A DNA stretch of 64,000 nucleotides from Macrostomum lignano (GCA_002269645.1 NIVC01000513.1:62001-126000), one strand, 5' to 3'; positions 1 to 64,000 are shown, counted from the first letter of the stretch. Notes: generated from the letters alone by a model not told the origin. Numbers and translations: made by a program.

Positions 1-329
1 AATAAACTGATTTCGGCGCCACCAATAAACTGATTTCGGCGCCACCAATAAACTGATTTCGGCGCCACCAATAAACTGATTTCGGCGCCACCAATAAACT
101 GATTTCGGCGCCACCAATAAACTGATTTCGGCGCCACCTATAAACCGATTTCGGCGCCACCAATAAACTGATTTCGGCGCCACCAATAAACCGAATTCGG
201 CGCCGCCAATAAACCGCTTTCGGCGCCATCAATAAACTGATTTCGGCGCCACCAATAAACCGATTTCGGCGCCACCAATAAACCGATTTCGGCGCCACCA
301 ATAAACTGATTTCGGCGCCATCAATAAAC
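1..329. repeat. 23-bp minisatellite (AATAAACTGATTTCGGCGCCACC)n, truncated by the window edge; lies in an intron of the minus-strand gene
   Basis: About 14 near-identical tandem copies read directly. Confidence 0.95.
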
Positions 330-390
330 AGATTTTATTGACGTCTGAATCTTATTCACAATTTTTAACTTCAACATCAAATTTTCTCAC

Positions 391-2832
391 CTGACACATC
401 CTTGAAAAGTTGGCCTTGTCCGGCTGACCCATCATGTGACTGCAATGATCAGATTAGTCATCAACTTTTGCCGAACTTTTATAGCAGAATAGTTAAGCAT
501 TGTTCAACCGTCCTCACCTCCTATTGATGACCAGATCCACATACTTGGTCATGAACTCGCGGCACATCTGCACGCCCGGGTCACTCAGGTCCTCCGCCTT
601 CTGCCATTCGAGACTCATCGGCCCGGAGATGCCGCCGCCGACATTCCAGCCGCCGTCATCTCGCCATCCGCCGACGCCGCCTCCACCGACACCTCCGATG
701 CCGCCGTCCAGCTGCTGCATCTGGGGGTCCATGCCGGCCAGGGACTGCCGGCGGACCAGCGCTAAACTGTCGGTGCCGCCGAGGCCACCGAAGCCTCCTC
801 CGGACATCATCCAGCGCTCCTGCTGCTGCTGCTGCGGCTGCGACGGCGGCGGACCTCCGGCTTCGAACCTGGCGGAGCCGTAGCTGGTCGGCAGCACGCT
901 GGTGCTCAGGCGCGAGCCGGGCAGCTGGTAGGTGCGAAACTCCTGGCTGAACATGGGCTGCTGCTGCGGCTGTTGCTGCTGCTGTTGTTGCTGGTCAAAC
1001 CCACCAGAGTCCAAGCCCAGCCCTTGGCTGTAGGTTGCCACAATCTCCCGCGAGAGACTCGACATGTTCCACGAGCCTCCGCCAGTCAGAGGGTCGCCGC
1101 CGAGCTGCTGCTGCTCAGCGGCCGAGCCAGGTGCCAGGCCGTAGCTCCTACCGACGCCGCCGTAGTCGCCGAGATTCGACGAGTCGGCGACATTCTGGTA
1201 GGACAACGAGGCTCGTCGCTGGCCGAGGGGCCCGCCAAACCGGTTCGAGCCGTAGTCGCCAAAGCCGCCACCTCCGCCATAGTCGCCAACGCCGGCGGCG
1301 CCGGAGGAGAAGCGCTTTCGAATGCCGTAGATTTCGTCCGAGGTCGGTCGGCACTCGTTGTAGCGACTGCCAAGTGCTCCGAGATCCTGTTGCTGCTGCT
1401 GCTGCTGCTGCTGCTGAATGTCCAAGCCGCCGAATTCCGAACGACTGGCGCCGAAATGCGAAGGCAGCGAGCCGGCCGCCCCCATGCCCATCTGGCTCGC
1501 CTGGGACACCCCCAGGCCGAACTGATTAGCCTGAGATCCCATACCTATTTGGCCGCCGAGCTGAGATCCCATCTGGCCGAACTGAGATCCCATTTGTCCA
1601 GACTGAGATCCAGTCTGGCCGTACTGAGATCCCATTTGTCCAGATTGAGATCCCATCTGGCCGAACTGAGATCCCATCTGTCCAGACTGAGATCCCATCT
1701 GACCAGGCTGAGATCCCATCTGGCCGAACTGAGATCCCATCTGTCCAGGCTGAGATCCCATCTGACCAGGCTGAGATCCCATCTGGCCGAACTGAGATCC
1801 TATCTGTCCAGACTGAGATCCCATCTGACCAGGCTGAGATCCCATCTGGCCGAACTGAGATCCCATCTGTCCAGGCTGAGATCCCATCTGACCAGGCTGA
1901 GATCCCGCCTGGCCGAACTGAGATCCCATCTGACCAGACTGAGATCCCATTTGGCCGAACTGAGGTCCCATTTGTCCAGATTGAGATCCCATTTGGCCTG
2001 GCTGAGATCCTATCTGTCCAGACTGAGATCCCATCTGACCAGGCTGAGATCCCATCTGGCCGAACTGAGATCCCATCTGTCCAGACTGAGATCCCATCTG
2101 ACCAGGGTGAGATCCCATCTGGCCGAACTGAGATCCCATCTGTCCAGGCTGAGATCCCATCTGACCAGGCTGAGATCCCATCTGGCCGAACTGAGATCCC
2201 ATTTGGCCGAACTGAGATCCCATTTGTCCAGACTGAGATCCCGTCTGGCCGTACTGAGATCCCATTTGTCCAGATTGAGGTCCCATTTGGCCTGGCTGAG
2301 ATATCATCTGTCCAGATTGAGATCCCATCTGACCGAGCTGAGATCCCATCTGTCCAGATTGAGATCCCGCCTGGCCGAACTGAGATCCCATCTGCCCTGG
2401 CTGAGATCCCATTTGACCAGACTGAGGTCCCATCTGTCCTTGCTGCGATGATAGTTGTCCAGGTTGAGACCCCATCTGGCTAAATTGAGATCCCATCTGG
2501 CCACTCTGAGATCCCATACCCATCTGGCCACTCTGAGATCCCATACCCATCTGGCCGGTCTGAGATCCTATACCCATCTGTCCCGAGACCTGTGATCCCG
2601 GTGGGCCACCAGTCATCTTCCCCATTCCGGGTTGTTGCCATGCGGGCCTGGGGCCGGCACCCATCATCTGCTGCTGCTGTTGCTGCTGAGGAGTCATCTG
2701 GCCTCTGCCACGGCCCATCATCTGCGGCTGCTGCGGCTGCTGCTGATGCGGCCTGCCGTGATGGTCACCGGTGACCGTGGCAGTCACCGAGTCGGCCACC
2801 GATCCGAAGAACTTGCTGGCTTCCCCGAAAAA

Positions 2833-2876
<44 letters not shown>

Positions 2877-2991
2877 CTCCGCTGCCGCTGCCTCCGGCGG
2901 GGCCCATCGACATGCCTGGGCGGTTTGTTCCCGAACCGCCGCCTCCTCCTCCAGCGCCGCCGCTTCCGCCAAAAATTCCACCAAAATTCAT
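391..2991 (-). CDS. Low-complexity G/Q/M/S heptad-repeat protein with a KIAA0513-like C-terminal region; 3'-partial (exons 2991..518 and 439..391, continuing off the left edge)
   Basis: The 836-aa ORF ends at a donor AG|GTGAGG (intron 517..440, 78 nt). Acceptor TTGCAG leads into a 49-nt exon ending CAG|GTGAGA. The spliced peptide CREFMTKYVDLVINRSHMMGQPDKANFSRMCQ resembles KIAA0513 as I recall it (FMRxYVEKIF...QEEKAKFGEYC). Likely ATG at 2991, just after an acceptor at 3001-3002. The family assignment is from memory. Confidence 0.7.
1555..2570 (-). repeat. Coding 21-bp tandem repeat encoding GQMGSQ(F/S/P), about 44 copies, plus a few 27-bp GQMGMGSQx units
   Basis: Visible in both the DNA (CTGAGATCCCATCTGGCCGAA-type units) and the translation. 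Confidence 0.95.
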
Positions 2992-3157
2992 CACAGTGAC
3001 CTTTAAGGCGGGAGGGAGGTCCAAAAAAGTAGGAATTGAAATTTATCGTTAAGCTTGAGGAGTTGCGTCAGACAACACTTGGTTGTCAAGTCAACCATAA
3101 TCGACTAGCAACCAAGTGCCCCCCTTCACAGAAAACTACTTATGTGAATCCGAATTA

Positions 3158-3370
3158 CCTTGACATCTCAGCAATGCCCCCAGTAAGTCTTGACATCTCA
3201 GCAATGCCCCCAGTAAGCCTTGACATCTCAGCAATTCCCCCAGTAAGCCTTGACATCTCAGCAATTCCCCCAGTAAGCCTTGACATCTCAGCAATGCCCC
3301 CAGTAAGCCTTGACATCTCAGCAATTCCCCCAGTAAGCCTTGACATCTCAGCTATTTCCCCGGTAAGGTT
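3158..3370. repeat. 30-bp minisatellite (CTTGACATCTCAGCAATKCCCCCAGTAAGY)n, about 7 copies
   Basis: Tandem copies read directly. Confidence 0.9.
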
Positions 3371-5174
3371 TTAGCATTGGACAAGCTTGACATGACGCAA
3401 CGTTTATGTTTAATATTTAGTAAAAGCTTTCAATAAAATAAATTACATCGTTAAGATTCGAACCCAGGTCGCTGCATAAGCAGTTCAGTCTGTTCACATC
3501 CAGGCTAGCTCTCATCGACTTAATAAAATGAATTGTAGCACTTGTAATTCAACACTCACACCAAGTCAAAGTAAAAGTCACACGAAGCAGTTATGACGTA
3601 ATAGATTTCTCAGTCAGTCAGTATCAGTCTCAATTAATAAAATTAACAAGGTTACGCAATATAAACCAAGTCTCGTGCCATGCTTCCATTTAAGTCTGAG
3701 TTACAATTTTCGTTTCAGGGGAATTAAAAATGAAAGCCGATTGTCATGAAAAATTATGACTTTCTTCATGACACAGCTCAGCACTTACCTGACAGCGAAG
3801 CCTCTTAGCTTTGAACTGCTGAACTGCAGGCAGGTGTCACGAAGGGCAGCCTTTAAACTGACAATTTCAGGTTTTATACCAGATTATAAAGGAAATACCA
3901 GCTGTCCTGCAGCGGAAGCAGAACTTTGATTCGCGATGGCGACTGGGAAACTTCCTGCCAGAGCCCTGTTTTACTCCATCCATTTACTCTCTCTCTCTCT
4001 CTCTCTCTCTCGTGCGCAAAGTTTTGAGTAGAGGGCTGCTGCATGGCGATGGGGCTTTGGGGAGAGAGGAGGAGAGGGAAGGAAAGGCTGCGCGGGGAGA
4101 GAAAATGGGGGATTACCGGAGGGCAGAGAACGGGAAGAGATTCTGGGGATGAAGGAACAGGGCTACTCAGGTGTTGGGGACGGGAGTAAGGAGACTCTCC
4201 GCTCTCTTCCCTTCTCTCCCTTCCTCGCCCTCATCACCCCTCAGAGACGAGAGAGGCCGCTCCAGTCCGGTTTGAGCTGCTCAGTGGCGTATCGACCAGC
4301 GTTTTGGGGAGTGGGGGCCGCTGAGCTCAGCCCAGTGCAGCATCCTCAGGGAGGGCGGAGGCCAAGGAAGAGAGGCATTCTGAGCTCGGGAGCATGGAAA
4401 GACAAGGGGGGTTCTGTGGAGATTTGGGCCAGCAGGAGTGCACAGAGAGGGTTCTGCGGGCTCCGGAACCACCAAGTGAAGTGGACAGGATGGAGATGGG
4501 CGCAAAATGGCTCGCTAAGGTGTGAGGCGGCTCACGGGAAAATGAAGTGAAAAGCAGTTCCCACACTGCATCCATGCATGCACTGTTACTGGAGTCCCGC
4601 ATTAAAAAATTTCCGTTATTAATCCAGTTGCCATCCAAGGGGGTGCGAAAATGTTTTTGAAGCTTAGTTTAAAAACAAACAAACACGAACTTTGTCTGTT
4701 ATGATTTTGCATGTTTTTGCATGACTCTCGTGCCTCGATCCCCTGGTGGCAACGTTTTTTGGGACGATGCTTGATGCGGGATCAGAAGGATGAAGATTCA
4801 TTTTTGACCCTAGAAAATTTTTTGCAAGCTAAAAATACCTCAAGGCTGCAAATTCATTAATATAAGATGACCTCAGCAAAAGCCAAGGAGATGTCGAAAT
4901 CCGCTAAAAGTACATCTTATATTGCTGGCTCATCTTGAATTGAGGATTTGGCTGATGTGGACGGCTTGAAGAGGAACTTGATGGGCTGGCTGGGGCTTTC
5001 GAGGAAAATCTGGGAGATAGCTAAGTGCATGTGGGGCCGTTGAAGAAGGGGACTGCTGCAAGTGAAAGAGATTGATTCCCTTGGGGGATGCGAAATGACT
5101 CAAAAATGACTCTGACGAAAAACTTGACTCTTATGAGCTACTAGTTGTATTTTTGACTGTGGCTCTCATTCTAA

Positions 5175-6000
5175 TATATCTGATGATCTCATTCTGTAAT
5201 CTCTGATAATCTCGTTCTGTAATCTCTGATAATCTCATTATGTAATCTCTGATAATCTCGTTCTGTAATCTCTGATAATCTCATTATGTAATCTCTGATA
5301 ATCTCGTTCTGTAATCTCTGATAATCTCATTATGTAATCTCTGATAATCTCGTTCTGTAATCTCTGATAATCTCGTTCTGTAAACTCTGATAATCTCGTT
5401 CTGTAATCTCTGATAATCTCGTTCTGTAATCTCTAATAATCTCATTCTGCAATCTCTGATATTTCAGTCTGTAATCTCTGATAACCTCATTGGGTATTTC
5501 TGATAATCTCATAGGGTATCTCTGATAATCTCATTCTGTAATCTCTGATAATCTAGTTCTGTAATCTCTGATAATCTCGTTCTGTAATCTCTGATAATCT
5601 CATTCTGTAATCTCTGATAATATCGTTCTGTAATCTCTGATAATGTCATTCTGCAATCTCTGATAATCTCATTCTGCAATCTCTGATAATCTCATTGGGT
5701 ATCTCTGATAATCTCATAGGGTATCTCTGATAATCTCATTCTGTAATCTCTGATAATCTCATTCTGTAATCTCTGATAATCTCATTCTGTAATCTCTGAT
5801 AATCTCGTTCTGTAAACTCTGATAATCTCGTTCTGTAATCTCTGATAATCTCGTTCTGTAAACTCTGATAATCTCGTTCTGTAATCTCTGATAATCTCGT
5901 TCTGTAATCTCGGATAATCTCGTTCTGTAATCTCTGATAATATCGTTCTGTAATCTCTGATAATCTCATTGGGGTATCTCTGATAATTTCATTGGGGTAT
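5175..6000. repeat. 23-bp minisatellite (TCTGATAATCTCRTTCTGTAATC)n
   Basis: About 35 tandem copies read directly. Confidence 0.95.
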
Positions 6001-6626
6001 CTCTTATAGTCTTTTTTGATAGTTCTGATAAAGTGCAACCTTGGAAGCATAAGAACGACAGCTACTGTGTATCGCATACCCTCCACAATTTACATGTACA
6101 TTTATACACTTCTCATCGCATAGAGTGCCATGGAAAAAAATCATGAAAATGAGTTGAATTAACTAATCCTGTGTCTCAGATCTCAGCTTCATGAAATATG
6201 CAAGAACTTAGCGAATGTATATTGCAGATGTAAATGGAATTTTCTTATTGCTTAGCCATAGCAGATTTTTATTTTTCGACATTGACTATAGGGAAAGATA
6301 TGAAAAATTATTAATGGCAAATTTCATCTGATCGAATGTATCGAGAATGTACACTTTGGGCTCAACGTAAATTGAATCCACTGAAATCATCATTTTGAAT
6401 GTTGCAGGATCAAATAAACTCGGCCAGTACCATTTTACTAGCCATACACGTAGCTATATACCCGCAAATTTACATACGCGTATAAAGATCGTACATTTTT
6501 CGTTGCACCATATACATTTAGTAATTTGCCTGATTCTTGTGCAGTACCATTCTTTCAATTTTTTGGAAGAAAGATTTTAGTTAAACGCTAGAATTTCAGT
6601 ACGTGTACATGTACAAGTTTCGATGA

Positions 6627-6627
<1 letters not shown>

Positions 6628-6682
<55 letters not shown>
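6628..6682. repeat. (TA)n microsatellite
   Basis: Read directly. Confidence 0.95.
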
Positions 6683-6686
<4 letters not shown>

Positions 6687-7665
6687 TGTAATAAATTATC
6701 GCTGTAAATTCTAAATTCTGAAAGAGCAAAGAAGAAAAATGTTGAATATATCACTCGGACGAAATTAAGTTGCTACTTTTGTCAGAATGCATGTAGCCTA
6801 CTTTATTAAAATTCAACGACAGGACTATTGCATATGGATCAGCATTTACAATCAGCATTGTAGATCGAGTTAGATTTTTATGAGATTGTTGTAGTCAGTA
6901 AAAATTTAGGAAAACTAAAAGTGAAGCTCTGAAAGTTGTAAAAAGAGCAATTACAGAAGCTAAAGCTAAAGCTATGTCTAAAGCGTTTCATGTTTTAATA
7001 GTCACGTGATAAAAAAAGCTTTTTATTATCGCGGTAAACTATTATATCAAATAAATAATAAACGAGCAATGACAAACTGCTAAAAAATCTTTTCAGTCGA
7101 GCAAGCTGCATTATTTAGTTTTTTAATGGTCGAGTGCAGTTTTTATTTTGAATCCTGATGTGTTGCTTATGTACATGCTTTTTCGATCTGACAAAATCGC
7201 TTCTTTTATGAATATTATATTATATATGTTCAAATTGAAGACATTTCTAGACTAATGCTAGACTAGTGTTTATTAGAAGCGGCAGACAGAGGAGGGGGGA
7301 AGGTCTAGAAGTTATTCATCGTTTTATTATAAAATAGACTTTTTTATTTAATTTTATGACCAATATGGACAATATACCTAACAAGAACCAATAATTTAGA
7401 TCTTATAATTACGCTATTAATCTGACAAACTTGGTTGAAGTACTTAGCGAGCTAAACATTTAATTAGGATATACCGTCTGCATATAGATGTAGACATATA
7501 TGCCCCTGTAATTTCTTTTGAAGTAAATGATAAGTAAATAAAATTATGGCGTTTCATTGCTTACTATTCAAAGTTTAATTCTGTTATTTTGCTTCATTTC
7601 ATTTCAGCCATAATACTCACACTAGTTTTATCTACTAAGCAGGGCTGAATAGCCAAGCATAGCTC

Positions 7666-25382
<17,717 letters not shown>

Positions 25383-26077
25383 CTCCGATAAGGATTGATT
25401 TTTCACCAAGCAGAAATTGACAAACTATTTCAACAATGTCACCTTTAAAAATTATTGAATTCGTTTTTGAACAAAAAGATTTACTTTTATTCACAAAATA
25501 GTAGCTTTTGTTAGAATGAAGTCCTTTATTTTTTTCGAACGTTTTTTAAACTCACGCACTTTTTTCGGCTTTAAATTGACAGACCTTTGTCGTCACTTAA
25601 CTAACGCAATTCACAAACTCTTTTTTATTTTCTAGTCACAGTGCCTTTTCACTTCAACATGCACACTGAAGCTTTTAATAAAAAAGTTAGTTTTTTATTT
25701 GCAGTGACAATTAAAAACGTTTTTATTTTTAAAATACACTTTTATTCTGATATTGAAAAAATAACCATAATGTCATTGATTTGAATTTTTACTGTTTTTT
25801 GCTACAACGAAATAAGCTTCTGAATAAATGAAGCGCTGATTATTACAAAAGTAACTAGCCTTACTAAAATTAAATATAGCTCTGTAGGACAAGTTCTTCG
25901 GATATTTGTTCGCATTTTAACAAATTTCGAATTTTCACTGGAAGTCACCACCGCGGCGACAAGCTTCAATCAGCTGTAGAATTTTCAGCTGCAGGCAAAT
26001 CCACTGGAGCGCTTGGGTCTGAAGTTGGTTAAAAGCAAATCGGTTCACACGCTCTCTGATTGCATAATCAAATTTAA

Positions 26078-26270
26078 TTTCTACTTTGGCGGCCCTATCT
26101 CAACTTTGGCGCCCCCATCTCTACTTTGGCGCCCCCATCTCTACTTTGGCGCTCCCTATCTCTACTTTGGCGCTCCCTATCTCTATTTTGGCGCCCCCTA
26201 TGTCTACTTTGGCGCCCCCTATCTCTACTTTGGCGCTCCCTATCTCTACTTTGGCGCCCCCTATCTCTAC
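26078..26270. repeat. About 21-bp minisatellite (CTCTACTTTGGCGCCCCCTAT)n
   Basis: About 9 tandem copies. Confidence 0.9.
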
Positions 26271-26679
26271 TTGATTACAAAGTTTGCATGCCCAAATGAT
26301 TTAAAATTTATATCCAAGAATTCAACTAAACCTGTCTGATAAAACAGATTACATAGACCAGAGGGCAATTGCATTGGCGTGGGTAGCGTCCATTTCTGCG
26401 CCAGCGCTACTGCTACTGCTAGTAGTGTGCCGCAGAAAACTGCTTCCACTGAGCAGCCTCCTAAAGACGTCTTTCAATTCGCCGCAACGATACGTGAGTC
26501 GCTCGAGTAGCTGCGGCTGGTAAACGGTAAGAAATGAAGCGCAAAATTACATAATAATAAACAAAGTGATAAAACTTGTTTTTACATGTACTGTATGGGG
26601 CTTCCAGTGGCAAAATATTTTAGCACCTTTTGAAGACTATTCAAGAGAGACTTTAATTCTTTCCTGGGAGTCTCTTGGT

Positions 26680-27000
26680 GAGCGCCCTGTCTTCTGGTGG
26701 GCGCCCCTGTTTCTTGGTTGGCGCTCATGTCTCTTGGTGGGTGCCCCTGTCTCTTGGTGGGCGCCCCTGTCTCTTGGTGGGCGCCCCTGTCTCTTGGTGG
26801 GCGCCCCTGTCTCTTGGTGGGCGCCCCTGTCTCTTTGTGGGCGCCCCTGTCTCTTAGTGAACGCCCGGCCCGTCTCTTGGTGGACGCCCTCGTCTCTTGG
26901 TAGACGTCCCTGTTTCTTGGTAGACGTCCCTGTCTCTTGGTAGGTGCCTCTGTCTCTTGGTAGGTGCCTCTGTCTCTTGGTAGGCACTCCTGTCTCCTGG
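26680..27000. repeat. About 20-bp minisatellite (GCGCCCCTGTCTCTTGGTGG)n
   Basis: Tandem copies read directly. Confidence 0.9.
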
Positions 27001-27195
27001 TGCTCAGCTCCCTGGTTCCTGCATTCCCCGTAAGCCACCGCCACGAAAAGAGCAAACAAAATGAGATACTAACGCGGTTCAACAGCAGGCGCTGAAGCAA
27101 CCGACTTCTCGACACAAAGCTGCAGACTATGATGCCGTCCTGCAGCAGAGAAGGAAAACGCTGGCTGCTGCCAGTGCTGTAGTCGTAGCAGAGCT

Positions 27196-29051
27196 TCAGG
27201 AGGTGCGGAAGTCCAGAAACCAGATCCTCCAGCAGTGGGATATCCGCCTGCCATCGGGCATCAACTCGAAGTCCAGCATGCCGGACTGCTGCAGCTTCTC
27301 CAGCGAAATTGACTTCGCCTGCTCGACTGTCATGACCTCATGACTGGGGATCCCGGTAATGACCAAGTCGCTGTCAGCCACCTCTGCTGACCTTTGCGAG
27401 TTGCGGAACTTTGCTGACCAAAGTGACTTCAGCATCCGCTTGACGATACTGGCGCAGTCAGGAATTCTACCGATGTCTTCTAGAAGCTCCTGCTGTTGCC
27501 CCTCGTCGAGCGAAACGTCAGCTTCGCTGTCGAGCAGCTTCGCGTAGACCTTTATGGAGAATTTGTACGCGTCATCGTACTGATTTATGGCGTCGGAGCT
27601 GAGGATTTCCAGTAAACCGACCAGCGGAAAGAAGATGTAGAACTCAACTGACTCAACCGCCTTTGGATACAGACTGCTCTTAAACAGCCTAACGTACCGA
27701 GTTAGATTGTCAGAAATCTCGTTCACAGCCTCTTTTATATCGAATTTTGAGCTGTGACCATTCTTAAAGTACACATTGGCATCGCGCAGGAAGAAGTGCT
27801 TCATGCACACATCCTCGAAGTCTGAGCTCTCCATCATTTCTACGAGCAGCTGCAGCGACCGCCGCACGTGTTGCAGCAAATTCTCTGGCTTCCAGTCTTC
27901 TTCCGGCGTCTCATCGAGCATATAAAACAGCAGGTTCTTGGCTACGTACGTCTTCAGACCGCTCATTTTATTTCTGATCACCTTCTTGATGAGGAACTTG
28001 ACGATGATAAAGAACTGGCCCTGCTCGATGGTGAGGCTGTGCATGATGGCTCTCTCCAGCAGGGTTGTGCTCACCCGAACATGATGTCCCTGTCGGCCCG
28101 GAGGCGACGCAGTGACCGCGTGGCACCTGGGTGAGCTGCCGAGAACCTCCTCTCTGATCGTCCTCAGAATGCCAGCGGGCATCTGGGACGGCTGGCCTCT
28201 GCGGTTTGAGTAGCCGGGCTGCAGCAGCTCGATGCGGGGGTAGCCGCAGCAGGGCACAACCATGATAAAATCGAAGGCGACTGCGGCGTCAGACTTCGGG
28301 ATGTCCAGGTTTGGCTGGCTGACTACAATGAATGACATCCGGGTGAAAGTTGAGTCATTAGATTTTACTGGGGGACCAGGAACCCTGCGGTTATCCGGTG
28401 ACCCTAAAAGCAGGCACACACTCACACAAGATGTACTGTAGCACATGGATTTCGCATACAATCTCTAAGATGGCTTCATCCGCTTGGCAAGATTTAGAAT
28501 AAGACGAGGATTAGCGCAGTAAAATCGACTGTGTAATACTCATATCGGCGTCAACTGATGGCAACCACAGGCACTCTGTCTCACAATAGACTTCATCAGC
28601 TCTGCACCAAATTGCTCACCATGAAGAAAACAATTAAAATACCCTCGTGGTCGAAAGCCATTGTACTGAAAGCACTTTTAATACCGATGCCAGACTCACG
28701 GTCGTGGTTGAATGGAACGTGACCGTCACTGTAGACAGCTGGAGTCGGTTGTCCTTCTCCACCCGCGGTGCAGCTGGGACAAGTTGCCGAGTTCAGATGC
28801 AGCGGCTTCAAGTCCAGGAAGAAGCTGACGTCCACATCCGAGTCGTCCTCGACTCTGCCATCCAGCCGCGTCAGGCAGCTGCCCCAGCCGTCGCAGAAGC
28901 TGCCGAACACGAAAAATAGATCGCAATGAGTAGCCGACCGAATCATCTCCTCGAAGGCCCGAGCATGACCGATTTGAATGCGGGCGTTGGCCAATTTAAA
29001 CCCAGCTGTAGACATGGCAGCCGACAGCTGCTCACTGCAGCTCTGTGACAT
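27196..29051 (-). CDS. Mab-21 domain / cGAS-like (cGLR-type) nucleotidyltransferase, two exons (29051..28643 and 28403..27196)
   Basis: Phase-1 splice GAG G|GTATTT...TTTTAG|GG TCA joins the two ORFs. NTase motif FVFGSFCDGWG...DDSDVD, candidate third Asp in AFDFIMVVPC. Mab-21 C-lobe motifs RVSTTLLERAIM, LKTYVAKNLLFY, EEDWKPENL and MKHFFLRDANVY are present. Confidence 0.85.
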
Positions 29052-29418
29052 GTCAATTGTGATTAAGCAAACAGGTGAGCTTCAAACGAAACTTCATCAA
29101 AACTTTAGTGGCGTATGCTAATAAATATTAAGAAATGCTGCTAGTTCTGTAGCTGCATGGCCCCAACGGATAGATAACAAGGTATTAAATTTGCATCATT
29201 GCAGTGCGCACAGCTGGCCTGCAATCTCGTAAGTACAGGCTGAAACGCTATTAGCTTAACCCTGATGAGTCCATCGCTGCGCTTCTACCCCTCTCTCCAC
29301 TGAGAGACGTCCATTCGAGTTTTTAAAAAGTACGTGGGCTCTTTTGTACAGCACTAATTTATCTTGCGTGCCTGCTTTTGTGCTGGATAGTGAATGCTTA
29401 TTAAAGTGAATGCGAACT

Positions 29419-29638
<220 letters not shown>

Positions 29639-29899
29639 TTTTCAGCCACTGCAGCTCAAGCTGTCAGCCCACTAAGCAGCGCACTCATCTATATAGATGT
29701 CTTGGTTAGACAGAAGAGCCGCGCTGACTAAAATCAATATGCTCAGGCTGCTCAATACCCCGCGTGAATATTCAAGACTTTCACTGTCAACCTGAGACCA
29801 CTCAGTCCTGCATTTGTTTGCTGAGACAGCTCAACTGCATAGCTAGTGTTAAATAAATTAGAAAGCAACTTTGCACTTTTGCTGGTGGAACCCGCTGAC

Positions 29900-30305
29900 A
29901 CCTGAATGGACACTGATGCAGATACCCAAAGGCACCCTGACCTCGAATGGTCAATACTGCAAAGATACCAAAAGACACACCCTAAATTGACAATACAGCA
30001 GATACCAAAAGACACACACCCTGACTCCTGAATGGACACCACTGCAGATACCAAAAGACACACACCCTGACTCCTGAATGGACACTACTGCTGATACCAA
30101 AAGACACACACCCTGACTCCTGAATGGACACCACTGCAGATACCCAAAGACACACACCCTGACTCCTGAATGGACACTGATGCAGATACCCAAAGACACA
30201 CACCCTGGCACGCGAATGGACACCACTGCAGATACCAAAAGACACACACCCTGACACCTAAATGGACACTGATGCAGATACCCAAAGACACACCTAAACA
30301 CCTGA
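29900..30305. repeat. 43-46-bp minisatellite (CAGATACCAAAAGACACACACCCTGACTCCTGAATGGACACCACTG)n
   Basis: About 8 diverged tandem copies. Confidence 0.85.
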
Positions 30306-30879
30306 ATTGACTTCCCAATGCTTACAATATAGTGATGCACATCAGGGGACTTCGCAAAAAGCTTCCAGCAGCTGATGCACTCTAAAGACTCAGTTAGGAA
30401 GCAAACTAAGAATAAAAAACAGACCCTTCATCAAAGTAAACCGCATATCCTTGGAATCTAGAGAAGAAAAGAAAGTTGCATTTTGACCTTGTGCCAAATA
30501 ACAATAGAGCACTTTGCTACAGGTCCATTGTTTTGAAGTTTTTTATCTTTGAATACAAGAACACCTGTCTTCGGTTTTATCCTGCATTTTTTGCTGCTCA
30601 ATAGAAGAAACTTAGTCAGAAGGTTCACACGTCATCGCGAAGAATGGCTCAAAAACCTCATCCAGGAAGTGTTGCTTAAGGTGCTGAAAATCAAAAGCTT
30701 GTAAAAAAAGTACACATTGATTTTTGGCGAAGCAAAATTCCTTGGATGTCAAGCAAGTGCATCAGTCCATCGCTGCATTGAAAACACAACCAGTTTTTTT
30801 ATGATTCACAAGCCACAGTGCATCCTTATAAATTTATTTTGGGTCTTCGGCTTTTCAATATTTATTTGATTGATTCATT

Positions 30880-32050
30880 GCGGTTGATTGCAATCTGTTA
30901 TGATTGTGGTTACTGTTTGATTGCAATCTGTTATGATTGTGGTTACTGTTTGATTGCAATCTGTTATGATTGTGGTTACTGTTTGATTGCAATCTGTTAT
31001 GATTGTGGTTACTGGCTGATTGCAATCTGTTATGACTGTGGTTACTGTTTGATTGCAATCTGTTATGATTGTGGTTACTAGCTGATTGCAATCTATTATG
31101 ATTGTGGTTACTGGCTGATTGCAATCTGTTATGATTGTGGTTACTGGCTGATTGCAATCTGTTATGACTGTGGTTACTGTTTGATTGCAATCTGTTATGA
31201 TTGTGGTTACTAGCTGATTGCAATCTGTTATGATTGTGGTTACTGTTTGATTGCAATCTGTTATGATTGTGGTTACTAGCTGATTGCAATCTGTTATGAT
31301 TGTGGTTACTGTTTGATTGCAATCTGTTATGATTGTGGTTACTGGCTGATTGCAATCTGTTATGACTGTGGTTACTGTTTGATTGCAATCTGTTATGATT
31401 GTGGTTACTAGCTGATTGCAATCTATTATGATTGTGGTTACTGGCTGATTGCAATCTGTTATGATTGTTGTTATTGTTTGATTGCAATCTGTTATGATTC
31501 AGGTTATTGTTTGATTGCAATCTGTTATGATTCTGGTTATTGTTTGATTGCAATCTGTTATGATTCTGGTTATTGTTTGATTGCAATCTGTTATGATTCT
31601 GGTTATTGTTTGATTTCAATCTGTTATGATTGTGGTTACTGGCTGATTGCAATCTGTTATGACTGTGGTTACTGGCTGATTGCAATATGTTATGACTGTG
31701 GTTACTGGCTGATTGCAATCTGTTAAGATTCTGATTACTGTTTGATTGCAAACTGTTATGATTGTGGTTACTGTTTGATTGCAATCTGTTATGATTCTGG
31801 TTACTGTTTGATTGCAATCTGTTATGACTGTGGTTACTGGCTGATTGCAATCTGTTATGACTGTGGTTACTGTTTGATTGCAATCTGTTATGATTCTGGT
31901 TACTGTTTGATTGCAATCTGTTATGATTCTGGTTACTGTTTGATTGCAATCTGTTATGATTCTGGTTACTGGTTGATTGCAATCTGTTATGATTCTGGTT
32001 ACTGGTTGATTGCAATCTGTTATGATTGTGGTTACTGGCTGATTGCAATG
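30880..32050. repeat. 33-bp minisatellite (TTGATTGCAATCTGTTATGATTGTGGTTACTGT)n
   Basis: About 35 tandem copies. Confidence 0.95.
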
Positions 32051-33316
32051 GTTTAAGCTATGTAAGCATCATGTGTTGCCATCAGTGTCAAAAAATTTAG
32101 GGTATCTTGTTGGAAAATAACAGCACTATGTAAAAGTACATTTAGATGCTCACATCAGAGACATATTTGCCTAAAACAATGGTTATGCTACATTGTTACA
32201 TTTCCACTGTTTGTTGTCAGTAAGAAGTATTTGCTTTGTCATGCTGGAGCAAGTATTTGAGTCTACCATTAAGCTCCATATCGTTTTGTCACAACATGTT
32301 GAGCAGAACAGCTGAATAGGCCTACCTGAACTCTAAAAGCTTTTTTCGATCGATCCTTTCAGCTGCTTTCAACCCTCACACCTCTCTGGTAGCCTTTTTA
32401 CCGCCCTCCATCTCTCTTTTGGTTTGGGGCATGATTTTCGTTAGAAATTCTCTTCTATTGAACTAAAGGGGGTTCCTGAGTAGTTGCCCGAGCTGATGCT
32501 CACTGGGTACCCTCAGTCTGTTTCTGATTCGCAATTAGACAAAATCGGGCCTGTGCAATTTCTATGAAGACTTCTGGCGCGAATCAGGCCATTATTAGCA
32601 TTTCGCATTTCCTATTTATCGCATTGTAGCCTCACAGACATTGAAAAACAAGGAAACCAAAGTGAAACCCAAAAATACATGGAGACAGAGAGGAAATTTC
32701 CGTAGTAAAATTGTCAATAATTTCGAGACGCCTTGACAAAACTGAGCCAAGGGAAAAGTGCAGCCTATCGATAAGACGCAGACTTCCAAAATTGGAAATC
32801 GCTCTTGAACAAGACGCTGAATATGCAGTTTCAAGACTTTTTTTCTCTCAGAAATTTCCCACAAACTTGCGTGGGAGGCGCCTGCTGCAGTTGATGGGGA
32901 GGATTTCCCAGACAGTGAAAAGCAAGGACGTTTGAACTCATCTGGTCTGGAGTGGCTGACAAAATGCTTCAACCATGTATTTTTCTCTGTGCATTATAAC
33001 AAAGCGCGTCCATCGACTAAAAGGTAAGTTTTATTTCGTGCTAAAATATCGGTGTGCCAAGATTCCACAGAAAATTGGTGTCGAATCCAGGTCTCTAAAG
33101 GTCCTTGTCCGGCGACATGCCAAAGCACTAAAAAGCTAAACAGAAAACAGCAAAAGCATTGCTCCTCAACACGAGACCTCCGCGGGCTCTGATTGGCTGC
33201 GAGAAATTCGCTTATAAATTCGAGCTCAGCTGCCACTAGCGCGGAATTCGCTGCCCTGCTCCACGCTTGCTGGCGAAACAAGACAAGAAAAGCAACTACT
33301 AGAGATCCGCGAACTC

Positions 33317-41230
<7,914 letters not shown>

Positions 41231-41535
41231 AAATCTACCTGACTGTCGCGATAGCGCTTGCTGTTTCCATGGCAACGCCGCCCCTAGCAACAAGTTTCTT
41301 TTATAAGCAATGTTACATTTCAAAACTAACGAAATCACTCTTTAAAATAAAAATCTTTTAAAATATAAAAGCTGCCAGAAACTCTGAGAACTTTGATCTT
41401 CAGACAATAAGAATTTGCCTATCCTGATAAAGCCTTGCATAATCTGGGACTACTGAGCTCTTTAAATTAACAAAAGCTTATGAGAAAGCCGAACCTTGCA
41501 AAATAATACTGCATATTTGAGCAATCTGTGTACGT

Positions 41536-41894
<359 letters not shown>

Positions 41895-42284
41895 GGGTTG
41901 TTTTCGAAGCATCATTGCAGCGAAAAGGCTCGAGGTAAAAGACTGCTGCATCTCATCAGAAGAGGTAGTAACCCAGAGTTCGATTGCAAGATTATTAATA
42001 TCCTTTTTTCAAGCAACAAAGTAAAAAGCTCTCTTTGTTTAACGGTTTGATTGATTTTTTGCCAGTGCTAAGAAAAGCGATCGTTTAAAATAGCTTATAA
42101 GGGTTCGTTCGTGAGCCACGCCTAAGCCATGTGAATGGAATGCATAAAGTTGAGTAGTGCTTTTCAAAAAAACTCTACCTTTGTGCCCTGTGCTGTCTAC
42201 TGCCACAAGAAGTGTAAATAGGTATTGGGGCGCGGAAATTATTTCGGAAGTTTTATTCGTATTATATTCTCATTGTTGACCCAT

Positions 42285-43712
42285 TGTCATGCAAAATCCC
42301 ATTCTCATTCATAATCCCATTCCCATTCATAATCCCATTCTCATTCATAATCACATTCTCATTCATAATCCCATTCTCATTCATAATCCCATTCTCATTC
42401 ATAATCCCATTCTCATTCATAATCCCATTCCCATTGATAATCCCATTCTCATTCATAATCCCATTCTCATTCATAATCCCATTCTCATTCATAATCCCAT
42501 TCTCATTCATAATCCCATTCCCATTGGTAATCCCATTCTCATTCATAATCCAATTCTCATTCATAATCCCATTGTCATTCATAATCCCATTCTCATTCAT
42601 AATCCCATTCTCATTCATAATCCCATTCTCATTCATAATCCCATTCTCATTCATAATCCCATTCCCATTCATAATCCCATTCTCATTAATAAATCCCATT
42701 GTCATTCATAATCCCATTCTCATTCATAATCCCATTCTCATTCATAATCCCATTCTCATTCATAATCCCATTTTCATTCATAATCCCATTCTCATTCATA
42801 ATCCCATTCTCATTCATAATCCCATTCTCATTCATAATCCCATTCTCATTCACAATCCCATTCTCATTCAAAATCCCATTTTCATTCATAATCCCATTCT
42901 CATTCATAATCCAATTCTCATTCATAATCCCATTGTCATTCATAATCCCATTCTCATTCATAATCCCATTCTCATTCATAATCCCATTCTCATTCATAAT
43001 CCCATTCTCATTCATAATCCCATTCCCATTCATAATCCCATTCTCATTAATAAATCCCATTGTCATTCATAATCCCATTCTCATTCATAATCCCATTCTC
43101 ATTCATAATCCCATTCTCATTCATAATCCCATTTTCATTCATAATCCCATTCTCATTCATAATCCCATTCTCATTTATAATCCCATTCTCATTAATAATC
43201 CCATTCTCATTCAAAATCCCATTCTCATTCATAATCCCATTCTCATTCAAAATCCCATTCTCATTCAAAATCCCATTCTCATTCAAAATCCCATTCTTAT
43301 TCATAATCCCATTCTCATTCATAATCCCATTCTCATTCATAATCCTATTTTCATTCATAATCCCATTCTCATTCAAAATCCCATTCTCATTCATAATCCC
43401 ATTCTCATTCAAAATCCCATTCTCATTCAAAATCCCATTCTTATTCATAATCCCATTCTCATTCATAATCCCATTCTCATTCATAATCCTATTTTCATTC
43501 ATAATCCCATTCTCATTCAAAATCCCATTCTCATTCATAATCCCATTCTCATTCAAAATCCCATTCTCATTCATAATCCCATTCTCATTCATAATCCTAT
43601 TTTCATTCATAATCCCATTCTCATTCATAATCCCATTCTCATTCATAATCCCATTCCCATTCACAATCCCATTCTTATTCATAATCCCATTCTCATTCAT
43701 AATCCCATTTTC
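42285..43712. repeat. 18-bp minisatellite (CATAATCCCATTCTCATT)n
   Basis: About 78 copies. Confidence 0.95.
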
Positions 43713-44838
43713 CTTTTCATAAGGCACAGGTCGAACTTATGCGCCCAGCTTGAGAATTAGTAGCGTGCGGAGCGGGCGGTCTGGCTTCATGCTATAATAA
43801 AACCTTGCTTGCCATACTGCGATATATTCTGCTTATACTATAGAAATATTTCAAACACACTGGCTCTCTAATGCCAATGGTAGCTTTTATGAGTGTTATG
43901 AGTATCCAAAATTATTCAAGGCAGTGTATTTCATAGTCAACGAGAATGCAAAGGCTCAATGCAAAGCAATTAATGGTTTGAGGGGGTTAGGGTTAGCGCT
44001 TAACCAGTTTGTCCCAGCGCAGTTGTTAGGCAACCAACAACCCCACTCCAAGCTTTTTCTCAGCTGCGAGTCTTCTGTGTCCCGCGCTCGTAGTAGGTTG
44101 CTGGCTTTTGCCCTCAAACCTCAGCAGCCATAGGGAATTGAGGTCGGCTGGTCTGGAGCTGGTCTGTTTGGATTATAGCTGCGGTCGAAACACATAAAAG
44201 TCAAAGTTTCTCCGCTTCGCTGTAAGCGCGAAAGCAATTGGAAATCGCAAAGACAAGGCATGTTCTTAAAGGAAAGCGATAAAGGTATGTAGTATGAAGA
44301 TACTATTTTCAATTTCAGCTGTTAGCGACGTATGTTAGAAGCAAAAATCTGACGACATTTCGAATTCTCAAGAAACATTTAGCAAAATCGTAGTTTATGA
44401 GAAATTTCACTCAGGTCTGATTCGAGGAAATCCTTCATGCCACCAGTGAGCTAGGTACTATAGACATTCAGTTCCAGCGCATTGCTGTGGAGTGTTGTGT
44501 GTTCTGAAGTGGTGCGTGCTGCGGAGTGGTGTGTGGGGTGCTCTGGTGTAGTGGACCTCTAAAACTCTGCTGAGCTAGCTTTTTACGCTGCTATTTCTGG
44601 GCATAAATGTACTTTTAGATTATATAGCGTACTCTTGTGTTGAGTAAGCAAATATGGATTGAACCCATGCAGTGAGAAGTCTTGAAGCATTAACAAAGCC
44701 TCAATTTTGAAAGTCTAAGATTCATCGCCTATTTCCTATTGTTGAACAAAGGGTTCCTCGCATTCCTAGCAAAGTCTGTTTAGATTGGTTAAACTCTTAT
44801 ATAATGATGTGACTTTCCTCCGTCCTTCGGTTTCAGGC

Positions 44839-46092
44839 ATGGCTTCGAACTACCTAAGGCTGCTTCTGTTGTGTTGCATTGCTGCAGCAACACTGGGATC
44901 TGATGAAGTCTCCAGCTTCTGTCTCGTCGGCAACTTGAGTGGCGAGTGCCCGAAGTGTGCAGCTTTCAGGAGGCCGGTGAACGGCACCCCTCCGATGCTG
45001 GTGGCCCCAAAAGGTAACAAAGGCAAGGGCGCTGGATATCCTGCAGCCTCGGGAAGCTCAGCCTCTCCTCAGGCATCCGGTGGAGGCGGCAAGGCGAGGG
45101 GAGGTCGGCGCAGCCCGCGGGAAGCGGCTCAGACTGCTGCTGATGCAATCAAGAACTGGATAGTTGATAATGGAAACAATCTTGAAAACTACAGCTGCAA
45201 AGTTAATGGAACTTACAGAGACTGGTTCATCGCAATTAAAAGGCCAGGCTCGCATGAATATGCTTACTTGTCATCAATGAATAAGGTTAATTGGCAATAC
45301 GCTAGAGATATTCGAACACAGGGACCGGTACATGAAACACTGGAGCAGGCTAGACAAAATAGAGACGCAGTCTTTGCTTACAGTGACAAGCCGCCACCAA
45401 ATGAAACCTGGATTCCTGGTTTCGGCCATCTGAAAGGACTGTTCATGGTTGGGAATCCCGGATTCTGGATGATGTTCTCGGCGAGACATTTCCCCAGATT
45501 TGATGAGCAAGGCAGGTTAATTCAAGATCGTACGAATGCCCAATCGTTCATCTGCATCAGCGTAAAGAGCGAAACTATTAAAGATCTCTCTGGATGGGTT
45601 GAAAAGGCGAAGCCAAGGTACCATCATCCGCATAATTTTCGCTCCAGCGAGGTCGAAAGTCAAGAAGCTTCAATTTCAATTAAGAGTTTTTCCAGCTCGG
45701 GCAATGTCCCGTTCCAGTTGTTTGTAAAAAGAAAGAGCAGCACTGCAGATTGCATATATAAGAAAATTAGAGAGTCGTACAACGTAGGAGAATTCCGGGT
45801 TCAGTCCTGGCTCAGAACTATTCCCGACAACGACAGGATTGTCCATGGTAACAACTTAGTTAAAAATATTAAACAAATCAGAATGACAGTTGGTAATCGG
45901 CTTTGGGAATGGAATACCACAACAGACCACTCAAAGTGGTGCGTCTCAAAGCAATCGAACATAGTCTGCCTCTCTGACCTGAACCGAATGCGTGATCAAC
46001 TGACCCAGGGTGGAGCCGCTGTCTGTATCAAAGATTCTAATGTCTCGAGTGCCTTCAACGCCTTGGTATTGGAAGTGTACACTAGGAATTAA
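44839..46092 (+). CDS. Secreted DNase II-family (plancitoxin-like) protein, single coding exon
   Basis: Signal peptide MASNYLRLLLLCCIAAATLG, then a linker. DNase II motifs: SCKVNG...DWFIAIKRP, YSDKPP, GHLKG, GFWMMFS, AQSFICISV, TDHSKWCVS, VCLSDLNRM...QGGAAVC. ATG 44839 follows the acceptor TTTCAG. Confidence 0.85.
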   Translation: MASNYLRLLLLCCIAAATLGSDEVSSFCLVGNLSGECPKCAAFRRPVNGTPPMLVAPKGNKGKGAGYPAASGSSASPQASGGGGKARGGRRSPREAAQTAADAIKNWIVDNGNNLENYSCKVNGTYRDWFIAIKRPGSHEYAYLSSMNKVNWQYARDIRTQGPVHETLEQARQNRDAVFAYSDKPPPNETWIPGFGHLKGLFMVGNPGFWMMFSARHFPRFDEQGRLIQDRTNAQSFICISVKSETIKDLSGWVEKAKPRYHHPHNFRSSEVESQEASISIKSFSSSGNVPFQLFVKRKSSTADCIYKKIRESYNVGEFRVQSWLRTIPDNDRIVHGNNLVKNIKQIRMTVGNRLWEWNTTTDHSKWCVSKQSNIVCLSDLNRMRDQLTQGGAAVCIKDSNVSSAFNALVLEVYTRN

Positions 46093-46667
46093 ATTTATCC
46101 TTGACTCACTAAAACAATATTTCTCTAGGATTTACTATTTATAACGCCATCCTATCTACAAGTGCATAACTGCATGCATTAAGCTTTATAAAGTTTATAT
46201 AGTTTATAAAGTATCTCGTACAAGAGATATGAGAAGAAGTGAAGGGATGGGAGACACCAGTTGTATTGCTATTTGCAGCGTACTCTATTGTTAGTAATTT
46301 TAGTTGCTAGCTGGTACTGTTGTAACCGCGTGAATTTAATTAAGGCAGGGTATTTTCAATTTATATTACTAGTAGTAGTCAGATGCACATTTTATTCACC
46401 GAACCTATTTCTAGGTTTTCGTTTAAATAAATATCATTTTGTTTTAATTTTCGTTTGCTTAAAATCTTTCCAAATAATTGTTTTAATGAGCACCAACCAT
46501 TAATAGCGCACCTAGCCTCCTCCGAAATTACTATATATACAGCCGAGCTAAGCCGAAATAAAATCAACCTGTGCGACCGTCTCCCTTTGCTACGAAGACA
46601 TTATTTCGCATGCTTTTAGCCTAGAAGAAAATCTCTGCTAAAAGACTTATATCGTTAGTTCCTTGCT

Positions 46668-47230
46668 GGAATAGGGAAACTGAGGTCGTGGAGACCCAGA
46701 GTAGGAGTCTGGAATAGGGAAACTGAGGTCGTGGATACCCAGAACAGGAGTCTGGAATAGGTAAAACTGAGGTCGTGGAGACCCAGAGTAGGAGTCTGGA
46801 ATAGGGAAACTGAGGTCGTGGAGACCCAGAATAGGAGTCTGGAATAGGGAAAACTGAGGTCGTGGAGACCCAGAATAGGAGTCTGGAATAGGGAAAACTG
46901 AGGTCGTGGAGACCCAGAGTAGGAGTCTGGAATAGGGAAACTGAGGTCGTGGAGACCCAGAATAGGAGTCTGGAATAGGGAAAACTGAGGTCGTGGAGAC
47001 CCAGAATAGGAGTCTGGAATAGGGAAAACTGAGGTCGTGGAGACCCAGAGTAGGAGTCTGGAATAGGGAAAACTGAGGTCGTGGAGACCCAGAATAGGAG
47101 TCTGGAATAGGGAAAACTGAGGTCGTGGAGACACAGAGTAGGAGTCTGGAATAGGGAAAACTGAGGTCGTGGAGACCCAGAATAGGAGTCTGGATTAGGA
47201 AACTGAGGTCGTGGAGACCTAGAATAGGCA
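46668..47230. repeat. 43-44-bp minisatellite (GAGGTCGTGGAGACCCAGARTAGGAGTCTGGAATAGGGAAAACT)n
   Basis: About 13 head-to-tail copies with no unique spacers. Confidence 0.92.
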
Positions 47231-48171
47231 TATTAAGGAAGCTGTTTAGGCTAATAATAGTAGGCATTAGGAAGCTTAGAAGCTGACGCTGGAGCCCCGG
47301 AAAACGGAATACCTTCGGACTTAGTTTAGGCCTTTAGACAGTGTCTTACCGCTTGGGCACCAATCGCTACCACAAGATTTCCAGGAAATCGAGTGAATTA
47401 GGGCAATCTTAGAAACAGACGCTATAAGCCTGCTACAACTTGGTGACATTTAGTGAGATTTTGCGAGATCGAACAAATAAGTAAAATTACACCTGCCATA
47501 TAATTTTACCTGTATGCCTAGTTAATGTCTTTTATAATTATGATCATTGATCATTCAATGCACCAACCTGTTACTTACTGCCTTCATCAAAAAAATTATG
47601 AACTTTTTTGACTGAACGTGAGCATTTGATTGACTTTTTTCTTACTTTGTTATAATTACTTTTAGTAGTCTTTTACATTTAGGTTTTACTTATCGCGAGC
47701 GTATTTGTTATTATTCTCTTAATCCCTGGATGATATCCTTGTATTGCATTATATGAAGTCTGTTTTTTGATAAAAACTGCAGAATTCGATCCGGTATTTT
47801 CTGCGATAAGGCTAACGGATTAACGATTTATTATTGATTATCAGTTAACTTTCGGTCAATTCAACAAATTCGAAAGTTAGTAAGTTAAGATTTTTTGTTT
47901 TAATTAATTTAATGCGTTTGTCATTACCGGTGCCCAACAGTGGATATTACTTACCGTGAGTTTACCTATCAATCAGGTTAAAAGTAAGTCTGTCATTGGA
48001 CATTGCAAGCGCCATCTTATTAAGACTTAATAAGATTAGAAAAGATTTATAAAAGTCCTAATAGGACTCTTAAAAGATTAATTTTATTGTAATTTCGAAA
48101 AACAAGTCTCCAATAATCAACTTATTAACTGTATTGCATCGCATAGCAATTAGAGAACGCGATACCGCGGG

Positions 48172-48490
48172 AAACCACCCCTGAGCCCCCTGAGCACCCA
48201 CCCCGGCAACCACCCTGAGCACCCACCCCGGCAACCACCCTGAGCACTCACCCCGGCAACCACCCTGAGCACTCACCCCGGCAACCACCCTGAGCACCCA
48301 CCCCGCAACCACCCTGAGCACCCACCCCCGCAACCACCCTGAGCACCCACCCCGGCAACCACCCTGAGCACCCACCCCGGCAACCACCCTGAGCACCCAC
48401 CCCGGCAACCACCCTGAGCACCCACCCCGGCAACCACCCTGAGCACCCACCCCGGCAACCACCCAGAGCACCCTCCCCGAGCATTCACCT
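48172..48490. repeat. 25-bp minisatellite (CAACCACCCTGAGCACCCACCCCGG)n
   Basis: About 12 copies; paralogous to the array at 62222-63315. Confidence 0.9.
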
Positions 48491-49013
48491 CTGATCACCC
48501 AACCCAGAGCATGGTTATGTACATGCAGTATAATAATAACCTAAAAGTTTTTTCCAGCCGTTTCTCTGGGATTCTGGATAGATATAGCAGAGTACCTGAA
48601 TGCATCCACTATATGCAAGCAGAAAATTTCATGCAGTGAGAACTGAGATGATTAAATTATAGTTATAGTCATACTGGTTATAAGACAACAGTTTCAATTT
48701 AGAACGCATACAGAGGCTCGCATCATCATCCAGAGGTGCCTAACACGAGATCAGGATTAGCTAATTTTCTGTTGAGTATATTTAGCATCTTTTCTATAGA
48801 GGCTGCAACTCCTGCGGAGGCAGAGAAGTCACAGAGCTGTGTCGTCACAGAGGCAGTAACGCCGATTCTGTAAGAGTTTTGCCGTACAAAGCCATGCTCA
48901 TTGATATTCATAGACTGGGTTCATAGTCATAGAGGGTCATACTTAAGAGTTGCCAATCATAAATGACTGCTTTAAATTGGATTTCCAAAGTCGGTGCCAT
49001 CCGCAGCAGCACT

Positions 49014-49454
49014 TTATGAGTCTGAAACGTCCGATGGAGACACTGGGTCAGAATCATTTGAAACAGTATTCGGTTCATCTACTGCCACATGCAGTGTAGC
49101 CGCGGTCGAGTCGATTGGCCAAGGCACTTCGCGGTTGATGGTGACCGAGTCGTCGGTGCAGCGGGCCAGCTCGCACTGGGTGACAAAGTGCGCCAAGCTC
49201 GATTCGCCGCCAGATTGGAAATCTCCCCAGCTGGCGTCAAAGCTGCATTGACGCAAGTTCTCCATCTCGTGACAGCTGACAGAAGTGCCGCTGCTAGTTT
49301 GAAGGCCGACAACTGCCACCGTGAGCAGCAGGGAGAGCTGAAAGTTGTACAGAGCATTCTGGCTGGCAATATGAGCAGAATAAATTTCCTTCATTACAGT
49401 TTATCACATCAGCAAAAAAGGGTCACCTACCTGCATGAAGGTGACGATATTCAT
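49014..49454 (-). CDS. Small orphan secreted protein (115 aa), exons 49454..49431 and 49337..49014
   Basis: ATG AAT ATC GTC ACC TTC ATG CAG|GTAGGT, then a 93-nt intron and acceptor TTTCAG|CTC. The spliced protein MNIVTFMQLSLLLTVAVVGLQTSSG-TSVSCHEMENLRQCSFDASWGDFQ...CELARC...SDVSDS has a signal peptide and 4 Cys. A conserved paralog lies at 63769-64000. Confidence 0.7.
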
Positions 49455-49844
49455 TCGAGCGTTGGAATGCGAAATCCAGAATCTCTGTGAGTAATATTTT
49501 TCAAACTGGATTCTGCATGATGATTGGAGACAACTTGGGACTTTTATCTCCCAGTCTAATATTTGCTCTGGCATAGTCCTGTTGTTTGACCATTTGAGGC
49601 AGGTGAAACCAGCCAATTACATTATTTGAAAGCCTCCTGTCTCCATTCGGTAGGCGTTAATTTCGATAGCATTTTTCTGCAAATAGATTTAAGTTAATTT
49701 GCACGCAAGCATGCCGCTGACACCGGGCATTGAGCTTGTGCTGATGCAGTCAATTGTTTACTCTTCAGTAAATATTTGAGTGCTGGTAGTTTAGAATACA
49801 TTTAGCCTTTTGGTTGTACCCGCATTTGTCTACATGTACTTCAC

Positions 49845-50198
49845 TCGTGAACTCGTGAACTCGAACTCTGGAACTCATGAACTCGTGAACTCGTGAACTC
49901 GTGAACTCGTGAACTCGTGAACTCGTGAACTCGTGAACTCATGAACTCTGGAACTCGTGAACTCTGGAACTCATGAACTCATGAACTCTGGAACTCGTGA
50001 ACTCGTGAACTCGTGAACTCGTGAACTCGTGAACTCGTGAACTCGTGAACTCGTGAACTCGTGAACTCGTGAACTCATAAACTCGTGAACTCGTGAACTC
50101 GTGAACTCGTGAACTCATGAACTCATGAACTCGGGAACTCGTGAACTCGTGAACTCGTGAACTCGTGAACTCGTGAACTCAAGAACTCAAGAACTCGG
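49845..50198. repeat. 8-bp repeat (GAACTCGT)n
   Basis: Read directly. Confidence 0.95.
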
Positions 50199-50376
50199 AG
50201 GATGCAGAATTAAGTAAAGCTATTTTGAAGTTGACAACAACTTTCCAAAAGGAATTTTTTGCAGTGTCCTTGCGTTTCGTGGTCCTCTAACTTTTTATTG
50301 GAGAATAGCACATAACTATTAGGTTTTTCCTTCAGATAAAAAGGCAGGTATTTTAATCCTCAAAAAAGCTCGCGAG

Positions 50377-50610
50377 TCACCCTGTGCACTCACCCTGAGC
50401 ACTCACCCTGAGCACTCACCCCGTGCACTCACCCTGAGCACTCACCCTGAGCACTCACCCTGAGCACTCACCCTAAGCACTCACCCTGTGCACTCACCCT
50501 GTGCACTCACCCTAAGCACTCACCCTGTGCACTCACCCTGTGCACTAACCCTGTGCACTCACCCTAAGCACTCACCCTGTGCACTCACCCTGTGCACTCA
50601 CCTTGTGCAC
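50377..50610. repeat. 13-bp minisatellite (TCACCCTGWGCAC)n
   Basis: About 18 copies. Confidence 0.9.
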
Positions 50611-52732
50611 TCCCATTCTCATTTATAATCCCATTCTCATTCATATTCCCATTCTCATTCATAATCCCATTCTCATTCATAATCCCATTCTCATTCATAA
50701 TCCCATTCTCATTCATAATCCCATTCTCATTCATAATCCCATTCTAATTCATAGTCCCATTCTCATTCATAATCCCATTCTCATTCATAATCCCATTCTC
50801 ATTCATATTCCCATTCTCATTAATAATCCCATTCTCATTTATAATCCCATTCTCATTAATAATCCCATTCTCATTTATAATCCCATTCTCATTCATAATC
50901 CCATTCTCATTCATAATCCCATTCTCATTCATATCCAATTCTCATTCATATTCCCATTCTCATTCATATCCAATTCTCATTCATATTCCCATTCTCATTC
51001 ATAATCCCATTCTCATTCATAATCCCATTCTCATTCATAATCCCATTCTCATTCATAATCCCATTCTCATTCATAATCCCATTCTCATTCATAATCCCAT
51101 TCTAATTCATAGTCCCATTCTCATTCATAATCCCATTCTCATTCATAATCCCATTCTCATTCATATTCCCATTCTCATTAATAATCCCATTCTCATTCAT
51201 AATCCCATTCTCATTCATAATCCCATTCTCATTCATAATCCCATTCTCATTCATAATCCCATTCTCATTCATAATCCCATTCTCATTCATAATCCCATTC
51301 TCATTCATAATCCCATTCTCATTCATAATCCCATTCTCATTCATAATCCCATTCTCATTCATAATCCCATTCTCATTCATAATCCCATTCTCATTCATAT
51401 CCAATTCTCATTCATAATCCCATTCTCATTCATAATCCCATTCTCATTCATAATCCCATTCTCATTCATAATCCCATTCTCATTCATAATCCCATTCTCA
51501 TTCATAATCCCATTCTCATTCATAATCCCATTCTCATTCATAATCCCATTCTCATTCATAATCCCATTCTCATTCATAATCCCATTCTCATTCATAATCC
51601 CATTCTCATTCATAATCCCATTCTCATTCATAATCCCATTCTCATTCATAATCCCATTCTCATTCATAATCCCATTCTCATTCATAATCCCATTCTCATT
51701 CATATTCCCATTCTCATTAATAATCCCATTCTCATTTATAATCCCATTCTCATTAATAATCCCATTCTCATTCATAATCCCATTCTCATTCATAATCCCA
51801 TTCTCATTCATAATCCCATTCTCATTCAAAATCCCATTCTCATTCATAATCCCATTCTCATTCATAATCCCATTCTCATTCATAATCCCATTCTCATTCA
51901 TAATCCCATTCTCATTCATAATCCCATTCTCATTCATAATCCCATTCTAATTCATAATCCCATTCTCATTCATAATCCCATTCTCATTCATAATCCCATT
52001 CTCATTCATAATCCCATTCTCATTCATAATCCCATTCTCATTCATAATCCCATTCTCATTCATATCCAATTCTCATTCATAATCCCATTCTCATTCATAA
52101 TCCCATTCTCATTCATAATCCCATTCTCATTCATAATCCCATTCTCATTCATAATCCCATTCTCATTCATAATCCCATTCTCATTCATAATCCCATTCTC
52201 ATTCATAATCCCATTCTCATTCATAATCCCATTCTCATTCATAATCCCATTCTCATTCATAATCCCATTCTCATTCATAATCCCATTCTCATTCATAATC
52301 CCATTCTCATTCATAATCCCATTCTCATTCATAATCCCATTCTCATTCATAATCCCATTCTCATTCATATTCCCATTCTCATTAATAATCCCATTCTCAT
52401 TTATAATCCCATTCTCATTAATAATCCCATTCTCATTCATAATCCCATTCTCATTCATAATCCCATTCTCATTCATAATCCCATTCTCATTCATAATCCC
52501 ATTCTCATTCATAATCCCATTCTCATTCATAATCCCATTCTCATTCATAATCCCATTCTTATTCATATTCCCATTCTCATTAATAATCCCATTCTCATTC
52601 ATAATCCCATTCTCATTCATAATCCCATTCTCATTCATAATCCCATTCTCATTCCTAATCCCATTCTCATTCATAATCCCATTCTCATTCATAATCCCAT
52701 TCTCATTCATAATCCCATTCTCATTCATAATC
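50611..52732. repeat. 18-bp minisatellite (CATAATCCCATTCTCATT)n, second array
   Basis: About 115 copies; same unit as 42285-43712. Confidence 0.95.
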
Positions 52733-53187
52733 TTGATGGGTTTCGGCCTTTTCGGCACCTTTGGGGAAGCCTTCGGGCTTCAGGTCTCAGAAATAAATCA
52801 ATTAGAGTGCTGGCCCCCCACTCGTGTCAGATGGTCAGCCCCAAGGTAGCTTGATCTGTGGCGAGCAGTCTAAGTCCTATAGCTAAGAGAGGGAGAGCGA
52901 GAGACAGGCAGGGAGAATTACGAAGGTAGAGATTAGCTTATCCGCAGATTAACTAACCCTTTCGGAGATCTCAAAGCTATGATTTTCGATCGAATTGCTG
53001 TAACTAACGCAAATTATTGCGATTCATCTTGTTGTCCCAGTCATTGCAGTTTTGCAGAGCGGAAGTCTTGCTTTAAGCTTTACTAAAACCTTACTTGCAG
53101 TGGCGCTGACAGGTTTGCTTTTCCGGCTATCTGCTGCTCAAATGACAGAAATATTTTCGAAACACTGGCGTCTCTAAAGGCCCTATA

Positions 53188-53735
53188 ATGAGTGTTGTCT
53201 CAGAGCTTCCAAGATGTCAGCAGTTCGTCTACCTCGGCGGTCTGGTTCCCGACGTCCGCGAGGATCTGCGGCGTCGCCGAGGACTTGCCTGGGCTGCCTT
53301 TCGTTCTATAAGGTCAGTCCTGCAGTCCGAGGCCCTACCGGACCGCCAGAGAGCGGCGCTGTTCCAGGCGGTGATCGAGACCGTCCTGTTATACAACGCC
53401 GAGACCTGGACGCTGACAGACTCGCTCGAGGCTCAATTTGACGCGGCACACGCTGGCCTGCTGCGCGCCGCCTTCAAGATCGGCAACGAGCGAGTCACCA
53501 ACACGGCGCTCTATCATCGCGCCGGCCTGGCCCGTCCTAGCGATCTGCTGCGCCGTCGGCGACTCCAGCTGGCAGGCCACGTCATCCGCGCGATGCCGAG
53601 TCCTCGCGATGAGGCGAGGACTCGGCGCTACGTCGACTGTCTGCTGGCTGACGCCGGCGCCCCGGACTCTGCCTTTGTTCGCGCCCAAGCTTCGAAGCGC
53701 GCCATCTGGACGCTGCTTTTGCGAACTGGCAGCGT
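53188..53735 (+). mobile_element. RTE-clade LINE fragment (RT thumb / C-terminus)
   Basis: QQFVYLGG...DLRRRRGLAWAAF...FQAVIETVLLYNAETWTLT...LQLAGHVIR is characteristic of RTE-like ORF2 C-termini. Confidence 0.8.
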
Positions 53736-53799
53736 ACTCTGTTGTTGTTGTTGTTGTTGTTGTTGTCTCAGAATTCGCCGTACCGTATTACGGTACAGA

Positions 53800-55275
53800 A
53801 AGTATAGTACAGTATAGTACAGTATAGTACAGTATAGTACAGTATAGTACAGTATAGTACAGTATAGTACAGTATAGTACAGTATAGTACAGTATAGTAC
53901 AGTATAGTACAGTACAGACAGTATAGTACAGTACAGACAGTATAGTACAGTACAGATAGTATAGTACAGTACAGATAGTATAGTACAGTACAGAGAGTAT
54001 AGTACAGTACAGATAGTATAGTACAGTATAGTACACTATAGTACAGTACAGAGAGTATAGTAGAGTATAGTACAGTATAGTACAGTATAGTACAGTACAG
54101 ACAGTATAGTACAGTATAGTACAGTACAGACAGTATAGTACAGTACAGACAGTATAGTACAGTACAGATAGTATAGTACAGTACAGACAATAGAGTACAG
54201 TACAGAGAGTATAGTACAGTACAGATAGTATAGTACAGTACAGACAGTATAGTACAGTACAGATAGTATAGTACAGTACAGACAATAAAGTACAGTACAG
54301 AGAGTATAGTAGAGTATAGTACAGTATAGTACAGTATAGTACAGTATAGTACAGTATAGTACAGTATAGTACAGTACAGACAGTATAGTACAGTACAGAC
54401 AGTATAGTACAGTACAGATAGTATAGTACAGTACAGATAGTATAGTACAGTACAGAGAGTATAGTACAGTACAGATAGTATAGTACAGTATAGTACACTA
54501 TAGTACAGTACAGAGAGTATAGTAGAGTATAGTACAGTATAGTACAGTATAGTACAGTACAGACAGTATAGTACAGTATAGTACAGTACAGACAGTATAG
54601 TACAGTACAGACAGTATAGTACAGTACAGATAGTATAGTACAGTACAGACAATAGAGTACAGTACAGAGAGTATAGTACAGTACAGATAGTATAGTACAG
54701 TACAGACAGTATAGTACAGTACAGATAGTATAGTACAGTACAGACAATAAAGTACAGTACAGAGAGTATAGATAGTATAGTACAGTACAGACAGTATGGT
54801 ACAGTACAGACAGTATGGTACAGTACAGACAGTATAGTACAGTACAGACAGTATGGTACAGTACAGACAGTATAGTACAGTACAGATAGTATAGTACAGT
54901 ACAGACAGTATAGTACAGTACAGAGAGTATAGATAGTATAGTACAGTACAGACAGTATAGTACAGTACAGACAGTATAGTACAGTACAGACAGTATAGTA
55001 CAGTACAGACAATAAAGTACAGTACAGAGAGTATAGTACAGTACAGACAGTATAGTACAGTATAGTACAGTATAGTACAGTACAGACAGTATAGTACAGT
55101 ATAGACAGTATAGACAGTATAGTACAGTACAGACAGTATAGTACAGTATAGACAGTATAGACAGTATAGACAGTATAGTACAGTATAGACAGTATAGTAC
55201 AGTATAGACAGTATAGTACAGTATAGTACAGTATAGTACAGTATAGACAGTACGAGCCGTATAATACAGTATAGA
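53800..55275. repeat. 5/10-bp satellite (AGTATAGTAC / AGTACAGACA)n
   Basis: Read directly. Confidence 0.95.
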
Positions 55276-56451
55276 CATGCAGCCGAGTGCCTTGAAAGCA
55301 ATATTTATGCATTTGCGTGTTTTCTTTCGACTGATATGGTGCTGCCAACTGATACAAATGCACTGCTGCGAGATATTGTATAACTGTTTTCATGTAAATG
55401 CAACACTACAAATTATTAAACTGTCTCTGTAATCGTCATGATCCCACAGTAATTGTCATTTTTAACCAAAAAAAAACTAAAACTTACGTACTAAGTTAAA
55501 CTTTATGCTTAGAGTAACATTTTTATGAAAATTTTGAGTCCGATTTTCGTCCCTTTGAGCCCGACTTAGGCATCCGCGGGACACGAAAAGTGTCGGACAT
55601 GAACTGTTCTAACGGACGCCATAAAATTCGTGAGAATTTTTAAACCGGCTGTATTTTATAGTCAACGACAGCGCATAGGCTCAATGAAAGAAAAAATTCA
55701 ATGGTTTGAGGGGGGTAGGGTTAGCGCTAAATCAGTTTGTCCCTGCGCCGTTGCTTGGCAACCAACAACCCACCCCCAAGCCTTTGCTCAGCTGCGAGTC
55801 TTCTGTGTCCCGCGCTAGCAGTAGGTTGCTGGCATTTGCCATTAAACCTCAGCAGCCATTGGGCATTGAGGTCGGCTGGTCTGCAGCTGGTCCGTTTGGA
55901 TTATAGCTGCGGTCGAGACGCATACAAGTCAAAGTTTCTCCGCTTCGATGTAAGCGCGAAAGCAATTGGAAATCGCAAAGACAAGGCATGTTCTTAAAGG
56001 AAAGCGATAAAGGTATGTAGTATAAAGATACTAGTTTCTTTTTTCGATTTTTCGATTTTCTATTTTTCTATTTTCTATTTTTCTATTTTCTAAACTATTT
56101 ACTAGCTGTTAGACACAATCGATTCGAAGCAAAGTCTGAGGAAATTTTTGAAATTCCCAAAACATTGAGCAAATATTATTTTACGAGATAATTCTCACAG
56201 GATTGAGCAAACCCTTCATTCCACCAGTGAACTAGGTACTATAGGCACTCAGTTCCACTGCATTTTCCGTGAAAAAATGTTCGTCACTGTTCACGGCTTT
56301 TCTGTTCACGGCAGTATCGATGCGATAGTGCTGTCAGAGCAAACGACTAATAAACTGACACCAAAGACAATTTATATCCTACTAACAGTAGGCCAATCAG
56401 TGCATAACCCAGTTGTGCAAGGAAACTCAGACGCTCAGCGCTTCTTTTTCG

Positions 56452-58811
56452 ATGCAGCAATTCTGCGGTTGCTGCTGCTTGCCGCGGCCTTCGAGTGCGG
56501 CCTCTGCTACTCGCAGCTGCGCCACCGCCCAGAACTCCAAACTTGTGATTCGAGGTATCCGAACTGTTGGGATCGGAGTGGATCAGGTCAGTGACTCATT
56601 TTTTCTAGAAGGACTCAAACAACTTGTAATTTGGCCCACAAGTTCAAACACTCCAGTAACCATGGCAACAAGTTTTAGAGCGAGGCGCAGCGGCTGAGCA
56701 GTTCGACAAGTGCAGCTGCAACTCCAAAGTGTGGCAGCCACGAAAGTGCATGGATGGCGAAGCAGGTGAAGCTGGCCCAAAATATTTGCAATCTGAGGTG
56801 AGCAAAGGCGATGCAGCCGGTGCAACAGCTGAGAAGCACAGCACAGTCGCTGCTACTGGTGACAATAAACCAGAAACGGTGAAGCATGGTGAGGAACCTA
56901 AAACAGAATCCACTGCAGCAGATGACGCATCAAAAATTTCGTGTCGAGATCACGAGAACAAAAAATTGGACTGGTTCTTCGCCATCAAGCAGGACCGCTC
57001 GAAGCGGCTCATTTATGTGGCGAGCAACGGAGAGGGAGGCGGATGGATTTCCGATCCAGAACTTGGACCTGTGTTAAAAACTTTTGAACAAGCCAAATAC
57101 AGAAGAACCGCATCAGAACTGTTTGTATACAACGATCATCCTCCTGATCGTCAAGCAGCCAGAAATTCAGGAGCTCACATGAAGGGCGTGATTCTTCACG
57201 GCTCCAGCAGTGAAGACACCGGATTCTGGATGATGCACAGCGTGCCGCAGGTGAATTTGAATGTCAATTGGGAGGAACTCGATGGCCAGTCATTCTTCTG
57301 CGTGACGCTGAAAAGGCCGGAAATTAAAAATGTAGAAAGCATGGTAACAAAATTGCTAAACGACAAACCTCCAGCCGAAATTTCGTATACACAGCTGCGC
57401 ACGAAAGACGGTAAAAAATTGCACGTCAATATCAAGCCATCTCGCCGTGCAAGGGATATTTACAGTGGAATACAGGTAGATGGTCGCAGCTTGACAAAAG
57501 TCCAAGTCCAGTCCCACCGTCTCGGCACTTCTCGGCCTTTACCATCAAACGGTGATGCAGCGAATGTGCCTGCTGTTAAGTTTCAACTTGGAAATGAATT
57601 TATTGGCATGCTGTTCAGCCAGGACAACTCAAAGTGGAGCATCGGAGAGATCCCAGTGGAAGGTGAGGAGAGCAGGAAATTTGTGTGCGCAGGCGACTTG
57701 GACCGGGTGAAGGCACATCAGGATCGAGCTGGCTGCCTGGTGTGCATGGAAAATGTGGGGCTGTGGAACCTACTGAACGATACCATAACAGCTGGAAACG
57801 AGCTGACCAATCAAGGACAGGATGTGCCAGGTGCAGATGGCTTCACGTGCAAGATTGACGAGGGGAACTCAGTTGACTGGTTCGTCATGGTGAAGAACAG
57901 TGGTAATCATGCTTACAAATATTTGTCCTCTCGGGATAATGAATGGCATGAAAACAATCAGAACATCAGAGGTCAGAACGGTCGGATCAACCATAACATT
58001 CCTCTCAAGGCCACACTAGATCAAGAATTTCTTCTGCCAATCAGGAATGGCCCGGGGCGTAGTTCGAGTATTTACTCTTACAGTGACCAGCCTCCAAGCG
58101 GAAGTGCGCCAAGTGGTAGAGCTCACGCTAAGGGAGTTGTCATGTTTGGGAAATCAACTGGATTCTGGCTGATGCACTCAATGCCAAAGTTTCCAAATTT
58201 TTCGGAAGCTAGTTACACCTGGCCCCCCAGAGCGAACGATGGATTCAACCTTCGAAATTGCGAAAATTCAACCTTGCGTCACCATCCGGACGTCTCAGCG
58301 GCCTGCGATTCTAGACCAGTTAGCGAGAATGCAGGTGCATAAATATTTCGGCAACGTTCTTCTTCCGTCCATCGCAGACGGAGAAATATCAAGCACCAGG
58401 CTGACATCCTATGGCGAAGTGGAATTCATCCACATTGCGAAATCAAAGTTTGACGATGAAGGCATCGATATTTACGAGTTTGTTTCAAATTTGATTGACG
58501 CCGGGCACCTGCGAGTTCAGACCTATTTAAGGAACATAAATGATGCTTTGACTGACCCTGAAAGTGTAAGCCAAGTTAGAAACAGAACCTACTTTGGCAG
58601 GAATATAATGTCTGGAACGGATCATTCAAAATGGTGCGTCTCCGAAAAGAAAGTCGAGCAGAACGAGCCAGTGCCAGCTGCCAAAAAGTACTTTTGCATT
58701 GGCGATTTAAATCGAGAAATACCACAGAAAAAGCGAGGAGGCGGCGCGCTTTGTTTTTTAAATGCCAACGTGTGGGCCAAATTCCATTCATTTATCAGGG
58801 ATGGAGGATAA
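56452..58811 (+). CDS. Secreted protein with two tandem DNase II domains (exons 56452-56586 and 56679-58811; apparent frameshifts just after the ATG and near 58250)
   Basis: Signal-like (M)AAILRLLLLAAAFECGLC, then a 92-nt phase-1 intron in frame with ORF 56729. Domain A: SCRDHENKKLDWFFAIK, AHMKG, FWMMHSVP, GQSFFCVTL, QDNSKW, VCAGDLDR. Domain B: TCKIDEGNSVDWFVMVK, AHAKG, FWLMHSMPKFP, then in ORF 58239 TDHSKWCVS and FCIGDLNR...RGGGALC. Confidence 0.82.
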
Positions 58812-58889
58812 GGGAAAAGGGATAGGGATAGAGGATAAGTGATAGGGGATAGGAGATAAGGGATAGGGGATAGGGGATAAGGGATAGGG

Positions 58890-59140
58890 CAGGGGCGTCG
58901 CCAACGGGGGACAGGGGGGACATGTCCCCCCAGTAAAAGATCTGCTTTTCGCGCTAAAATGAGTGCCTGCGGAGCTAAAATGGTGCCTGCGGCGCTAAAA
59001 TGAGTGCCTGTGGCGCTAAAATGAGTGCTGACAACACCCGATTCTGAAAAGAATATACATGTAGGAATTTAGTCGTGTACATGTACATCTAGAATTCTTG
59101 GCTTTGTCCAGCCCCCATAAAATCCATTGCCACGCCCCTG
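58890..59140. mobile_element. 251-bp MITE, hAT-like
   Basis: TIRs CAGGGGCGT...ACGCCCCTG. The 8-bp flanks GGATAGGG/TGATAGGG match at 7/8, but they lie in a GGGATA-rich tract. Confidence 0.5.
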
Positions 59141-59904
59141 TGATAGGGGATAAGGGATATGGGATAATTGATAAGGAATGGGGGACACTAGTTGTATTGC
59201 TATTTGCTGCAAACTTTTTATTGGTAGCTTGCTTATTTTTAATTGCTAGCACGTACTATTGTAACCGCGTGCGCTATTGCTAGTTGATTGAATATTGTGC
59301 AGCTTACGAGTATTTCATTGAAAGTGAAAACGATTACAATGATGGGCATTATGGTGTTTAAAAATTTATTTAAAAAATCAATCACCTACTTAGAAACATT
59401 TCATCTGCTTTACGACTATCTCGAAGATCCTTTTGTTATCGGATTATGCATGTCCCAAACCCCATCGTTGTCGTCAGTTATTGCTTATTTTGAATCTACC
59501 GATCAATCAGATTGGAAGTACCTGCCAAAGGACATTGCAAGCGCCACTAAATGGACTTTATTTAAGATTATTTTGAATATAATCTCGTATAGTTTCAAAT
59601 TTGAATTATCCATTTACTAACTATTCGAGTATAGCTTAATTTTATATTTTCATTGAGAGATTTGTGTAGTATCTGTGTATTATTTGGATTTCGTCTATAA
59701 TAAATTGAGTGGCATCGCATGGAAAGATGTCAATTTATTGTCAAAGAAGACGTCTGATACGTCAATGGCACAAGGGTGCATGCATGAGGTAATCGATCAC
59801 TTTGTGTTGTTGAGGACTGGTGACTTTGTCTGCTGTCATTTCTTCCCCCGCCACGTTTGTGCAGCCTTTCCGCATCGCATAGCGGGCACCAACTCTGGGC
59901 ACCC

Positions 59905-61577
59905 ACCCTGAGCACTCACCCTGTGCACTCTCCCTGTGCACTCACCCTGTGCACTCACCCTGTGCACTCACCCTGTGCACTCACCCTGTGCACTCACCCT
60001 GTGCACTCACCCTGTGCACTCACCCTGTGCACCCTCCCTGTGCACTCACCCTGTGCACTCACCCTGTGTACCCTCCCTGTGCACTCACCCTGAGCACTCA
60101 CCCTGTGCACTCACCCTGTGCACTCACCCTGTGTACCCTCCCTGTGCACTCACCCTGAGCACTCACCCTGTGCACTCACCCTGTGCACTCACCCTGTGCA
60201 CTCACCCTGTGCACTCACCCTGTGTACCCTCCCTGTGCACTCACCCTGAGCACTCACCCTGTGCACTCACCCTGTGCACCCTCCCTGTGCACTCACCCTG
60301 TGCACTCACCCTGTGCACTCACCCTGTGCACTCACCCTGTGCACTCACCCTGAGCACTCACCCTGTGCACTCACCCTGTGCACTCACCCTGTGCACTCAC
60401 CCTGAGCACTCACCCTGAGCACTCACCCTGTGCACTCACCCTGTGCACCCTCCCTGTGCACTCACCCTGTGCACTCACCCTGTGCACTCACCCTGTGCAC
60501 TCACCCTGAGCACTCACCCTGTGCACCCTCCCTGTGCACTCACCCTGTGCACTCACCCTGTGTACCCTCCCTGTGCACTCACCCTGAGCACTCACCCTGT
60601 GCACTCACCCTGTGCACTCACCCTGTGTACCCTCCCTGTGCACTCACCCTGAGCACTCACCCTGTGCACTCTCCCTGTGCACTCACCCTGTGTACCCTCC
60701 CTGTGCACTCACCCTGTGCACTCACCCTGTGTACTCTCCCTGTGCACTCACCCTGAGCACTCACCCTGTGCACTCTCCCTGTGCACTCACCCTGTGTACC
60801 CTCCCTGTGCACTCACCCTGTGCACTCACCCTGTGTACCCTCCCTGTGCACTCACCCTGTGCACTCACCCTGTGCACTCACCCTGTGCACTCACCCTGTG
60901 TACCCTCCCTGTGCACTCACCCTGTGCACTCACCCTGTGTACCCTCCCTGTGCACTCACCCTGTGCACTCACCCTGTGTACCCTCCCTGTGCACTCACCC
61001 TGTGCACTCACCCTGTGTACCCTCCCTGTGCACTCACCCTGTGTACCCTCCCTGTGCACTCACCCTGTGCACTCACCCTGTGCACTCACCCTGTGCACTC
61101 ACCCTGTGCACTCACCCTGTGTACCCTCCCTGTGCACTCACCCTGTGCACTCACCCTGAGCACTCACCCTGTGCACTCACCCTGTGTACCCTCCCTGTGC
61201 ACTCACCCTGTGCACTCACCCTGTGCACTCACCCTGTGTACCCTCCCTGTGCACTCACCCTGTGCACTCACCCTGTGCACTCACCCTGTGCACTCACCCT
61301 GTGCACTCACCCTGTGCACTCACCCTGAGCACTCACCCTGTGCACTCACCCTGAGCACTCACCCTGTGCACTCACCCTGTGTACCCTCCCTGTGCACTCA
61401 CCCTGTGCACTCACCCTGTGCACTCACCCTGTGTACCCTCCCTGTGCACTCACCCTGTGCACTCACCCTGTGCACTCACCCTGTGCACTCACCCTGTGTA
61501 CCCTCCCTGTGCACTCACCCTGTGCACTCACCCTGAGCACTCACCCTGTGCACTCACCCTGAGCACTCACCCTGTGC
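59905..61577. repeat. 13-bp minisatellite (TCACCCTGTGCAC / TCCCTGTGYAC)n
   Basis: More than 120 copies. Confidence 0.95.
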
Positions 61578-61579
61578 CT

Positions 61580-62220
61580 GGATTTATCCACTATTTATCC
61601 ACTATTAAGGCTCTCTGAGACTAAGACCACAGCGATCATGTTCACCAGCAGGACCAAGTGGCAGACTCGGCCGCTCACGCTTTACGGAAGGGAAATCCCC
61701 TTCTGCAAGCAGACTAAATGTCTCGGTATTACCCTGGACCTCAGGCTCAACTGGTCGCCCCAAGTTGAAGCAAAAGTCAAGAAAGCCCTCGCAGTCCTCG
61801 CGCAGCTACGCAGGGCTGTCGGCACCATCTGGGGGCTCGCCCCCAAGCGCCTCTGGTGGATCGACACTGCAATGGTTAGGCCTGCTATCTCGTATGGCGG
61901 CCTGATCTGGGCTGGCGCCCTGCAGATAAAGACCTGCCTGGAGGCTCTCAGGAGAACGCAAGGGCGCGCATGTCGCATGATCATGAGCGCCCCTCCGTCT
62001 GCTCCTTACGATGGCCTCAACGCCTTCCTCAACATTCCTCCGCTGGACATCTTGTCCGCAGGTATGCGGCTAAGACTTCCCGCCGTCTGATTGACGCTGA
62101 CATTCGTATCCTGCCCCATAGGGCCATGGCTAAGCGCAAGCTTCTGCCCCACGCCGACCTCTGCGCTTCACGTCTTATCTGACGGTGAACCCCGCACTCT
62201 CAACCTCTTTCAGCGCTCTT
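61580..62220 (+). mobile_element. Non-LTR retrotransposon fragment (LOA/R1-like RT C-terminus)
   Basis: TKCLGITLDLRLNW...WGLAPKRLWWIDTAMVRPAISYGGLIW...LNIPPLDI; frameshifted and truncated at both ends. Confidence 0.8.
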
Positions 62221-62221
62221 T

Positions 62222-63315
62222 CAGCCTGAGCACCCAACCCAGCAACCACCCTGAGCACCCAACCCAGCAACCACCCTGAGCACCCAACCCAGCAACCACC
62301 CTGAGCACCCAACCAGCAACCACCCTGAGCACCCAACCCAGCAACCACCCTGAGCACCCAACCCAGCAACCACCCTGAGCACCCAACCCAGCAAGCACCC
62401 TGAGCACCCAACCCAGCAACCACCCTGAGCACCCAACCCAGCAACCACCCTGAGCACCCAACCCAGCAAGCACCCTGAGCACCCAACCCAGCAAGCACCC
62501 TGAGCACCCAACCCAGCAACCACCCTGAGCACCCAACCCAGCAACCACCCTGAGCACCCAACCCAGCAAGCACCCTGAGCACCCAACCCAGCAACCACCC
62601 TGAGCACCCAACCCAGCAACCACCCTGAGCACCCAACCCAGCAACCACCCTGAGCACCCAACCCAGCAACCACCCTGAGCACCCAACCCAGCAAGCACCC
62701 TGAGCACCCAACCCAGCAACCACCCTGAGCACCCAACCCAGCAACCACCCTGAGCACCCAACCCAGCAAGCACCCTGAGCACCCAACCCAGCAACCACCC
62801 TGAGCACCCAACCCAGCAACCACCCTGAGCACCCAACCCAGCAACCACCCTGAGCACCCAACCCAGCAAGCACCCTGAGCACCCAACCCAGCAACCACCC
62901 TGAGCACCCAACCCAGCAACCACCCTGAGCACCCAACCCAGCAACCACCCTGAGCACCCAACCCAGCAACCACCCTGAGCACCCAACCCAGCAACCACCC
63001 TGAGCACCCAACCCAGCAACCACCCTGAGCACCCAACCCAGCAACCACCCTGAGCACCCAACCCAGCAACCACCCTGAGCACCCAACCCAGCAAGCACCC
63101 TGAGCACCCAACCCAGCAACCACCCTGAGCACCCAACCCAGCAAGCACCCTGAGCACCCAACCCAGCAACCACCCTGAGCACCCAACCCAGCAACCACCC
63201 TGAGCACCCAACCCAGCAAGCACCCTGAGCACCCAACCCAGCAAGCACCCTGAGCACCCAACCCAGCAACCACCCTGAGCACCCAACCCAGCAACCACCC
63301 TGAGCACCCAACCCA
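62222..63315. repeat. 25-bp minisatellite (CAACCACCCTGAGCACCCAACCCAG)n
   Basis: About 43 near-identical copies. Confidence 0.95.
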
Positions 63316-63768
63316 GAACATGGTTAAGTACAGTGCGTGCAATATCATAATATCCTAAAAGTTTCTTCCAAGCCGTTCATCTGGGATCCTAAATAGACAT
63401 AGCAGAGTAACTGGATGCATGAACTGAGATGATTAAATTATAGTTAGTCATTATGGTTATAAGGGAATAATTGCACTTTAGGACTCATACAAGTACAGAA
63501 GCTCACCATCATTCAGAGGGGCCTAAACACGACGTCTGGATTAGCTTATTTTCTCTTGAATATACTTCGCATTATTTCTATAGACGCTTCACCTCCTGCG
63601 GAGGCAAATAATTTACAAAGCCATGTGGCTTCTGGACTAAATATATCGAGCTCATTAATATTCATACACTGGATTGATAGTCATACAGGCTCATACTTGA
63701 GAGTTGCCAATCACTAGTGACTGCTTTAAATTGAGTTTACCCATTCGGTGCCATCTGCAGCAGCAACT

Positions 63769-64000
63769 CTATGAGGCTGACACATCCGATGACAACACTG
63801 GGTCAGAATCGCCCTTCGGGTTTTCTACTGCCACATGCAGTGTTGCTGCCGTGGTAGTTGATTTCATTGGCCGAAACACTTCGCGGTTGCTGGTGACCGC
63901 TGAGGTGTCGGGGCAGCCGGCCAGCTCGCACCGGGTGACAAAGTGCGCCAAGCTCGATTCCCCGCTAGATTGGAAATCTCTCCAGCTGGTGTCAAAGCTG
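63769..64000 (-). CDS. Paralog of the small secreted protein at 49014-49454; 5'-partial (extends beyond the window)
   Basis: SFDTSWRDFQSSGESSLAHFVTRCELAGCPDTSAVTSNREVFRPMKSTTTAATLHVAVENPKGDSDPVLSSDVSAS* aligns with copy 1. The frame and stop position are conserved despite indels, and the 3' flanks are homologous. Confidence 0.7.
   Translation of the reverse strand, partial: SFDTSWRDFQSSGESSLAHFVTRCELAGCPDTSAVTSNREVFRPMKSTTTAATLHVAVENPKGDSDPVLSSDVSAS

What the first reader, a model, noticed from the sequence alone, without database searches (positions are those of the whole stretch)
56452..58811. Double DNase II: two fused domains (four PLD-like halves), the first with HxK changed to NxK
Seen: after the signal and an acidic linker, domain A has AHMKG but QDNSKW in place of DHSKW, and HQDRAGC in place of Q-x-x-RGGG. 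Domain B has all canonical motifs (AHAKG, HSMPKFP, DHSKW, GDLNR, RGGG). Known: canonical DNase II is one pseudo-dimeric domain needing both His. Inference: an active nuclease fused to a probable pseudo-nuclease that might bind DNA, add processivity or act as a decoy. I do not recall this architecture being described. A frameshift near 58250, beside a short ATTCAACCTT duplication, must be resolved.
Basis: partly seen in the sequence, partly recalled or inferred. Interest (0 to 1): 0.72.

Follow-up and report, generated by a model that had tools for sequence, protein, structure and literature searches.

The report
Tandem DNase II: dead plus live domain
An unidentified eukaryote carries a gene whose single reading frame fuses two acid-DNase (DNase II) domains, the first lacking an essential catalytic histidine and the second complete. 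This is a moderately unusual variant of a well-known enzyme, and as assembled the second domain is interrupted by a one-base change of frame.

Summary
Window 56452-58811 (+) holds two full DNase II domains (Pfam PF03265, E 8e-61 and 1.6e-21). One open frame runs through domain A, an 11-residue linker and the first half of domain B, so the fusion is not a gene-model artefact.

- **Domain A:** it keeps the first HxK and the HSxP histidine. The second half-site has changed (DHSKW to DNSKW, GDxNR to GDLDR, Q..RGGG to H..RAGC). It still models as a confident DNase II fold (pLDDT 89; TM 0.72 to PDB 5i3e).
- **Domain B:** it keeps every near-invariant catalytic column, but its two halves lie in different frames. 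The +1 change falls within 58223-58262, with no intron there.
- **Frame change:** a conserved dynein gene in the same window has a similar single-base break. An assembly error is therefore the likelier cause, but this is unproven.
- **Start:** the ATG at 56452 is one base out of frame with the signal-like segment.
- **Relatives:** no orthologue exists among 1.84 billion representative proteins. Multi-domain DNase II-like predictions do exist (Trichinella), but all their domains are dead.

Best reading: a secreted or lysosomal acid nuclease in which B cuts and A is a selected, non-catalytic DNA-binding or dimer-mimicking partner. This is a new variant of a known kind, of moderate interest.

The parts
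56452..56454 (+). ATG proposed as the start. It is one base out of frame with the signal-like segment that follows and lies inside an acceptor-like TTTTTCGATGCAG.
   Evidence: Three-frame translation; sequence. The 5' end is unresolved. Three options remain: a 1-nt error just after the ATG; an upstream mini-exon from ATG 56277 (donor 56313/56314, acceptor 56457/56458); or a continuous frame-0 ORF from ATG 56277.
56457..56586 (+). Coding part of the first exon in frame mod3=0: hydrophobic signal-like AILRLLLLAAAFECGLC, then a short Cys-containing stretch.
   Evidence: It resembles the paralogue's signal MASNYLRLLLLCCIAAATLGS. The donor CAG|GTCAGT sits at 56586/56587.
56587..56678 (+). Inferred 92-nt GT..AG intron, AT-rich, ending TTTTAG. 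It joins frame 0 to the frame of ORF1 (phase 1).
   Evidence: Sequence and my phase arithmetic. Its size and composition match the dynein introns of about 75-90 nt in the same window. No RNA evidence.
56679..56917 (+). Low-complexity, mildly acidic A/G/E/K/T-rich linker before domain A.
56918..57799 (+). DNase II domain A. The first HxK (AHMKG) and HSVP are kept. The second half-site is degenerate: DNSKW, GDLDR, HQDRAGC.
   Evidence: Pfam; own HMM; conserved-column table; alignment to 5i3e; AF2 pLDDT 89.1 and pTM 0.89; Foldseek 5i3e_B E 8.4e-14, TM 0.72.
57800..57832 (+). Short acidic A-B linker (within ...NDTITAGNELTNQGQDVPGADG...). It has no stop, no Met and no signal, and is in frame with both domains.
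   Evidence: It is predicted disordered: composite residues 302-320 have pLDDT below 50.
57833..58228 (+). DNase II domain B, N-terminal half (AHAKG, GFWLMHSMPKFP, YTWPP), frame mod3=2.
58223..58262 (+). Interval in which the reading frame changes by +1. It contains a C6 run (58223-58228) and abuts an A4 run (58263-66). No usable GT..AG intron is present.
   Evidence: As assembled, ORF1 reads on out of frame to TAA 58340-58342.
58260..58811 (+). DNase II domain B, C-terminal half in frame mod3=0 (AKIQPCVTI, DHSKW, GDLNR, KRGGG), then stop TAA.
   Evidence: Pfam E 1.6e-21; own HMM positions 226-356; column table. Composite model pLDDT is 84-97 over most of domain B.
44839..46092 (+). Neighbouring single-domain DNase II paralogue (417 aa, single ORF, signal peptide). 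It is the closest relative of domain B.
   Evidence: Pfam E 5e-45; translation; 32% identity to B; NJ clade of the three window domains. It has F at the 98%-conserved HSxP histidine and Q at the 97%-conserved Arg of RGGG.

Best explanation
This is a nuclear gene of an unidentified eukaryote, whose dynein is most like animal DNAH7. It encodes a secretory-pathway (lysosomal or secreted) acid deoxyribonuclease built from two complete DNase II domains in one polypeptide.

Domain B has both HxK motifs, the third crucial His, the conserved Asn/Arg and RGGG. It should therefore cut DNA by the PLD-type two-histidine mechanism: a covalent phospho-histidine intermediate and 3'-phosphate products.

Domain A is a folded DNase II domain whose second half-site has been dismantled (His to Asn, Asn to Asp, Gln to His, GGG to AGC). 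It cannot complete that chemistry. Selection has nevertheless kept it as a non-catalytic partner. It most likely holds DNA, or takes the place of the second protomer of the DNase II dimer clamp, next to the single live site.

The +1 frame change in domain B and the out-of-frame ATG are more likely base-calling errors of a long-read assembly of a repeat-dense region than real lesions.

Shown: the architecture, the motif states, the fold of A and the frame change. Inferred: activity of B, inactivity and DNA binding of A, secretion, and the error nature of the frame change.
For: - **Fusion:** one open frame spans domain A, the linker and the N-half of B. B has no Met, signal or stop of its own.
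- **Domain B:** it matches the family residue at all catalytic columns that are at least 94% conserved in 117 homologues: H387, K389, H408, H755, K757, N805, R806, Q810 and R813, plus G815 of the RGGG glycines (G814 85%, G816 93%). Its two pieces model as one confident domain.
- **Domain A:** it differs exactly at H755, N805, Q810, G814, G816 and W647. W647 is the Trp of the W239-W282-R298 triad said to position the second HxK.
- **Literature:** H113 and H295 of human DNase II are essential, and H295 mutants still interact with DNA. BthDNase II is an intertwined homodimeric U-clamp around dsDNA (PMC5449587). Three crucial His were identified in pig DNase II (cited).
- **Selection on A:** A is only 28% identical to B and 26% to the paralogue. 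It is still an uninterrupted domain of about 300 codons that folds at pLDDT 89 and matches 5i3e. That implies long-term purifying selection after loss of catalysis.
- **Shared lineage features:** all three window domains lack the same two conserved Cys columns (666 and 844) and form one clade.
- **Assembly error:** a DNAH7-like dynein 65-70% identical to animal proteins shows a single-base frame break at about 20258-20266, with homology continuing on both sides and no intron. The locus is packed with minisatellites. Domain B shows no other lesion.
Against: - There is no RNA, read or protein evidence.
- There is no orthologue in any database searched, so conservation of the fusion cannot be tested.
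- As assembled, the gene encodes domain A plus half of B with a 38-residue out-of-frame tail, and so no complete active site.
- One to two frame problems in 2.2 kb is more than the one seen in about 10 kb of dynein.
- The signal peptide is not in frame with any nearby ATG.
- AF2 gave no confident A-B packing (pTM 0.65, linker pLDDT below 50, domain A poorly covered by the alignment). The clamp idea is untested.
- Mammalian DNase II is usually described as a monomer, and no eukaryotic structure exists.
Confidence: 0.55

Rival explanations
1. Young pseudogene. The frame change in domain B (and perhaps a lesion at the start codon) is real. The locus no longer makes a working nuclease, and the tandem architecture is a relic.
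For: The frame change is present in the only sequence available. The ATG at 56452 is out of frame with the signal-like segment. The gene sits in a repeat-dense region, has a Ty3/gypsy-like element within 20 kb, and has a paralogue that could cover the function. No orthologue is known.
Against: There is only one lesion in about 2.1 kb of coding sequence. The 190 codons after the shift stay open and keep every conserved motif. A conserved dynein in the same window has the same kind of single-base break, which points to the assembly. A frame-0 ORF from ATG 56277, or an upstream mini-exon, can supply a start without any lesion.
Confidence: 0.3
2. Two products from one locus. Alternative splicing, an internal promoter or proteolysis in the acidic linker releases domain B as an ordinary single-domain DNase II, and A as a separate DNase II-like pseudoenzyme. 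The fusion would then have no joint mechanism.
For: The A-B linker is short, acidic and predicted disordered. Pig DNase II is known to be proteolytically processed (my own knowledge). Free-standing dead DNase II-like proteins are abundant in Trichinella (PMC4148230).
Against: Domain B has no signal peptide or initiator Met of its own before its first conserved strand, and no GT..AG pair brackets A in phase. Cleavage after secretion would still require synthesis as a fusion.
Confidence: 0.1
3. Domain A is still catalytic, with altered chemistry or substrate. For example, it could be a one-histidine site acting on RNA or nicked DNA, or one that traps a covalent DNA adduct as TDP1 second-His mutants do.
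For: Domain A keeps the first HxK, the HSxP His, both Lys and the Arg of RGGG. DNase II has been reported to cut RNA (PMC11430429). One proposed mechanism makes the first-motif His the nucleophile.
Against: The second-motif His is essential in the human and pig enzymes. Cheng et al. make it the nucleophile, which leaves no first step at all. Five further near-invariant positions of the same half-site are also changed, the pattern of relaxed constraint on catalysis.
Confidence: 0.05

Closest known systems
Canonical eukaryotic DNase II (human DNase II alpha/beta; C. elegans NUC-1, CRN-6, CRN-7), Pfam PF03265
   Same: Domain B and the neighbouring paralogue match the family model end to end. B has both HxK motifs, HSxP, GDxNR and RGGG. 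Both genes have an N-terminal hydrophobic signal-like segment.
   Different: Known enzymes have one domain per chain; here two are fused. Identity to any database protein is at most about 35%. All three window domains lack two otherwise 93%-conserved cysteines.
Burkholderia thailandensis DNase II homodimer (PDB 5i3e/5unb)
   Same: It is the only solved structure of the family and the best fold match of the domain A model (TM 0.72, E 8e-14). Two protomers form a U-shaped clamp with the HxK motifs facing the DNA-sized cavity. A covalent A-B pair could imitate this.
   Different: The bacterial dimer has two identical live sites and no signal peptide. Here the two 'protomers' are 28% identical, one is dead, and they are joined by an 11-residue linker. 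The packing of A on B was not resolved.
Trichinella DNase II-like expansion, including predicted three-domain proteins (e.g. KRZ17526, T. zimbabwensis)
   Same: These are DNase II-like domains that have lost catalytic histidines. Several such domains occur in one predicted chain (PMC4148230, PMC5012510).
   Different: In the Trichinella proteins examined, every domain lacks both His (TTSKG/DKSQW and similar), so they are wholly non-catalytic. They are computer-predicted isoforms. The window gene pairs one half-dead domain with one complete domain in a single exon and is not closely related to them (at most 33% identity).
PLD-superfamily enzymes built from duplicated HKD halves (PLD3/PLD4, Nuc dimer, TDP1)
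   Same: The logic of building an active site, or an assembly, from duplicated homologous modules, with frequent asymmetry between the copies.
   Different: There the duplication makes one active site. Here an already duplicated, complete two-half domain has been duplicated again, giving four PLD-like halves and at most one working site.

Membership tests
DNase II (PF03265), domain B | Significant match to the family profile over its full length | tested here: met
   Pfam profile positions 1-129 in ORF1 and 190-321 in ORF2. Own HMM positions 32-165 and 226-356 of 379.
DNase II (PF03265), domain B | Two HxK motifs, third crucial His (HSxP), conserved Asn/Arg (GDxNR), Q..RGGG | tested here: met
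   AHAKG, HSMPKFP, DHSKW, GDLNR and QKKRGGG are all at the family columns.
DNase II (PF03265), domain B | Uninterrupted coding sequence | tested here: not met
   There is a +1 frame change within 58223-58262 in the assembly. Whether it exists in the organism cannot be tested here.
DNase II (PF03265), domain A | Family profile match and PLD-like DNase II fold | tested here: met
   Own HMM positions 29-188 and 212-359; AF2 pLDDT 89.1; Foldseek 5i3e_B E 8.4e-14, TM 0.72.
DNase II (PF03265), domain A | Second HxK histidine (human H295, Bth H279) and its half-site (Asn of GDxNR, Gln, GGG) | tested here: not met
   DNSKW, GDLDR and HQDRAGC. Columns 755, 805, 810, 814 and 816 all deviate. Domain A is a structural member of the family but not a catalytic one.
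DNase II (PF03265), domain A | First HxK and HSxP histidines | tested here: met
   AHMKG and HSVPQ.
DNase II enzymes (functional definition) | Metal-independent endonuclease with acid pH optimum giving 3'-phosphate ends | not testable with these tools
   Needs recombinant protein and an assay.
DNase II enzymes (functional definition) | Entry into the secretory or lysosomal pathway through an N-terminal signal peptide | tested here: inconclusive
   A signal-like hydrophobic stretch exists (56457-56510, frame 0), but no nearby ATG is in frame. Three 5' models remain open.
Homodimeric DNase II clamp (as in 5i3e), imitated within one chain | Domains A and B pack like the two protomers around a DNA-sized cavity | tested here: inconclusive
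   Composite AF2 model: pTM 0.65, linker pLDDT below 50, and domain A poorly modelled because homologues aligned only to B. The tools give no way to compare inter-domain geometry with the crystal dimer.

The most novel reading that the evidence does not exclude
The fusion is an obligate intramolecular 'heterodimer'. Domain A replaces the second protomer of the DNase II dimer clamp, so the enzyme grips duplex DNA with two lobes but has one live site. That would turn a two-site double-strand cutter into a single-site (nicking or processive) acid nuclease. It would be the first case of a DNase II regulated or re-specified by a built-in pseudoenzyme copy of itself.
Probability: 0.15. Interest if true: 0.6.

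Novelty: new variant of a known kind. Interest (0 to 1): 0.38.

Why it matters
DNase II is the main lysosomal DNA-degrading enzyme, and its loss drives cGAS/STING and TLR9 autoinflammation in animals. No eukaryotic DNase II structure exists yet, and its oligomeric state on DNA is unsettled.

A natural covalent pair of one dead and one live domain would be a ready-made tool. It could show whether DNase II works as a two-lobed clamp, and what a non-catalytic lobe adds: affinity, processivity, or nick versus double-strand cut.

It is also a clean example of a pseudoenzyme kept by selection next to its active paralogue. The practical importance is limited by three things: the organism is unknown, no orthologue is available, and the gene is not intact in the only sequence at hand.

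Tried and rejected
1. **The ATTCAACCTT direct repeat** (58243-52 and 58266-75) as the cause of the shift. Deleting one copy plus the spacer (23 nt) leads to frame mod3=1, which soon hits stops.
2. **A mini-intron.** The only GT..AG pair that restores the frame is 19 nt (58212-58230). It would delete the conserved YTWPP, and it is far shorter than this genome's introns of 75-92 nt and upward (several hundred nt near the 3' end of the dynein gene).
3. **Programmed frameshifting.** There is no zero-frame stop or recognisable slippery or stop context at the site. The zero frame runs on for 38 codons.
4. **Two separate genes or a mis-join.** The frame is continuous, the linker is unique sequence, and B has no start or signal.
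5. **Search for orthologues or the source record.** The word-indexed search gave at most 32% identity. Exhaustive phmmer gave a best E of 4.9e-24. Two metagenome scans found nothing, or only unrelated single-domain, multi-exon genes. Two exact look-ups found no record.
6. **A profile search meant to survey tandem DNase II proteins** returned only 9 single-domain hits.
7. **Literature searches for tandem or two-domain DNase II** found no description.
8. **Rfam and tRNA scans for clues to the organism** found none.
9. **Composite AF2 model to test A-B packing** was uninformative, because the alignment covered only domain B.
10. **DNA comparison of the two genes' 5' ends, to place the start codon,** found no similarity.

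Full report
**What the window is**

The window is eukaryotic nuclear DNA. It holds a DNAH7-like axonemal dynein heavy-chain gene at about 12.9-24.3 kb. That gene has long exons and AT-rich GT..AG introns, about 75-90 nt in the body of the gene and several hundred nt near its 3' end. The window also holds a Mab-21_C-containing ORF and a Ty3/gypsy-like retroelement. Minisatellites are very dense, and they account for most of the other long 'ORFs'.

The dynein is 65-74% identical to animal DNAH7 proteins and is not closer to anything else. The source is therefore probably an animal or a near relative that is absent from the databases. Exact look-ups of two window proteins found no record.

**The observation**

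Pfam DNase_II matches ORF 56729-58342 in three stretches (E 8.4e-61). It matches ORF 58239-58811 on the C-terminal part of the profile (E 1.6e-21).

I built an HMM from 117 single-domain homologues to resolve the layout:
- Domain A covers ORF1 residues 64-357.
- The N-half of domain B covers ORF1 residues 369-502.
- The C-half of domain B covers ORF2 residues 49-187.

Domain A, an 11-residue linker and the first half of B lie in one uninterrupted frame. B has no Met, signal or stop of its own before it. The fusion is therefore read directly from the DNA and does not come from gene prediction. The 553-codon open run exceeds every one of 2000 shuffles, whose maximum was 208.

**State of the catalytic positions**

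In the 117-sequence alignment only three His columns are at least 97% conserved. These fit the 'three crucial histidines' (His115, His132, His297) reported for pig DNase II by Cheng et al. 2006, as cited. The mapping of the middle one to HSxP is my inference.

- **Domain B** has all three His, both Lys, the Asn-Arg of GDxNR, the Gln and RGGG.
- **Domain A** keeps the first HxK (AHMKG), HSVP, both Lys and the Arg. It differs at these family columns:
  - second His, now Asn (DNSKW);
  - Asn of GDxNR, now Asp (GDLDR);
  - Gln, now His;
  - two of the three Gly (RAGC);
  - the Trp equivalent to Bth W239, now His.
- **The 12-kb-upstream paralogue** (44839-46092) keeps both HxK motifs. It has Phe at the HSxP histidine and Gln at the Arg of RGGG.

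Published work bears on these changes:
- H113 and H295 are essential in human DNase II alpha, and H295 mutants still bind DNA.
- H100/K102 and H279/K281 form the site in the B. thailandensis enzyme.
- W239-W282-R298 positions the second motif (PMC5449587).
- A recent review adds a conserved Asn to the catalytic set (PMC12684396).

Under either published assignment of the nucleophile, domain A cannot complete the reaction.

**Is domain A a decayed remnant?**

No. Domain A is only 28% identical to B and 26% to the paralogue, so the copies are old. It is still an open domain of about 300 codons. With an alignment of 79 sequences it models at pLDDT 89.1 and pTM 0.89. Its best structural match is BthDNase II (5i3e_B, E 8.4e-14, TM 0.72).

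The three window domains share the loss of the same two conserved cysteines. They group together in a neighbour-joining tree, with B and the paralogue as sisters. Long-branch attraction is a caveat for that tree. This pattern fits a lineage-specific family in which A lost catalysis long ago and has been kept by selection.

**The frame change**

Frame mod3=2 carries the conserved YTWPP up to 58228. Frame mod3=0 carries AKIQPCVTI, the family's GQSFLC block, from 58260. The change is +1 and lies within 58223-58262. That interval starts with a C6 run and ends beside an A4 run.

It is not an intron. The only frame-restoring GT..AG pair is 19 nt long and would remove YTWPP, whereas no intron seen in this window is shorter than about 75 nt.

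As assembled, translation runs 38 codons out of frame to TAA at 58340-58342. That leaves a dead domain A plus half of B.

Three points make a base-calling error the more likely cause; I put it at roughly two to one:
- The 190 codons after the shift remain open with every motif intact.
- The dynein gene has the same kind of lesion at about 20258-20266. There [11 protein letters not shown] reads in one frame and [10 protein letters not shown] in the next. The tblastn segments overlap, and 65-70% identity continues on both sides.
- The region is dense in repeats and so was probably assembled from long reads.

This is not proof. I kept the junction as unknown residues in all analyses and did not edit the DNA.

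**The 5' end**

The ATG at 56452 is in frame mod3=1, while the signal-like AILRLLLLAAAFECGLC reads in frame mod3=0. That segment resembles the paralogue's MASNYLRLLLLCC....

A 92-nt intron (donor CAG|GTCAGT at 56586/7, acceptor TTTTAG|AG at 56678/9) joins frame 0 to the ORF1 frame in phase. Its size and composition match the dynein introns.

Three options remain for the start, and only RNA data can choose between them:
- a one-base error just after the ATG;
- an acceptor at 56457/8 fed by a mini-exon from ATG 56277;
- a continuous frame-0 ORF from ATG 56277.

**Relatives and precedent**

Exhaustive phmmer against 1.84 billion representatives gave 907 hits. None scored below E 1e-30, and the best was 35% identical. 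The word-indexed searches and two metagenome scans added nothing closer. No orthologue is therefore available, and conservation of the fusion cannot be tested.

Three of the 150 best hits have more than one DNase II domain:
- **A Trichinella zimbabwensis protein family** has three domains, and every domain lacks both His.
- **An eel model** has two C-terminally truncated copies and is probably a merged tandem pair.
- **A Sarcoptes model** has a partial copy followed by a full copy.

Trichinella is known for more than 100 DNase II-like genes, almost all without the HKD motif (PMC4148230, PMC5012510). Dead DNase II-like domains and multi-domain predictions are thus on record. I found no case of one half-dead plus one complete domain in a single exon, and no paper describing a tandem DNase II.

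**Mechanism**

The best-supported reading is a secretory-pathway acid nuclease in which B does the chemistry and A is a non-catalytic DNA-binding partner.

The BthDNase II crystal shows an intertwined homodimer forming a U-shaped clamp around a DNA-sized cavity. An attractive extension is that A-B imitates this dimer with one live site. I could not test this. The composite AF2 model had good confidence only for B (pLDDT 84-97 over most of the domain), a disordered linker and pTM 0.65, because homologues aligned only to B.

The rivals are:
- a young pseudogene (about 0.3);
- separate products made by processing or alternative transcription (about 0.1);
- residual or altered catalysis by A (about 0.05).

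**Verdict**

The finding is real and correctly read at the motif level. It is a new variant of a known enzyme family and is of moderate interest. Its weight is limited by the unresolved frame change, the unresolved start, the unknown organism and the lack of any orthologue or expression evidence.

Noticed in passing
window 44839-46092 (+): A second, single-domain DNase II gene lies 10 kb upstream: 417 aa in a single ORF, with signal peptide MASNYLRLLLLCCIAAATLGS. It keeps both HxK motifs but has Phe at the 98%-conserved HSxP histidine and Gln at the 97%-conserved Arg of RGGG. It may itself be catalytically impaired. Only domain B of the tandem gene has the full set.
   Followed up: partly
window about 12877-24268 (+), frame break at about 20258-20266: A DNAH7-like axonemal dynein heavy-chain gene, 65-74% identical to animal proteins, has a single-base frame break with no intron. 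[11 protein letters not shown] reads in one frame and [10 protein letters not shown] in the next. This is probably an assembly indel and serves as a useful control site for read mapping.
   Followed up: partly
window 27196-28461 (-): A 421-aa ORF has a Mab-21 HhH/H2TH-like C-terminal domain (E 1.1e-6), so it is possibly a cGAS/Mab-21-type nucleotidyltransferase. It shares a 64-kb window with two DNase II genes. No link between them was examined.
   Followed up: no
window 37407-39888 (-): A Ty3/gypsy-like retroelement carries RT, RNase H and an integrase zinc-binding domain. RT and RNase H lie in different overlapping frames. The same 21-nt repeat family flanks it on both sides (36585-36726 and 40866-41016).
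   Followed up: no
window 30000-63316, many arrays: The density of micro- and minisatellites is exceptional. Examples:
- (CT)n of about 2 kb at 33536-35499.
- One 18-mer family at 42280-43709 and 50611-52732.
- A 19-mer at 53789-55252.
- A 13/39-mer at 59884-61577.
- One 25-mer family at 48188-48505 and 62225-63316.

Most long ORFs without Pfam hits are translations of these arrays, including the 541-aa ORF next to the gene.
   Followed up: partly
window 58797-58889: A G/A-rich 7-nt repeat (GGGATAG-like) begins within the last codons of the tandem DNase II gene and runs straight on from its stop codon. The gene therefore has no ordinary 3' flank in view, and no polyadenylation signal was looked for.
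   Followed up: no
window 56440-56460 and 44825-44841: In both DNase II genes the candidate start ATG sits at or inside a polypyrimidine-plus-CAG, acceptor-like sequence: TTTTTCGATGCAG in one and GGTTTCAGGCATG in the other. This suggests a 5' intron immediately upstream of, or overlapping, the start.
   Followed up: no
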